From positions 36,108 through 100,107 of the IMG/VR virus record IMGVR_UViG_3300033120_000387: a DNA stretch of 64,000 nt; one strand, written 5' to 3'. The notes under the pieces were generated by a model. It made no database searches. It had not been told where the DNA came from and saw only the letters and a list, made by a program, of their open reading frames with translations. Shown here piece after piece: positions 1 to 64,000 of the stretch (positions are counted from its first letter, which is position 1; every line of letters starts with the position of its first letter). Both the position numbers and the translations under genes were made by a program. The DNA comes from a virus. Lineage: Duplodnaviria > Caudoviricetes.

Positions 1-1644
1 AATGCGGCTAAAGCACGAATAAGAGAAGGTGATTTAGAGGAACAAATTAGTGCCTATCAGAAAAAACATGGTGCTTATTATGTTGCCGCAGGAGGAATTT
101 ATAGCACTACTGCAAAGCAAGATTTAGAGCTATCTAAAATTCAAAATAAGGCGGCTGATTGGGAAAAGAAAGCGGCTGATTTGGCGGCAAGAGCACAAAA
201 CCTCACCTTGTCAGTACGAGGACAAAGAAATGGTGTCGCAATTCCTTCTTCAAACCCTCAACCGACCTCAACCCCAACAGGCGGTGGCGGAGGTGGAGGA
301 ACAGCCAAAGAAGAAGATGCTTTAAAAAATCTTAAAGAAGCCTACGAAGAAATCATCTCTGTAATGGAACACAAGTTGTTCCTTGATGAACAAGCGGGAG
401 CAAGTAATGAAGTTCTTTTGCAACATTATAAAGATATTCAAACCGAAATCCATAGACAAGCACAATATTATCGTAGTATTGGATTGGGCGAAAATCACGA
501 ATATATAATGTCGTTGCAAGAGCAATGGTGGAAATATCAATCCGAAATCTCTGATATAAATAAAAAAATAGCTGAAGATGCTAAAAAAGCACGAGAAGAA
601 TCGCTTAATAAATCTATTTCTTTATATAATGCACAATTAGCGGCACTAGAAAGATATGCACAAGCACAACAAGATAGTATACAAAAAGAGATAGACGCTT
701 TACAAGAAGCTAATAATCAAAGAGAAAAATCTATTGAATTACAAAATCTTGAAGAAGCCTTGGCAACCGCTAGACAACAGCGTATTAGAATATACGAAGA
801 AGGTAAAGGGTTTGTATATCGTGAAGATATGTCGGCAATATCTCAAGCCCAAACAGCACTTAATGAATATAACCAACAGCAAGCTTATGAAGCTGAATTA
901 GAAAGGCTTGAAAACAGAAAGCAAGCATGGTCAGATTATGTAAGTAATTTTAAAATTCAACAAGATAAATTGCTTAATGAGCAACAATTAGGCACAACCG
1001 AAGAAGCTTTTATACAACAACAAAGAATATCTAATTTACAATCTTTTGCTAATAGTTATTTATCTATAATGCAATCTTTAGTTGATGCACAAGGTGAATT
1101 AAACGACATGGATGGTTCTACAGCTTATGGTGCTAGTTCATCATCTGATAGAGCCGAATCAGCAAGAAAAACTAATATTCAAGCACAAATGTCAGCTAAT
1201 AGTGCGGCATGGCATGGTGCTAGCGCAAGCGAAAAGAAAAGATTAGAGTCTGAGAATAAAAAACTTGGAGCTTCCATTGGTGCAACATATACACCTTCAA
1301 CTGGTAAGTGGTCTTATGCAGATGGTATTACAAAGATTCCATTTAACCAATGGGCAAATGTCAATGAAAATGGTGACGAGTTAATAATACCGCCACAAGG
1401 CAATATGCAGTATTTGCAAAAGGGTACAGGTGTTATTCCTAAGACATTAACCGAAAACCTTATGGAGATTGGTCAATTAGGGCTAAGCGGGTTGAAGAAT
1501 TTTATGGGTAGTGGTGGTTCTACTGATAATTCAATCAATATTCAATCATTAACTGTTCGAGCTGACAATCCAACACAATTATTTAATGAACTAAAAAGCT
1601 TGAATAATTTTAAGAATTTAGCAACTCAAAGTGCTTATGAGTAG
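1..1644 (+). CDS. Tail tape measure protein, C-terminal part (5'-truncated by the window edge)
   Basis: Frame is open from base 1. Long Ala/Gln/Glu/Lys coiled-coil. C-terminal YADG..A.VNENGDELI..KGTGVIP motif is typical of TMP ends. Lies upstream of the tail genes. Confidence 0.8.
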   Translation, partial: NAAKARIREGDLEEQISAYQKKHGAYYVAAGGIYSTTAKQDLELSKIQNKAADWEKKAADLAARAQNLTLSVRGQRNGVAIPSSNPQPTSTPTGGGGGGGTAKEEDALKNLKEAYEEIISVMEHKLFLDEQAGASNEVLLQHYKDIQTEIHRQAQYYRSIGLGENHEYIMSLQEQWWKYQSEISDINKKIAEDAKKAREESLNKSISLYNAQLAALERYAQAQQDSIQKEIDALQEANNQREKSIELQNLEEALATARQQRIRIYEEGKGFVYREDMSAISQAQTALNEYNQQQAYEAELERLENRKQAWSDYVSNFKIQQDKLLNEQQLGTTEEAFIQQQRISNLQSFANSYLSIMQSLVDAQGELNDMDGSTAYGASSSSDRAESARKTNIQAQMSANSAAWHGASASEKKRLESENKKLGASIGATYTPSTGKWSYADGITKIPFNQWANVNENGDELIIPPQGNMQYLQKGTGVIPKTLTENLMEIGQLGLSGLKNFMGSGGSTDNSINIQSLTVRADNPTQLFNELKSLNNFKNLATQSAYE

Positions 1645-1648
1645 TTAA

Positions 1649-1684
1649 TAAAAAAGGGATAGGGGCAAACTCTATCTCTTTTTA
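1649..1684 (+). terminator. Rho-independent terminator
   Basis: aagggataggg-(gcaaa)-ctctatctctt hairpin followed by a T run. Confidence 0.65.
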
Positions 1685-1706
1685 TATAATTGAAAGGAGG
1701 GTATTT

Positions 1707-3704
1707 ATGGGAAACTTAACTCAACAATTAATTGACGGTATTAATATTATTGTTGATAAAAAAATAAAAAAAGCTGATTATGCAAGGATAAGAACAGGTC
1801 TTATAACGAGTATAAATGCAGATGGTACATATAATGTAATATTTGATAGTAAAAACATTACAAATGTTCCCTTTATTGGAAGTGGTACTTTATCTATTAA
1901 TTCAACCGTTAGGGTGGTAATTCCTGATAATCAACCTAATCAAGCAATAATTTTAGGCACAACGGTTGGTGGAAGTATTGTTAGTGGAGTCACAAGTGTT
2001 AATGGTATGACAGGCGATGTCGCTATGACTAAAAGCACTATAGGTCTTGGTAATGTAGATAATACATCAGATGTTGATAAGCCGATATCAATAGCCACAC
2101 AAAACGCTTTAAATCTTAAAGTAAATACATCGTTATTAGCTACGGTAGCCACAACAGGTAGTTATAATGACTTATCTAATAAACCTATTGTACCCACTAA
2201 AACAAGTGATTTAACTAATGATAGTGGCTATCAAACAAGTACACAAGTCGCTTCGAATATATCTATAGAAACATCTAACAGGCAAACAGCCGATAACGAT
2301 TTACAAGGGCAAATAACATCTAATGATACAGATATTTTAAATTTACAAAACACTAAGGCTAACATAACAGATATTCCTACTAAAATAAGCGAATTAACAA
2401 ACGATAGTGGTTTTTTAACCTCTATACCTACTGAATATGTAACTGATACAGAAATGCAAGCATATGCACAGCCAATAGGTGATTATGCTACTAATACTGA
2501 TTTAGGCACAAAACTACCTTTATCAGGTGGCACTATGACAGGTGCTATTAATATGGGTGGATTTGGTATAAACAACCTTCCTGATGCTACTACCAATCAG
2601 CAACCTGTTACTTTTAAACAATTAAGCGATGCTATATCGGGGTTGGGAAATGTATTTGATTTAAAGGGTGCATTGGCAACAGTATCGAATTTGCCAACAA
2701 CAGGTAATGCAATAGGTGATGTATGGTATGTTGAAAGTGAATCTGTTGGATATATATGGTTACAAGATACTACGGGAACTCTTAGATGGGAAAAATTTGG
2801 TCAAGAAATTGATTTAAGTGGATATATGACTAAAGCAGGACTGCTACAAACCATAGGTAGTGCAACTGATAATGCCATGTCGCAAAACGCAACTACAATA
2901 GCATTAGCCACAAAAGCCGATATTGAAGATTTATCTAATGTGGCTTTTAGTGGACTATACAGTGATTTAACGGGCGTGCCAACATCACTTCCTGCAAGCG
3001 ATGTATATTCATGGGCAAAACAGCCTACTAAACCGACATATACAAGTGCTGAAGTGGGATTGGGTAATGTGCCTAATGTAAACACAAATAATCAAACGCC
3101 TACATGGACAATATCAAGCACATTAGCAAATCTTGTAAGTGGCGAAACCTTAACAGTTGCTTTTGGCAAAATTGCAAAATGTATACAAACACTGATTAGT
3201 CATATTGCTAATGTGTCTAATCCTCACAATGTAACAAAAGCACAAGTGGAATTAGGGAATGCTGACAATACGGCTGATAGTGCTAAAAATGTATTATCGG
3301 CTACTAAATTGACTACATCACGAACAATAAATGGCGTTTTATTTAATGGTACAGCTAACATATCAACGCCTTTGGGTGGTAGTTCAGATGTTGCCATAAC
3401 ATCTCCTGTAAATAAACAGGTTTTACAATATAATGGAACTGAATGGGTTAATGAAGCCGTTCCTACAGGTGCAACATCTTTAGGGGATTTAACAGATGTA
3501 ACCCTAACATCACCTACAAATAGTCAAATTTTACAATATAATGGTACAGATTGGATAAATAGTACATTGCCAAGCGTAGATGTGGCAAATGCTGTAAAAA
3601 ACCAACAAAACCCAACTACATCTTTAAAAATGTGGTCAGGTACTTTAGCACAATATAACGCTATAACTACTAAAGATGCTACTACAGTTTATATGATTGT
3701 GTAG
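1707..3704 (+). CDS. Tail spike/fibre protein (N-terminal OB-like spike domain plus fibre repeats)
   Basis: Fibre-type motifs VTSVNGMTGDV, GLGNVDNTSD.DKPIS, TKTSDLTNDSG, NPHNVTKAQV. GGAGG RBS. Confidence 0.7.
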   Translation: MGNLTQQLIDGINIIVDKKIKKADYARIRTGLITSINADGTYNVIFDSKNITNVPFIGSGTLSINSTVRVVIPDNQPNQAIILGTTVGGSIVSGVTSVNGMTGDVAMTKSTIGLGNVDNTSDVDKPISIATQNALNLKVNTSLLATVATTGSYNDLSNKPIVPTKTSDLTNDSGYQTSTQVASNISIETSNRQTADNDLQGQITSNDTDILNLQNTKANITDIPTKISELTNDSGFLTSIPTEYVTDTEMQAYAQPIGDYATNTDLGTKLPLSGGTMTGAINMGGFGINNLPDATTNQQPVTFKQLSDAISGLGNVFDLKGALATVSNLPTTGNAIGDVWYVESESVGYIWLQDTTGTLRWEKFGQEIDLSGYMTKAGLLQTIGSATDNAMSQNATTIALATKADIEDLSNVAFSGLYSDLTGVPTSLPASDVYSWAKQPTKPTYTSAEVGLGNVPNVNTNNQTPTWTISSTLANLVSGETLTVAFGKIAKCIQTLISHIANVSNPHNVTKAQVELGNADNTADSAKNVLSATKLTTSRTINGVLFNGTANISTPLGGSSDVAITSPVNKQVLQYNGTEWVNEAVPTGATSLGDLTDVTLTSPTNSQILQYNGTDWINSTLPSVDVANAVKNQQNPTTSLKMWSGTLAQYNAITTKDATTVYMIV

Positions 3705-3714
3705 GTGATATGAT

Positions 3715-5181
3715 ATGACGGTATATAATGGTAATGTAATAAGTCCTACACAAAGACTTGTAAATGGCGATATAATTGAGTATACTTTTTCAGGTAGCTT
3801 AAAAAATATAATATTAAAACAGGGAACTTATAAATTTGAATGTTATGGTTCAGCATCCTCTGATGTAAGTGGTACTAGCGGTACTGATAATAGAGGTGGA
3901 TATGCTGGGGGTACGATTTTAATTACAGAAGATAAAGAATTTTTTATAGTTGTAGGTGGTAATACATCTGGTAATTTTAATGGTTCTGCAAATGGTGCTA
4001 GAGGTGGTGTATATTCTGGTGGTGGTACTGATATTAGATTAACTGGTGGGAACTGGAACGATCTAGCTTCTTTGTGTAGCAGAATTATAGTCGCAGGTGG
4101 TGGTGGTACAAGAGGAGCTAGTAATAAATATGGTGGTTATGGTGGCGGTTTAACAGGTCAATCCAGAACAGAAAACTATGGTAGTTATGGCGAGGGTGGC
4201 TCACAAACTGGTTCGGGTACATACGGTGGTTTTGGCTATGGTGGCGCAGGGCAATATCGTTCAAATGGTTATGGTGGCGCTGGTGGTGGTGGATATTACG
4301 GCGGTGGTGGAGTATATCCGGATAGAAGCGGTGATGATGACAGAGGCGGCGGTGGAGGCTCTGGTTTTATTTCAGGTTTAGCTGGATGTAATGCTGTAAT
4401 ATCTCAAACCAATAGTGGGGCAAGCGGTCAGCCAAACCATTATAGTGGGCTAAAATTTACAAATGCTTCTATGCAAAATGGAATCAGAGATACCACGGGA
4501 TTAGTAAGAATAACAGTAATAGAATTAGTGCCACAATATATCATAACAGCAACATCAAATAATAATGGTTTAATATCTCCGAGTGGTAGTATAGAGGTAA
4601 ATTATGGAGAATCACAAAATTTTACAATGATTCCAAATATGGGGTACAAAGTGCTTGATGTAACAGTAGACGGTGTATCACAAGGAAAAATAACATCATA
4701 TACATTTACAAATATTGCCGCCAATCATACCATATCTGTCACTTTTGAATCTATAATATACACTATAACATCTTCTGTTGTAGGCAATGGTCAAATTATG
4801 CCTCTTGGTACAACCAATGTAGATTATGGGGGTACACAATCATATACTATAATTGCCGATGAAGGATATAGAATAAATGATGTTGTAGTAGATGGTGTAA
4901 GCATGGGTAGAATGAATACTTATACATTTACTAATGTTTTATCTGACCACAATATATCAGTAGAGTTTGTACTATTTTCAAATATTAAGCTAGGCACGAA
5001 TATGGTAAATAATATGAAAATAGGCGCGGTTAAAGTTAAATATGTATATTTAGGCTCGACAATGATAGCAAATTATGTAGTACCGTTGATATGGTCAGAT
5101 GTAAATGCTTTAAACTACACATTCCAAGATGTCAACAATCTTAACCTCACATGGCAAGATGTAAATGATGGCAAATTATAG
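3715..5181 (+). CDS. Tail-associated protein: glycine-rich (ALK/LTK-like) domain plus two Ig-like/B-repeat domains
   Basis: GGGTDIRL..SRIIVAGGGG and GGGGSGFI motifs. Two repeats of ITxS..G.I.P.G...V.YG.SQ..T..P..GY....V.VDG. Confidence 0.65.
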   Translation: MTVYNGNVISPTQRLVNGDIIEYTFSGSLKNIILKQGTYKFECYGSASSDVSGTSGTDNRGGYAGGTILITEDKEFFIVVGGNTSGNFNGSANGARGGVYSGGGTDIRLTGGNWNDLASLCSRIIVAGGGGTRGASNKYGGYGGGLTGQSRTENYGSYGEGGSQTGSGTYGGFGYGGAGQYRSNGYGGAGGGGYYGGGGVYPDRSGDDDRGGGGGSGFISGLAGCNAVISQTNSGASGQPNHYSGLKFTNASMQNGIRDTTGLVRITVIELVPQYIITATSNNNGLISPSGSIEVNYGESQNFTMIPNMGYKVLDVTVDGVSQGKITSYTFTNIAANHTISVTFESIIYTITSSVVGNGQIMPLGTTNVDYGGTQSYTIIADEGYRINDVVVDGVSMGRMNTYTFTNVLSDHNISVEFVLFSNIKLGTNMVNNMKIGAVKVKYVYLGSTMIANYVVPLIWSDVNALNYTFQDVNNLNLTWQDVNDGKL

Positions 5182-5195
5182 AAAGGAGGGAGTAT

Positions 5196-6389
5196 ATGAG
5201 TTTAACACAACCACTTTTATTAACACAAACCGCATTTGATGCCACTAACGCACAAACATTCCTATTTAATGTAGTAGGTGGTTCACAAGTAGTTAAAAAC
5301 ACACTTAAAATAACAGATAATACAACAAATATCGTTGTATATGAACAAACACAAACAACCTATACTTTTGAACATATATTGCCTGCAAATACATTAACAA
5401 ATAGCAAGAATTATGTGGCGCAAATACAGACAATAGATGCTAATAATGATACTTCACCTTGGTCGAATATTATAACCTTTTATTGTTATGCAACACCTAC
5501 ATTTACCATATCGAATATGCCGACAGGTAATATAATAGCCAACTCAAGCTATGTGTTTCAAGCTACATATAATCAAGCAAGTGGAGAATTATTAAATTCC
5601 TATGATTTTATTTTATATGACTCATCTAATAATCAGATAAGTACAAGTGGTGTACAATATGTGGGAAGTAGCACACCTCCTCCTACAATCATATCTCATA
5701 AATTTAGTGGGTTTGAAGATAATACTATATACAAAATAGAAGTAAAAGGTGTGACCGCTAACGGAACAATTATCACAACTGGTATAATACAATTTATCAC
5801 TAATTATACTGTCCCTATCTCTTTTGGCGCATTTGAATTAGCTAATAATTGTAATGATGGATATATAAATATTATTAGTAATATGTTGTCAATAAAAGCA
5901 CAAAGTAATCCTTCTCCACCTATATATATAGAAGGTGAAGAAGTTGATTTAGTTAATACAGGCACATATGTAGAATGGATAGAGGGCTTCGATATACCTA
6001 ATGATTTTGTCCTAAGAGTATGGGGTAGAGCCTTTATGTTAAACAATGTTATATGTATAGCTAGCAACCCTGATATGCCGAACGAAAAATTGCTTTTAAC
6101 ATATCATTATGATAATGTTAATAAAGAGGTTTCTATTATAGTAGAATATATCACAGGAGGTCAATCATCTTTCTTTTTTAGTAACGCAATAACAGTGCCG
6201 ATAGCAAAAGACCAATTGTTTGTATGGGTAAAAAAAATAGGTGATAATATTACGGTAAATCTTGATGTAACCTATGTTAGTCCTGATAGAACTTATATAT
6301 GGTATGATGTAAATAATAGAAACTACACATTCCAAGATGTGAATAATCTTAATATAACATGGGCGCAAGCAAATCAAGGAGGTTGGTAA
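5196..6389 (+). CDS. Minor tail protein with fibronectin type III-like domains
   Basis: Beta-rich, FN3-like signatures (SPWSN, YKIEVKGV), within the tail operon. Confidence 0.55.
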   Translation: MSLTQPLLLTQTAFDATNAQTFLFNVVGGSQVVKNTLKITDNTTNIVVYEQTQTTYTFEHILPANTLTNSKNYVAQIQTIDANNDTSPWSNIITFYCYATPTFTISNMPTGNIIANSSYVFQATYNQASGELLNSYDFILYDSSNNQISTSGVQYVGSSTPPPTIISHKFSGFEDNTIYKIEVKGVTANGTIITTGIIQFITNYTVPISFGAFELANNCNDGYINIISNMLSIKAQSNPSPPIYIEGEEVDLVNTGTYVEWIEGFDIPNDFVLRVWGRAFMLNNVICIASNPDMPNEKLLLTYHYDNVNKEVSIIVEYITGGQSSFFFSNAITVPIAKDQLFVWVKKIGDNITVNLDVTYVSPDRTYIWYDVNNRNYTFQDVNNLNITWAQANQGGW

Positions 6390-6391
6390 AA

Positions 6392-7228
6392 TTGTATACA
6401 AATGTAAAATTACAAAATGGCATATTTGACCATTTTAATGTAACAAAAGATGTCGATGCTCCTTATAGTACAACAATACCTACAGCTTGGGATTTATTAA
6501 CGATTATGGATTGCGATTTTAAAAATAATATAGACGCAGGTAATATTGACTATGCACTAACCTTAATTGATACAATAAAAATAAAGCGCAGAATAAAAGG
6601 AGAATTTGATTGGCTCACATTGGCTTCTATACCTATCAGAGTTGCATCCGATTTAAAATTTATTAAACCAGACTTCTTTAATCAAAACAATATAGAATAT
6701 GAGTATGCTTTAGTGCCTGTAATGAGCGGAGTTGAGGGAGAGTATATAATACAGTCCGTATTAAGTCAATTTGACGGTGTGTTTATATGTGATTATGAAA
6801 CGATATTTAAATTTTATGCAGGGGTTAGCTATGGTGATACTGAAAGTATACAAGCCGTAGGCGTTTATGAGCCTATTGGCGCAAAATACCCTATTGTTGT
6901 AGTGAACGCTAATACAGATTATCATACAGGTAGCGTAAATGCTACTATGATGCCAAGTGAATTTTATACAGATGGTACAATAGATAGGCAAGCAATTGTG
7001 AATTATACAAATTTAGTTGATAAATTCTTGAAAAATAAGCGTGCAAAGATATTAAAAGATTGGAACGGTTCGATTTATTTATTGATGGTGACGGGAAATC
7101 CATCGTTATCTTATGCAAATAATTATGGTATGGGCATAATCAACACATCGTTTTCATGGACTGAACAAGGCGACCCTAATAATCAAGAAAGTTTATATGA
7201 CAATGGTCTCGTTAATATACTAGAATAG
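6392..7228 (+). CDS. Minor tail protein (distal-tail-like)
   Basis: TTG start at 6392 lies 9 nt after GGAGG (the ORF track start at 6359 overlaps the previous gene). Tail operon context. Confidence 0.5.
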   Translation: MYTNVKLQNGIFDHFNVTKDVDAPYSTTIPTAWDLLTIMDCDFKNNIDAGNIDYALTLIDTIKIKRRIKGEFDWLTLASIPIRVASDLKFIKPDFFNQNNIEYEYALVPVMSGVEGEYIIQSVLSQFDGVFICDYETIFKFYAGVSYGDTESIQAVGVYEPIGAKYPIVVVNANTDYHTGSVNATMMPSEFYTDGTIDRQAIVNYTNLVDKFLKNKRAKILKDWNGSIYLLMVTGNPSLSYANNYGMGIINTSFSWTEQGDPNNQESLYDNGLVNILE

Positions 7229-7241
7229 GAGGTATTAGGCT

Positions 7242-8636
7242 ATGAATATTACACAGAATATGTATAATGTGCTTTTACAACAGCAAAGAATTTTACATAT
7301 TAAAGTTAATTTGCTTAACTTCCAATTCCTAACAGTAAATGAATTGAGTGGCTTGGTTTTAAATCCTCCACAAATAGATATAAATGCTAATAGTGATATA
7401 AGGCGCACTTGTGATATAGAAATGGTAGTAAAAGAAAGATTATATGATATTGAGGTTGGAGGGCAGATTTTTATTGATAAATTTGTTCAAGTATATTTTG
7501 GTATTGAAGATATTAGAAATAGCAATGAAATAGTGTGGTTTAATCAAGGAATATACCTCATAAATGCACCAAGCGTTCAATACAATGCTACTACTAATAC
7601 ATTGTCATTTCAAGGTGTAGATTTAATGGCTAAATTGACAGGAATGAGAAACGGCTACTTAGAGGGTATACCAAGTGTAATCCCTAAAGATAGTGTAATT
7701 AGAGATGTAATAATTAGCACATTAGCATTAGGCGGTTTTAATAAATATATAATCAATATTAAAGACACCGATACCAAGACACCTTATGAGATTAAATTAG
7801 ATATAGGCGCAACTGTATATGATATATTAGCTAAATTGAAAGAGATATATAGTGCTTATCAAATGTATTTTGATATAGATGGGGTTTTCCATTATGAGCC
7901 TTATCCAACTGATGAAAATGCACCAATACTTATAGACAATTCAATGTGGGATAGATTGTATATATCTCACACAAATGCAGTTGATTTTGAGCAAGTAAAA
8001 AATGTTGTCGAGGTTTTAGGTAAATCATACGATATACAACATTATGGAGCGACAACAACAGTTAGTGGAAGTGAGTATACTACTAATATTGCAAGTCTAA
8101 GTGCTTTATCTAACGATATACTTATAGGGTTTACAGCACCAAGCGTTGTAGTAAATCCTACATTAAAAATCAATAATTTTACAGCATATCCTATTGTAAA
8201 TGAAGATGGCACAAGTGCTGTTATACCCGAAGCTAACAAATATTATGTTGTCCAATATAAAGACAGTAAATATATATTCATGGGATATCAGCAAGTTAGA
8301 GCAACCGCAAAAGATGAAAATCCTGACAGTCCATTTTATGTAAATGGAACAACAGGCGAAATTAGAATTGTTTTGAGTGGAGGAGAATTTGACAATATAC
8401 CAAGCAATAAACTAGCTTTAGATAGAGCAAAATATGAGATATATATGCGGTCAAGAGTTAATGATAGTTTAATAATAGAAACTATACCTATATATTTTGC
8501 CGATGTATATCAATTGATATCATTTAAGTTTCCTGATGATGTGGAAACTTATTTATATATGATACAATCAATATCGACAAGCGATACACAAACAATAACT
8601 TGTTCAAGATTTTATCCCCTATATCCTTTTTCATAG
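7242..8636 (+). CDS. Tail tip/baseplate hub protein (Tal/DUF5048-like)
   Basis: SDIRRTC, DLMAKLTG.RNG.L and YFDIDGVF motifs of phage hub proteins. Confidence 0.6.
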   Translation: MNITQNMYNVLLQQQRILHIKVNLLNFQFLTVNELSGLVLNPPQIDINANSDIRRTCDIEMVVKERLYDIEVGGQIFIDKFVQVYFGIEDIRNSNEIVWFNQGIYLINAPSVQYNATTNTLSFQGVDLMAKLTGMRNGYLEGIPSVIPKDSVIRDVIISTLALGGFNKYIINIKDTDTKTPYEIKLDIGATVYDILAKLKEIYSAYQMYFDIDGVFHYEPYPTDENAPILIDNSMWDRLYISHTNAVDFEQVKNVVEVLGKSYDIQHYGATTTVSGSEYTTNIASLSALSNDILIGFTAPSVVVNPTLKINNFTAYPIVNEDGTSAVIPEANKYYVVQYKDSKYIFMGYQQVRATAKDENPDSPFYVNGTTGEIRIVLSGGEFDNIPSNKLALDRAKYEIYMRSRVNDSLIIETIPIYFADVYQLISFKFPDDVETYLYMIQSISTSDTQTITCSRFYPLYPFS

Positions 8637-8669
8637 GGGATAAAAATACATAAAGAAAGGAATGATTAT

Positions 8670-10127
8670 ATGAGCAATATAACAACACCGTTTCAATTGA
8701 CGGATAATTTTAATATGACCGAATTTAATGGTATGTTAAATGATATAAATACAAATACGATAGCACCAAATATAGATATAAGCACAACAACTGCTAATTT
8801 ATATGATACAAATAATGTAGATACAGCATTACAAATGATAGCAATAGCTAAAACGACCATAACGCTTACTTCAACTGCTGTGGGCAAGGTGGCAAGAATT
8901 GAGCAAGGAGCTATTATTTTAACACAAACAGCGACAGGGAGCACCATTGTTTTTGATGTGCCCAAAACAGGAACTTGGAATATATATTATGATAATATTG
9001 GTGTAGGAAGCGCAAATATTAATGTAGGGGATAGTTTTGTTAAAGATGTAGGTTATAAAATAATGACATTAAATATAGACCTTACTAACTCAAATCCTGC
9101 AACTTGCGCTACTTATGCAGACGATGCAGTCACTATGACGGCAGGTGGCAGTGATTGGGATGCATGGTTTGGTATTAAGCCATGTTTATTTAAAAACGGT
9201 GCGGTAGTAGGGTATTTAAATCCTAATAATTTTACACAGTTTGCAGATGGTTCTGCCGCCGACATCACAAGTGGCAATGCAGGCGATGTTATGATTGAGT
9301 TTCCGAGGTTAGGTTTGAATATTACTACTGTTGGCAACACACTCACAATATCTATGACAAACAATCCTAACAATAGTAGCTTTAACTACTTGGCACATAC
9401 AAGAGGCTCGACAAATAAAGATTATTTTTATCTTGGAGCATACAAAGGTTATACGATGGGTGGTCAAATTCGTTCCCTTAGTGGTAAAGCACCAACAACT
9501 TCACAAACCATTGGAACATTTAGAACTCAAGCCCAAGCAAATGGGGCGGGTTATGAACAAAGTGGCTTTTATCAGCTTATATTTAGACAAGCAATGTACT
9601 TGTTAAAATATAAGAATCTTGATTCACAGACCGCACTTGGTAGGGGTTATGTTGATGGTAACAGTGCAGCAATTGCTACTGGTGGCACAAATGCCAAGGG
9701 CATGGACTTTGGTGAAACAACTGGTAAACTACAAATGAAGTTATTTGGGCTTGAGGACTTCTGGGGAAATGTTCATGAATGGATTGATGGATTAGTATCC
9801 ACCTCTACTTGGAATATGCTGACAACTACAGATAATTTTAATGATACCGGTGCAGGGTATATGGATAATGGTCAAGGAGCAAGCGCTAATATTGGAAACT
9901 ATATGAGTAAACCTCAAGGAACAACTAAGACTGGGTTTATTGCAAAAGAAGTAACTGGTTCGGGTAGTACTTACTTCTGCGATTATGCGAGTTTGTATTC
10001 TTCCTGTGTTGCGAGTTTTGGCAGTGGTTGGGGTGATGCTTCGGGTGCGGGTGCTTTCTGTTTGCTGGTGTATATTGCCGCTTCGTATTCGGGTGCTGCT
10101 GTCGGCGCGCGCTTGATGTTTTTATAA
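8670..10127 (+). CDS. DGR target: receptor-binding tail fibre with C-terminal C-type-lectin (CLec/FGE-like) domain
   Basis: GLEDFWGNVHEW motif and terminal GARL. The last 48 codons form the VR. Confidence 0.9.
   Translation: MSNITTPFQLTDNFNMTEFNGMLNDINTNTIAPNIDISTTTANLYDTNNVDTALQMIAIAKTTITLTSTAVGKVARIEQGAIILTQTATGSTIVFDVPKTGTWNIYYDNIGVGSANINVGDSFVKDVGYKIMTLNIDLTNSNPATCATYADDAVTMTAGGSDWDAWFGIKPCLFKNGAVVGYLNPNNFTQFADGSAADITSGNAGDVMIEFPRLGLNITTVGNTLTISMTNNPNNSSFNYLAHTRGSTNKDYFYLGAYKGYTMGGQIRSLSGKAPTTSQTIGTFRTQAQANGAGYEQSGFYQLIFRQAMYLLKYKNLDSQTALGRGYVDGNSAAIATGGTNAKGMDFGETTGKLQMKLFGLEDFWGNVHEWIDGLVSTSTWNMLTTTDNFNDTGAGYMDNGQGASANIGNYMSKPQGTTKTGFIAKEVTGSGSTYFCDYASLYSSCVASFGSGWGDASGAGAFCLLVYIAASYSGAAVGARLMFL
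9981..10124 (+). repeat. DGR variable repeat (VR)
   Basis: Ungapped match to 10154-10297 with 31 mismatches, all opposite TR adenines. Confidence 0.97.
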
Positions 10128-10153
10128 GTTAATAATTTGGGTAATGGAAGTTA

Positions 10154-10297
10154 GATTATACGAATTTGAATTCTTCCTGTGTTACGAATTTTGGCAGTAA
10201 TTGGAGTAATACTTCGAATACGGGAACTTTCTATTTGCAAGTGAATAATACCACTTCGAATTCGAATGCTAATATCGGCACGCACTTAATGTTTTTA
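10154..10297 (+). repeat. DGR template repeat (TR)
   Basis: 43 adenines and 11 AAT codons in the VR frame. Lies between target and RT. Confidence 0.97.
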
Positions 10298-10401
10298 ATA
10301 TTGACCCACGTGCAACCATTACCCTGGCTCTTGCCAAAACATAAAAAGTAAAAAAGTTGTACTGGTACTCAATAAGGAAGGTTCAACATCAAAAAACATC
10401 A

Positions 10402-11571
10402 ATGGAGGTCAGGAACATTAAAAGATACGGAAACATATATGAGAAAATATATGATATAGAAAACTTAAAACTCGCACATAAAAATGCGAGAAAAGATAAG
10501 ACCTGCTATAAAGAAGTTAAAATGGTGGATGCTAACGAAGATTATTATTTAAGTGAGATTCAGAAGATGCTTAAAAAAGAAACTTATGAAGTTAGCACAT
10601 ATGAAATTTCAGTGATAAATGACAAAGGTAAAGAAAGAGAATTATGTAAATTACCTTACTATCCAGACAGAATTATTCAATGGGCTATCATGTTACAGGT
10701 TGAGCATATATTCATGCAGGTGTTTACAACATTCACCTGCGCTTCAATAAAGGGTAGAGGTATTCATAAAGCTTCATCTTTGTTAGATAAATATATGAAA
10801 GATAAAGAAGGTACTAAATATTGCTTAAAGGTTGATATTAGTAAGTTCTATCCAAACATTAACCATAGTATCTTAAAAAGATTGATACGAAAGAAATTCA
10901 AGGATAAAAGATTACTTAGTATTTTAGATAAAATAATAGAAAGTACTCCAGAAAATAAAGGTGTCCCAATAGGTTCATATTTATCTCAGTTTCTTGCAAA
11001 CTTCTATTTAGCATATTTGGACCATTGGCTAAAAGAGGTAAAGAGAGTTAAGTATGTTGTTAGATATATGGATGATATAGTTATTCTACATCATTCGAAA
11101 GAATATTTACACCAATTAAAACGGGAAATGGATATATACTTGGATAATGAACTCAAGTTAAAAATCAAAGATAATTGGCAGGTGTTCCCAACCGCAATTA
11201 GAGGTATAGACTTTGTAGGTTATAGACATTTCTATGGTTACAAATTATTAAGAAAATCTACTTGTAAAAGATTTAAGAAACAAATGCCAAAAATTAGAAA
11301 GAAATGTAGCCAAGGTCATAAATTAAATTATTCAGAATGGTGTTCAGCTAATTCTTATAAGGGGTGGTTAATATGGTGCAGTAGTTATAGATTAAGTAAA
11401 AAATACATTGACCCTATTCAAACTTATTTAGATGAATATTATCAAAAGCAAATTAAAGAAAGGGAGGTAATGCCTTATGAAAGACATGGGAATAGTACAA
11501 GGTTCTGTCGCGCAAGCGCAACCTATAATAATAAACAAAGACACAGTATATGTGCATACAAACATCGTTAA
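10402..11571 (+). CDS. DGR reverse transcriptase (start ATG 10402 or ATT 10417)
   Basis: KRYGNIYEKI N-terminus, PYYPDRIIQWA, KVDISKFYP, GVPIGSYLSQ (DGR-type SQ motif), YMDD, GIDFVGY. Confidence 0.95.
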   Translation: MEVRNIKRYGNIYEKIYDIENLKLAHKNARKDKTCYKEVKMVDANEDYYLSEIQKMLKKETYEVSTYEISVINDKGKERELCKLPYYPDRIIQWAIMLQVEHIFMQVFTTFTCASIKGRGIHKASSLLDKYMKDKEGTKYCLKVDISKFYPNINHSILKRLIRKKFKDKRLLSILDKIIESTPENKGVPIGSYLSQFLANFYLAYLDHWLKEVKRVKYVVRYMDDIVILHHSKEYLHQLKREMDIYLDNELKLKIKDNWQVFPTAIRGIDFVGYRHFYGYKLLRKSTCKRFKKQMPKIRKKCSQGHKLNYSEWCSANSYKGWLIWCSSYRLSKKYIDPIQTYLDEYYQKQIKEREVMPYERHGNSTRFCRASATYNNKQRHSICAYKHR

Positions 11572-11728
11572 AATAGCAAAAGATAATCAAGGTAAGCCTG
11601 TGGATAATTTATATCAATACAACGAGGTGCAATATGATAAAGATGAGTATATTAATTTAACAGTTGAAAAAATAAATTCACAGCAAACAATAATTGACGA
11701 TATCTTAGTAGCAATGGTGGAGGTGTAA
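11477..11728 (+). CDS. Small tail-fibre-associated protein (XkdW-like, putative chaperone)
   Basis: GGGAGG RBS. Typical of small genes between a fibre gene and XkdX. Overlaps the RT 3' end. Confidence 0.5.
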   Translation: MKDMGIVQGSVAQAQPIIINKDTVYVHTNIVKIAKDNQGKPVDNLYQYNEVQYDKDEYINLTVEKINSQQTIIDDILVAMVEV

Positions 11729-11729
11729 A

Positions 11730-11885
11730 ATGAGCGCAACAGCAAATGCTTATAAGAATTTATATGATAAAGAGAGAGTAGATAAAGTCGGACTTCGTAG
11801 AGCAGTTATGAGAAAACTTATAACAGCAGAAGAATACCAAGAAATAACAGGTGAAGTTTACAATATAGATAATCAGGAGGTATAA
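11730..11885 (+). CDS. XkdX family protein (51 aa; absent from the ORF track)
   Basis: Manual translation: MSATANAYKNLYDKERVDKVGLRRAVMRKLITAEEYQEITGEVYNIDNQEV. ITxEEYxEITG is the XkdX signature. Confidence 0.8.
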   Translation: MSATANAYKNLYDKERVDKVGLRRAVMRKLITAEEYQEITGEVYNIDNQEV

Positions 11886-11886
11886 T

Positions 11887-13050
11887 ATGACTACATCAGC
11901 AAAACAGCAAGATTTAGATAGGCAATTGCCTTTAATGGGTGTGGATAGATGGCGCAATCAAAACTACAATAAGCGCACTATAAATGTATGGAATATAGAA
12001 AATGATGCAGGACATGGTGCTTGCACAGGTCAAATTGTACTTGATGTTAATCCATATGCTAATGTGTATTTTGGCGCAATAAGTGGATTATTCGACAGTG
12101 AAAAAATCTTAGATTTAACAGTACATGATGATAAAAATGGGATTGACTTTAAGGGAGTTTCGGCAATAGAAGATTTTATAAAAAAGTATAACATAGATAT
12201 AATAACATCATCTCAAAAAGGCTTTACACATTGCAAGGAGTGGAATGATTTATGGGTTGAATTAGTAAAAAAATACAATCTTGTAATTTGTCAGTGTGCG
12301 GCTAATGAAGGGTATAATCCAGAAGATAGCAAAGATACAACAGACGCAAAATTCCCGACTGAAATATCTCATGTTGTAGCCGCCTTAGAATATATAAATT
12401 ATGCAAGTGGTGCTGTAATACAAAGAGCAAATTATTCAAGCGTAGGCGAGGATTTAGATTTTGCACAACTTGTATTATGGTATAGTGGCACATCAGCGGC
12501 AACTCCCGCATTAGCAGGTCAAGTAAGTATGATTATGCAAAGATATGGTAAAATGAGTTTGCAAGAATCTCATCAATATCTTAAAATGATATCCACAGAT
12601 TTAGATATAAAAGGGCATGATAAATTTACAGGTTGGGGTATGCCAGTATTGCCTAATTGGGATAAAAAATATATCACAATGACAACTAAAAGTAATACTT
12701 ATTATGTTGATGGTGAAGCCAAAACAATGGACACAAAACCTATAAATAAAGAAGGTAGAATATTCGTGCCTATACGAGTAATATCTGAGTCATTGGGCGC
12801 AGAAGTTCAATGGGAATTTAATGCCGACAAATCCATAAAAGTTACTATCACAAAGGGCAATAACATCATAGTTTTAAATACAGGTAATGAAATAGCATAT
12901 ATAAATGGCAAGAAAATATACATTGATGTTGCGCCATTTATAGACAGCAACAATCGTACACTTGTACCAATTAGGTTTTTGGCTGAGTGCCTAAATTGTA
13001 GAGTAGATTGGATTCAGTCAGAAGCTAAGGTTCAAATATTGGAGGTGTAA
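11887..13050 (+). CDS. S8 subtilisin-like peptidase fused to a copper-amine-oxidase N-terminal (stalk) domain
   Basis: GHG, AANEG and SGTSAATP motifs. C-terminal GRIFVPIRVISESLGAEVQW / NRTLVPIRFLAECL. Confidence 0.8.
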   Translation: MTTSAKQQDLDRQLPLMGVDRWRNQNYNKRTINVWNIENDAGHGACTGQIVLDVNPYANVYFGAISGLFDSEKILDLTVHDDKNGIDFKGVSAIEDFIKKYNIDIITSSQKGFTHCKEWNDLWVELVKKYNLVICQCAANEGYNPEDSKDTTDAKFPTEISHVVAALEYINYASGAVIQRANYSSVGEDLDFAQLVLWYSGTSAATPALAGQVSMIMQRYGKMSLQESHQYLKMISTDLDIKGHDKFTGWGMPVLPNWDKKYITMTTKSNTYYVDGEAKTMDTKPINKEGRIFVPIRVISESLGAEVQWEFNADKSIKVTITKGNNIIVLNTGNEIAYINGKKIYIDVAPFIDSNNRTLVPIRFLAECLNCRVDWIQSEAKVQILEV

Positions 13051-13051
13051 T

Positions 13052-13681
13052 ATGGCTATTATATTTAATAGTCTGCCTGTCAAACCTTTAAGAATAACAA
13101 GTTATTACGGTAAAAGGAATACTAATATAAGTGGGGCATCTACTTTTCATGAAGGAATAGATTTAGGTTACAATAAATCTCTATCCCAAACCCCTATATT
13201 ATCTGTGGTAAGTGGTACGGTGTCTGATAATTATTGGAACGACTATCGGGGTTGGGTTATTGTTATAAATCATGGAGAATTTAAAACGCTATATCAGCAT
13301 TTAAAATCTCAATCACCTTTAAAAAAGGGCGATAAAGTTACCACAGGACAGCAAATAGGCATAATGGGTGATAGTAGTAATCCAAATAAATTAAACATAT
13401 CGACTCATTTACATTTTGAATTGATATATAATAATGAAAGCATTAACCCCTTGTATTATTTAAGAAATATAAAGGAGGTGGAAGATTTGACAAGAGAGGA
13501 AACGATAGCACTAATCAAAGAAATATTAGCATCACAAGATGTTAAGGCGTCAGATTGGGCGAAAAAATATTGGACACAAGCAACATCTGAAGGATTAGTT
13601 GACGGCACTCGACCAAGAGGATATCTTACAAGAGAGGAAATGGTTAAAGTGTTGTTGACGGAAAGGAGTAAAAGGAAATGA
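13052..13681 (+). CDS. Endolysin, M23 peptidase with C-terminal SLH-like binding segment
   Basis: HEGID, TLYQHL and THLHFE motifs. C-terminal SDWAK..W...GLVDGTRP..TREE. Confidence 0.85.
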   Translation: MAIIFNSLPVKPLRITSYYGKRNTNISGASTFHEGIDLGYNKSLSQTPILSVVSGTVSDNYWNDYRGWVIVINHGEFKTLYQHLKSQSPLKKGDKVTTGQQIGIMGDSSNPNKLNISTHLHFELIYNNESINPLYYLRNIKEVEDLTREETIALIKEILASQDVKASDWAKKYWTQATSEGLVDGTRPRGYLTREEMVKVLLTERSKRK

Positions 13682-14037
13682 TAGAGCAAATAGTAACAAA
13701 TTTAATATGGGTAGGTTATGCTATGGGGATATTATCTATAGCATGGCTATCTAATTTTGTGCTTAGTATATATTGTAATATAAAAGTGCTGAATGAGTTA
13801 TTTGATATAAAAAGAATGATTAGCGGCATTGAAAAGCTATTAGCATTATGTATAGGCATAGGTCTTTTAAGCCTTGTAATCACCGTATTTCCTATTTATA
13901 TGGCATATGTAGGCATTCCTATTGCCGAAGAATATATAAGCGTTTTTAGCATAGGTACAATAGTCGTTTTGTTCGGTAATAGTACGATAAAGTATACTAC
14001 ACAAGCATATAATACCTTGAAGGACATTTTGAAGTAG
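13678..14037 (+). CDS. Holin
   Basis: 119 aa with about three hydrophobic segments, overlapping the endolysin stop. Confidence 0.7.
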   Translation: MIEQIVTNLIWVGYAMGILSIAWLSNFVLSIYCNIKVLNELFDIKRMISGIEKLLALCIGIGLLSLVITVFPIYMAYVGIPIAEEYISVFSIGTIVVLFGNSTIKYTTQAYNTLKDILK

Positions 14038-14049
14038 CATTAAATATTT

Positions 14050-14089
14050 AAAGGGGAGTAGATTCTTAATTGAGTCTACTCCCCTTTTT
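14050..14089. terminator. Bidirectional terminator between convergent late and early blocks
   Basis: aaaggggagtagattc-ttaatt-gagtctactcccctttt. Confidence 0.85.
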
Positions 14090-14106
14090 ACTTTTTATAT
14101 CAGTAT

Positions 14107-14319
14107 TTATTCCTCATCTTTTTCAAAATCTCTCTCTAACGCTTCTAATCGTTTGATTTCATTCCACAATTTTATCTTTTTTTCTTGTAAAATAGATAAA
14201 ATTGTGTCCAAGCTAACAGAAGTAATAGAATTTTTAGGGTTATTGTGATAATCGTCTATTTCACAATATGCTTCAACACAACTATTATATGCTTCTTCTA
14301 CCATTTGTTTTGTAAACAT
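14107..14319 (-). CDS. Hypothetical protein
   Basis: ORF with GAGGTG RBS, in operon. Confidence 0.6.
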   Translation of the reverse strand: MFTKQMVEEAYNSCVEAYCEIDDYHNNPKNSITSVSLDTILSILQEKKIKLWNEIKRLEALERDFEKDEE

Positions 14320-14335
14320 TAATTTTTCACCTCAT

Positions 14336-14860
14336 TTACTTTCCACTTGCACCCAAGCAACCATCTCCACGCTTACTAGGTATTGCTTGAATTTCCTCAT
14401 ATGTATATTCCTCAATGTCAGCAAAGGGAACAGATAATAATAGTGCTTGACAAATTGCCTTTTCGTAAGGATATGATATATAGTTAGAATTAAGTGTTCT
14501 TATTCCGAAATATTCAATACCATCATAAGCATTAGAATACTCTTTTTTTATAATTAGTATAGGTTTGTTATTGTGATTAGTGAGGGGTACAAACCACTCC
14601 CCACGATACCCTGAATCTATAATTCCTGACCTTTGACCTATTCCTTTAGTTCCAGTTGAGCCTCTTTCTTTTAAGACTATAACATAATCAGTATCAAAAG
14701 CACTACATATTCCTGTAGGTATCATTTTAGTTTCATGTGGTGGGATAATCATATAATCCTCATCAAAACAAGGATAAATATCATATCCTGCATTTTCTAA
14801 ATCTTTACTAGGAATAATCGCTCCCTCTCTAATCTTGGCAAATTTAACTGTTGTTATCAT
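14336..14860 (-). CDS. dut: Trimeric dUTPase
   Basis: AGYDI, ERGS, GIIDSGYRGE, ICQAL and RGDGCLGASG motifs. Confidence 0.92.
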   Translation of the reverse strand: MITTVKFAKIREGAIIPSKDLENAGYDIYPCFDEDYMIIPPHETKMIPTGICSAFDTDYVIVLKERGSTGTKGIGQRSGIIDSGYRGEWFVPLTNHNNKPILIIKKEYSNAYDGIEYFGIRTLNSNYISYPYEKAICQALLLSVPFADIEEYTYEEIQAIPSKRGDGCLGASGK

Positions 14861-15414
14861 TTTTTACCTTTTCTCCTTTTTAATAATTGTATTAACTTAT
14901 AAACCTCATCTAAATTATATACCCTATTTATGTTTTTGTCAACATATTTTTCATTATGTGGTCGTGTATATAATATTTTATCGAAATCACCTTTTGCAAG
15001 ATTGTGATATCCATCATCTACTAAACAATCTATGTTTAATAATGACTTATCATTTATCTGTATGATTTGTTCATATTTTATAAACGGAAACAAAACATGA
15101 AATCTTTCAAATTTAGATTTAGGTGTGGTTGGACAAGTTGCTGTTACTATATATAATTCAATATCTTCATCATTTTGTAATAATTGGAGAAACTCTTTTG
15201 CCCCTTGCGTTGGTTTAACATTTTCCCATAGTCTATCCCATGATAAAAAAGAGTATATGATTGATTTATGTTCATCGGGAATAAATAATGATATATCCCA
15301 ATCGGTAATATCTTGTTGATATAATGGCTCTTTGGCAATTTTGTTATAACACTTTAGCCACTGTTCTAAAGTTTCAAATAATACATCATCTAAATCTATG
15401 CCTACTTTATAAAT
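14857..15414 (-). CDS. 5'(3')-deoxyribonucleotidase (HAD, NT5C-like), ATT start
   Basis: Frame is open from 15414 (IYKVGIDLDDVL...VTAT...K...LVDDG). GGAGGT lies 6 nt before the ATT. The ORF track shows only the last 78 aa. Confidence 0.8.
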   Translation of the reverse strand: MYKVGIDLDDVLFETLEQWLKCYNKIAKEPLYQQDITDWDISLFIPDEHKSIIYSFLSWDRLWENVKPTQGAKEFLQLLQNDEDIELYIVTATCPTTPKSKFERFHVLFPFIKYEQIIQINDKSLLNIDCLVDDGYHNLAKGDFDKILYTRPHNEKYVDKNINRVYNLDEVYKLIQLLKRRKGKK

Positions 15415-15527
15415 ATTAACACCTCCTTTTATTAGTGTTTTTAGGGTAAATTGAGGGTAAATTAGCGACTTTATATCAATGTCGATAGATTAGTCAATAA
15501 AGGATATAAAGTCGCTTAAAATTGTCT

Positions 15528-16163
15528 TTATTTATCTTTTTCTTCTATAACACACCCATCTTTTTCAAGCACAACAATATCACAGCTTTGACTAATATAG
15601 GTATCGTTTTTACAAGCTAATAATATTGCGGTCTGAATTAAACTAACTGCATCGTCACGCTCCATTTTACCAAAATATTCATCTACGGTACAATCATCAT
15701 CTATTTCAATTGTATTCAATAATCCCATAACCATATCTTCGCCACAACCGATAACTGACCAGTTTGGCATTTCTATAACTCCAAAATCACTCATTATAGT
15801 ATAAATATTGTTGTTAGTGGCATAAATAAAACAATTATCTGATGATATAGTGCCGTCTGTATTACGATGTAACACATGATTATCATTTAGATGTTGTATC
15901 AAATTAGGAATTATAACACTTGACATATAAGACAAATCAACCTCAACATCATCTAATATATCTTTATATTCCATAAATTCATCTTTGACCGACATAAGGT
16001 TGACAGCTCTTAGTGTGCCAACAGTTCCAATAGCATGATTTGTATATGTGGTTGTTATAATTTTAGTGCAATTATCATAAGATAATCTACCTTTATATGT
16101 GGCTCTATTGTCTGAACCTATAACTACTCCATTTTTATATCTTACTGCTACTACTATACTCAT
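15528..16163 (-). CDS. Ntn-hydrolase, proteasome beta/HslV-like protein
   Basis: N-terminal MSIVVAV..K.GVVIGSD.R.T, KI, and IGCG motifs. Confidence 0.6.
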   Translation of the reverse strand: MSIVVAVRYKNGVVIGSDNRATYKGRLSYDNCTKIITTTYTNHAIGTVGTLRAVNLMSVKDEFMEYKDILDDVEVDLSYMSSVIIPNLIQHLNDNHVLHRNTDGTISSDNCFIYATNNNIYTIMSDFGVIEMPNWSVIGCGEDMVMGLLNTIEIDDDCTVDEYFGKMERDDAVSLIQTAILLACKNDTYISQSCDIVVLEKDGCVIEEKDK

Positions 16164-16646
16164 TTAACTTATCCTCTCTGCATATTGATTATCGCTAATT
16201 AACTCGACCCCTAATACCTTATCATAATGCGGTTTGTTGCCTTGTTTATATCTGCCAAATTTTATAACGATATTAGGTACTTGTTTAAGTTGCATTAGAT
16301 ATAATTCAAGTTCGTTGGGGTAATACCCTGTATATATAACAATATCATCCATACATCCATTCGAACGAATGTGGTATATTAAACTCATGACTTCATCAAA
16401 TTGGTCAAAGGGTTCAAAACCTGCAATGACTATGGCTTTAGTGATAGGATTGTTGATGTACATATTATATATCTGCTCGTTAGATATATCTATATTAGGC
16501 TGTTGAGCCAAAGGGGAATTTTGACATACGGATATATCATATCCCCCTTCAGTACAACATTTGAATGTGCAAGTAGATGTAGATATAAACATAGAGGGGA
16601 GTTTATAATTAGTAAAGTCCTCGACTACTATTGTTTTTAATATCAT
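16164..16646 (-). CDS. nrdG: Anaerobic ribonucleotide reductase activase
   Basis: Radical-SAM-like Cys cluster, G.EPF, IYTGY, KFGRY, SDNQ. Adjacent to nrdD. Confidence 0.8.
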   Translation of the reverse strand: MILKTIVVEDFTNYKLPSMFISTSTCTFKCCTEGGYDISVCQNSPLAQQPNIDISNEQIYNMYINNPITKAIVIAGFEPFDQFDEVMSLIYHIRSNGCMDDIVIYTGYYPNELELYLMQLKQVPNIVIKFGRYKQGNKPHYDKVLGVELISDNQYAERIS

Positions 16647-18566
16647 CTAAATACCACCTAACATATCAGCATATTCATACCATTGACGAGTATCAAATTC
16701 TTTAAACCTATCTTTTGAGTAAGAACGAGTAGGCACAAGGTAGCCCACTATACGCTGGTAAGTATCATATACTCCCTCTCCGCACACAGGACAAGATTTT
16801 GTTCCTACAAAACCATGATGATTTATACATTCGTTAATACGAGTGTTGAAAGCAAAATACATAACTCCATTTTGCGCTATATAGTTTAACATATCCCATG
16901 CTGAGTCTTTGTCGGGGAAGTTTGAGTCTATATTTATGTGGGCTATTGCACCACCTGAACACTTCTTATCTAAGATAGAACTAAGTCGAATTTTTTCTTG
17001 TATTGTGCATTTTTCCGACAAAGGAATCCATTGATTCGAATAAATAAATTTATCTTTTTTATCATATAACAGATTATCTTTTTGACATAAAATAACTGCG
17101 GCTCTCTCAGCAGGAACGCTCTCTATGTTGAAACTATATTCATCTGTAAAATTATCTTTTACTTCATTTAGAATCTTAAATATTTTACTTGCCAAATCAA
17201 TTCCCTTGTCATCATAAGATTTATATCCTAACTCATCAACACTGATAAAACCAAATGCTTCAACTACTTCATACAAACCTAAGATTCCAACAGTACAATA
17301 TTGTTTAGACATTTCTATACCACCATCTTGATAGTTGTGAAGCAGTCCTTTTTCGATATTGCGAGTTATAATGTGTCTAATACAATCCAATGTTTTACAA
17401 CATAATTCAGTTCGTTTTTTAAGTAATGAGAGATACTTCTTTTCATCGCCATCTACCTCATAATAAATACGCATAAGATTTATAGTATTTACTTTAATAG
17501 AACCAATTGATAAAGCTGTACCACCTATTGAATTGATAAAAGCATCAAGTTTAGAGGAATCAGATAAGAGTCTACAACAATTACTCAAAACTCCTACATT
17601 ATCGCTTATAAAGAAATTACTGTCATTCCATTTAGTATTATGGTCGGAACACCATCTTGCAAACTCAACATCTTGAAACTCTTTATCTTTATAAAGCAGA
17701 GAATATGTCAATACAGGAAATGTAAACATATTTTCAGTTCGAATATCAGAGACAGTTTCCATAAATACTTTTTGATGTTCAATTAATTCATTTACATTAT
17801 CTATTACAAAAGAACCATCGGGATATTCTACACCTCCAAATAATGCTTCGATATAGTGTCTATCAAATATAGAAACATTTACAAATGCTGTTTGGTCAAT
17901 ACGCATAAATGGCTGATTAAGGCGATATATCAATTTTTGAAAACTTTGTCTAATGTAATAATCTTTATCTTGTATTAGATAGTTAGTATCACAATCCTTT
18001 TTCCAAAAATAATAAGTCCATATAAGTATATTGGGAATACCAACAGCACCTGAACTTCTGTTACTCATATAAGATATGTATTCGATAACATCATCTATAA
18101 AAGTAGTCAAATGTTTTGGTGGCTGTGCATTATAGTTGTTAAGGAAAAATAATCCTTCGGTAGCCAAACGGGTCAAATCGTATGCAAAACAATATGGAAA
18201 AAAAGAAGTAGTTGGAAAATCATGTAAATAAAACCCTCCGTTATATTCAGTCTTAAACCACTCTTTAGCCGCTTTTAATCCATATTTTTTTTTCATTTCG
18301 TAGAATATTTTATTAGCTACTATGATTTTGTCAATAGATTTTCCCTTTTCACTCATCAGACTACGAATATCTTTGGTAGAAGCATTAGCATTGGCATCTA
18401 TTGTGACATCAGCCACATTTTTATCTACAAATCCATCTATGAAATCAGAAAAATTTAACTGCGATTCATGAAATCCATTGAGTATTTCAAAATCCTCTCC
18501 ATACTCATTAGACATTTTTATAAATTCTTTTTCAAAATCTTTGTTCATTTTTAAATTTATTTCCAC
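16647..18566 (-). CDS. nrdD: Class III anaerobic ribonucleotide reductase (no ATP cone)
   Basis: YLHD..PYC, SNCCRL, E.VPAE, C-terminal zinc site and RIVGYL glycyl-radical motif. Confidence 0.93.
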   Translation of the reverse strand: MEINLKMNKDFEKEFIKMSNEYGEDFEILNGFHESQLNFSDFIDGFVDKNVADVTIDANANASTKDIRSLMSEKGKSIDKIIVANKIFYEMKKKYGLKAAKEWFKTEYNGGFYLHDFPTTSFFPYCFAYDLTRLATEGLFFLNNYNAQPPKHLTTFIDDVIEYISYMSNRSSGAVGIPNILIWTYYFWKKDCDTNYLIQDKDYYIRQSFQKLIYRLNQPFMRIDQTAFVNVSIFDRHYIEALFGGVEYPDGSFVIDNVNELIEHQKVFMETVSDIRTENMFTFPVLTYSLLYKDKEFQDVEFARWCSDHNTKWNDSNFFISDNVGVLSNCCRLLSDSSKLDAFINSIGGTALSIGSIKVNTINLMRIYYEVDGDEKKYLSLLKKRTELCCKTLDCIRHIITRNIEKGLLHNYQDGGIEMSKQYCTVGILGLYEVVEAFGFISVDELGYKSYDDKGIDLASKIFKILNEVKDNFTDEYSFNIESVPAERAAVILCQKDNLLYDKKDKFIYSNQWIPLSEKCTIQEKIRLSSILDKKCSGGAIAHINIDSNFPDKDSAWDMLNYIAQNGVMYFAFNTRINECINHHGFVGTKSCPVCGEGVYDTYQRIVGYLVPTRSYSKDRFKEFDTRQWYEYADMLGGI

Positions 18567-18784
18567 TACTCACCACTCCTTTCATTAACCCATCTAACAG
18601 CTTCGCCATATTCCATAAACTTTCCATCTACTTCTAACATAGGAGCACTCATATATCCTTGTGCCATAATAGATTTTACAGCATTTTTGCCGTCTATAGT
18701 TTTATATTCAATTTTTTTATCTTTTAGTTTTTTTTCTAAAATAGTGCATTGAGTACAGTGGGTTGTATATAATGTTATTGTCAT
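18566..18784 (-). CDS. Glutaredoxin/NrdH-like protein
   Basis: LYTTHCTQC and SAPMLEVDG. ATG at 18784 after GGAGG. Confidence 0.8.
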   Translation of the reverse strand: MTITLYTTHCTQCTILEKKLKDKKIEYKTIDGKNAVKSIMAQGYMSAPMLEVDGKFMEYGEAVRWVNERSGE

Positions 18785-18792
18785 AATCCCTC

Positions 18793-19092
18793 CTATACAA
18801 TTCTGCACCAAAAGAGGCGTTCATCAGAAAGTGGTGTATTTTCATTAATTGAAAAATTTACACAAAAGTTTTCTCCATATTCCTTGTTGTAAGCTTTTAC
18901 TAAAGTATCAACATGACTAATAGCATTATTAATCTCTGCCCTCTTGTCTATCTTCTCTTTTTCCTTTAGTTCTACAGCTTTAATCTTAGCTTTTTCTAAA
19001 CACTCGTTTTCACACTTGTTGCGTTCTGCTACTGTAGGGTGTGACTTGTAACATAAACCACACACATAAGTATTTTTCTTTTTGCCATCCAT
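18793..19092 (-). CDS. Hypothetical protein (CxxC, coiled coil)
   Basis: ORF with RBS. Confidence 0.6.
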   Translation of the reverse strand: MDGKKKNTYVCGLCYKSHPTVAERNKCENECLEKAKIKAVELKEKEKIDKRAEINNAISHVDTLVKAYNKEYGENFCVNFSINENTPLSDERLFWCRIV

Positions 19093-19144
19093 TTTTATTA
19101 TACTTCCTTTCTTATTTTTTTATATCTTAATCGTTATAACGATG

Positions 19145-19324
19145 TTAAGACCATTTGTTAATATCTGTCACTATACCATTTACCATTTTGTGCCAATATG
19201 TTGCACCTTCATATTTTATAATTCTTATAGTAATATTGCCCTCATCTGACTCATAATCTTCTTTTAGCGTTATTTTACCATACCTCAATAGAGTTTTACT
19301 TAATACTAAATTTCGTGCATCCAT
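19145..19324 (-). CDS. Hypothetical protein, paralogue of 41676-41873
   Basis: ATG 19324 after GGAGG. LRYGK..IRIIKY..HKM.NG motif. Confidence 0.6.
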   Translation of the reverse strand: MDARNLVLSKTLLRYGKITLKEDYESDEGNITIRIIKYEGATYWHKMVNGIVTDINKWS

Positions 19325-19338
19325 ATTTATACCCTCCT

Positions 19339-19866
19339 TTATTTTATAAATTTTAAATATTTTTTTTCTATATTTTTTCTTATAAGATAAATATATTGGC
19401 GTGAGCACCCATATACATCTTTTATAGTGTTTGGGGTTTCTCCTTTTAGTAATCTTATTAATATGTCTTTTTCGAATGTTGTCAACTTTGGTGCAAATTC
19501 CTTTAATAATATTTTAATTTCTGTTTCAGAAAATCCTTTGTTTGCATTAAAATCTGGTATAATGCTTTCATATGTTTCATCGCTTTCATATATTGTATCA
19601 TCTAAGTTTATAAAAGACACCTCATTTCTGTTTCTTTTGTGGCGTGACCAATAGCGTTTATCGCGCTTAATATCTTTAAGCATAATTGTAATAGCATAAG
19701 TTGAAAATTTAGCCACTTCTTGCTTATATGTTAGTGCGGCTTTACATAAAGATAGTGCCAATAAATCATAATATTCATCATTTTCTAAATCATATTTGTT
19801 AATTATGAAATATATAAGATTATGATTGTCCTCTACTAGTTTTTGTTGTTCGATAGTTAACTTCAT
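19339..19866 (-). CDS. Phage sigma-70-family sigma factor
   Basis: LVEDNHNLIY, L.KAA.TY...KFSTYA region 2 and a C-terminal HTH. Confidence 0.8.
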   Translation of the reverse strand: MKLTIEQQKLVEDNHNLIYFIINKYDLENDEYYDLLALSLCKAALTYKQEVAKFSTYAITIMLKDIKRDKRYWSRHKRNRNEVSFINLDDTIYESDETYESIIPDFNANKGFSETEIKILLKEFAPKLTTFEKDILIRLLKGETPNTIKDVYGCSRQYIYLIRKNIEKKYLKFIK

Positions 19867-19894
19867 ATAATCCTCCTTTCTTATTGTTAAGTGT

Positions 19895-19923
19895 ATTATA
19901 TCATAAATTGGTTAGGTTGTCAA
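19895..19923 (-). promoter_or_regulatory. SigmaA promoter
   Basis: TTGACA-17-TATAAT with extended -10 TG. Confidence 0.8.
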
Positions 19924-19971
19924 GAATTAATCTGTAATTTCCACTTCATATTATATTTTTCACCTGTTCTA

Positions 19972-22179
19972 TCATTGAATCTTCCCATTTAATAACTCCT
20001 TTAACATTGTCTGTCTATTTTCATCACCTAAACTATTAATTGCATCTTTAATAGTTTCAATATCCCCTATTTCAATCAAGCATTGTTCTTGCCTAGTTTG
20101 TGCCGTGTATAATAACTGTCTGTTTAAAGATGACTTATGTTGAGGTAATACTAAATTAATAATATATTTACATGAACTACCTTGAAATTTAAAGGGGTTT
20201 GTGGCATATGATAATAATAAATTATAACACTTTATTTTACTAAACACGATAATTTCTTCATCAATTTGTGCATTTAACACCTTATCATCAATAGATAATA
20301 CTTTGCCTATTTGACCATTAAATATAGATGTTTTAGGTATTTCTTCTTCAGTAACATCTTCATCCCACATAAAATTATATGAATCTAATGAAATAGCGCT
20401 ATAGTCATTTCTTATATTCATTATTAAATCACCTTTTCTAAAAACAATATCTGTTTTATCTTGTTTAGATTTCATAATATTTTCATTAGGTTTAGGTGGA
20501 TTAATTTCTAATTGGATAAGATTATTAATGTTGGTTGCTCCAAAATCATATTTATTGTAAGGACTAAGAATACATATATCTTCTTTTTTAATACCTTTGT
20601 TAATTAAGCTCATATAAGTATCAACGATTTGGTCTACAGTGCCATCCGATTTGATAAAAGTATAATCTTTGTCTTTGCCCAGTATTACTTTATCTTGTTC
20701 ACATTGCTCGTCAGTAAGATAAAATTTACCTTGTCTTGTTAATGTAGATACATAACTCGCTCCTCCATCTAAAAACCTAAAACAATGAGTTAAGGTACAA
20801 GTAGGTACGCTAGGACTTTCTAGTAAATCTTTAGCAATACGACCTATACCAAGACTTGGTATCTGACATGAATCGCCTACAAAAAATACTCTTATATCTT
20901 CATTTTTAATGGCATTTATAATCATCATCATTAAATCAATAGATAGCATTGAGTATTCGTCTACAATTAATACATCTTCATATATTGAGCCACTCATTGT
21001 CTTTCTATGAATTGTACTTGCAGGTCTGCCAGTTTGTTCAGTCATTCGTGCTGATGCCTTGCCTGTAAATGCTAGACAACAATATGAGTAATTATATTCG
21101 TCACAAGCATCCAAAATCGCTCTTAAAACTGATGATTTGCCTGTACCACTTGGAGCATCTAATACGCAAAAACTATGTTCGCAAAATGTTCTTAATACAT
21201 TAGATTGTTCCTCTGTTAGAGTGCCATCTTTAATCTCTGTAAATTTGTGCCAATCCCAATCGAGTTTATTAGATTTAGCCAATTTATTTTTAATAAAATC
21301 AGCAATCCTAACCTCAGCCAAATATGTTCCTAACTTTGCTATATTCTTACTCTTATCATCATAGTAAATCAACTCACTTTTAATAGCTACTTCTTTTAAT
21401 TTCTTAGTCAAGTTCCTATCAACCTCAGCTGTATATTGAGCCATAACATTTGCGTTCATATATGTACTGCCATCATATTCATTTCTAGTCAATACATCAA
21501 GCATTAAAAACTCTGTTCTTTGGTCTGACTCTAATAAATCTGGTCGAACCTCTTTTAATATTTTATCAGCTCTATCAAATGATTTTCCACATACCTTAAT
21601 TAAGGCGAAATAAGGCTTTTCTTCGAGTAATTTATTGACTTTTTCGACTGTTGGATATAACTTACATAACTCTTTACAATCCTTTAATTCAAGCTCATAT
21701 TGTCTATTTTTCTCTATGATATAATAGTATTTAAATTTCTCGTTAATTAACCTACAAAATAAGGCATGGCGAACTTCTTTAACACCTTTGATTTTTTTAA
21801 GGTCAATGTCATCTTGCTCACCTTGTAAAATCATACGAACATAATTCGGATATGATTTGTTTATTTGTTCAGCTAAATCAGGTGATGTAATCTCATATAA
21901 TATTTCTCGCTCCATTTCGTCTGTGATAGATTTAATGTCATCAATTTGCATAGATGGAACAGATTTGAGGATATAGGATTTATTGCCCTTAAATTCGGTT
22001 TCTTCTATTTCAACGGTATATTCTTTGCCTTCGGATAATATAAGCATTGAATCCTTTATGCTAAAGTTTCCGTATTTATTTAATATTATTTGGTCATTAT
22101 TGTCAAGTGGTATACATCCTAAAATTTGATAATTAGAACATTTAAATACTTCTTTAATGACCTTACATTTTAGTTTCAT
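19972..22179 (-). CDS. recD2: RecD2-like SF1B helicase
   Basis: APSGTGKS, FTGKAS, STIHR, DEYSM, GDSCQIPS, FNGQIG, FQGS, LLYTA. Confidence 0.88.
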   Translation of the reverse strand: MKLKCKVIKEVFKCSNYQILGCIPLDNNDQIILNKYGNFSIKDSMLILSEGKEYTVEIEETEFKGNKSYILKSVPSMQIDDIKSITDEMEREILYEITSPDLAEQINKSYPNYVRMILQGEQDDIDLKKIKGVKEVRHALFCRLINEKFKYYYIIEKNRQYELELKDCKELCKLYPTVEKVNKLLEEKPYFALIKVCGKSFDRADKILKEVRPDLLESDQRTEFLMLDVLTRNEYDGSTYMNANVMAQYTAEVDRNLTKKLKEVAIKSELIYYDDKSKNIAKLGTYLAEVRIADFIKNKLAKSNKLDWDWHKFTEIKDGTLTEEQSNVLRTFCEHSFCVLDAPSGTGKSSVLRAILDACDEYNYSYCCLAFTGKASARMTEQTGRPASTIHRKTMSGSIYEDVLIVDEYSMLSIDLMMMIINAIKNEDIRVFFVGDSCQIPSLGIGRIAKDLLESPSVPTCTLTHCFRFLDGGASYVSTLTRQGKFYLTDEQCEQDKVILGKDKDYTFIKSDGTVDQIVDTYMSLINKGIKKEDICILSPYNKYDFGATNINNLIQLEINPPKPNENIMKSKQDKTDIVFRKGDLIMNIRNDYSAISLDSYNFMWDEDVTEEEIPKTSIFNGQIGKVLSIDDKVLNAQIDEEIIVFSKIKCYNLLLSYATNPFKFQGSSCKYIINLVLPQHKSSLNRQLLYTAQTRQEQCLIEIGDIETIKDAINSLGDENRQTMLKELLNGKIQ

Positions 22180-22387
22180 TTATTCCTCCAATCTTTAAAA
22201 AATTCTTCTGCCCTATATTTATCACATATTATATCTTCAACTATTTGATATAAATAAAGGCAAAATATAACCTAAACATATAATTAATAGAATTTTCATT
22301 ATTCCCCTCCTATATTTCTATCGAACCAATTTATCCAATATACTTCTTTATGATGTAACATTTTAAAAACCTCCTTTAATAATATAT

Positions 22388-22416
22388 ATTATACTACATA
22401 AAAGAGGTTTTGTCAA
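22388..22416 (-). promoter_or_regulatory. SigmaA promoter
   Basis: TTGACA-17-TATAAT. Confidence 0.8.
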
Positions 22417-22428
22417 GGGAAACTTTGT

Positions 22429-23382
22429 TTAATTTTTATACTCCTTTGGTAAAAAACTAAATATATGTGCTATGACGTCCACAGTCCAACCATTTCCAAT
22501 AGTGCTAAATCTTTTGGTGTCACTTATGCCAGAAGTATATCCAATTGGTAATGTTTGTAGTATTTCAGCTTCTGTTACTGTTATTTTTCTAATTTTGTTA
22601 TTTTTATCTTTTATTAAACAAAATGAATTTCCACATCTAAGAGTTGGTGTTTTTTTTATTCCTACTTTATTATCTTGCCAACCACTTGTGCAATTTAATT
22701 GTTGTATTATTTTATTGCTATGTATTATTTTTCCATATTGTTCAATTACATTATTTCTAACACAAGGCTTAAATGGTTGTATTTTTCCGTCTATTTCTAT
22801 ATTCTCAAGAATTTCCTGTAAAATAATATGTTTATCTTTTGGTTGATGAACATTAGGAATATTTGTCCAATACAATCTTTCTCTGTGTTGCCCTGAAACT
22901 AAAGCGCTATCAATTAAAAATGGCTCAACTTTAAGAATATTTGTAATAATGTTTTCCCATTTTTTAGCCATTTTAACATTTTCGAGAAGAAAATATTTTG
23001 GTTTTATTTCTTTTAAAAGTCTTGCATATTCCCAAAATAAATACGAAAATCCATCAAACTCAAATTTGTTTTCTTTTAATTCTAAATATTGTTCTAAAGT
23101 TGTCACTTGTATATTATCTTTTGTGCTTGCTCCATTCATTTTTCCAGCAAAAGAAAAATTTTGGCACGGACTTCCACCTATTACAATATCAATGTCTTTA
23201 AAATCATCACCTTTAATGTTTCTAACATCACCAATTTGTTCTATGTCATTCCAATTTTTTTGACTAATTTTAATTGCATTTGGTTCAACTTCACTTGCAA
23301 AATATTTTTCTATTTTAATTCCTGCCCTTTCAAATGCAATTCTGCCACAGCTAATTCCATCAAATAAACTTAAAACTATCAT
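22429..23382 (-). CDS. C5-cytosine DNA methyltransferase
   Basis: SLFDG, GGSPCQ, ENV, Q.RERLYW, IGNGW. Confidence 0.92.
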   Translation of the reverse strand: MIVLSLFDGISCGRIAFERAGIKIEKYFASEVEPNAIKISQKNWNDIEQIGDVRNIKGDDFKDIDIVIGGSPCQNFSFAGKMNGASTKDNIQVTTLEQYLELKENKFEFDGFSYLFWEYARLLKEIKPKYFLLENVKMAKKWENIITNILKVEPFLIDSALVSGQHRERLYWTNIPNVHQPKDKHIILQEILENIEIDGKIQPFKPCVRNNVIEQYGKIIHSNKIIQQLNCTSGWQDNKVGIKKTPTLRCGNSFCLIKDKNNKIRKITVTEAEILQTLPIGYTSGISDTKRFSTIGNGWTVDVIAHIFSFLPKEYKN

Positions 23383-23412
23383 ATTTTTATTCTCCTTTTG
23401 ATATTATTTTTT

Positions 23413-23724
23413 CTATTCATCCTTGTCAACCCCATATCTTTCTAATTTCAAATCTAATGTTCCATCTTCGTTAGGCATATTTTTAAAATGAAACCCTTTA
23501 TGCGTTTTTCTTTCTCCTCTGCATACTGCTCCTATATGTGATGACCAAAATTTTATATTATATATATTTGACATATCTATAACACATTTAGAATAAGAAG
23601 AATATATTCTATTTGTTTCTACACAAAGTACACCTTTACTATTTAATATTGCATTATGGTCTATAGTGTTGTTTACATTAGTAGAAGGGTCATATTTATA
23701 TTCTTTACCCATTCTCTTTTTCAA
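23413..23724 (-). CDS. NUMOD1-type DNA-binding fragment (homing endonuclease remnant) fused to a DnaE-like C-terminus
   Basis: VLCVETNRIYSS...IGAVCRGERKTHKGFHF. Terminal EDGTLDLKLER resembles DnaE EDKTLELQLER. Confidence 0.55.
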   Translation of the reverse strand: MKKRMGKEYKYDPSTNVNNTIDHNAILNSKGVLCVETNRIYSSYSKCVIDMSNIYNIKFWSSHIGAVCRGERKTHKGFHFKNMPNEDGTLDLKLERYGVDKDE

Positions 23725-26700
23725 TCCTTTCTAATTGAAGTTCTAAAGTTTTATCTTCTTTTATTTGTAAGACTCTTATTATACTATGTTGAAAAGGAGT
23801 ATCTTTATAATTTTTTACAAAAAAAGCATCATCTCTCCTATATCCACAAGCTAAAATTATGTTCCCTCTAGTAAAGTAATTTTCATCTTTTACATTACCA
23901 TTTGTAATAGTTTGTTTATAGAATCCAAATTGTCCTTGTGGAATATTTAAGGTCACAACGTCTAAGTCAGGTGTAAGAATATCTACTAAATGGTTTTGGT
24001 CATTTCTATCTAACACAGTACCACAAATACGACTAATATCATATTGTTTCCATTTTCTTTTTTTATTCTTAGACATTTTCTCAATAAATCTAGGCTCTTC
24101 TGGCAGTTTATTAAATGACGTGATATTGTACTTAGTCAAATCAACATCATCAAGTTCATGTCTACCATTGTGATAGAATGATGTGCTGTCCATAGACCAC
24201 TTATCAACATCTTCGACCTTAACCATATCTATATACTGTTTTTGCAACATTTTAGTGTTAAAATCATTTAATACATCTTGACTAGATAAACACTCTTTTA
24301 ACCCGTCTAAATCTTTTTTCATAGCCTTTTCAAGTGATTTATCCACTATAATAAGCATATCATCTACATAGTAGTAATCTACTTCCTCTTTCATTGAATC
24401 AATGTAATGTTTCTCTAAATATGGTCTAGCAAATTTTGGCTCACATATATAGTGTTTTTTAGACTTGAATTTAGGGTCTTGACAATATAAATATTCTTTG
24501 CTTAGTACATATTGCTTGAACTTGTAGGCACGAATTAATTCAAGTGGTAAATTGACATTTAACTCAATACATTGTGCCATGTTTTGCATATTAAGAGATT
24601 CTTTTTTAGGATGCTCATATACACATAACCACTTCATCAAAGCAATACGATTAGTATTAAATGTATCAAAACAACCTGCTTGAATTAGTTTGATAAATTT
24701 TGACTTGGTTATAAGAGTTTCTTCTTTTAATTTTGTATAATCATAGAACTGTTTAAACGATGTATAAGGTCTGCCCTCGACAATCTCCCTAGCAATGTCT
24801 TGATTAATCCCACTAATACCACCTAGACCAAATAGGATTGTGTTGTTTTGTTCATTGGGAGTGAATGATACATCAGAAATATTAATATCGGGTGGTAATA
24901 CAGGCACACCAAAGTTGATACTTCTATATATAGCCTTTGCAATCTTACCATAATCAGTAGTTTTTTTACTTGTTTCCTCTTCTTCACTTACACCTGCGTT
25001 AACTGATAAAGCTGAACAATTCCAATAACAAGTAGGATAAAAATGATATAAATTCATCTCTTGTAGTGCCTCAGCGGAATAAGGCTTTACATGGTTTCTA
25101 CTAAATGAATAAGCAAGTTGAGGCTTAATACACTCTTCCCATACATAGTTTGCTATATTAATAGAATTATTATTGTCTATTACATATTTATAGAATTTAT
25201 TTTTTAATTCCTCTACATCTTCACTTTTTTTCTTAGCTACAATCTTTCTCATTTTATCAGCGTCTACTAAGGTAAAATTACTAATCTCAGGTCGCATGGA
25301 TAATTCCATAATATCTTCTTGTGTATTAGCTACTCCATAATTAGGTAACAACACTTCTTCAAGAGCTTTAATTTCACTTGGATTGGTAATACCATATTCC
25401 TTTAATTCATCATACCATAAAGATATATCTAACTTATATCTTAAAAATTTGTCAATAGGCTGTTCTCCATCTTTGACAGAAATACGCATTAGGGAGTTAG
25501 CATTAGCCATCTCATTAAGAGTATGAGGTTGAATCTTTTTAATACAAGCCCCTCCTACTGGTGTAATAAATTGGAATAAGTCAATGATTTGTCCATTAGA
25601 ACATTCATCCCACATATCTTGATTGGTATAATTTAATACATCAGGATGAAGATATTTATTATATGTCTCTCTAATAGTAGATTGCAATTCAATTCGACCA
25701 CCTTTAGGAAGATATTCTAATAAACACATTTCTAGCTTATCTTGACATTCTGTTGTTAAACTATCATATTTTAATCCACCTGCATAATCACTATCAGACA
25801 TTTCCCATGCTGTAACTTCATCACCTCTAGGCGTTTTCATCTTAGAGTTTTGTTTGATATATCCGTCTTTAAATATGTATATGCCACTTGCATGAAGTGA
25901 GAGACCACTTACGAGACCTTCAATCATTTCAATGGTATGTTTTAAATCTACACTATATTCAGTAGATAGTCGATATACTTCATCGACAAACTCTGTAACA
26001 GATTTACGCTCTTTATCTTTATTTCCATTAAAACAATCGTTAATAGACCATTGTTTCCCTCTTTCAACAGGAACTAAAGAAGCTAAATAGTCTCCTTCAT
26101 CATTAGTCATTCCTAATCCTCTACAAGCCGTTTTACAAGCTGATTTAGAGGTTTCTGTTCGGAACGTGCAAATATTAAGAATATTATCTTTACCAAATAC
26201 TTCTTGTAGTCTTTTTACTATTTTAGGTCTGTTTCTAGCACTTGTATCTAAATCTACATCTGGAAATGATACACGAGAACTGTTCAAATGTCTATAAGCT
26301 GGTAAATTCCATTTAATAGGATTCATTTGGTGTATATCAATAAGATACATTGTATAATATCCTGTTACACTACCTCTGCTAATTCCTACAAAACCAATCT
26401 CCCAACATAAATCAACAATATAATCTACTAGATTATAATAAGCTGACATTCTATCGTTTAGTGCTTCCGATACTTTCCATAGTTCATTTAACTCCCAATT
26501 AATACGCATAACATTTTCTTCATTAAACTCTTGTTTTTTTTCTAAAAATCCTACCTCAATCATATAAAGCAAATATTTATCTTGTATAAAATCACTATAA
26601 GCAAAATTACAAATTCCCTCACATTGACTATACCACTCTTTGAATATATGCTTTACATTAAAACACTCATTAGACAAATCACGCTCTGGAATAATGGTAG

Positions 26701-27622
26701 TATGTTCCATGTCAATAAACTCAACATCTTTAGTAAAATTATATGAATTTTCTATGATTTGGTTAAAATACTCCTTGTTCATATAATCCTTTACATATTC
26801 CCACATTTCTTCCAATGACATAAGATAAGTGGTAGAATAGAAATCTCCCAACTCTCTTTCTTCAGAATCTCGACTTGTTAAAAATACTTGATGAACCAAT
26901 CTATCTTCTTTTTTTAAATAATGTGTGTCATTAGTAATAATAAGAGGGATGTTATATGCTTTACTTAATGTCATAAGGAATTTATTATAATCTATTTGGT
27001 CTTGCTGGCATGATGGCTGAATCTCAAATACAATATTATCCTTGCCAAAAATACCAATCATCCATGTAACGAACTCATGTATTTTTTGTTTATATTGAGT
27101 ATCATTAGTTGATAAATAGTTTAAGATGTGTTGAGCTAACTCTGAGCCAAGACAAGCAGTTGAACATAAAATATTTCCTTTATTGTCTCCTATAATATCT
27201 TCAATTTGTTGTTTATCAATAGGTGTTCTGACCATTTTTCCTGTTTTAAAACTGTTATCCCATGCAGTGGAGTCAATCATTCGTAATTGCTCATACCCAA
27301 GAGAATTTTTAGCAATGAAAATCAGATGCCAAAATTTTGTTACTCCTCCACCAACATAATTTTCTTTAATATCTATGTGGTCATCAATAACATATTCTTC
27401 TACTCCCAACCCTAATGTAAAATCAATACCTTTTTCCTTTAACTCTTTTACATATTGAATGGCTTGAATATGAGCACTAACTGAACTATGGTCAGTAATA
27501 GATATTCCTTTATATCCTAATTCTATTGCTCGGTCTATTAAAGGTTTTACTTTACATATACAGTCTAACATACGCAAATTTGAGCCTTTATCTGTATGAT
27601 TGTGGTTTGATATATAATCCAT
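23705..27622 (-). CDS. dnaE: DNA polymerase III alpha subunit
   Basis: PHP motifs HNHT, ITDH, TNDTHY; RGS, PDVDLD, HASG, KYD, YSFSRNH, PPDIN. Confidence 0.95.
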   Translation of the reverse strand: MDYISNHNHTDKGSNLRMLDCICKVKPLIDRAIELGYKGISITDHSSVSAHIQAIQYVKELKEKGIDFTLGLGVEEYVIDDHIDIKENYVGGGVTKFWHLIFIAKNSLGYEQLRMIDSTAWDNSFKTGKMVRTPIDKQQIEDIIGDNKGNILCSTACLGSELAQHILNYLSTNDTQYKQKIHEFVTWMIGIFGKDNIVFEIQPSCQQDQIDYNKFLMTLSKAYNIPLIITNDTHYLKKEDRLVHQVFLTSRDSEERELGDFYSTTYLMSLEEMWEYVKDYMNKEYFNQIIENSYNFTKDVEFIDMEHTTIIPERDLSNECFNVKHIFKEWYSQCEGICNFAYSDFIQDKYLLYMIEVGFLEKKQEFNEENVMRINWELNELWKVSEALNDRMSAYYNLVDYIVDLCWEIGFVGISRGSVTGYYTMYLIDIHQMNPIKWNLPAYRHLNSSRVSFPDVDLDTSARNRPKIVKRLQEVFGKDNILNICTFRTETSKSACKTACRGLGMTNDEGDYLASLVPVERGKQWSINDCFNGNKDKERKSVTEFVDEVYRLSTEYSVDLKHTIEMIEGLVSGLSLHASGIYIFKDGYIKQNSKMKTPRGDEVTAWEMSDSDYAGGLKYDSLTTECQDKLEMCLLEYLPKGGRIELQSTIRETYNKYLHPDVLNYTNQDMWDECSNGQIIDLFQFITPVGGACIKKIQPHTLNEMANANSLMRISVKDGEQPIDKFLRYKLDISLWYDELKEYGITNPSEIKALEEVLLPNYGVANTQEDIMELSMRPEISNFTLVDADKMRKIVAKKKSEDVEELKNKFYKYVIDNNNSINIANYVWEECIKPQLAYSFSRNHVKPYSAEALQEMNLYHFYPTCYWNCSALSVNAGVSEEEETSKKTTDYGKIAKAIYRSINFGVPVLPPDINISDVSFTPNEQNNTILFGLGGISGINQDIAREIVEGRPYTSFKQFYDYTKLKEETLITKSKFIKLIQAGCFDTFNTNRIALMKWLCVYEHPKKESLNMQNMAQCIELNVNLPLELIRAYKFKQYVLSKEYLYCQDPKFKSKKHYICEPKFARPYLEKHYIDSMKEEVDYYYVDDMLIIVDKSLEKAMKKDLDGLKECLSSQDVLNDFNTKMLQKQYIDMVKVEDVDKWSMDSTSFYHNGRHELDDVDLTKYNITSFNKLPEEPRFIEKMSKNKKRKWKQYDISRICGTVLDRNDQNHLVDILTPDLDVVTLNIPQGQFGFYKQTITNGNVKDENYFTRGNIILACGYRRDDAFFVKNYKDTPFQHSIIRVLQIKEDKTLELQLERIEKENG

Positions 27623-27624
27623 AC

Positions 27625-28446
27625 CTACTCCTTTCTAATTATATTATAATCTTCATCATAACACCACAATCCACAATCTTTTAATCTTTGTTCTTCAATA
27701 TCTACATATTCTTGAGATAATTCAAAGCCTATAAATTTGCGATTGTTTAGTAATGCCATTTTATGTGTTGTGCCACTACCACTAAATATATCCATAACTA
27801 TATCACCTTCATTAGACCATGAGATGATGTGGTCATTGGCTAGTTGTTCTGGAAACATAGCTGGATGCTGAAAAGCATCTTTGTCCTTTGTTGTTTTATT
27901 ATAGCCTACTTCATAAAGCCACACATTCCATTTATTTCTAAATTCTTTTCCTTGCTCGTATTTTAATTGAGTAACAGTACCATCTTTATTTCTTTGTGTG
28001 GATGTTTTAGATGGTTTATAACCTTTAGTTTTTTCTTTTAATAAATTATGCGTGAGTGGTTTACCTTTTGACAAAACAAACATATATTCCCAACATTGAA
28101 TATAGCGTGTTTGCTCTGGAAATGGCATAGCATTTTTTTGGTATATCATAGTATCATGAATATTAAATCCTATCTCTTTAAAGTATAGAGCTTGTCTCAT
28201 TGGCAATAAAGTTTCGCTTCCCTTTTCTACTTTGTCTCCTACAACCCATACAATAACACCGCCTTTTTTAATCACCCTATATAACTCTTTTGCTATATTT
28301 TCAAAATCGAAACTATATCCATTATATGTTCTTAAATTGCTGTAAGGTGGACTTGTTACAACCAAATCCACACTATTATCTTTCATTAACTTTAATCCTT
28401 CCAAACAATCCATACAATTTGTTCCCCAATGTAGTTTATTTTCCAT
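27625..28446 (-). CDS. Beta-class amino DNA methyltransferase (SPPY, probably N4-C)
   Basis: TSPPY ... HPAMFP ... DIFSGSGTT. Confidence 0.9.
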   Translation of the reverse strand: MENKLHWGTNCMDCLEGLKLMKDNSVDLVVTSPPYSNLRTYNGYSFDFENIAKELYRVIKKGGVIVWVVGDKVEKGSETLLPMRQALYFKEIGFNIHDTMIYQKNAMPFPEQTRYIQCWEYMFVLSKGKPLTHNLLKEKTKGYKPSKTSTQRNKDGTVTQLKYEQGKEFRNKWNVWLYEVGYNKTTKDKDAFQHPAMFPEQLANDHIISWSNEGDIVMDIFSGSGTTHKMALLNNRKFIGFELSQEYVDIEEQRLKDCGLWCYDEDYNIIRKE

Positions 28447-28462
28447 AATTCATCCCATCCTC

Positions 28463-29053
28463 CTATCCATTAAACTTATCTAAATTAACTAATCCCACTA
28501 TCTCATCTAACCTTCTCGGTTTATACCCCATATAATCTTTCATACACCCTACATTAATTACATTTCCTCTGTTATCTCCGCTCTCTATACAAGATTCTCT
28601 TAACTCACTTCGCCACTTGTCTAAAAATTTATCTTCTCTTGTAACATGGATATGACCGCATAACATATATGTATCTTTATTATAAGCACATTTGTATAAT
28701 AATATTGGATAATGACACATAATAATGTGTTTACCATTGTCAGTTATTTCTTTATAGTCTTTTATGTCAGCAAACCGCTTTTTTAATTCAACCGACATCT
28801 TTTTTAAATCGTGATTTCCTCGAATAAGAACTTTTGAGCCTGTTAATAAATCCAATATCCTTATCCACTCTTTATCATCTTTACTCCAACAAAAGTCACC
28901 TAAAATATATACTGTGTCGGATTTAGACACTACAGAGTTCCAATTTTGGATTAGTTTCTTCTCCATTTCTTCGATTGAGCCGAAATTTCTGTTATCGAAC
29001 CTCATGACATTAAAATGCCCAAAATGCAAATCAGCTATATAATAATTACTCAT
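28463..29053 (-). CDS. Calcineurin-like metallophosphoesterase
   Basis: DLH, GD, GNHD, HYP, GHIH motifs. Confidence 0.88.
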   Translation of the reverse strand: MSNYYIADLHFGHFNVMRFDNRNFGSIEEMEKKLIQNWNSVVSKSDTVYILGDFCWSKDDKEWIRILDLLTGSKVLIRGNHDLKKMSVELKKRFADIKDYKEITDNGKHIIMCHYPILLYKCAYNKDTYMLCGHIHVTREDKFLDKWRSELRESCIESGDNRGNVINVGCMKDYMGYKPRRLDEIVGLVNLDKFNG

Positions 29054-29131
29054 ATTTATCCTCCTTGTTCCTCATACTCGGAAATTTGTTTGGTAATTCT
29101 AAACAATCTTTAATTATAATTTCTTTCATGA

Positions 29132-29341
29132 TTATTCTCCTTCTTCATTTAATTTATTTTCTAACCTACATATGGGGCATTGTATTGACTTTTCAATAAG
29201 TGGTTTATATTCGAATCCAAGTGATAAAAGAAACCATCTGTTGTCTTTTGTTACTATATCATACTTATTATAGCTAAAAACACTCTGACATCTCTTACAA
29301 GTATATTCAATTTCTTCTACATTATTTTTAATTATTTTCAT
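29132..29341 (-). CDS. Hypothetical zinc-ribbon protein
   Basis: Two CxxC pairs, RBS. Confidence 0.6.
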   Translation of the reverse strand: MKIIKNNVEEIEYTCKRCQSVFSYNKYDIVTKDNRWFLLSLGFEYKPLIEKSIQCPICRLENKLNEEGE

Positions 29342-29404
29342 TTTTAACCCTCCTTTAAATTAAAGTAATTATACGCAAATCCACATCTCTTGTGGTTAAT
29401 TACT

Positions 29405-29444
29405 ATTATACTAAAAATACCACTCATTGTCAAGTGGTATTTTT
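29405..29444 (-). promoter_or_regulatory. SigmaA promoter overlapped by a terminator hairpin
   Basis: TTGACA-17-TATAAT (29405-29433). 12-bp inverted repeat 29413-29424/29433-29444. Confidence 0.75.
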
Positions 29445-29645
29445 ATGATTTTATTTTCTCTTTATAAAATGTTTTATTTTGCTTATAATGGTTTCTTTTA
29501 ATTCGCCATCAATAGTTACAATATACTCTCTTTTACAGAAAATACAGTTAATTTTGTAATCTTTATCTTTTATATCTAACCAACCGCTATTTTTACCACA
29601 TTTACAGTGAGCTTTAAAACTATTCATTTTTATCTCCTTTATATT

Positions 29646-29912
29646 TTATTTGTTTAATGATTCAATCATTCCATTTGTAAAAGACTGAATCATTTTATCA
29701 GCTTCTTTTTCAAATAACTCAATCAAATCATCCTTAGTATACTCCTTATTCCATTGGCAATTCCCATCACACCCAAACACATCGCCATTTTGTCTAATAA
29801 TTTTAATGTTTTTCATATAATTATCACATAATAAACATTGAGCATCTTGTGAGTTTAAAAAATATTTAGCCATAAGGGTTATAACCAATGAATTTTTATA
29901 TGCATCATTCAT
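29646..29912 (-). CDS. Hypothetical protein
   Basis: Operonic ORF. Confidence 0.55.
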   Translation of the reverse strand: MNDAYKNSLVITLMAKYFLNSQDAQCLLCDNYMKNIKIIRQNGDVFGCDGNCQWNKEYTKDDLIELFEKEADKMIQSFTNGMIESLNK

Positions 29913-29913
29913 T

Positions 29914-30255
29914 TTAGTACCTCTTAAATCCTTCCATAATCTCTAAAATATCCTCTTTATTATCCTTAATATACTTGCATATATTATTAATAATTTCAAT
30001 CTCGTTTTCATCAAAACCATATTCCAACTTATTCATATCCACTTCACACTTATCATAACTCTCTTTATGATATTTGTTAAAATTGATATAAGAAAAATCT
30101 TCTAAACTGTCATATGTAATCGGTATCATAGCTTCGTTTTCTTCGCCAAAATCAAAACCATTTGAAATCCATACAGTTAATGAATATTGGTTGATTTCAA
30201 ATCCTATAGCACAATCGTTGCCGACTATGGTTTTTATGTCTTTAAATAAACTCAT
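29914..30255 (-). CDS. Hypothetical protein
   Basis: Operonic ORF coupled to PNK. Confidence 0.6.
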   Translation of the reverse strand: MSLFKDIKTIVGNDCAIGFEINQYSLTVWISNGFDFGEENEAMIPITYDSLEDFSYINFNKYHKESYDKCEVDMNKLEYGFDENEIEIINNICKYIKDNKEDILEIMEGFKRY

Positions 30256-31157
30256 ATTGTCTCCTTTTCTATCCCACTAGCTTTTTTATCAGCTTTATTA
30301 AAACTAATTAACATATTATATTTTTCTTCTCCAAATATTTTCAACCATTTCTTTTTATCCTTTTCGGTTTTCCAATTAAATGGCAACATATGATAATTAA
30401 TAAGAAACAAAACATCTAATAAATCTTTGTTGTTCAAATCTAATTCAACCTCAGTCATAATTTTATAAGTTCCAACTTCAGCGTGTTGATAATAATGAGC
30501 CACTCCTTCTTCGTCAAATTTTTGCGTAAATAACTTACCATAATCATGCAAACTCGCTCCATAGCAGTATTTATCCTCATTGGTGTATCCCCCCCTAACA
30601 GACTCTATACAATGAAAATGTAAATCATATTTATGGTAAGGTGTATTCTGATTAAACCCAGCCATTTCATCAAAAGTATCATCAAACGACTTTCTTATAT
30701 TATCAAAGTTATGTATAATAATCTCATCAAATCCTTCTTCATAAAATGGTACTTGAAAATTCATATACATTTTATTTATAACGTGATGTGGCACAGGATT
30801 ATCACGATAAATATTATCTTCTAAGCATTGCTCAATTGGTTTTGCCATTATGTATGCTATTTTATAACAGTCAATCTTAGACACATTTTCAAGTAATTTT
30901 CTACGAGATTTGAGGTTGATATTAGTAGCATCTATTATCACGTTTTCATTAAATGTTAATCTATCTCTAACACGCTTATTTAATTCCTTAAATACTTGTT
31001 CATTGTGGTCTTGGTCGTTTATATCTCCATATAATTCAACCCTTAAATCGTCAGAGGATAGGATTTTAGCATTATATTGTTCAGATAACGCTTTAGCTTG
31101 AGTTGATTTTCCACTTGCACATATTCCTACCATAAGGACTAATGTTGGTTTATTCAT
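30252..31157 (-). CDS. Polynucleotide kinase (P-loop) fused to HD phosphohydrolase
   Basis: GICASGKST, SSDDLR, DATN..R; H...H..LHDYGK..H..H..D. Confidence 0.85.
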   Translation of the reverse strand: MNKPTLVLMVGICASGKSTQAKALSEQYNAKILSSDDLRVELYGDINDQDHNEQVFKELNKRVRDRLTFNENVIIDATNINLKSRRKLLENVSKIDCYKIAYIMAKPIEQCLEDNIYRDNPVPHHVINKMYMNFQVPFYEEGFDEIIIHNFDNIRKSFDDTFDEMAGFNQNTPYHKYDLHFHCIESVRGGYTNEDKYCYGASLHDYGKLFTQKFDEEGVAHYYQHAEVGTYKIMTEVELDLNNKDLLDVLFLINYHMLPFNWKTEKDKKKWLKIFGEEKYNMLISFNKADKKASGIEKETI

Positions 31158-31950
31158 TGAGTAACTCCTTTCTAAAAGATTGTTTTATAATATTAGATGT
31201 CACCATATTCATTAAAATCTCTACATCTTTATTTACTTTAACTTCGTTGTTTTTCATATAGTCTTCTTTTACTTTTTTAGCCTTTTCCACAGTTGTTCTT
31301 GCAATTTCTCGTGCCTCTTCTAGTGGAATAGGGGAGGTTTTAAGAGATAGCACATATTTTTTATCAATAGGGATGAGAATGTCTTTATAATCTTCTCTAT
31401 TGTCAATATACCTACATAAAAAATCCCATAATCTTACTATGTGGTGGAGTTGCTTTGGGTCATATCCATACTTATCTATTTTGTCTTTTATACTTGGATA
31501 AGGATGTTCTAAAGCATTGTATTTTTCTAACATCATACCTACCATGCAATTAACACTTGCAAAATTATTATACCTTGCAATCGTTTCATTATTATCTATC
31601 ATAGACTGGTATAAGTCTTTATAAGTAGGATTAATAACATAGTATTCAGTAAATAACAGTTCGATAAAATTAATATTTTGTTTTTTAAAACACTCAAACA
31701 TTTTTCTAATATCTTTAATGTCACATTGTCCACCATCAGCCATCTCACTTGTTGTGCTGATAAGTGGCTTATTTAAAATAACATCATTTATAGAAGGTAT
31801 GATAATGGCTTTGGTGTCGATATCTGAACCTTCATAATCCATTTCATAATTTTGTGAACCATATAGAAATACACCTACTACATTATAACCACGAGATATC
31901 AATGTGTTATAGTGTTGTTGCACTATTGATTGTACTTGTTGTTTATCCAT
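31150..31950 (-). CDS. Pol-beta nucleotidyltransferase, RlaP-like
   Basis: LYGSQNY..D..SDID, N.NFIELLF, GYD.K.LHH..RL. Confidence 0.8.
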   Translation of the reverse strand: MDKQQVQSIVQQHYNTLISRGYNVVGVFLYGSQNYEMDYEGSDIDTKAIIIPSINDVILNKPLISTTSEMADGGQCDIKDIRKMFECFKKQNINFIELLFTEYYVINPTYKDLYQSMIDNNETIARYNNFASVNCMVGMMLEKYNALEHPYPSIKDKIDKYGYDPKQLHHIVRLWDFLCRYIDNREDYKDILIPIDKKYVLSLKTSPIPLEEAREIARTTVEKAKKVKEDYMKNNEVKVNKDVEILMNMVTSNIIKQSFRKELLNE

Positions 31951-32852
31951 TAATTAAACACATCCTTTTTAATTTCTTTAACTTTATTTATACATAAAGT
32001 ATTTAGTGTTTTAAAATTAATTGTAGGGTTCTTAAACTCTTTTAATATATGCCACATTTCTTCATTTATTAATTCATAAAATATCCTACTTAGTAACATA
32101 GGTATATATTTAGATATCCACCCATTTTGCTCTATTTTAATTTTTTCATATTCTTTTTCAACAAAAGATTGAGTTATATATTTTTCCACTATTTTTTCTT
32201 CAATTAATACATTGCCAATTATTGGTGCTCCCATTTCTTTATGATTTTTTTCTTTAAATTCACTTGTTACAATTTTTGCCCATGTTTGTCTACCATATTT
32301 GTTATAGAAATCATAATTTTTTATAACAACTCCTTCTCCTGTACCTTCTCCGTCTTTAATTAAAAAATTATTAATTGTTGTACAGTATAAAAACTTCTCT
32401 AAATCTCCATTTTTTATAATTCTTAATGGCGCAAGATATTCTATACTAAACTCTTCTAATAATGGTTTATATATTTCATATGGTAAATATTCTAAACCAT
32501 CTTCTTTGTCTATGCATACATCAAATACATAAAATTTTCTCCAAGCATCGTCACGATATGTTTTTAACGAGTGAGGTACAAACCACTCGCCATATAATCT
32601 ATGTGTAGGGTGCTTGTGTAAATATTCAATAATATTATTTTGTTCTAACATATTAGCATAAAATCCCGCATTGTCATTATCAAGTGTTAATTCTCTATTT
32701 CTTGAACCACATTTTAACTCACTATTATTATTTAAATAGCATTGAGAATTTGTGCCATCAATCTTAGGAAATACATAACATATTCCTATCTCTTCGCCTT
32801 GCACTTCATCTGTGCCGAATCTCTCAATATGTTGATATTTTTTAAATTCCAT
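31950..32852 (-). CDS. RNA ligase, Rnl2-like
   Basis: KIDGTN (motif I), SRNR, GEW, FDV, EGVV, AKIV. Confidence 0.85.
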   Translation of the reverse strand: MEFKKYQHIERFGTDEVQGEEIGICYVFPKIDGTNSQCYLNNNSELKCGSRNRELTLDNDNAGFYANMLEQNNIIEYLHKHPTHRLYGEWFVPHSLKTYRDDAWRKFYVFDVCIDKEDGLEYLPYEIYKPLLEEFSIEYLAPLRIIKNGDLEKFLYCTTINNFLIKDGEGTGEGVVIKNYDFYNKYGRQTWAKIVTSEFKEKNHKEMGAPIIGNVLIEEKIVEKYITQSFVEKEYEKIKIEQNGWISKYIPMLLSRIFYELINEEMWHILKEFKNPTINFKTLNTLCINKVKEIKKDVFN

Positions 32853-32882
32853 ATTACCTTCCTTTCTTAATTAAAATCAAAC

Positions 32883-32970
32883 CCCTAGCGATAGGACTCG
32901 AACCTATGTTACACTTATCGGACACCATGTCAATGTGGACTCGAACCACCCTTACTACCATAGACTAGGG
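32883..32970 (-). ncRNA. tRNA-like structured element with two T-arms
   Basis: Closing stem CCCTAGT/GCTAGGG. Hairpins GTGG-TTCGAGT-CCAC and ATAGG-TTCGAGT-CCTAT. Confidence 0.55.
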
Positions 32971-32976
32971 AATATT

Positions 32977-33177
32977 TTAATCTACATAAAACTTTTTATT
33001 AATTTCATATAAGAAATCTACTAACTCCTCAACACTATTTTCAAAATCACCAACCATTTCTATAGTGATTGGCATTTCATTTTGAACAAATGATTTTAAA
33101 TAATGTATTCTGCCCTCACATAAACTCAAATCATCCCATATCATTCTCCGTCTTTGTTCACTCATAACATTTCTCAT
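32977..33177 (-). CDS. Hypothetical protein
   Basis: ORF with RBS. Confidence 0.55.
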   Translation of the reverse strand: MRNVMSEQRRRMIWDDLSLCEGRIHYLKSFVQNEMPITIEMVGDFENSVEELVDFLYEINKKFYVD

Positions 33178-33283
33178 ATTTATTCTCCTCTACACTTTCC
33201 CATAGTACACCACAATCCATACAAAACGAATATATCACCGTTGATAATGTCTATTGCTCTTTTTAAATCCATTTTTCTCTCCT

Positions 33284-33652
33284 TTACCACCACAAAGCCA
33301 ATAAACTAGCTTTAAAAATATCCATAAATTTATTATGAATATCTATATAATCTTTATCTAATAAATCTTTAAACAACAACACCTTACATAACTCTAACAT
33401 TTTATCAATGCACTCTTGTAAGGTGTACTCTTTTCCATTTACATCAACCTTGCAAAATTCACAGTTTACATTGTTAACTTCATTATACATCATCAATCTC
33501 TCGTAAACAAAAGTTATAAATGCTTGGTTTATATCCCATGTTTCTCGCTCATCAAATCCATATTTTTCTTGCTGTTCTTGCAATAATTTTTGTCGTTTGT
33601 CATTAGGAATACATTTATAATCATAATTGATGTCATCTAAATATTTTCTCAT
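33284..33652 (-). CDS. Conserved phage hypothetical protein
   Basis: YGFDERETW...ERL..Y...LWW pattern, RBS. Confidence 0.65.
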   Translation of the reverse strand: MRKYLDDINYDYKCIPNDKRQKLLQEQQEKYGFDERETWDINQAFITFVYERLMMYNEVNNVNCEFCKVDVNGKEYTLQECIDKMLELCKVLLFKDLLDKDYIDIHNKFMDIFKASLLALWW

Positions 33653-33665
33653 TTTTTATTCTCCT

Positions 33666-33959
33666 TTAAAATATATCATCAATATCTATGATACCTTTAT
33701 TTTTCTTTCTTTGTAGTAACTGAGTTAAAGGAACAAATCCTTTTATTTTATGCGACTCCCAATAATAATCAGGGTCAAAAACTTCTGTCTCATCACAATT
33801 TATTGTAAAAATAATCAGTTTTTCATCATTATTATAATATATACCATCCATCTCAGACCCGTAGCAGTCATTTGTGTCATTATCAGTACTGCTCATTAAT
33901 TCAACATCTTCGGGAATATTGTTTCTTATAATAATATCTTTTAATTCAGCATAAGTCAT
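33666..33959 (-). CDS. Hypothetical protein
   Basis: RBS and own promoter (33986-34014). Confidence 0.6.
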   Translation of the reverse strand: MTYAELKDIIIRNNIPEDVELMSSTDNDTNDCYGSEMDGIYYNNDEKLIIFTINCDETEVFDPDYYWESHKIKGFVPLTQLLQRKKNKGIIDIDDIF

Positions 33960-34025
33960 TTTTTATTTCCTCCTTTGTATGTTCTATATTAGCACACATT
34001 AGACTGTTTGTCAACAAAAATTTTC

Positions 34026-35675
34026 TTAAAATATATCATCAATATTCATAGGTTTTTTAGCCCTTAAATTGACCTCAATTTTGTCAATAATGCACTGTGG
34101 TGTATTTGTACCCCTAAAGCTATTAATCGCAAATTCACCTATCAAATCTATCAATAACTCCGAATTTTCCCCTATATGAAATATCTTATCTTGGTCATCA
34201 TGTGAGACAAAGAATTTTATATAATCAATTCCTTTGTAGGTGAATTTTATTGTTGTGCCATTTTTACCCATAACACGAATATCGTTTGAGTTGATTTTGA
34301 TATTTGAGATATGAAATGAAGGTTTAGGGATAGCCACATTCCACAACTCATCATAATCTGCAAACTCTTTAAATAAATACTTTGGAATCTTACTAGGGGT
34401 AAACGATTGAGTAACATTATAGATAACCTCTGTGTCTAGGTCAAGACTGTTACAATAATCCTTTAACTTGCTTAAATCCTTTTCTTTAAATCCAACTCCC
34501 CAAGCCATTGAGTGACCTTGATTTATTATCATTAAACCACTCTCGCCTAACATATCTTTAAATGGAATAGGCGAACGAGCAGAGCCAAAGTATTCATCTC
34601 CGTTTAGGTATATTAATAATGTCGGTTTTGTATACTTCTCTGATAATTTACCACAAGTAAGTCCTGTGTAGGCACTTTTTTCTGTAAAAGCAAATATCAC
34701 TTTATCGCTCTCGTCAATCGTAGGCAATATTTTTTCATACATATCCTCTACGATTTTCTTTTGTTGTTTGTGAGCATCTAAACATATGTCTAGCATTTCT
34801 TTATATTTATCTTCGTTTAAATCTTCAGCAAAGCATTTTAATAGTAGATATTTATGTTCGTCTATATTCTCACGAATCAAGGCATTTATCTTTGGTATGA
34901 GCGAAAATGCTACATCTTTAGGTGTGATAGTGTCTTTATCTATAAGGTTATCATATAGATATTTCAAGAACGGATTTGTGATATTTCTTAATCCAAAATA
35001 GACATATGTTCTATTTTCCAAAGGAGCAAGGCTCATTACATCTCCAATTAATCCACAAGCACATAGGTCAATATATTTCCAACCCATTTTTCTACCAGAT
35101 TGATTCTCGCAATATGATATAAATTTATATACAACACTAGCCCCACAAGCGAATTTGTTCTCAACATTTTCTGATAATTGGTTATTAATAATTGTCGCAT
35201 AAGGTGTCTCATACTCACTCTCATGATGTTCCAATATTAACACATCAACATTGTTGTCTTGTAGTTGTTTATGTTGTTCATAATCAGAACTACCAGCATC
35301 AGGCACGATTAGTAAGTCACATTTATTGTTGTATACACAATCTAATACATCTTGAGTTATGCCATGTATTTTGCCCTGATTAATAATGGTAAATATTTGA
35401 ATGTTTGGATTGAGTTCTTTTATATATCTATACATCATAGTATAACTTGTCACGCCATCGTTGTCAATATCAGCGTAAAGGCATATGTTGGATTGTTGAT
35501 TTATATGATTTATAAACAGTTCATATGCTTGATGATGATTATTATAGTTGGTAAAAGGTTCGATTTGATAACCTGTTGGAGCGAGATAATCCTCAACATC
35601 TTCCACACCACATTTATTCAAATAGCTTTCAAGTGTTATTTCTTCATGGGGCTGATAAAGTGTTTTTATTTTCAT
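34026..35675 (-). CDS. recJ: RecJ-like ssDNA exonuclease (DHH/DHHA1)
   Basis: DIDNDG, HG, PDAG, EHH, GDVM, PKINA, GSAR, GH..A.G. Confidence 0.88.
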   Translation of the reverse strand: MKIKTLYQPHEEITLESYLNKCGVEDVEDYLAPTGYQIEPFTNYNNHHQAYELFINHINQQSNICLYADIDNDGVTSYTMMYRYIKELNPNIQIFTIINQGKIHGITQDVLDCVYNNKCDLLIVPDAGSSDYEQHKQLQDNNVDVLILEHHESEYETPYATIINNQLSENVENKFACGASVVYKFISYCENQSGRKMGWKYIDLCACGLIGDVMSLAPLENRTYVYFGLRNITNPFLKYLYDNLIDKDTITPKDVAFSLIPKINALIRENIDEHKYLLLKCFAEDLNEDKYKEMLDICLDAHKQQKKIVEDMYEKILPTIDESDKVIFAFTEKSAYTGLTCGKLSEKYTKPTLLIYLNGDEYFGSARSPIPFKDMLGESGLMIINQGHSMAWGVGFKEKDLSKLKDYCNSLDLDTEVIYNVTQSFTPSKIPKYLFKEFADYDELWNVAIPKPSFHISNIKINSNDIRVMGKNGTTIKFTYKGIDYIKFFVSHDDQDKIFHIGENSELLIDLIGEFAINSFRGTNTPQCIIDKIEVNLRAKKPMNIDDIF

Positions 35676-35683
35676 TCAACCCC

Positions 35684-35923
35684 TCATTTCCTAAATGTAA
35701 CATTTTTAATATGCTCGGCTTGCTTAGTCACAAACATATCTTCATTACTAACTTGATGTTTATAGTGTTCAGGCATTGATAAATCAGTTTGGTTCATACA
35801 AGCTATAGCTATAGCCGCCACAATTGATATAACGCAAACCAATGGACTAAATGTAACCCATATAAAGGTTAGTATAATATATATTACTAAAAGCAATCCC
35901 AATATTTGAAATATTATCATCAA
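35684..35923 (-). CDS. Hypothetical membrane protein
   Basis: Two hydrophobic segments. Confidence 0.5.
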   Translation of the reverse strand: MMIIFQILGLLLVIYIILTFIWVTFSPLVCVISIVAAIAIACMNQTDLSMPEHYKHQVSNEDMFVTKQAEHIKNVTFRK

Positions 35924-36180
35924 TTCAACATCCTTTCATTCATTTTATGGCATATGAAATCATATATCTCTTTTAATATTATACCGCTATAACTTTGTCT
36001 CTCTTCATTAAAAAAACTATATTGGTCTGTATACTCCTCCCATACTATACTACCTACATAAATATTGGTATCTTTTTCATATATGGCATATGGTATTTTA
36101 TCTTCAGAAAACTCTATACCTTGATTGTATAACACAGTTATCACATCTTCAGTAAATGGCTCAATCTTTAGATATTTCAT
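35920..36180 (-). CDS. Hypothetical protein
   Basis: ATG 36180 after GAGGAG. Confidence 0.55.
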   Translation of the reverse strand: MKYLKIEPFTEDVITVLYNQGIEFSEDKIPYAIYEKDTNIYVGSIVWEEYTDQYSFFNEERQSYSGIILKEIYDFICHKMNERMLN

Positions 36181-36317
36181 TTTCAATCTCCTCTCCACAT
36201 TGCTCACAAACACCATATTTCTTACTACATACCTCGCATACGCAATAACTTTGCTGACCACAATATTTACACTCGGATTGTGATAGAGATACCATATAGT
36301 GTTGTGATTTACATTTA

Positions 36318-36584
36318 TTACATATCATAATCTACCACCTTCATTTTCATTTCAACTCCACATATTCTACCTTCAATATTATTATCTTCTATAAACCTAT
36401 CTGCCTTATAAACATCTTCAAACATCATGGCTTTATTTAGCTTTACGGTATATTGAAATGCGTGTTTATGGAAATAATCTTTAGAAATATATTTGTCAAC
36501 TCCGTCTCGTTTTACTATAATCGCACATTTGACTAATGAGTGGTGTGTTCTTAATGTTTTATTATCCATATCTATTCCCTCCAT
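36318..36584 (-). CDS. Hypothetical protein
   Basis: Operonic ORF. Confidence 0.55.
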   Translation of the reverse strand: MEGIDMDNKTLRTHHSLVKCAIIVKRDGVDKYISKDYFHKHAFQYTVKLNKAMMFEDVYKADRFIEDNNIEGRICGVEMKMKVVDYDM

Positions 36585-36856
36585 GTATTATAAATTTCAA
36601 TAGTTGGTTCTTCAATCTCATCGTCTATATAATTAATGATAATATCCTTAGACAAAAAATTGCTAAATTCATATAGTTGCTCTATGTTAAAATCAATATA
36701 AAGATTTTGATATGGCTCTCTATCATAAGTTAATTTATCTACAAATTCAATCCTTTCTTTATTGTTCATAACATAATCTGATAACAATGGTACATCTTGA
36801 ATCATTACTTGATATTGTTCATGCCATACTGTTACAATTTTAAATTTCATAATCAT
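36572..36856 (-). CDS. Hypothetical protein
   Basis: Operonic ORF with RBS. Confidence 0.55.
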   Translation of the reverse strand: MIMKFKIVTVWHEQYQVMIQDVPLLSDYVMNNKERIEFVDKLTYDREPYQNLYIDFNIEQLYEFSNFLSKDIIINYIDDEIEEPTIEIYNTWRE

Positions 36857-36910
36857 TCTCCTTTATTTTTTCTTAATTATATCATAGATTTATTTGGTTG
36901 TTAAGGATTA

Positions 36911-37549
36911 TTATAAATCAATACACACATTATAATCTACATAATATGTCGTTAAGCTATCACTATGATATTTACAAAATTTATCTATAGCATTTTGTAG
37001 TTTTTGTAATTCATCTTCGTCTACTCTGTCAAAAGCATCTTCAAAACTATCTTCTAAAGCATTGGACACAATATCATAAGCATTTAATGTGAATGGAACT
37101 GCTTTAGTTCCCCATACATAATTAGGCATTTCATCTTCTTCGCTATAATAATAATCCTTAAACTCGTCTATATCGTTAAAATATCCCTCATTATATCTAT
37201 AGCTATCACTAAATAACACAATCATAGATTCTTTTGGTACTGTATCAAAAGTATAATGTTTTGCTTTATCTACTCTCATTTGCTCGTTTATAGATTTTTT
37301 AATTAATCGTTTTTGTTCTTTTAATTCTATACATTTCTTAGTCTTGCATTGTCCATAGCTATTTAATGGATTTCCACAACGTTCACATAGTCTAATAATC
37401 CCATTATGACAATGACCACAATTTTCTAATATTCCTCGTTCTTTATCAATCATCCAACCATTTCCACCACAATGCGAGCATAACGCTTCATTTTCTTTTG
37501 GGGGCTTTGGTAAGATTGTGAATTTTTGGTTGTTTATTTTTTCAAACAT
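36911..37549 (-). CDS. Hypothetical protein with DnaJ-like CxxCxGxG zinc motifs
   Basis: CSHCGGNG, CGHCHNG, CERCG. Confidence 0.6.
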   Translation of the reverse strand: MFEKINNQKFTILPKPPKENEALCSHCGGNGWMIDKERGILENCGHCHNGIIRLCERCGNPLNSYGQCKTKKCIELKEQKRLIKKSINEQMRVDKAKHYTFDTVPKESMIVLFSDSYRYNEGYFNDIDEFKDYYYSEEDEMPNYVWGTKAVPFTLNAYDIVSNALEDSFEDAFDRVDEDELQKLQNAIDKFCKYHSDSLTTYYVDYNVCIDL

Positions 37550-37814
37550 TTTTACTCTCCTTTTCTATCTCTTCGCTTAACTTACTTAATCTGTCTACTA
37601 CACACTCCATATCTTTATCATATCCTTTTGGCGGTGCTAAATACCAACCTTGTGCAAACAAACTAATTAACTCTTCGATACTATAATTTGATACTAAAGC
37701 AAGTTTAAATATTAACTCTTGTTGAGATTCGCAAGCTCTTGCTAATTGTTTGTCGTAATCTATAAATATATTATTCATCATTATTCTCCACTTCATAATC
37801 CACGGTAAAATCAT
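37542..37814 (-). CDS. Hypothetical protein
   Basis: Operonic ORF. Confidence 0.5.
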   Translation of the reverse strand: MILPWIMKWRIMMNNIFIDYDKQLARACESQQELIFKLALVSNYSIEELISLFAQGWYLAPPKGYDKDMECVVDRLSKLSEEIEKESKNV

Positions 37815-37971
37815 AATCTATTTTATCAACATACATTCCATACCATTGATTCCAACATTCCATAATTAAATCAATATCATTATCCATAGTCTTTTTAAAT
37901 TCATCATGGTCTAATGATAATGGTTTGCCATCATAATTAGGTATTTGTTTTATATTTATTGTTATTTTCAT
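37771..37971 (-). CDS. Hypothetical protein
   Basis: Operonic ORF. Confidence 0.5.
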   Translation of the reverse strand: MKITINIKQIPNYDGKPLSLDHDEFKKTMDNDIDLIMECWNQWYGMYVDKIDYDFTVDYEVENNDE

Positions 37972-38567
37972 TATTCAATCACCTCAATCTTCATATTTAT
38001 GGGCAAACACCCTTGAAATATACAACTCATCCACTTCTTATCCTCTGGAGCACCCTCTTCATCGTAATAAGTATTTACAATAAAATCCCCCACTTCATAA
38101 ATTATTATCTTTGATTTAGTGGTATCTTGTAACTTATCTTGAAATGGTCGATAACAAGTCTCTAAATTAACCACTTTTTTAAATACTTCATTTATAGCTG
38201 TTTCCATAAACATCAATGTGCCATCATTCCTAATAAAGCTCGAACTATAATATTGTGGTGATAGAATTGGATTATATCTAACAATTAATTTATACACGCT
38301 GTTATCAAAATTAATATCTCTTTCAACTATATTTATGGAAGTGTCCTCATCTATAAATCTAAATATTTGAGTAAACTCTATAGATGTTAAGTGGTTACTT
38401 TTTTGGTTATCCTCGGTTAATCTGCGTTTAATATATTGATAGCTTACATTGTTATCATTGTTATTATTTACTTGTATTCCATGTTTTTCTTCTTGTTCTT
38501 TAAAATCTATATCGTTTATTGTAGATTTTATTTCTACTATATTATTTGGGTTATATTCCATCCACAT
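37971..38567 (-). CDS. Hypothetical protein
   Basis: Operonic ORF. Confidence 0.6.
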   Translation of the reverse strand: MWMEYNPNNIVEIKSTINDIDFKEQEEKHGIQVNNNNDNNVSYQYIKRRLTEDNQKSNHLTSIEFTQIFRFIDEDTSINIVERDINFDNSVYKLIVRYNPILSPQYYSSSFIRNDGTLMFMETAINEVFKKVVNLETCYRPFQDKLQDTTKSKIIIYEVGDFIVNTYYDEEGAPEDKKWMSCIFQGCLPINMKIEVIE

Positions 38568-38570
38568 TTT

Positions 38571-38843
38571 TTATTCAATCCTTTCTTTATTATTTATACA
38601 ATACGCAACTATATAATTTAGCTCTTTTGGTAAGCTAACTTTATATGTTATAGTATTCCTACTGCTATCAGAAACTTCCTTGCATATTAAATTATCATTG
38701 ACTATAATTACAGAACCATCTTTAATCATTATATAGTATCTAACTTCATCTTCATCATCAAATTCCGCAGGTGAAACAGATAGTATGGATATATCATCTT
38801 TTAATCTTAATAACCCTTCATATGTATTGATAATATCAAACAT
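38571..38843 (-). CDS. Hypothetical protein
   Basis: Operonic ORF. Confidence 0.55.
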   Translation of the reverse strand: MFDIINTYEGLLRLKDDISILSVSPAEFDDEDEVRYYIMIKDGSVIIVNDNLICKEVSDSSRNTITYKVSLPKELNYIVAYCINNKERIE

Positions 38844-38852
38844 TTTTTTATT

Positions 38853-39206
38853 CTATCCTTTCTTTATATATTTTCCTTTACTAGAAACACTTGCAACATT
38901 TTGTTTTACAACATCTTCCATAAATTCCCTACTATATTCAACAGCATAAGCAAACCTACCTGCAAAATATACATAACATTTTTCTTCCATTGCCTGTGGT
39001 ACAAATACATATGTATTAGCTGTAGTCATTGCTTGACCGCCTATACCACCAAAACCTAATGCTGTACTACCCCATGTTTGTTCAAAGATGTGGATTTCAA
39101 AATCATCTATACAAGGTTTAGAGTTTAAAGTATAGTCTAATCTATATGGTAAATCTGATTCAATTGCAAGCACTTCTCGTGCTATAATTGTTAATTTGTT
39201 TGACAT
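38853..39206 (-). CDS. Conserved phage hypothetical protein
   Basis: F.QTWGSTALGFGG.GGQAMT.A.T motif. Confidence 0.65.
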   Translation of the reverse strand: MSNKLTIIAREVLAIESDLPYRLDYTLNSKPCIDDFEIHIFEQTWGSTALGFGGIGGQAMTTANTYVFVPQAMEEKCYVYFAGRFAYAVEYSREFMEDVVKQNVASVSSKGKYIKKG

Positions 39207-39223
39207 TTTTATTTTACCTTTCT

Positions 39224-39643
39224 TTAATCTGTATAAGCTATAAACTTAAATTTACCATTTTCAAAATACTCAAACCTGCCACCGAATGAACCATCAACGA
39301 CTTTTCTAACATCTTCCATTAAATTTCCTTTTGGATAAACACCCTCTTTAATCATAGAACTTGCTGTATGTGGATGACTACGATAATCAATTTTTGTATT
39401 ATCTAAAGGCTTTGGTTTGTATTCTCTGATATATAAAGATGGATTTCCAATAGATATGGGTATATCTCTATAATCATCTTCTTCAGGTTCAAAATCACAC
39501 TTATTACATATTAAAGGCGCACTTACACAAGCCGAACATGGTGGATTAATATGACAAGTACATTGCTCTACTCTTCTATATTCCAGCATACCTTTCTTAC
39601 ATTCAGGACAAATATCCCCTTCTTCATAAAATCTATTATACAT
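39224..39643 (-). CDS. Conserved phage Cys-rich hypothetical protein
   Basis: CTCHINPPCSAC and G.FGGRF..F...YTD. Confidence 0.65.
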   Translation of the reverse strand: MYNRFYEEGDICPECKKGMLEYRRVEQCTCHINPPCSACVSAPLICNKCDFEPEEDDYRDIPISIGNPSLYIREYKPKPLDNTKIDYRSHPHTASSMIKEGVYPKGNLMEDVRKVVDGSFGGRFEYFENGKFKFIAYTD

Positions 39644-39824
39644 TTTACTCCACTCTCTCCTTTTCTCTTTTTAATTTCTCCCAAATATATAATTGTTTTT
39701 TAATAAATCATTGACTAATAATTGAACCACTTGATTTACACTTAAATCATTAAAACACCCATCTTTTTTCATTTCTATGGCTTGCATATATAAAGCACCA
39801 TATAAAAAATATAATTTTTGTTCA

Positions 39825-40922
39825 TTATTCAATTAACTCACGCTCCTTCCATAATATATCAAATCTTTCTCTATCAAAGTCAAATATATTCTGCTTATAC
39901 ATATCTTTGTACCCCATATTATTGTAACACACATCAACCGTCATATAAGGACTAAGTAACTGCCATATTTTATTCACACTCTTTACAAAATCCTCATATT
40001 CCTCACTATCCACATCTTCAAAGTCATTATCAATAGCAATAGTACATTTTTCAATACCCCATTTTACTAATTGATTAGCACGATATTTGCCAAGATTTTT
40101 ACCATACATTCCTAATGTTATAGATTTATCCCCAAACCATGTGTCTGACTTTAATACTGCTTTTTCCCCTTCAACTAATATCACTCGTTTAGATTTTTTT
40201 ATATATTCAAGATTATGATTAATTCCATAAAATGCCATTGATGTTGCAAATTTATATGTTGTGCCATCAAGCAATGATACAGGAATATATTTTGCTCGGT
40301 CTACTAATTCGGGTAGCCAATTTCTACACCTTATGCCTATGATTTCGTTCTCGTCATTATAACATGGGATAGTAGTACATTGTAATCGTGGATAATAGCC
40401 TATTTGGTATTTAGCCATACTTTCTATCGAGATTCCTTCATTTATCCATTGTAGAGGATATATAGGGTCAAAAAAGCCTATAATAGATGGGTCATATTCC
40501 TCAACCTCACTATACACATTCTCATGTTTTATAAACTTACTCCACAACACATTATAATCATAACCCTCTTTTTTCTTGGGTGCAATGCGTTTGATGTTAT
40601 CAATTTCTATATGGCTATTGTCGACTATGAAGGAAACCGCATCCATAAAGGTTGTTTCTTGACCTAGTAATTGTAATCTTGTCTGCACCAAAGCTATAAT
40701 GTCATTAACATCACAATCATGGCTGAAGCATTTGAATGTTTTGGTATCAAGGTAGAACCTTAAATTTGCCCCACCGCTGTACGAATTAATGTTATGACAC
40801 CCCGATAAACAATGCCACACTTTATCTGTTTTGGCTTGAATAGGTATGTCTAATGCTTGTAAGATTTGCTCATAGTCTTGTAAGGTTAGTTGTTGTTTAA
40901 GTTTACGAATATCAAGTTTCAT
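39825..40922 (-). CDS. DNA primase (DnaG-type: zinc-binding plus TOPRIM)
   Basis: CHN..FKCFS..C zinc domain, IP....IGIR.R, LVEGEK, IAIDND. Confidence 0.85.
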   Translation of the reverse strand: MKLDIRKLKQQLTLQDYEQILQALDIPIQAKTDKVWHCLSGCHNINSYSGGANLRFYLDTKTFKCFSHDCDVNDIIALVQTRLQLLGQETTFMDAVSFIVDNSHIEIDNIKRIAPKKKEGYDYNVLWSKFIKHENVYSEVEEYDPSIIGFFDPIYPLQWINEGISIESMAKYQIGYYPRLQCTTIPCYNDENEIIGIRCRNWLPELVDRAKYIPVSLLDGTTYKFATSMAFYGINHNLEYIKKSKRVILVEGEKAVLKSDTWFGDKSITLGMYGKNLGKYRANQLVKWGIEKCTIAIDNDFEDVDSEEYEDFVKSVNKIWQLLSPYMTVDVCYNNMGYKDMYKQNIFDFDRERFDILWKERELIE

Positions 40923-41129
40923 TTAGATACCTCGTTGTTGTACTGCCTCTATTGGAATATTTAAGTGTAAAAATAACGGAACTAACATACAAAGACTAAT
41001 CACCCCTAATACCATAAAAATTAAACCTGCCATACTAAATTTATTATTAAACAACACATCTATAAAAAAACATAAAAAACTGAAAGGAATAAACACAATA
41101 CCTATCATTAAAAATATTTCCCAGACCAT
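40923..41129 (-). CDS. Hypothetical membrane protein
   Basis: Two TM segments, RBS. Confidence 0.55.
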   Translation of the reverse strand: MVWEIFLMIGIVFIPFSFLCFFIDVLFNNKFSMAGLIFMVLGVISLCMLVPLFLHLNIPIEAVQQRGI

Positions 41130-41142
41130 TTATCTTTCCTCC

Positions 41143-41676
41143 TTATTTAGTATGCAACCATGTGTTATTAAAATCATTTTCATACCATTTAGGACATTTT
41201 ATATGAGTCCATTTAGGCTCTTTAATATCATTGTTCCATTTATCTGTTAACAACTCTCTATATCTCTCATATACATTATCAGTTGTTATAATTTGGTCTT
41301 TGCCTTTTTGTCCTTTGATATATAATGGTTGAAATGTAGGATTGTCTCCAAATGTGTCTTTATAAAGTATATGATTTTTATTAGATTCGCCATCTAAAAA
41401 CTCATCACACATTCCACAAAGTGTAAAATATCCCATGTGATGTTTTTTATTTCTCTCATAGTATTCATCGCACAATTGATATAGATATTGTAATAAAAAA
41501 TATATACCTTGACTGGATTTGTATTTTATATTTATAGGGTGGTTAGCATGACCTCCACCATTATTAATATAAGTTAATAATATTTGGTTAATCTCAGTTA
41601 TTTGTTTATTTAATCTCAAATCATCCAATTCCATAGCACTAATTCTTAAATCCTCGTTTGTTAAAAATACTTGCAT
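41143..41676 (-). CDS. Pyrimidine-dimer DNA glycosylase (DenV)-like protein
   Basis: MQVF..SA..LDD.RL.KQI.E..QIL..HP motif. Confidence 0.65.
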   Translation of the reverse strand: MQVFLTNEDLRISAMELDDLRLNKQITEINQILLTYINNGGGHANHPINIKYKSSQGIYFLLQYLYQLCDEYYERNKKHHMGYFTLCGMCDEFLDGESNKNHILYKDTFGDNPTFQPLYIKGQKGKDQIITTDNVYERYRELLTDKWNNDIKEPKWTHIKCPKWYENDFNNTWLHTK

Positions 41677-41873
41677 TATCCTAACCTCCTAAATTCAACG
41701 CAATCCCCATCAATCATTTTATGGAAGTATAAATCATTAATATATTTAATAACTCTTATTTTAGTGTTGTGTGCCTCTATACAACCCTCTTCGTAAAATT
41801 CCTCATCAACTAAATACTTACCATATCTCAACACTTCTTCTTCGCTAGGAATAAATACAATATTCTTTTCCAT
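41676..41873 (-). CDS. Hypothetical protein, paralogue of 19145-19324
   Basis: ATG after GGAGG. VLRYGK..IRVIKY..HKMIDG. Confidence 0.6.
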   Translation of the reverse strand: MEKNIVFIPSEEEVLRYGKYLVDEEFYEEGCIEAHNTKIRVIKYINDLYFHKMIDGDCVEFRRLG

Positions 41874-41923
41874 AATATACCTCCTTAAATCAATCAAAAT
41901 AACCATCTCTTTAATATACTATG

Positions 41924-41952
41924 ATTATAGCATAGAGATGGTTACTTGTCAA
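41924..41952 (-). promoter_or_regulatory. SigmaA promoter
   Basis: TTGACA-17-TATAAT with TG. Confidence 0.8.
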
Positions 41953-41981
41953 TAACTATTTATAATTTTTTTATCTTAATA

Positions 41982-43376
41982 TTATATACTCACCTTCGTT
42001 TCAAAATTCGTTGCAATAACTTTACTTGTTTTATCTGATTTAGACAATCTCTTTTTCAACTCATTAGCAAATGCTATTTTTGAGTCTTGCTCACTATGGA
42101 CTAAGCAAATTTTTGTATAATTTAATTGAGTGTAGTAGGATAAAAGTTGTTCGTAGTCCATGTGAGAGGAAAAGGAATTTAAAATAGTAATAGGTGCTTT
42201 ATTAGGGATTTTCTTACCATCTATTTTAATCTCTTGCAATTTACCACTCTTAATCTTACCAGCCGTAGATTCAGGAGTTGAATATCCACAAAACACTATG
42301 CGATTTTTCTTTGAACCTAATAACTCCTTAATCCAATATGTAGCACGACCACCTGATAACATACCTCCTCCACCTATAACAAGCATAGGCTCATTAATTT
42401 TACTCCAATGCACAGTATCTTTAAAATCGCTAGTCCATAAGCAATCATTCCAATTATATACATTATGCCATAAATCTTTGTTGTTGTCAATCATATATTC
42501 CCATACACTACAAATACTTTTACCTAATGGTGTATCAATTAATATCTTAATAGGTGACTTGCCCTCATACATATCATATAAGGTGGTTAAAATCGTTTGT
42601 AAGCGGTCTAAACTGAATACAGGTATTAACACTTTACCTTTTGTATCTAATGCTTGTTTAATCGCCATATCAATCTTTTCTCGGTCTTTTAGTCTATCTC
42701 TTGATTTATTTAATCTAGTATTATTAGAATATGTACATTCACCTACAAGAATATCTACTTGTGGCAACGGTTGTATATAGTCAAGATAATAAGTGTTTGT
42801 TGAATTGCTTATATCTCCTGTAAAACCTATTTTTTTAACATTGACCCCATCATTTAATTCCATATATACTTGACAAGCACGAACAATATGTTGAGCATTA
42901 TAATAAGTAAATGATATAGAATTACATATAGATATAGGAATATTTAAATCACACTCAATAACATGGGATAGTGCCATATCAACATCACTTTGTGTATATA
43001 TGGGTTTGCGATTGTACTTTTCAAAATCCTTTTGGTATATATGTGTACAATCTTGCCACATCAGAGTAGCAAGCTTTTTACAATCTTTAGGCATATATAT
43101 AGGACAATTTGCACCATCTTTGAATAGTGAAGGGATTAATCCTTGATGGTCTTGATGAATATGAGTTATAATAATAGCGTCAAGTTGTTTTGGTTTAATG
43201 TCTTTGTGCCTTTTAGAATTGATTTTATAATCTTCTTCGTCATCAGAGGTTTGTCGCAAGCCATAGTCTACTAATATGGTTTTGTCTTGGAATCTTACTA
43301 GACTACAAGAGCCTGTTACTTCGGTTGAATTTGAACCTATAAATTTAACATAGGGGTTTTTAATTGATTTTGTCAT
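41982..43376 (-). CDS. Metallo-beta-lactamase/beta-CASP ribonuclease (YSH1/CPSF73-like)
   Basis: EVTGSC, VDYG, THIHQDH, H, FTGD, ECTY, PVFSLDR, GMLSGGR, FSSHMD, VH. Confidence 0.88.
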   Translation of the reverse strand: MTKSIKNPYVKFIGSNSTEVTGSCSLVRFQDKTILVDYGLRQTSDDEEDYKINSKRHKDIKPKQLDAIIITHIHQDHQGLIPSLFKDGANCPIYMPKDCKKLATLMWQDCTHIYQKDFEKYNRKPIYTQSDVDMALSHVIECDLNIPISICNSISFTYYNAQHIVRACQVYMELNDGVNVKKIGFTGDISNSTNTYYLDYIQPLPQVDILVGECTYSNNTRLNKSRDRLKDREKIDMAIKQALDTKGKVLIPVFSLDRLQTILTTLYDMYEGKSPIKILIDTPLGKSICSVWEYMIDNNKDLWHNVYNWNDCLWTSDFKDTVHWSKINEPMLVIGGGGMLSGGRATYWIKELLGSKKNRIVFCGYSTPESTAGKIKSGKLQEIKIDGKKIPNKAPITILNSFSSHMDYEQLLSYYTQLNYTKICLVHSEQDSKIAFANELKKRLSKSDKTSKVIATNFETKVSI

Positions 43377-43378
43377 GG

Positions 43379-44335
43379 TTACTCCTTATCCTTTAAGTTA
43401 TCCTCTAACCTTTTACAAGCAATATCAAAATATTTATCATCCATTTCAATTCCTATATATCTTCTATTTGTGTTTTGACAAGCTACACAAGTTGCACCTG
43501 AACCCATTGTATTGTCAAGAACCAACATATTTTCGTTTGTGTATGTTTTAATTAAATACTCTAATAATGCAATTGGTTTTTGTGTAGGGTGCAATCTTAA
43601 ATCAACTTCATCTGAATATGCTCTATTTTTTTGAGGGGTAAAAGGCACTCTACAACTAACAACTGATAGAGGGTTTCTTAGTCCTGTATCAACTTTTCTT
43701 GTTCTTGTGGTTGGATTATAAATTGTATTTCCAACATATTCATTCTCTTTAAAAGTTTTTCTTTGTGTTATAAATTCTTTTTCTTCAATTAACCATTGTT
43801 GAGGATTATATGTGTATTTACTATTATTTGAAAACACGACTACATTTTCATGTATTTTTTGATGTTTTTGTTTTACTTGCATACCACTACCCGCTTTATT
43901 TTTTAACCAACATAATTCTTCTCTAAAATTATTAATATTACTACATATCAATTTACTTGTAAAAGGTTGGCTTCCAAATAAAACAATTACACCATTAAAC
44001 TTAATGATTTTATTCAATTCAGTCCACATTCCTATTTGTTTGTTATTATCAAAATAGTCTCTAAATTTTAATATATCATAATCAAACTCTTTCATAATTT
44101 TATTGTTTAAAATGCATTCTTCATATTGATATTTTTTGTTATTTATGATGACATAATCATTAAAAGGAATAATACTATCCCACTTACAAGCAGTTGTTCC
44201 GTAAGGTGGGTCAGTTAAAATCATATCAACACTATTATCAGGAATACCTTTCATAACCTCTAAACAATCACCCTTAAAACACATACCATATTTATCTTTG
44301 TAATCTGCTGATTTATATAAATCTTTTATATCCAT
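43379..44335 (-). CDS. Beta-class N6-adenine DNA methyltransferase
   Basis: TDPPY ... HPTQKP ... DNTMGSG. Confidence 0.9.
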   Translation of the reverse strand: MDIKDLYKSADYKDKYGMCFKGDCLEVMKGIPDNSVDMILTDPPYGTTACKWDSIIPFNDYVIINNKKYQYEECILNNKIMKEFDYDILKFRDYFDNNKQIGMWTELNKIIKFNGVIVLFGSQPFTSKLICSNINNFREELCWLKNKAGSGMQVKQKHQKIHENVVVFSNNSKYTYNPQQWLIEEKEFITQRKTFKENEYVGNTIYNPTTRTRKVDTGLRNPLSVVSCRVPFTPQKNRAYSDEVDLRLHPTQKPIALLEYLIKTYTNENMLVLDNTMGSGATCVACQNTNRRYIGIEMDDKYFDIACKRLEDNLKDKE

Positions 44336-45856
44336 TTACAATATACTCCCTTCAATTTTATACGGTTTATTATTTTTATCTGTCACCCAACAATCCTCAA
44401 TATCTCCTGTTCCTAAATCAACATGAACCCATAATTTAATATTTTGTTCTTCACTACCAAATCTTACCTTATATAAATGTATTATCCTATTTGGTTGTAT
44501 ATGATTACCGAACCCTTTTCTATCCTTTAATCCACTTATATAAGTTTTAGACAGTTCATATTCCTTTTTTCTTAATGGCATCATAACTCCAGCGACATCA
44601 GCCTTGTTCTGTACTGCTCTTGAACCCGAAATACACCCAGCATTAATTATTTCTTGTATCTCTATATTAGCATTTGTTTGGGTAAATGTCAAGACAGCTA
44701 TGTTATATTTTACGGCAATATCTTTTAATTTAGAAGCCATAGTAGCCAAAGCCATATCACTTCTAGTAGTTATCCCATTGTTTTTAGCTACTTCGCTATT
44801 TAAACTTGCTTGCTCACTAATATAATCCATACAAAAATATTCAATTTGGTGAGTCAAAACATGCTCTTGTACAGTCATTTCTATGCTTGCTAAAGTGAAA
44901 TTAGGCATTGATACTATATATATTCCACTATCTTCTAATATCTTAATAGCACAATCTACTCGCTCTTCTTCATTATCTTTATATGTACCATTTAAAATAT
45001 GATTTGTCGGCACTTTGCTAATACTAGATACAAATTTAGGAGTTACTTCATACAAATTATCCATTTCATATTGCAAATATAAAGCATTAGCATTTCTATA
45101 TGATGGATTTAATATATATGATTGAGATTTTTTATCATATATTTCTTTGCAACATATATTCACAAGATTAGATATGCCTAGCGTTGATTTACCCGTTCCA
45201 CTAGGCATAGAATATATAGTTAATTGCCCTTTAATCAACCCTCTCGTAGCCGTATTTAGATAAGGTGTAAATGTAGTTGCTCCAAACATAGGTGATTCCA
45301 TAAATTGATTTTTTATATCTATAAATCCATCTCCTGCTTTAATCATTTCATCTTCGGTATTAGTAACAAATTTTTTCTTTGCTTGAATATTGACTGTTTC
45401 GAAATAATTTACAATTTCCTCAATTCCAACCTTATCCAACCCACCCATTTCCTTATCCCAATCTTTACCCTCGTCAAAAAACTCTTTAATATCAAAGCCG
45501 TTGTCTTTATAGAAGCGTAGAATTGAGAACCTTTTTGTTGTTTCATAATAATAATCAATAACATCAGGGTTTGATATTATTTTAAGATTGGGTACAACTT
45601 CTAGAAAATTATTATCATTACATATTTCTAAATACTCCTCGTTCCCTTGTAAAAAAGTATCTAATACAATTTCATCAATACTTTCCACACCCGTTTGTAA
45701 CAATCGGCGTATAGACCAAAACAAAATTCTATGAAACATACAAGGTGCAAAATCTTCACCTTCTAAATGAAATCTATTGTTTAATAATAATTTGGGCTGA
45801 TTTAATAAACAACCCAATAATAAAGAAGAAGCTTGCATTGAATACAATTTACTCAT
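44336..45856 (-). CDS. DnaB-like replicative helicase
   Basis: PSGTGKS Walker A, YEM, MDY, FTQ.N, SRAVQNKAD, K.R.G. Confidence 0.85.
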   Translation of the reverse strand: MSKLYSMQASSLLLGCLLNQPKLLLNNRFHLEGEDFAPCMFHRILFWSIRRLLQTGVESIDEIVLDTFLQGNEEYLEICNDNNFLEVVPNLKIISNPDVIDYYYETTKRFSILRFYKDNGFDIKEFFDEGKDWDKEMGGLDKVGIEEIVNYFETVNIQAKKKFVTNTEDEMIKAGDGFIDIKNQFMESPMFGATTFTPYLNTATRGLIKGQLTIYSMPSGTGKSTLGISNLVNICCKEIYDKKSQSYILNPSYRNANALYLQYEMDNLYEVTPKFVSSISKVPTNHILNGTYKDNEEERVDCAIKILEDSGIYIVSMPNFTLASIEMTVQEHVLTHQIEYFCMDYISEQASLNSEVAKNNGITTRSDMALATMASKLKDIAVKYNIAVLTFTQTNANIEIQEIINAGCISGSRAVQNKADVAGVMMPLRKKEYELSKTYISGLKDRKGFGNHIQPNRIIHLYKVRFGSEEQNIKLWVHVDLGTGDIEDCWVTDKNNKPYKIEGSIL

Positions 45857-45870
45857 ATCTAATCTCCTTT

Positions 45871-46986
45871 CTAATCATCAATTTCTACCTCGTAATTATA
45901 CATCGCTTCATATAATTTTTGTGGAAAATTATGATATTTTTTCTTATATTCATCTGCTATTTCTTTGATATGATTTTCTTTAAATTGTTTATAGGCTTGA
46001 AATGCTTCGTTTACAGTAGTGTACGAACCTATATATACCATTTTCCCATTTTTACTACATCTTGCAACATATTGTTTCAAATGTTCAACATATCTGACAC
46101 CTATTGGAAATTTCCCTCTAACTTTGTCGCACTTAACAAATAATGAGTTCAGTCTTGAATCCACTAAAGAGCAACTATCGGGACTATATACTTTGTTTCC
46201 TTTAATCAATATATCTTTATCCAACACAGTGCAATCGTCACACCATAAATTTTCTTCATACCATTTAGCAAAATTTTGGAAGCAATGAAAATATGGGTCT
46301 ACTGTACAATCTTTATATGTAGGTGATTTAATATGAAATCTGGGGCTATAACACCTTTCAAGCATACCACTCCATATATTATAAATACGATGATGATTTT
46401 TAAGACTATAATTTCCCTTTCCCATATAACCAACATTAAAAACGCTTGGATAATTAGGGTTTTTTATTTCTCCATTTTTAAAACTATAATATTTTTGATT
46501 AACAGCAGTATAACCATCATCAAATTCAATATCTATATCTTTGGTAGTATTGTATCTAACGATTTTCATTTTTATTCCTTGATTATTTGTGTTTACTTCA
46601 CCTAATCTATTTATTATTTTAGAATATGGATAATTGGGATTTTCAATCTTTTTAGTTTGAAAATTTTGGTATGTCCTTTTAATAATATACCCATCTTCAA
46701 ATTTTATATCAACATCCATAGCATTTTTATAATCTATAATAGTCATCAACAATCCTTGATTATTATAAGCTTGTTCCCCTATTCTATTAATAGTTCTACT
46801 ATCTGGATATTTACGATGTTTTACACGCCTAGTTTTAAAACTATCGTATTGGGTGGAAACCCTAACACCATCTTCAAATTCAACAACTATATCTTGATTA
46901 TTTTTATATTCAACAATTTTCATTAACAACCCTTGATTGTTAAAATTTGTCTCTCCTATTCTGCTTTCCTTTTTTGATTCTGACAT
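45871..46986 (-). CDS. HNH-like homing endonuclease with three N-terminal repeats and AP2-like C-terminus
   Basis: Three R.GE..NNQG..M.I..Y....DI..EF.DG repeats; W..MLERCY, FQNF..W, LDKD..GNKVYSP..C; PIGV..Y.A...IGSY.T..EA..AY. Confidence 0.75.
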   Translation of the reverse strand: MSESKKESRIGETNFNNQGLLMKIVEYKNNQDIVVEFEDGVRVSTQYDSFKTRRVKHRKYPDSRTINRIGEQAYNNQGLLMTIIDYKNAMDVDIKFEDGYIIKRTYQNFQTKKIENPNYPYSKIINRLGEVNTNNQGIKMKIVRYNTTKDIDIEFDDGYTAVNQKYYSFKNGEIKNPNYPSVFNVGYMGKGNYSLKNHHRIYNIWSGMLERCYSPRFHIKSPTYKDCTVDPYFHCFQNFAKWYEENLWCDDCTVLDKDILIKGNKVYSPDSCSLVDSRLNSLFVKCDKVRGKFPIGVRYVEHLKQYVARCSKNGKMVYIGSYTTVNEAFQAYKQFKENHIKEIADEYKKKYHNFPQKLYEAMYNYEVEIDD

Positions 46987-46996
46987 TTACTCCTCC

Positions 46997-47251
46997 TTAT
47001 AAATCGCATTCATCAATAACAATTTTCTTTTCTCCGTCAATATAAATTTTATATCCTTCTACCACATTTTTATTAGGTAGTAATATTAATACACCATCTT
47101 TATTATCGCTTTCCATAACTACATATTTGCTTGATTTATCAATGGATATTTGCTTATATTTGTTATGGTCTCTATCCAATATATACCAATCTAAAAATGT
47201 TCTCCATGAGAAACCTCTCACACAAGTATAAAATTCTATTTTGCTATTCAT
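46997..47251 (-). CDS. Hypothetical protein
   Basis: ORF with RBS. Confidence 0.55.
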   Translation of the reverse strand: MNSKIEFYTCVRGFSWRTFLDWYILDRDHNKYKQISIDKSSKYVVMESDNKDGVLILLPNKNVVEGYKIYIDGEKKIVIDECDL

Positions 47252-47325
47252 TTACTCCTCCTTGAACATTCTCTCGCAATCTTTTTCTAGTCTTGATTCA
47301 TATGGTTTTAAATCTTGCAGTTTCA

Positions 47326-47775
47326 TTATTTATTACCAAATAACCTTTCATTAATCACTTCAGATATTGTATAACCAATCTCATTCCTATCTAATTCATT
47401 AAAAGGATATTCTTTGATATGTTCTTCAATCTTTTTCTTAATTAATGGTCTACTATTCGTACATTCTTCATCCATAATCTTAACTAAAGGACTTTCACTT
47501 CTATCCCAAGCATCTTTTCGTCTAAATAAATAGTATGAAATATCTTCATCTTGGAGCGTTTCTTTAATCTTGTCTTTTAATATTTGTTCTAAATCACAAT
47601 CACATTGAGAATTGATTAAATCAAACACAAATTCATGTGAAATGTTTGACAATATTCTTTCAATATCTGTTTCTTTTTTTAATAATTGTCTAAAACTATA
47701 TTGCAATTCCTCTTTGGCGATTTCTTTAATTTCAGATTCAGATAGGTAATCTTCTATATTAATTTTTAGTTCCAT
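47326..47775 (-). CDS. Hypothetical protein
   Basis: ORF with RBS. Confidence 0.6.
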   Translation of the reverse strand: MELKINIEDYLSESEIKEIAKEELQYSFRQLLKKETDIERILSNISHEFVFDLINSQCDCDLEQILKDKIKETLQDEDISYYLFRRKDAWDRSESPLVKIMDEECTNSRPLIKKKIEEHIKEYPFNELDRNEIGYTISEVINERLFGNK

Positions 47776-47913
47776 TATCTCACCTATTCCTTTCCTTCAT
47801 ATACCCCATCAATGCGTTCCCATACAAGTTTAACCACATCACTTTGAAAATAGTGGTGAAAAATACATATTTATAACTATCAAAATTTATCTTCTTAACT
47901 GTTATACTTTTCA

Positions 47914-48444
47914 TTAAAACTCCACCTCTACCTTTCTATCTTTCCTATCAACCCTTTTAACCACCTTAACTTCATCTTCCCAATCAATATCCTCAATCGC
48001 CTTTTTAATCTCTTCACATTCCATATAATAATCTCTAGCATCATTGTAATAAAACTCAACTAGATTCAATGGTGTGCCTTTTTCATGGAACATATTCATC
48101 TCAAGTATATCGTGCATATACCATAGAGTATATCTAATCCCACTATATTTCCATGTTGGATTAGATTCAAGAATATTTTTTAATTGACTACCGACAAGTA
48201 CCCACGGTATATTTGATTTAGTATAACCTTGCTCAAGATATAGAGATTGAATGAAATCTGTGCATTTTTCCCTATCAGTACCTTTAAATGACTTAAAGTT
48301 TTTCTGTTGACGTTGTGGTTTTTTCTTGTCTTGTGCTTGTTCATAACATGATTGGTCACAATAATACATACCTTGTTTTGGGGAATAAGCAGTTGATTTG
48401 GAGATTTCTTTGTGACAAAAGCGACATTTTACTGTATTAGCCAT
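47914..48444 (-). CDS. Hypothetical replication-region protein with N-terminal zinc finger
   Basis: CRFC...YYC..C; Y.GI.YTL.Y pattern. Confidence 0.6.
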   Translation of the reverse strand: MANTVKCRFCHKEISKSTAYSPKQGMYYCDQSCYEQAQDKKKPQRQQKNFKSFKGTDREKCTDFIQSLYLEQGYTKSNIPWVLVGSQLKNILESNPTWKYSGIRYTLWYMHDILEMNMFHEKGTPLNLVEFYYNDARDYYMECEEIKKAIEDIDWEDEVKVVKRVDRKDRKVEVEF

Positions 48445-48445
48445 T

Positions 48446-49255
48446 TTATTTTATTCCCCCTATATTATCCTTTAAAACATTTATAATGTGAAATTGTTGA
48501 ATTTTTCTCATTGCTATGCAGTTTAAATATTCTTTCCAATCAAATGTTGATAATACTTTATAAATTTCACCGTATAAATCTTTATTATTAATTTTGATTT
48601 TATATTCAGCAGAATAATGTTCATTATCTTTTAAGATTTTGCCTGCTGTTCCGTCACCCCAATAACACATACGAATATCAAAATCTTTATCATTATATTC
48701 ACTACTGTCTTGACGATAGATTGAAATATCTTTTAATTTTGTCGATGATTTCTTATTCAACTCGCCACTCTTAGGTCTACAATAAATATTAAAGCAACAA
48801 TGTAAATCTCTATCGGTGTAATGTTTAATCCCCAAATCTTCACTGTAAACCAAATCAAATTCATACATAGATTGTGTATTGTTTAATTGACTTATAGGTA
48901 AAATAAACGCTATTGTGTCAGCTATTTCTATTGATTTTTTAAAGAATTTTTGTGCAAGATTTAAACATCTACCATACGGAGGGTTACCAATTATTAATCT
49001 TCCCCATAAATAATTAATATCTTGTGTTAGAAAATCACCTTTAATTATATTTGTAAAATTAGAGGTACATTGTGGCTCAATATCATATCCAAAATGTATT
49101 ATATGTTCTTTGTGATGCAAAAAAGCTCCATCTCCTATACTTGGCTCTATTATTTCAGATATATTTTCTTCACCTACAATCTCAAAGACCTTATCCCAAC
49201 AATAACTAGCCAAGTCTATTGGTGTATAATATTTATCTTTTATTAATTTAGCCAT
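48446..49255 (-). CDS. Gamma-class N6-adenine DNA methyltransferase
   Basis: DKYYTP, EPS.G.GAF, GNPPY, AFILP. Confidence 0.85.
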   Translation of the reverse strand: MAKLIKDKYYTPIDLASYCWDKVFEIVGEENISEIIEPSIGDGAFLHHKEHIIHFGYDIEPQCTSNFTNIIKGDFLTQDINYLWGRLIIGNPPYGRCLNLAQKFFKKSIEIADTIAFILPISQLNNTQSMYEFDLVYSEDLGIKHYTDRDLHCCFNIYCRPKSGELNKKSSTKLKDISIYRQDSSEYNDKDFDIRMCYWGDGTAGKILKDNEHYSAEYKIKINNKDLYGEIYKVLSTFDWKEYLNCIAMRKIQQFHIINVLKDNIGGIK

Positions 49256-49654
49256 TTAATCCACCTTTTCATACTGCACACATATAAATTTAATAATATT
49301 CATATCATAATCCACTTCATATTCACAATTTGCCCATTGATAATCTTTGTAGTTATCTTTACACCATGAAATATCAGTATAAATAAATTCATCATCTTCT
49401 AGTGTTGGTTCATGACAACTAAATGTTATATAACCAATAACTTCATCTTCGTTAACACTAAATGGTATATTGTCATCATATAATTTCTTTAAATTAGTAA
49501 TGACTACAGGTATTGTGCCGCTATTTATTAATATTTTAATCAACTCTTGTGGTGTTTCTTTTAGTTGATAGTTAGGGTTTGTGAATGGCATAATTTTATT
49601 TCTTGTTATTTTCATATTATTATCCCCTCTCATTAATCCATTTAATAATCTCAT
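49256..49654 (-). CDS. Hypothetical protein
   Basis: Operonic ORF. Confidence 0.5.
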   Translation of the reverse strand: MRLLNGLMRGDNNMKITRNKIMPFTNPNYQLKETPQELIKILINSGTIPVVITNLKKLYDDNIPFSVNEDEVIGYITFSCHEPTLEDDEFIYTDISWCKDNYKDYQWANCEYEVDYDMNIIKFICVQYEKVD

Positions 49655-50057
49655 TGATTTTTATTCCCATAGCCATATTGTCATATTCAATATGGTCTAA
49701 AATACTTTCATAACTATATGGAATACTATTTATACATATATCGCTTGGATAATCTTCAGCTTTTATCTCTATTTTCTTACACTTGACGTCTTTATAAATA
49801 GCTTTTGGTGTCAATGGATTAATCTTGTTCTCCTTATCATCAAATACATAAGTACCGATTTGCTTAAAAATACTTAACGATTTATTATCTCCCATACACA
49901 AATATTTTTTACCATTACTTATCCACTCAAAGACGATTATTGATATTTTTCCACTCGAAGCACTTCTTGACCTAATTGCAGCTCTATTAATATAACCAAT
50001 ATCTCCACATATAGTCTCCACATAATCACCCGCTTTTACATTATTAATATTAAACAT
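49620..50057 (-). CDS. Hypothetical protein
   Basis: ORF with RBS. Confidence 0.55.
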   Translation of the reverse strand: MFNINNVKAGDYVETICGDIGYINRAAIRSRSASSGKISIIVFEWISNGKKYLCMGDNKSLSIFKQIGTYVFDDKENKINPLTPKAIYKDVKCKKIEIKAEDYPSDICINSIPYSYESILDHIEYDNMAMGIKINEIIKWINERG

Positions 50058-50069
50058 TTTATTCCTCCC

Positions 50070-50396
50070 CTACCAATCTGCACTATATCCCACAATATTA
50101 TCATCGCTTTCTTTGAGATAATCAATCAGGTATTCCAATATTTCTTGTTGTGGAAAACTCTTATCATTTTCTAACTCAAATTTCTTAATTTTTTCTAAAT
50201 CTTCAACAGATAATTCTACTTCAGTTCCATATTCATTATTTCCATAAGCATGAATATCGCTATTAATAAAATGGTGTAAATCCCAATTTTTTCTCCAATA
50301 GCACTCTTCTTCGTTATTCCACTCAATGTTTGATATTTCACCGCAATGGGGGCATCTTATTCTTTTTCCTCTTGTTATATATTGGTCAAGTCCCAT
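50070..50396 (-). CDS. Conserved phage hypothetical protein
   Basis: MGLD.Y...YWRK...H...Y..DW pattern. Confidence 0.65.
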   Translation of the reverse strand: MGLDQYITRGKRIRCPHCGEISNIEWNNEEECYWRKNWDLHHFINSDIHAYGNNEYGTEVELSVEDLEKIKKFELENDKSFPQQEILEYLIDYLKESDDNIVGYSADW

Positions 50397-50399
50397 AGT

Positions 50400-51038
50400 T
50401 TATTCCTCCTCTTTTATTCTAACGGGTATTAACAACCCAAATTCTCCATCCAAATCTAAGCTTGTTAAGCATGGAATTACATTGCTTGTAGTACAGTATA
50501 TAGTATCTGTTTTAAACGCCTTTAACATCTCTAATAAATATTCAGCATTAAAACCAATTTGCCATGACTTATCATTATGTATGATGTGGTCGGTTGTTAA
50601 TATATACGGTGTAGTAATTAGATTTTTTTCTGCTTTTCTAATCTTTACAAAAGCCTCTAAGTCTAATATATCGACTTTAATCTCTTGGGTATACATATCT
50701 GTATTAGAAATTACTTTTGATATATCTATACTACTTGGTTCTTTCAATTCTTCATTTTTAGGATAACCGTAATCATCGTTTATACAATACAATCTATAAC
50801 TATCTGTAAAAACCCTGTTGTTCTTATATGGATAAGAACCTTGAATGATATTTGGATTATTAATATTTTTTAGCACTTTTTTAATCGCATTATCCATTTT
50901 CAAACCCTTAATCTTGCAGGATTCTTTTCTGATTTCTTCTTCTAATTCTTGCTTTAATGATATAATGTCGAATATGTTCTGTGTTAATAAATAATTGTTC
51001 ACTTTTTTTAATATTGTTTCTGTTTTCATTTTTTTCAT
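50400..51038 (-). CDS. Truncated beta-sliding-clamp-like protein
   Basis: TDSYRL, IGFNAEYLLE.L and LLIPVR resemble DnaN domains II-III. Confidence 0.55.
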   Translation of the reverse strand: MKKMKTETILKKVNNYLLTQNIFDIISLKQELEEEIRKESCKIKGLKMDNAIKKVLKNINNPNIIQGSYPYKNNRVFTDSYRLYCINDDYGYPKNEELKEPSSIDISKVISNTDMYTQEIKVDILDLEAFVKIRKAEKNLITTPYILTTDHIIHNDKSWQIGFNAEYLLEMLKAFKTDTIYCTTSNVIPCLTSLDLDGEFGLLIPVRIKEEE

Positions 51039-51044
51039 ACCTCC

Positions 51045-51896
51045 TTACACTCTAATTCCAGTAATATCATAAAACACCTCAGCATCAAAATTTGGAATTT
51101 CTTGAATAATCTTTTTATTATCTACGGTTAATTTATCCCACCAAATTTTGCTCGCTTCTTTATATGAATATTCTTTTAACCAATAACCAATCATCTCTTT
51201 GTCTTTGTCGTTTTGTTTTTCTTCTTGTGTATACTCAATTAACTCTGTCAACAACAAAGGTTCAGATGTTAGTGCATCGTAATATCTACTATTATAAAAA
51301 TCTTTTAAACTCATTCCACTTGGACGATTGAAAATTCTAATATTCATATCTGACTCATTGCAAAATACACCGTTCGAGTAATCACATGAATTTCTATATC
51401 CACTATTCCCATTGCCACTATTCCCATTGCCACTATTCCCATCGCCACTGTTCCAATTGCCACTGTTCCTATTGCCACTGTTCCTATTGCCACTGTTCCA
51501 ATTGCCACTGTTCCTATTGCCACTATTCCCATCGCCACTGTTCCAATTGCCACTATTCCAATTGCCACTGTTGAACAATCCTGTATTATTATTCGTCAAC
51601 CCTTTTAAAATTCTTAGTTCATCTCCACAAATTTCTCTAACCACCCTAATATAATCCGAACCGCATTTATCATCTGATGATACAATTTCACCAAGTGGTT
51701 CTATGATGCAATACCTATTTGTTTCATTATCACACCCATAAAAAGAATGAACTTTTTGCAAACTGTCACAAAAATGAAATACCGTGTCGCTACATAACTC
51801 AAGTGGTTTACCATTGTTCTCAATCTTATATTCTTTGCCGACCTCAAACTGAAACCCTCTACATTTTAAATCCTTGTCAAATCCTTTAATATACAT
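51045..51896 (-). CDS. Phage protein with NSGxx pentapeptide repeats
   Basis: KGFDKDLKCRGFQFEVGKEY N-terminus, 12 NSGxx repeats, IPNFD..VF..ITG end. Confidence 0.8.
   Translation of the reverse strand: MYIKGFDKDLKCRGFQFEVGKEYKIENNGKPLELCSDTVFHFCDSLQKVHSFYGCDNETNRYCIIEPLGEIVSSDDKCGSDYIRVVREICGDELRILKGLTNNNTGLFNSGNWNSGNWNSGDGNSGNRNSGNWNSGNRNSGNRNSGNWNSGDGNSGNGNSGNGNSGYRNSCDYSNGVFCNESDMNIRIFNRPSGMSLKDFYNSRYYDALTSEPLLLTELIEYTQEEKQNDKDKEMIGYWLKEYSYKEASKIWWDKLTVDNKKIIQEIPNFDAEVFYDITGIRV
51393..51572 (-). repeat. 12 x 15-bp coding tandem repeat (NSGxx)
   Basis: Repeated gccact(g/a)ttcc units. Confidence 0.9.
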
Positions 51897-51942
51897 TTTT
51901 TTATTCCTCCTTTAAATAAAACAATCTCCATTTGATATACCT

Positions 51943-51971
51943 ATTATAGCATACACAAATGGAGTTGTCAA
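51943..51971 (-). promoter_or_regulatory. SigmaA promoter
   Basis: TTGACA-17-TATAAT with TG. Confidence 0.8.
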
Positions 51972-52011
51972 GTGGATTATTTAGTTATTTTATTTTATTT
52001 TATTTTTTAGA

Positions 52012-53025
52012 TTATTCTACATCTATTCCTAATAATGTAGCCTTAGTAACAAGATTATTATATATATTGTCTAAAGCCACAAGTTCTTCGTCAGTAGCCG
52101 ATGTTACTTTTCTACCTTCTCCTAATTCAACTTCAATCATTCTGTTAACATCATCAGGACATATTGACATTAATTTCATAACATAAGGCTTGATTATCTC
52201 AAAATAATCTTCTTTAGTGTAACTATCAGTTCGTCTAGTATAAGCTTCAATAATCGCCCCTTCTTCTTCAGCCGATTTCTCAACAGCCTTTTCGATAGCA
52301 TCCACTAATCCTTGTGCAGTAAATGGGTCTATAAATGTTTGTATTGCAAACCTTGAACGAGCAAACACATTTTTAGTTCTACGACAAATAGCCGTTGATG
52401 GAATTGTCTCAAATGTCTCTTTGTCTATTCCATTAGGTCTAAGATAAATACAAAAGTCACATAAATCTCTAAGCATACGCATTGAAGATTTTTCGTTTGA
52501 TGTACCTTTTGGCTGAATAAAGTTATATTTTTCACCACTAACCTCATCTTCAAGTTCTACTTTTTCTTCGTGGCAAATGAAACCAACAGTATATCCTAAT
52601 CCAGTTAGTTTATTTATTTGCATATTAAAATCGCTACGAGCAATTTTATATCCATTTTCACGACCTGTAATTTCACTTAAATCACGCACTCCAAATTGAT
52701 TACATACAGCACGCTCTGATAAGTCTACAAGGTTTTCTCCTGTATCAATTAAAATCGTTCTATATGTAGAGTACATATCTTCAAATGTAGACTCTTTTGA
52801 TAGCATAGACACCACATCTTTAAATTTTGACCAAGTATCAATAGGTAATTTTTTACACCTAACTGCACTACCACCACTCTCAGTCATCAATAATAGGGGT
52901 TTTTCTAGTTTGGTTAGTTGCTTTGTTTTCCCAGTATCATTCACCCCATACACCAATATCTTTTTTCCTGCCATTCCTGACATAAAAGCATCCTCACTAA
53001 GATTTAATAAGTCTAGTTTTGCCAT
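52012..53025 (-). CDS. Sak4-like/AAA_24 ATPase (single-strand annealing recombinase)
   Basis: YG...TGKT, ILIDT, FICH. Adjacent to SSB. Confidence 0.7.
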   Translation of the reverse strand: MAKLDLLNLSEDAFMSGMAGKKILVYGVNDTGKTKQLTKLEKPLLLMTESGGSAVRCKKLPIDTWSKFKDVVSMLSKESTFEDMYSTYRTILIDTGENLVDLSERAVCNQFGVRDLSEITGRENGYKIARSDFNMQINKLTGLGYTVGFICHEEKVELEDEVSGEKYNFIQPKGTSNEKSSMRMLRDLCDFCIYLRPNGIDKETFETIPSTAICRRTKNVFARSRFAIQTFIDPFTAQGLVDAIEKAVEKSAEEEGAIIEAYTRRTDSYTKEDYFEIIKPYVMKLMSICPDDVNRMIEVELGEGRKVTSATDEELVALDNIYNNLVTKATLLGIDVE

Positions 53026-53101
53026 ATATTATTTCTCCTTTCAATCCTTAAAAATTACAATTTCAAGGGTGAGTTTCCCCACCCTTATTATTTAGTCTAG
53101 T

Positions 53102-54073
53102 TTAAAATGGACAATCACTCTCTGGGTCGTCTACACTAGGCTGTGCTTTAGTCTCTCTGCCCTTTAATCCTTGAGGTTTAGATTCCTTTTTGCCATTTTT
53201 CTTTTCATTAATCTTAGCCTCAATCATAATGTCTCTTTCTTTCATAGCCGTCTTAACAGTGTCTAAGTCAATGAATAATTCATTTTCTTCTTCTAATGGG
53301 TCAGTACCACCAAATACAGATAATTCAGGTACGCTAAATCCACTTACAGCCTTGCTTTCTCTTCTGCCAAAACCACCTGTCTTAACCTGTTTCTTTACTC
53401 CAACATATTTAGATAGTACTTCAACATCTAATATAACATTACATCCTTGTTCATATAAATTACTAAAATCACTTGCCATATCCTCTTCTACAAATACCTT
53501 GTACGGAAGAATCGCACCATCTTTATCTAAAGCACAAATCTCGACAATAAGCCTACCAGTTTCTTCTTCGTCTTTATTCGTTTCTGGCTTGATGGTTCTA
53601 ATAATACCGCTTAATTTGCCATCTGCACAATCTTCTTCAGGAACGCCTGTACTTGTGCATGGGAAGAATCCTAGCAATTGCAATCTCGATGAAAAATCAC
53701 CCTTTTCTGTTGCATATTCATTCAAATTAATCATACCATCGAATTTAACTCTTGTAGCAGGGTTTTCATCAGTAGCTTTGATTTTAGTTACATAATCTTT
53801 CATAATAGTTACCATGCCATCATAATTACTGTTGTGTTCTCCCTCTTTATTCAACTCGTAAGTATTAATAAAATCAACATCAACAATATCTCCATTAACT
53901 TCAATGTTCATAGATGGATTCTTAAATTCCTTCTTGACTACTGCATTGCATTTAACTTTCTTACCTTTAATCTCAATTTCCTTTTCTTCGATACACATAT
54001 TAATCTCTGATAGTGTACCTACTACCTGAATGTTTCTAATTGACGGCTTAATTGTTTTTGCTTCTTTGCTCAT
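53102..54073 (-). CDS. Single-stranded DNA-binding protein (double OB-like)
   Basis: Acidic C-terminus DDPESDCPF, next to the Sak4-like gene. Confidence 0.6.
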   Translation of the reverse strand: MSKEAKTIKPSIRNIQVVGTLSEINMCIEEKEIEIKGKKVKCNAVVKKEFKNPSMNIEVNGDIVDVDFINTYELNKEGEHNSNYDGMVTIMKDYVTKIKATDENPATRVKFDGMINLNEYATEKGDFSSRLQLLGFFPCTSTGVPEEDCADGKLSGIIRTIKPETNKDEEETGRLIVEICALDKDGAILPYKVFVEEDMASDFSNLYEQGCNVILDVEVLSKYVGVKKQVKTGGFGRRESKAVSGFSVPELSVFGGTDPLEEENELFIDLDTVKTAMKERDIMIEAKINEKKNGKKESKPQGLKGRETKAQPSVDDPESDCPF

Positions 54074-54354
54074 AATTTTCTCCTTTTAATCTTTTAATTT
54101 AATTATTAATAACTTTAATTTTATAACCCATTTTTTAACTCAAATAATTCGTTTATTTTAACTCCTCCAATCTATTATAAATTTACCTATCCACATAACT
54201 GCAACACCTATCCACATAGTTACAATTACTAAATCGCTACAATAATCTTTTTTTATCATTCTAACTACTAAAATTATCATACAAACAAGAGCGGTTAATA
54301 CTCCTGCTATCCATAAAATAAAACCCATAATTTTCCTCCTTATATATTATATTA

Positions 54355-54933
54355 TTATTTAATATCATTGTCAAGAGATTTAAAACACAACTCCTTAAAA
54401 TATGGCAAATTTATAATCCATTCGCAAAATTGTTTCCATTCGGGAAGTCGGTGGTTATGCCTTTGATTATACATGGTCTTTAATTGCCCATAGTTAGTTA
54501 CAATTTGTGCTGTTAATTCAATACCACTTGGGATATTATAAAGCAATGTTAGATAATCTTCTTTATCTTGTGTTTTGTTATAAATATCCACTAATCTCCG
54601 TACTTCTACTCTAGTATTATCGGTAACATATTTATTAAAGCAATCGGTTTCGGCTATTTTGACAACCTTATGCATTGTAGACTGGCTTGATACAATTTCT
54701 GCAAAATGGTATCTTTCAAATTCCACCCATGCTTTATTTGTAAATGTTAGGTCAAATACTGCAATGATTCCATTTAAGTAATTATCGTGGGCTGACCCTC
54801 TTGGTGATTGACCTAATTTTTTTACCGTTGGTGTAATTTCTGTACTGCATTTATTAGTATCTACAGCCATTGGAAATTTACTTGCTCTTATCGCACCTTC
54901 TAAATTTGCTATTGTTACATTTTCTACTCTCAT
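54355..54933 (-). CDS. Conserved phage protein (possibly ThyX-like fold)
   Basis: HD..L, E..RYHF...SSQSTMH, TNY.QLKT.Y.QR..H.L.EW. Confidence 0.5.
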   Translation of the reverse strand: MRVENVTIANLEGAIRASKFPMAVDTNKCSTEITPTVKKLGQSPRGSAHDNYLNGIIAVFDLTFTNKAWVEFERYHFAEIVSSQSTMHKVVKIAETDCFNKYVTDNTRVEVRRLVDIYNKTQDKEDYLTLLYNIPSGIELTAQIVTNYGQLKTMYNQRHNHRLPEWKQFCEWIINLPYFKELCFKSLDNDIK

Positions 54934-55637
54934 TAGTTCTCCTCTAAAACTGCTTTAACATCATAATCATCACATTCACCATTAAATAAATCCTTGTATG
55001 ACTGTATTTTTCTTACTTGCCAATTATTAACAATACCATTTTTTATATCATCACTAATTGTATGTATTCCCATAACACCTATACCATCCGAATCAATAAT
55101 AAATGCTTTATTTCTGTCCCTATCTTGAGTATTATATATTTCAACCATATCACCTACAAACAACGGCTCACCAAATAGTGCCGTGATATTTGATGGTGTG
55201 CCAATGATTCCGTAATCATTTCTATATATTCCTTTTAGATAAGGTTTGAAAACATCTTTATTTTCCTCAAACAACCTATCCACACACAACTTAGCACCAA
55301 TCTCAAAATCAAATTCATCAATAGGATTTAATCTAGCCGTTGACCTCTTAACCACTTCTCCATCTTTCTTCATAACAGCATGAGTTGTTGTGCCTTTTGT
55401 TGTAATGTGGATTTCATAGTTGTTTTCGTTTGCTAAACCTTCAATCATAGATTCATTCCAAAGCCACCCACGAAAAGCATTTTCGTTACAATCTTCTTTC
55501 ATTTTATAGATATTATTATCAATTTCTTTTATAGTTAATATTTTACCTAACCATTTGTCCATAAAACCATCAACATTCCAACTCCAGCCCTCTTTTTTAC
55601 TAACAATCTTAACCCTATCCCCTACTTTATACTTCAT
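54933..55637 (-). CDS. Hypothetical protein
   Basis: MKYKVGDRV start; AR.NP.DEFDF.IGA.L motif. Confidence 0.6.
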   Translation of the reverse strand: MKYKVGDRVKIVSKKEGWSWNVDGFMDKWLGKILTIKEIDNNIYKMKEDCNENAFRGWLWNESMIEGLANENNYEIHITTKGTTTHAVMKKDGEVVKRSTARLNPIDEFDFEIGAKLCVDRLFEENKDVFKPYLKGIYRNDYGIIGTPSNITALFGEPLFVGDMVEIYNTQDRDRNKAFIIDSDGIGVMGIHTISDDIKNGIVNNWQVRKIQSYKDLFNGECDDYDVKAVLEEN

Positions 55638-55839
55638 AATATTATCCTCCTTTAATCCTCAATAAATTTATATCCTTTAATTTTACATAAATTAATATCC
55701 TCTTTACTAAGCCACTTTATCCATTTGCCACAATCATTACAATAAAGCCCTTTTTGCGAATCCTTAATAATAACGCTAAAATCTTTATCATTGCCACATT
55801 TGCATTTAAAATTCATAATATCCTCCTTAATTTTCCTAT

Positions 55840-55868
55840 ATTATACCATATTGGTCTTATGGTGTCAA
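55840..55868 (-). promoter_or_regulatory. SigmaA promoter
   Basis: TTGACA-17-TATAAT with TG. Confidence 0.8.
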
Positions 55869-55871
55869 GAG

Positions 55872-56522
55872 TTATTTTATAACCTCCTCTATCTTAACAA
55901 TCTCACCCTTCAACCATTCATTATTATTGAAATTGCCGTTATATTTTAACCCATTTTCTCCTGTGGCATAATCCATTTTATCTGTATCAACCACAAACTC
56001 AATAACGCTTTTATCCCATTTCTGCATAAATCCATTATCACAAGTATGTTCGTCAGCTTTTTCTTCTATTTTAACCACTTTTAATTGAGTGCCATTGTCT
56101 AATGTGAATATCCATTTTGTGCCTATGTTGCCAAAATATGAACCAAGAGCAACCCCAAGATATTCCATGTCAGCCGTTCTTATAAACCCATCTTCACATA
56201 TCACAACTTCATTGCTATTGTAGATGTACTGCCACTGTGGACTTGTACTATCTGTAATAAGTTTGTAGTCCATATAAGTCTTAGTAGAACTATTTGATAA
56301 AACAATTACTTCTCTTGTATAGCCTCGATTTGGCTCTGCGGTGTCATATTTATCATATGTGATTTCTTGTGTTTTTAAGGCTGTTTTAGCCTCTGTAAGC
56401 GATTTTTTAGGTGCGGTCGATAAATTATTCAATAAGATATTGAAAGTGTATTGTACGGGAACTGTGACCACTAAAATCGCTAAGATAAATATGATTAGAT
56501 TTTGCCTAATCAATGAGTTCAA
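55872..56522 (-). CDS. Membrane-anchored/secreted protein (possible double-psi-barrel cell-wall enzyme)
   Basis: N-terminal TM segment; KTYMDY..IT, VALGSY, .EKAD.HT, IEFVVD. Confidence 0.45.
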   Translation of the reverse strand: MNSLIRQNLIIFILAILVVTVPVQYTFNILLNNLSTAPKKSLTEAKTALKTQEITYDKYDTAEPNRGYTREVIVLSNSSTKTYMDYKLITDSTSPQWQYIYNSNEVVICEDGFIRTADMEYLGVALGSYFGNIGTKWIFTLDNGTQLKVVKIEEKADEHTCDNGFMQKWDKSVIEFVVDTDKMDYATGENGLKYNGNFNNNEWLKGEIVKIEEVIK

Positions 56523-57120
56523 AATCCCCTCCTAGTAGTTCCCTTATTTTTTGACGAGTGATTTTGCGTTTATTGCGTTTATATAATATTTTTAGTTTGC
56601 TCACATTTATATCTAGGCAATTATCATATATACATATACATTCAGGTGATTCAAATACTGTATCTATATTATAATCTTGATTAGGTAAATAATATAAATC
56701 TTCGCTAAATCCATCTCCTAAAAATACTGAATTACTACCCTTTTCAGCATTAAATATATTTAATCCATTCGCTAATTGAATCACCAAGCACAAACCCATA
56801 GCTTTTGTTTCAACTAACATAACTGCTTTTAAGTCGGATTTAGTGAATGGTTTGTCTTGATTGGACATAAAATCTGAGGCTTTTAAGATTGTATATTCAT
56901 CATACATATATATATCTACAATTAAATCATACTCACCCTCATTAAAATAATAAACAATACCTTCACTACAATTTTCCCAATTAGTTTCATTTAAATAAGA
57001 TTCGTTGCCATTCCATTTTCTACCATCTTCGTGCATTAACCTACAAAACCACTCAGCTTCTTCTTCAGTTTTACACCACATAACATATTTTCCTTTGTAA
57101 TCTTCAAAATTAAATTTCAT
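56506..57120 (-). CDS. Hypothetical protein
   Basis: C.TEEEA..F...HE.G.KW phage motif. Confidence 0.6.
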   Translation of the reverse strand: MKFNFEDYKGKYVMWCKTEEEAEWFCRLMHEDGRKWNGNESYLNETNWENCSEGIVYYFNEGEYDLIVDIYMYDEYTILKASDFMSNQDKPFTKSDLKAVMLVETKAMGLCLVIQLANGLNIFNAEKGSNSVFLGDGFSEDLYYLPNQDYNIDTVFESPECICIYDNCLDINVSKLKILYKRNKRKITRQKIRELLGGDFELID

Positions 57121-57143
57121 AATTATTTCTCTCCTTTATTATT

Positions 57144-57971
57144 TTATAACCCCATCGCCATAGCAACATTTCTAACCTCTTGATTTGTAGTATGCATATA
57201 CATCATTGTAGTAGAACAAGATGCATGACCTATGAATTGTCTTGCTGTCTCTATATCGGTTCTTTTAGCCACTTCTGATACACAAGTATGTCTAATGCTA
57301 TGATTATGTATATTGCCCTCTAAATCTGCTCTTTTAGCCAAACATTTCAAGGTGCGATTAATAACCGTTGGCTTCATTGGTGTGCTTTGATTGGATATAA
57401 ATAGATTGTTATATTTGCTATCTTTTCTAACCTTGAGATATTCATTGATATATTTTTGGCACACATCATTAAATATAATCTCTCTTGGTTTACTACCCTT
57501 AGTTGTCACAACGGCAATCTTAGCTTCATAATCCTCTAATGTTAAATTAACTAATTCGCTTGCTCTAAGACCTATCATAGCATAAGTGGCAATGATAGCT
57601 TTATCTCTAGGATTTTTACCTTGTTTGATAAGTTCTTTAATATCTTCCATAGTGTAATAGGTTTGCTCTCGTTCTTTGACTTTATCTTCTTTTAGTCTGA
57701 GACCCTTTTTACTGATGATAGGATTTGTGTCGATAGCCTCTAACTCATAATATAGATAATCAAAATATGAACGCAAGCAACGGATTTTCTGAGCCATTGA
57801 ATTTGTGCTGTATTGTTTTGAAAAATGCTCTTTGTAGTTGGTCAAGTCACCATATGTTATTAAATTGATATCTTTATTTATATACTCAAGCATTTGATTG
57901 ATATTGTATCTATATGCTGTTTTTGTGTTGTCACACTCGATTGTGTTTAAATATCTTTCTAAGTAATTCAT
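57144..57971 (-). CDS. Tyrosine recombinase (XerC/D-like)
   Basis: GLRASE, K, HSIR, GH and Y catalytic residues. ATG 57971 after GGAGG. Confidence 0.9.
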   Translation of the reverse strand: MNYLERYLNTIECDNTKTAYRYNINQMLEYINKDINLITYGDLTNYKEHFSKQYSTNSMAQKIRCLRSYFDYLYYELEAIDTNPIISKKGLRLKEDKVKEREQTYYTMEDIKELIKQGKNPRDKAIIATYAMIGLRASELVNLTLEDYEAKIAVVTTKGSKPREIIFNDVCQKYINEYLKVRKDSKYNNLFISNQSTPMKPTVINRTLKCLAKRADLEGNIHNHSIRHTCVSEVAKRTDIETARQFIGHASCSTTMMYMHTTNQEVRNVAMAMGL

Positions 57972-58003
57972 TTTTAATACCTCCACAATTAATTTGATAA
58001 CTC

Positions 58004-58032
58004 ATTATAGCATAAATATGGAGGTATGTCAA
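58004..58032 (-). promoter_or_regulatory. SigmaA promoter of the recombinase
   Basis: TTGACA-17-TATAAT with TG. Confidence 0.8.
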
Positions 58033-58692
58033 TAGATTTTTTAAAATAAATCAATAATAAACCAATACATATCTACAACAGCTATAACAAATCCCATTGT
58101 GCCTAATCCTAAATACATATAATTTTTCATTTTTATTTCTCCTTTCCATTTTCAAATTTTTAATAATAAATGCTAATCAAAAATCTCATTTTCGATTTAG
58201 ATTCTAAAAATCCATATTGATTACGATTTTGAAAAATGGATTTCGATTTTGCTCACTGTTGTTGCTCTGCTCATATACCCACATCTTAGGGGAAAATGGG
58301 CGAATATTGGGTCTAATTTCGATTTTATATCCATTATGGACTAATTGTTCATTAAGTGAATAAAAATCGATATAAGGGTCGATTTTAGCCTTATAATCCT
58401 ATGTCGATACAATGGTACAATCATCATGGTATAGATGTGGTTCTAATTTAAATGTATTTGTATGTGGGTTGAATATTAATGCCCGTGTTAAACACTCGTT
58501 AGTTTCGGTTAATAAAAAAATTAATACATCGAACTCCATACGATAGTAGTCTACAATAGTAAACGAAAACGCTTAATTTGTTTTATTGTAAAACTTAGAT
58601 AATGTAGGATAATTTGTTTCAAAATATTCTTTTATGTTTATTTTCATAGTAATTCTCCTTTTGCAATTCACATTGATTTAATCTATGTTTGG

Positions 58693-58721
58693 ATTATAAC
58701 ATAGGCAATTTGTGTTGTCAA
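58693..58721 (-). promoter_or_regulatory. SigmaA promoter
   Basis: TTGACA-17-TATAAT with TG. Confidence 0.75.
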
Positions 58722-59253
58722 GTATAAAATGAAAATTATTTTTTAAAATTGTTGTGGAGATTTTTAATTTCACGATTACCATTTGAAAAAGTCCCCGTGA
58801 TTCAAGTCGGCTCGATTACCCCCGCAAGTTTTATGAACTCGATTACCTAGAGAAATTGGTTTTCCACTTTTTTACAATTTTGGGAAAATTTTCCACATCT
58901 TACAATATTTTCCATTTATGTATTTTTTTAACATATTTTCCAATTCCTCCCATTTTAATTTTTTGCAGGTTGAGTGTTTCTCCCCTCAGCGTTCCAATTT
59001 CGCTGGCAGTCTTTGCTGTTAAAAAATTCCAATTATTTTTTAATGCTTTTTATTTAATTTTCTATATTCTATCATACTTTTAGCAGCTTTACAAGTAATT
59101 TTTTATAAATAATTAAAGTTGTAATATTCTGAATTGTCTGAATATTCTGTAAATATTTTTACCGTTCACTTCATTATACCATATTTTTTATAGTTTTGTC
59201 AACTACTTTTTTAAATATTTTTTAAATTTATTTTTACTATTTCCTGATACACT

Positions 59254-59357
59254 TTTTAAGGCTTTATTTTAAGTTTTAAGCCCTTTTTATATCATCATTG
59301 ATAAATTATACCTAAAAGCTATTAAAATCCTTTAAAACTTAAAATAAAGCCTTAAAA
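59254..59357. repeat. 26-bp perfect inverted repeat with 52-bp spacer
   Basis: ttttaaggctttattttaagttttaa / ttaaaacttaaaataaagccttaaaa. Confidence 0.9.
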
Positions 59358-59388
59358 TGATATAAAGAAGCAATAAAAAAAAGAGGCT

Positions 59389-59634
59389 TTACGCCTCTTC
59401 GATTAATATTTTTTTTTCTAAAATAGGATTAATACTTTTAGAGTCCATGATATGAAATCTTCCTCTCTTTGCTATTCCTTTTATATCAATTATTTTTTGC
59501 CCATAAAATCCAGCGTTTTGACTATAAAATATTTGATATACGCCAATATATGATACTACATATTTTTTATTTTCATATATTTGTTTAGCTTCATCTTTTA
59601 ATAACTCTACATTACCTATTTTTATAATTTCCAT
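59389..59634 (-). CDS. Hypothetical early-type protein
   Basis: RBS and own promoter 59675-59703. Confidence 0.6.
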   Translation of the reverse strand: MEIIKIGNVELLKDEAKQIYENKKYVVSYIGVYQIFYSQNAGFYGQKIIDIKGIAKRGRFHIMDSKSINPILEKKILIEEA

Positions 59635-60164
59635 TTTTACCCTCCTATTAGTTAAAGCTTTATTTTATATTCTAATATTACTATATTAATTATAGCTTGT
59701 CAATGTATTTATTTAAATACATAAATATTTATAATATTCTAAATATTCTTACAATTAAAGTTACCGTTCACTTCCATTTTACCAAAAAAATTATATTTTG
59801 TCAAGTGTTTTTTTGAAAATATTTTTAAATTTATTTTTTAATTTTTTATTGACAAGATAAAAAATATATGATATTCTGAAGAGGGAAAGTATAAAGTATA
59901 AAAAAAATAAAAGAGTATAAAACATATGTTCTTAAAGAATGTATGTTCTTTTTATAGATATAAAAAAATAGGCTTTTCAGCCTATTTAATTATGATATTA
60001 TATATGTACCTTTTTTACAATTTTATCCTTTTCATCTTATTTTCTAATACCTTTAGTTCTTGCGTTTGATGGTTATATTCCATTTGCACAGTTTTACCAT
60101 CTTTTAACATTTTTTCTAATACTGTTACGATTTCTGCTATACTAATATTTTTAGTTGCCATATA

Positions 60165-60407
60165 TTAAACCCCCATTCTAATACATTCATTCATAGGCAC
60201 TTTGTACCCATGCAAGCGGACAAAGCCGCCGTTATTGTCATAGTATATTTTTAGCTTGTGGGGCGTTTGCTTTGACTTTGCACCCCACGCCCCGGAAACA
60301 CAAAGCAAATAATCATTTATACCATATTCGATTTTTTTAATCTCAAGCCCGGAAAAGCCACTATAATATGCAACGCTTTTCATGTTTAAAATATCCGTTT
60401 TTTTCAT
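60165..60407 (-). CDS. Hypothetical early-type protein
   Basis: RBS and own promoter 60451-60479. Confidence 0.65.
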   Translation of the reverse strand: MKKTDILNMKSVAYYSGFSGLEIKKIEYGINDYLLCVSGAWGAKSKQTPHKLKIYYDNNGGFVRLHGYKVPMNECIRMGV

Positions 60408-60579
60408 TGTGTAACCTCCTGTAAGTTACCTTAATTTAATTTACAAGTATATATTACTATATTATTCTTTACTTGTCAAACACTTTTTTATTTTTCAATC
60501 CTCCTCTTAATACTCAAATCCTTTTTCGTCTATTCCAATAGGCTGCAATTCACTCAACGGCAACGGCTTCAAAATTTCT

Positions 60580-60900
60580 TCAATATTCATTTTTCAATTC
60601 TCCTTTTTGATTTTAATTTTGAATTTCAAATTTGATTTTTAAAGCATTCATTGTATTTTTTCTCGAAATCTTCAGATGTTAACCTATTGTTTTTATCCCC
60701 TCCATCTATCCAGTTTAAATGCTTTCCTGTTGTTATTCCCAGTCATTTTTATGCACATATTTTTTACCATTATATGTAAATGCTACTAATGTTTCATAAC
60801 TAAAATAAAATCTTTCTTTGTTATGTTCAAAGCATAGAGTATTTACGCCGTAATTGTTACTGCTTTTATAATTTCCATAATTAAAAAATTTTGCCTTCAT
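60580..60900 (-). pseudogene. Frameshifted small phage gene (or sequencing error)
   Basis: FSYETLVAF...NDW stops at 60733. TTGKHLNWIDGG continues in the shifted frame. Confidence 0.5.
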
Positions 60901-61986
60901 TTTTTCAAACCTCCATTTTGTTTTTAATTGCAATAAATAATAATTTGATATTGTTGCACTTGTTCATAAATTAATAATATATCAATAAAATAAAAATGTC
61001 AACAGTTTTTTTCAATGTTTTTTTAATTTTTTTTATTACATTATATATACGCATTTTTTTTATGTAATAATTCAATTGTTATTGTTATTGTGGTAAAATA
61101 AAATTATATTGATAAAGATTAATTTATTGATTGATTATAGATATATGATATAGTATTGATTATTAGATACGATAGATATTTACTTTTGTAATTATAAAAA
61201 TAAAATTACAATTTTTTAAAAGTTCCCCGTGATTTTTTTGTTTCCGATTCTTCCGAGGAATATTTTATATTTACAGTGTTTTAGCACGAAATGCAAAAAA
61301 TGTCAAACTTTTCCATAATTGTAAATAACTGTAAATAATTATAATTATTGCCATAATTAGATATTTTTTCCTCCTCCGCTTGTTCTGCAAAAATGTGCAG
61401 ACTCGCACACTAAAATTATATCACATTTTACCGCAATTTTAAAGTTACAATTATATTACAATTATATAATAAATATAAACAATTCTGACTTGTTAATATT
61501 TTCCATTTAATCATAATATAAACACACATTCTTTTATATGAACATATGTTTATATTTTTATTTCCATATTTTACCGCTTATACAATATACTACTATAATA
61601 CATAATTATGCATACATATGTATAATATACATTTTTACTTAATTCGAAAAGCCACTAATTGCAACGGTTACAGGGCTGTCAAAAAATGGAAGCCCTGAGA
61701 GGCATTTTAAGCGAGTTTTAAAAGTTTTTAATACTAAGTATCGACCAAGTATTGCAATTTTATACACTAATTGAATATATAAGATGTTGAAAAATAGCCA
61801 TTTTTAGTTATAATTATACATTGCATTGCATAAATATATAATATAGGGCGTGCGTGCGTGCATAATTGGAGTATATTATATAAATAAAAAAAAATATAAA
61901 AAATTGAAAAAAAGTCTGTACAAGTCCTCTTGTTTATGTTATAATTAGATATACCATAAATAAAGCAAGCAGAGGAGGAAAGAAAA

Positions 61987-62187
61987 ATGGCATACGAAAG
62001 AAAAACAATTGACCGTTGGGATATTATGGCTAATTGGGGGTATGGTTGGGAATGTGAAAACAGTGAGTATACATGTAAAGACGCAAAACGTTCATACCGG
62101 GAATATTTAGAAAACTGCGGAACACGATGCGCCATTAGATTAGAAAAGCATAGAGAAAAGAGAGGAGAAACAAATGGAAGTAACTAA
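61987..62187 (+). CDS. Hypothetical early-type protein
   Basis: GAGGAGG RBS, with a TG-TATAAT promoter upstream. Confidence 0.65.
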   Translation: MAYERKTIDRWDIMANWGYGWECENSEYTCKDAKRSYREYLENCGTRCAIRLEKHREKRGETNGSN

Positions 62188-62389
62188 TAAAAAAATGAAA
62201 TATGTAATATCTAGCACTTGGGAAAAATTAGCAGAGATCAGAACAAAAGCTAAAACCTTAGAAGGATTATGTCAAGCGATTAATAAAGAATTTGGAGACG
62301 AAAATTTTTGCACAATAGATGACTTGAAGAACGATAAAGAGGGTTTTTTTGAAAAATGCAACGACGGTATAATCGTTTGGATGGATTAA
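62174..62389 (+). CDS. Hypothetical protein
   Basis: RBS, operonic. Confidence 0.6.
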   Translation: MEVTNKKMKYVISSTWEKLAEIRTKAKTLEGLCQAINKEFGDENFCTIDDLKNDKEGFFEKCNDGIIVWMD

Positions 62390-62402
62390 AAAGGGGAAAA
62401 GC

Positions 62403-62603
62403 ATGTTGAGGATAAAAAAAGGAACATTCGCAAGTTTAATAATCCTATCAATTGGCATAGGATTATTAGTCGGCAGCCTGTGGACTGAATATAATCTAAC
62501 GCCCGTTAAGGCAACAGAAGCGGCTGCGGGGAACGGAGTACAGATTGATTATAAAAACGGCGGTGGCTATTGGTTAGAATATGAGGAAGAAAAGGAGGTG
62601 TAA
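62403..62603 (+). CDS. Hypothetical single-TM protein
   Basis: RBS, N-terminal hydrophobic segment. Confidence 0.55.
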   Translation: MLRIKKGTFASLIILSIGIGLLVGSLWTEYNLTPVKATEAAAGNGVQIDYKNGGGYWLEYEEEKEV

Positions 62604-62607
62604 AAAA

Positions 62608-62739
62608 ATGGAAACTTATACAAGTTATTACAAAGCGCGAAAAGTGGCTAATCAATTAGATTTTAAAACTGTTAAGGTTTGCGGCGGCTGGGCGGTTATG
62701 GATTGGCAAGAATACAATATATGGAAAAAACAGAAATAA
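62608..62739 (+). CDS. Hypothetical 43-aa protein (absent from the ORF track)
   Basis: GGAGG RBS; METYTSYYKARK...VCGGWAVMDW.EY..WKKQK. Confidence 0.6.
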   Translation: METYTSYYKARKVANQLDFKTVKVCGGWAVMDWQEYNIWKKQK

Positions 62740-62758
62740 TTGTATATTGATTAATGAT

Positions 62759-62785
62759 TAAAGAACCTGAAAAGGTTCTTTTTTT
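62759..62785 (+). terminator. Rho-independent terminator
   Basis: aagaacct-gaaa-aggttctt followed by a T run. Confidence 0.85.
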
Positions 62786-63041
62786 ATTGCCTAATATTAT
62801 AATAATAAGGCTTTATTTTAGCTTATAACGAGTTTTTTGTGGGATTAAGTATAATAAATTGATAAAGGAATAAAACGGCTGTATGAGGCTAAAAAGGGGC
62901 TTATAATTGATATGGTATTAAATTATTATAATTATTACATTATATAATATTAAAATGATATAATGTAATATTGATAATTAGATTGTATAATATTGGTATT
63001 ATATTATAATATATTATGTTATAAGTTAGTGAGTTATGAAC

Positions 63042-63087
63042 ATACTATATATTGTGGTGTGAGGGTATAATATACTATATATAGTTG
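63042..63087. promoter_or_regulatory. Tandem NrdR-box-like motifs
   Basis: ATACTATATATTGTGG (63042) and ATACTATATATAGTTG (63072), compared with consensus acaCwAtATaTwGtg. Confidence 0.55.
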
Positions 63088-63252
63088 TGGATAACTATTA
63101 TTGAAATTTCAAGGGTTCTAGGAGTTATCCACAAGGAAAGAGGTAAAGTTATCCACAGCTTTAGTTGAGTGAAGTAGTTATCCACAGGTGGTTGTGGATA
63201 AGTTTGGGAAAAATGGGTGGAGGTGTTGAAAAATAGGGGAAAGTTATCCACA
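63086..63252. promoter_or_regulatory. Cluster of six perfect DnaA boxes (origin-like)
   Basis: TTATCCACA at 63125, 63149, 63178, 63244 and TGTGGATAA at 63086, 63193. AT-rich tract at about 62905-63025. Confidence 0.88.
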
Positions 63253-63770
63253 GAAGTTATATATAGGCTATAATCGTTGAAATTTCAACGATTACCAGGG
63301 TTTTAATGATAATTCGTCCTTAATAGGAATTAGTATCAATAAGAGCAAATTGTTTATATATCATGTGCAAAAAAAATTTGCGTTTGGAATAGTACATATA
63401 AGAAGATATTATAAATATTATTTATTTACATTTTTTACCATATTTCTTATTACTATAGGTGGGGGGTATTTAACAAAATTGGTATTTTTTACCATCCAAT
63501 ATTGACCTATAGCTGTCCCATCCCCCATTCACACATCAATTTTAACTTCAACCTTTTCACCCCTTTACTACACCCCAAAACCCCACACTCCATTTCCGTA
63601 CTTTTTAACCTATATATCACCCTATAATCAATTTTATCCCCATTCTTAACCTATCTATTTCAATCAAAATCACCCCTATTTTCCCAATAAAAAAGACCAA
63701 GATTTCTCTCAGTCTTTTATCTATTACCTTTTAATATTTAATACATGGCAACAATGCTATGTTATATGGT

Positions 63771-63986
63771 CTAATCCCACCAATAATAATATTCATCATT
63801 TTCAAGAATATCAAAATCTTTTGCCTTCTGTTCCTGCTTGCTTTTTTCTAACAAATCCATCAACTGCTTTTTCTCATTAGTATTTAGATTATTAAAATCT
63901 ACTGTTATTGTTAATTTATCCATATTGTCCTCCTTATTTAATTTGGCTTGTTCTTCTATCCAATTATTCCAATATATTTTAGCCAT
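63771..63986 (-). CDS. Hypothetical protein (start uncertain)
   Basis: ORF followed by a hairpin near 63690-63718. Confidence 0.45.
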   Translation of the reverse strand: MAKIYWNNWIEEQAKLNKEDNMDKLTITVDFNNLNTNEKKQLMDLLEKSKQEQKAKDFDILENDEYYYWWD

Positions 63987-64000
63987 AGAAGTAGATTCTT

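Follow-up and report, generated by a model that had tools for sequence, protein, structure and literature searches.

DGRs that lack accessory genes have been described as architecture A1, with the order target-TR-RT and with the avd-less 'Lineage 3' (Wu, Gingery et al. 2018, PMC5758913), in which the DGR of the crAss-like phage LMMB was also placed by its authors (PMC7290462). No remote avd was seen for these accessory-free DGRs, and poorly conserved Avd proteins can escape profile searches (PMC5758913). The RT of BPP-1 is inactive without Avd (PMC6182149), and the cPRT Stop of this phage consists of a duplex, a stem-loop and adenosines (bioRxiv 10.1101/2023.10.23.563531). Among the RNA motifs found near RT genes, all RT motifs except RT-10 were given no role (Weinberg et al. 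2017, PMC5737381).

Here we describe a cassette in a window of 64,000 nt, the whole stretch of DNA that was analysed, from a phage genome of 100 kb (Table 1). The cassette is very probably a functional accessory-free DGR, in the order target-TR-RT, that diversifies the tip of a tail fibre. It clearly exemplifies the Avd-less kind of DGR already described and is not a new type of system.

Table 1. Features of the cassette, in window coordinates.
Feature	Position	Strand	Basis or remarks
Gene of the target, a tail (fibre) protein of 485 aa	8670-10127	+	ORF; phrog_5302 'tail protein' 5e-59
Predicted C-type-lectin-fold domain, DGR variable-protein type	9048-10124	+	AF2 model and fold matches
Variable region proper (VR positions 1-123)	9981-10103	+	Holds every site varying among related phages
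IMH-like VR 3' end	10104-10124	+	GGCGCGCGC TTGATGTTTTTA
Predicted helix P1, 5' arm	10139-10147	+	GGGTAATGG; between target stop codon and TR
TR	10154-10297	+	144 nt, 43 adenines; VR alignment
TR 3' end, IMH*-like	10277-10297	+	GGCACGCAC TTAATGTTTTTA
Candidate primer-side strand CGTGC, hypothetical	10309-10313	+	Can pair with TR GCACG 10278-10282
Predicted helix P1, 3' arm	10316-10324	+	CCATTACCC
Predicted hairpin P2 (TGGC-TCTT-GCCA), then A-rich run	10325-10348	+	AAACATAAAAAG
RT-17 (RF03020) match, TR-RT spacer	10320-10399	+	Rfam model
DGR RT, 384 aa	10417-11571	+	PF00078 6e-21; phrog_1423 3e-121
83-aa ORF	11477-11728		Overlaps RT stop; phrog_18126

Results

VR differs from TR only at adenines

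VR (9981-10124) forms the C-terminal end of the target ORF, in frame, and aligns with TR over 144 nt without gaps, at an offset of 173, the similarity ending at both repeat boundaries. All of the mismatches (31/31) fall on TR adenines, comprising 24 A>G, 6 A>T and 1 A>C changes (hypergeometric P ~5e-22 for 31 mismatches landing on 43 adenines); 31 of the 43 adenines are changed in VR and 12 are unchanged. This reproduces exactly the gapless 144-bp alignment with 31 adenine-only mismatches given in the initial annotation, and a codon check agrees with its further claim that TR uses 11 AAT codons and admits no adenine-derived stops: AAC codons number zero, a stop cannot be reached by any adenine substitution, and 39/43 adenines occupy codon positions 1 and 2. 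TR has one VR partner in the entire genome, 29 nt away.

The variation is bounded at its 3' side. Across five VR copies, no variable site occurred 3' of VR position 121, and the three changed adenines nearest the 3' end (TR positions 127, 131 and 135) correspond to G in 5/5 copies; they are part of a fixed IMH/IMH* difference and not sites of diversification. By analogy with BPP-1, the GC element at the 3' end of VR is a putative IMH (PMC5758913). Its GC run is unusual for a genome with 30.5% GC.

At AAY sites, adenines had become G in 49%, T in 32% and C in 19% of cases, and the outcome reported for BPP-1 in vitro is ~34% G, 43% T and 22% C (derived from PMC7826257). Non-AAY sites, most of them in Thr-to-Ala scaffold codons or in the IMH, showed 85% G. 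We considered the excess of A>G as a property of the RT and rejected it, as the non-AAY sites account for most of this excess; a modest bias remains unexplained.

VR varies in nature around a constant TR

Four related viral contigs (L004-L007) have TRs that are 100% identical and RT proteins that are 94-95% identical (tblastn). Each carries a different VR, and apart from two non-adenine changes in L004 the differences are at TR-adenine sites; the same adenine-restricted TR/VR pattern was found at 40 further related loci. We also compared public sequencing runs, using assembled contigs and not reads, so that the view of VR heterogeneity within a sample is indirect. Runs X1 and X7 showed at least 20 VR differences, all at TR adenines, with TR unchanged. 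In run X23, the assembly is interrupted at either edge of VR, the VR piece having a depth of 3.2 as compared with 8.5-9.1 in the flanks. In run X24, from the same study, the contig covering VR carries 17 differences, 7/7 among those listed being at TR-adenine sites, and the remaining contigs are identical to the window; VR thus differs between two runs of a single study that match each other elsewhere over ~3 kb. TR had zero differences in 4/4 public assemblies. Runs with a low share (0.21-0.23) contain the conserved cassette only, and their hint of habitat is limited to the run labels.

Across the protein family, alignment entropy within VR was 1.93 bits at TR-adenine codon columns versus 0.83 at other columns, and hypervariability coincided with the AAT codons. 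Related contigs and public assemblies therefore both bear out the adenine-restricted variation with an invariant TR that the initial annotation had proposed looking for in related genomes.

The target is a tail protein with a predicted C-type-lectin-type tip

Residues 1-126 of the target form a lineage-specific N-terminal part, and residues 127-485 a conserved receptor-binding-type domain. Profile searches on this copy gave no Pfam or NCBIfam match, but more than 1600 homologues share its C-terminal 74%, with diverse N-termini that include the tail-collar fibre family PF12571; the genes of the homologues sit 3' of those for baseplate J / Gp48 and 5' of lysis genes. The AF2 model of the full-length protein was poor (pLDDT 61), with weak fold matches. 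From a deeper alignment, residues 127-485 (359 residues) were modelled confidently (pLDDT 97.1, pTM 0.95), with TaqVP (5vf4) as the best structural match (Foldseek E 2e-11; Z 25.7, rmsd 2.8, 256 aa aligned), followed by TvpA (Z 14.7), Mtd (Z 12.8) and then the FGE family.

The model supports a CLec/FGE-type fold for the C-terminus of the target, with VR as its C-terminal part. The initial annotation had placed a C-terminal CLec domain on a tail fibre, with which fold, gene context, RT phylogeny and VR variation agree. Homology and position make it reasonable that diversification of this tip may switch host range. Other fibre-like genes lie upstream of the target, at 1707-3704 and 7242-8636.

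The RT groups with DGR RTs

The RT is the only one in the whole genome. Its ATT start at 10417 aligns with start codons in relatives, an in-frame ATG at 10402 being the alternative, and the ORF is intact with all motifs present. These include both that the initial annotation had named, the DGR-type GxxxSQ (IGSYLSQ, 10969-10989) and YMDD (11065-11076). The best match to a solved structure was 8ub7_A (6e-31, versus 2e-18 for group II RTs). Going by its length, this chain is probably the BPP-1 bRT; the match itself is labelled generically ('Reverse transcriptase', 328 aa). In a tree that included group II RTs and no true retron RT, a split with SH-aLRT 100 set the window RT on the DGR side, together with those of BPP-1, VHML, hankyphage and crAss cr56_1, and apart from group II intron RTs. 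The protein scored 121 bits against the group II model TIGR04416 (cut-off 300) and 50 against the retron St85 model (cut-off 235).

The cassette carries no recognizable avd

Profile searches of the complete 100-kb genome yielded no match to PF05635 (avd, a four-helix bundle) at E<=1 and none to HRDC; small ORFs near the cassette gave no Avd match in such searches, and no ORF lies between target, TR and RT. On gene content and order, the cassette fits the accessory-free architecture A1 (Wu et al. 2018, PMC5758913); avd and HRDC were judged by profile searches, and MSL and CH1 by the missing intervening ORFs only. The BPP-1-type layout assigned in the initial annotation was not borne out: the order is target-TR-RT, with no avd in the 29-nt VR-TR gap or in the genome.

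At 24 related loci the 83-aa ORF likewise comes after the RT, and its product had no match in the phage collection searched. We rejected it as a substitute for Avd. Its homologue in an Oscillospiraceae prophage (L075) lies directly 3' of a tail-fibre gene with no RT there, and between phages with ~95% RT identity the protein retains just 54%, so that it is a gene product of the phage backbone rather than of the cassette. More distant relatives have ORFs of 125-137 aa separating VR from TR, which had no Avd Pfam match, only phrog_11581.

The stretch 9053-11502, holding fibre tip, TR and RT, is common to otherwise unrelated phages as one unit, which ends at 11502 and contains the target tip, TR and RT only. 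The relatives were recovered from anaerobic digesters, landfill and manure, or belong to Clostridia/Oscillospiraceae genomes.

Predicted RNA elements enclose TR

The two arms of P1 are paired in both the MFE and centroid folds. An equivalent helix occurs in 16/17 relatives, with unrelated sequences (at most 5 of 300 shuffles were equally stable), and its 3' arm ends 0 nt ahead of P2 in every relative. For P2, 100% of cells are paired in 17 distinct sequences, with compensatory changes in 3/4 pairs and 0/500 shuffles reaching its score. P1 is predicted from these alignments to be a covarying long-range helix that closes TR and stacks on P2.

The spacer following TR scored 37.8 bits (E 1.6e-5) against RT-17, for which the gathering score is 40.4, and eight related loci scored 43.7-63.7 bits at the same place, above gathering. 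These model matches suggest that RT-17 here represents the spacer between TR and RT in a DGR without Avd. The candidate primer-side strand lies 2 nt 5' of the P1 3' arm. Its pairing with TR appears in the MFE fold and similar pairings are visible by eye in some relatives, but a conserved TR:spacer priming duplex was not consistently predicted by simple folding in the 17 relatives. A promoter and terminator scan returned nothing beyond shuffle expectation, with no + strand terminator between target and RT, and the 29-nt spacer after VR, read by eye, holds no GC-rich inverted repeat.

Discussion

Target, TR and RT are probably co-transcribed. In the proposed mechanism, the RNA around TR would fold such that the segment just upstream pairs with a segment 19 nt downstream to form P1, which would stack on the tetraloop hairpin P2, followed by adenosines. 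The RT would bind this folded RNA and copy TR to cDNA with misincorporation at adenines, probably starting in the GC-rich 3' part of TR, at about position 124. The cDNA would then replace VR as far as the IMH-like GC element, altering up to ~28 codons on the C-terminal face of the CLec-fold domain and thus phage binding.

An ordinary diverged VR/TR duplication lying by chance beside a group II intron or retron RT has practically no probability left: the adenine-only pattern, the VR variation, the RT model scores (group II far below 300 bits, retron 50 against 235) and the SH-aLRT 100 split from group II RTs together refute it, and nothing favors it except the weak group II similarity of the RT to TIGR04416. 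It is also highly improbable that the element is a fossil, which diversified VR in the past and is now inactive. Although one genome cannot show activity, and the predominance of A>G (24/31) might reflect changes that are old and were selected, the RT keeps an intact ORF with all motifs, a perfectly conserved TR accompanies VRs that differ between near-identical genomes, assemblies break at VR with reduced depth, and the RNA elements are intact.

Two further alternatives accept an active element and concern its parts. The diversified protein might bind no host receptor and instead serve as a decoy, recognize a mucus-like or biofilm ligand, or fill another virion role. This has a small probability, given the 'tail protein' match (phrog_5302), the homologues with tail-collar fibre N-termini encoded between baseplate J / Gp48 and lysis genes, and the presence of Mtd, the BPP-1 receptor-binding protein, among the nearest solved relatives; it draws on a target without a Pfam family or tested homologue, whose first 126 residues are unique to it and gave a poor model, and on the additional fibre-like genes upstream. 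Unlikely, albeit less so, is a DGR-like cassette that is not self-sufficient, and in which an unrecognised helper replacing Avd is provided in trans by phage or host. Such a helper is conceivable because the BPP-1 RT shows no activity without Avd, and it could be a poorly conserved Avd protein missed by profile searches or the product of the 83-aa ORF, which starts before the RT stop and also comes after the RT in relatives. However, that protein has an RT-free homologue and is poorly conserved among close relatives, the complete genome has no PF05635 or HRDC match, Wu et al. saw no remote avd for accessory-free DGRs (PMC5758913), and the module of unrelated phages is restricted to target tip, TR and RT.

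Our preferred reading thus remains an accessory-free DGR, which would work independently of Avd. More tentatively, and with a little less than an even chance, the Avd-less lineage may be a true two-component machine made of RT and RNA, in which the RT-17-type spacer and the TR-closing helix reproduce the 'cPRT Stop' architecture that BPP-1 builds with Avd, and in which the 2.45-kb unit 9053-11502 is passed between unrelated phages as a plug-in module. In that case the core mechanism of RNA-guided priming and stopping could do without Avd, and so compact a cassette would offer programmable hypermutation a minimal natural template.

By itself, an active phage DGR whose tip is, on field evidence, still being diversified is ordinary. 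The added value lies in the little-studied Avd-less lineage: the orphan Rfam motif RT-17 can now be linked to a DGR spacer RNA, the duplex, hairpin and adenosine design of Avd-containing DGRs appears to be kept without Avd, and a small module transfers the fibre tip jointly with its template and RT. The RT with ~290 nt of RNA is a compact candidate for the question of Avd-free DGR reverse transcription.

Comparison with known systems

BPP-1 (mtd-avd-TR-brt, the target-avd-TR-RT order of architecture B) resembles the window in the adenine mutagenesis of a C-terminal CLec VR in a tail fibre, in an IMH-like GC element and in its RT, which is homologous to that of the window (30% identity, tblastn). 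Its cPRT Stop likewise runs from duplex to stem-loop to adenosines, with TR enclosed by a duplex of upstream and downstream segments. Unlike BPP-1, the window has no avd, leaves no room for an Avd-binding stem-loop in the 13 nt between TR and the P1 3' arm, and lacks a GC-rich inverted repeat after VR; its spacer RNA matches Rfam RT-17 and not RT-10, its TR uses AAT and not AAC codons, and its RT is longer C-terminally (~362 conserved residues versus 328).

For the target, the match to TaqVP of Thermus aquaticus covers the whole 317-residue span, and VR closes the CLec fold C-terminally, but sequence identity is 17% and TaqVP is a cellular protein and not a phage fibre tip. Rfam RF03020 shares with the window spacer its hairpin, its conserved A-rich and UGGUA segments and its place 5' of an RT gene; the 5' end of the match in the window is predicted to be one strand of a long-range helix that is absent from the model.

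The closest cultured relative is Psychrobacillus phage Perkons (MT325768, ORF176-ORF175), with an RT 59% and a target 40% identical to those of the window. It has the same VR-TR-RT layout, 32 adenine-only mismatches and the P1/P2 RNA elements, and differs in a target of 354 aa, a VR-TR gap of 85 nt and other genes after the RT. In its public record, the RT alone is annotated.

Compared with the accessory-free A1 examples, the window differs in host group and in its unusually short 29-nt VR-TR gap. These DGRs, such as that of the crAss-like LMMB, otherwise show the organization seen here, in which target-VR(IMH)-TR(IMH*)-RT are arranged without avd, a single adjacent target bears a C-type-lectin-type VR on a tail fibre, and non-adenine changes are few; the crAss-like phage RT cr56_1, which clusters with the window RT, comes from a cassette of the same layout.

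Adenine-restricted divergence between the repeats

The VR makes up the last 48 codons of the target ORF, in frame, and aligns pairwise with the TR without gaps over 144 nt at a 173-nt offset, the similarity stopping sharply at both ends. All 31 mismatches fall on TR adenines (24 A>G, 6 A>T and 1 A>C), which leaves 12 of 43 adenines unchanged in the VR; the chance of 31 random mismatches all hitting these 43 adenines is ~5e-22. The counts agree with those of the initial annotation, as does the codon content: the TR has 11 AAT and no AAC codons, and adenine substitution cannot create a stop in any TR codon. Thirty-nine of the 43 adenines occupy codon position 1 or 2. GC content is 51% in the VR and 34% in the TR (window, 30.5%), the footprint expected of A-to-G/C replacement. 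Only one partner of the TR and a single RT are present in the whole 100,107-bp genome.

Features of the DGR cassette and its surroundings
Feature	Position	Remark
Target ORF	8670-10127	
VR	9981-10124	
TR	10154-10297	
RT	10417-11571	
P1, long-range helix	10139-10147 / 10316-10324	
P2, hairpin	10325-10336	immediately 3' of P1
RT-17-like segment	10320-10399	37.8 bits, just below the Rfam gathering score of 40.4
83-aa ORF, phrog_18126	starts 11477, 95 nt before RT stop	downstream of cassette
51-aa XkdX-like ORF	after 83-aa ORF; pair = 11477-11885	weak, 24.3 bits vs cut-off 28.2
S8 subtilase-like peptidase	within 11887-14037	downstream of small-ORF pair; copper-amine-oxidase N-terminal domain
M23 peptidase		directly after S8 gene

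The reverse transcriptase belongs with those of DGRs

The RT matches PF00078 and phrog_1423 and carries the YMDD and GxxxSQ motifs reported initially, the latter as IGSYLSQ. Its best match among solved structures, 8ub7_A ('Reverse transcriptase', 328 aa; E 6e-31), is a generically labelled entry that we take, from its chain length, to be the BPP-1 bRT. The alternative assignments, to group II intron or retron RTs, find less in these comparisons: solved group II intron RTs match at E 2e-18 and weaker (DRT and Cas-linked RTs weaker still), and the NCBIfam models for group II and retron RTs score below threshold (121 bits vs a cut-off of 300, and 50 bits vs 235, respectively). The tree placement proposed in the initial annotation pointed the same way. 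In a quick maximum-likelihood search over 27 RTs, a set without an authentic retron RT, a branch with an SH-aLRT of 100 separated the group II RTs from the DGR side, which comprised BPP-1 Brt, VHML, hankyphage p00, crAss-like phage cr56_1, Psychrobacillus phage Perkons and the window RT, the last nested in viral-metagenome RTs that all have adenine-only TR/VR pairs of their own. The TR/VR observation is confirmed, and the identification of the element as a DGR is supported.

The start of the RT is ambiguous, lying either at an ATT (10417), 8 nt after GGAGG, or at an in-frame ATG (10402) that overlaps this Shine-Dalgarno sequence and is without one of its own. The ATG, TTG or GTG starts of relatives align exactly with the ATT of the window and of L004, one of four related viral contigs (L004-L007); the other three are near-identical across this stretch (10402-10431). 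Read with table 11, the annotated RT of cr56_1 (L062:3001-4008) contains five in-frame stops, consistent with stop-codon recoding in this phage.

The variable region lies in a C-type lectin domain

The C-terminal 74% of the target has >1600 homologues with interchangeable N-termini, including tail-collar fibre PF12571, PF22337 and collagen. The structure model of the full-length protein was poor; that of residues 127-485, built on a 63-sequence alignment, reached a pLDDT of 97.1. Its best match, spanning the full length, was TaqVP, a DGR variable protein (Foldseek E 2e-11; Z 25.7 with an rmsd of 2.8 A, 256 residues). TvpA (Z 14.7) ranked next, ahead of Mtd (Z 12.8) and then the formylglycine-generating-enzyme family. 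The predicted structure is thus a DGR-type C-type lectin fold, as the initial annotation held. Among 40 homologues, mean entropy was 1.93 bits at columns with an adenine in the first or second position of the TR codon, reaching ~3 bits at AAT-codon columns, as compared with 0.83 bits at other VR columns and 0.86 bits in the rest of the domain.

Natural variation is almost confined to TR-adenine sites

A scan of viral contigs yielded 55 loci with a related RT. In L004-L007, whose RT proteins are 94-95% identical to that of the window (tblastn), the TR is identical at 144/144 positions, while the VRs all differ from one another and from the window VR; the differences lie at TR-adenine positions except for two single non-adenine changes, both in L004. 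Forty further related loci show the same adenine-only TR/VR pattern. Public sequencing runs were compared over 8600-11800 through their assembled contigs. At 98-99% identity over 9714-11502, a soil run (X1) and a landfill run (X7) have at least 20 VR differences, all at TR-adenine sites, and none in the TR. The adenine-restricted VR polymorphism with an invariant TR for which the initial annotation had suggested looking was therefore seen, in contigs, in L004-L007 (with the two L004 exceptions), X1 and X7.

Two runs of one study, X23 and X24, come closer to the window. X24 has seven contigs identical to it, covering most of 8741-11800, and a single VR-spanning contig with 17 differences, of which all 7 among those listed are at TR-adenine sites. 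X23 contains 99% of the stretch's words, with contigs breaking at 9995 and between 10103 and 10132 and a 138-nt VR piece at a depth of 3.2 against 8.5-9.1 in the flanks (~40%), which fits several VR variants in one sample. Contigs L005 (1-51) and L007 (1-47) likewise end inside the VR. Assembly ends or breaks within a VR, together with a drop in depth, offer a practical mark of VR heterogeneity in metagenome assemblies.

The cassette as a portable module at the fibre/lysis junction

At the nucleotide level, L004-L007 resemble the window only within 9053-11502. This span opens with the first residue of the fibre-tip domain that is conserved, closes with the end of the conserved RT and takes in 26 nt from the start of the downstream, overlapping ORF; X1 and X7 diverge from the window outside 9714-11502. 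In L006 the cassette comes after baseplate and tail genes, and the 670-aa fibre that bears it has another N-terminus. These sharp bounds, together with the L006 setting, argue that tip domain, TR and RT act as one exchangeable module.

The window corresponds to 36108-100107 of an IMG/VR virus record 100,107 bp long, rated complete by CheckV. With tail and fibre genes upstream and peptidase genes downstream, the cassette lies at the fibre/lysis junction. The S8 protein would be an unusual opening for a lysis cassette; it is also followed by a hydrophobic, holin-like ORF of 119 aa. Related sequences come from runs whose labels name anaerobic digester, landfill, manure, fermentation and soil metagenomes. 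Genomes of Vallitalea and Oscillospiraceae encode homologues of the target, suggesting that the host is an anaerobic member of the Bacillota. Host-range switching, as proposed initially, is plausible.

Limits of transfer and substitution spectrum

All five VR copies (window and L004-L007) read G at TR adenines 127, 131 and 135 and are invariant 3' of position 121, so that the VR ends GGCGCGCGC TTGATGTTTTTA where the TR ends GGCACGCAC TTAATGTTTTTA. This is the IMH/IMH* arrangement of BPP-1 (PMC5758913), under which cDNA information would pass to the VR only 5' of about position 124.

A>G accounts for 77% of changes in the window. Across 26 related TR/VR pairs, AAY sites changed to G, T and C in 49%, 32% and 19% (42% unchanged), whereas the remaining adenines gave 85% G; these are IMH adenines and, for the most part, ACN Thr codons that appear as GCN Ala in almost every VR. 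The bulk of the A>G excess is therefore ascribed to selection for scaffold alanines. Opposite template adenine, misincorporation by BPP-1 in vitro amounts to 22% A, 18% C and 12% G (PMC7826257), corresponding on the coding strand to substitutions to T, G and C of 43%, 34% and 22%; a modest G bias beyond scaffold-alanine selection is left unexplained.

An Avd-less DGR

Profile searches found no match to PF05635 (Avd family) or HRDC anywhere in the genome, even at E<=1. VR and TR are 29 nt apart (29-180 nt in near relatives). Of the BPP-1-type layout on a C-terminal CLec domain proposed initially, the domain therefore stands and the layout, which includes Avd, does not. Such absence is already known: Wu et al. 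2018 (PMC5758913) found no accessory genes in 29% of DGRs (architecture A, the TR-RT core) and described a Lineage 3 that lacks avd. The same TG-VR-TR-RT cassette is found in crAss-like phage LMMB (PMC7290462), and cr56_1 shares the avd-less target-TR-RT layout. Perkons, a cultured phage, carries a complete homologous Avd-less DGR (MT325768, record 90877-93399 = L001:4856-7378; VR L001:5780-5916, TR 6002-6138, 32 adenine-only mismatches), of which the public annotation mentions no more than 'reverse transcriptase' and a hypothetical protein.

The 83-aa ORF, found 3' of the RT in 24 relatives, was considered as an accessory and rejected: it is 54% identical where the RT is ~95%, and in an Oscillospiraceae prophage (L075) its homologue directly follows a fibre gene with no RT, so we read it as a fibre-associated backbone gene. 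In related phages and prophages the 83-aa and 51-aa ORFs occur as a pair after tail-fibre genes, whether or not a DGR is present. A distant sub-clade (L035, L037, L039, L040, L042 and L048; RT 47-49% identical) has targets of only 123-161 aa. In the two examined, L037 and L042, a 125-137-aa ORF (phrog_11581, no Pfam match) lies between VR and TR and could be an unrecognised accessory gene; the other four likewise have a ~480-540-nt VR-TR gap.

RNA structure around the TR and comparison with BPP-1

P1 encloses the whole TR in both the MFE and centroid folds of 10128-10420. An equivalent pairing of the segment just 5' of P2 with the VR-TR spacer occurs in 16/17 relatives (<=5/300 shuffles as stable); its arms are unrelated in sequence across lineages, with P2 invariably starting 0 nt after the 3' arm. 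In P2 itself every cell is paired (100%) and 3/4 pairs show compensatory changes (0/500 shuffles); a conserved A-run follows it. Rfam RT-17 scores above threshold in eight relatives, and RT-18 matches in one. Among such RT motifs, Weinberg et al. 2017 (PMC5737381) tied only RT-10 to a DGR, that of BPP-1, and speculated that others serve DGRs.

The MFE fold also pairs TR GCACG (10278-10282) with the CGTGC at 10309-10313, which lies two nt 5' of P1. This modelled pairing would place cDNA initiation at about TR G124, a hypothesis in agreement with the IMH boundary; folding did not consistently predict such a pairing in relatives.

In BPP-1, cryo-EM revealed a 'cPRT Stop' consisting of a TR-upstream:downstream duplex, an adjacent short stem-loop and then adenosines, which is predicted in 207/278 Avd-containing DGRs (bioRxiv 10.1101/2023.10.23.563531). 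The window RNA has the same design without Avd. BPP-1 also has an Avd-binding stem-loop downstream of its TR, whereas the 13 nt between TR and P1 3' arm in the window leave no space for one. Six relatives (L014, L017, L018, L020, L022 and L023) have an extra GC-rich stem-loop (~5-10 bp) at this position, just downstream of the TR, and no avd-sized VR-TR space; it is absent in the window. The element is one of the known accessory-free target-TR-RT DGRs of phage tail fibres, to which it adds three modestly new points: the assignment of RT-17 to DGR spacer RNA, a portable module with sharp boundaries, and a covarying cPRT-Stop-like architecture in an Avd-less lineage.
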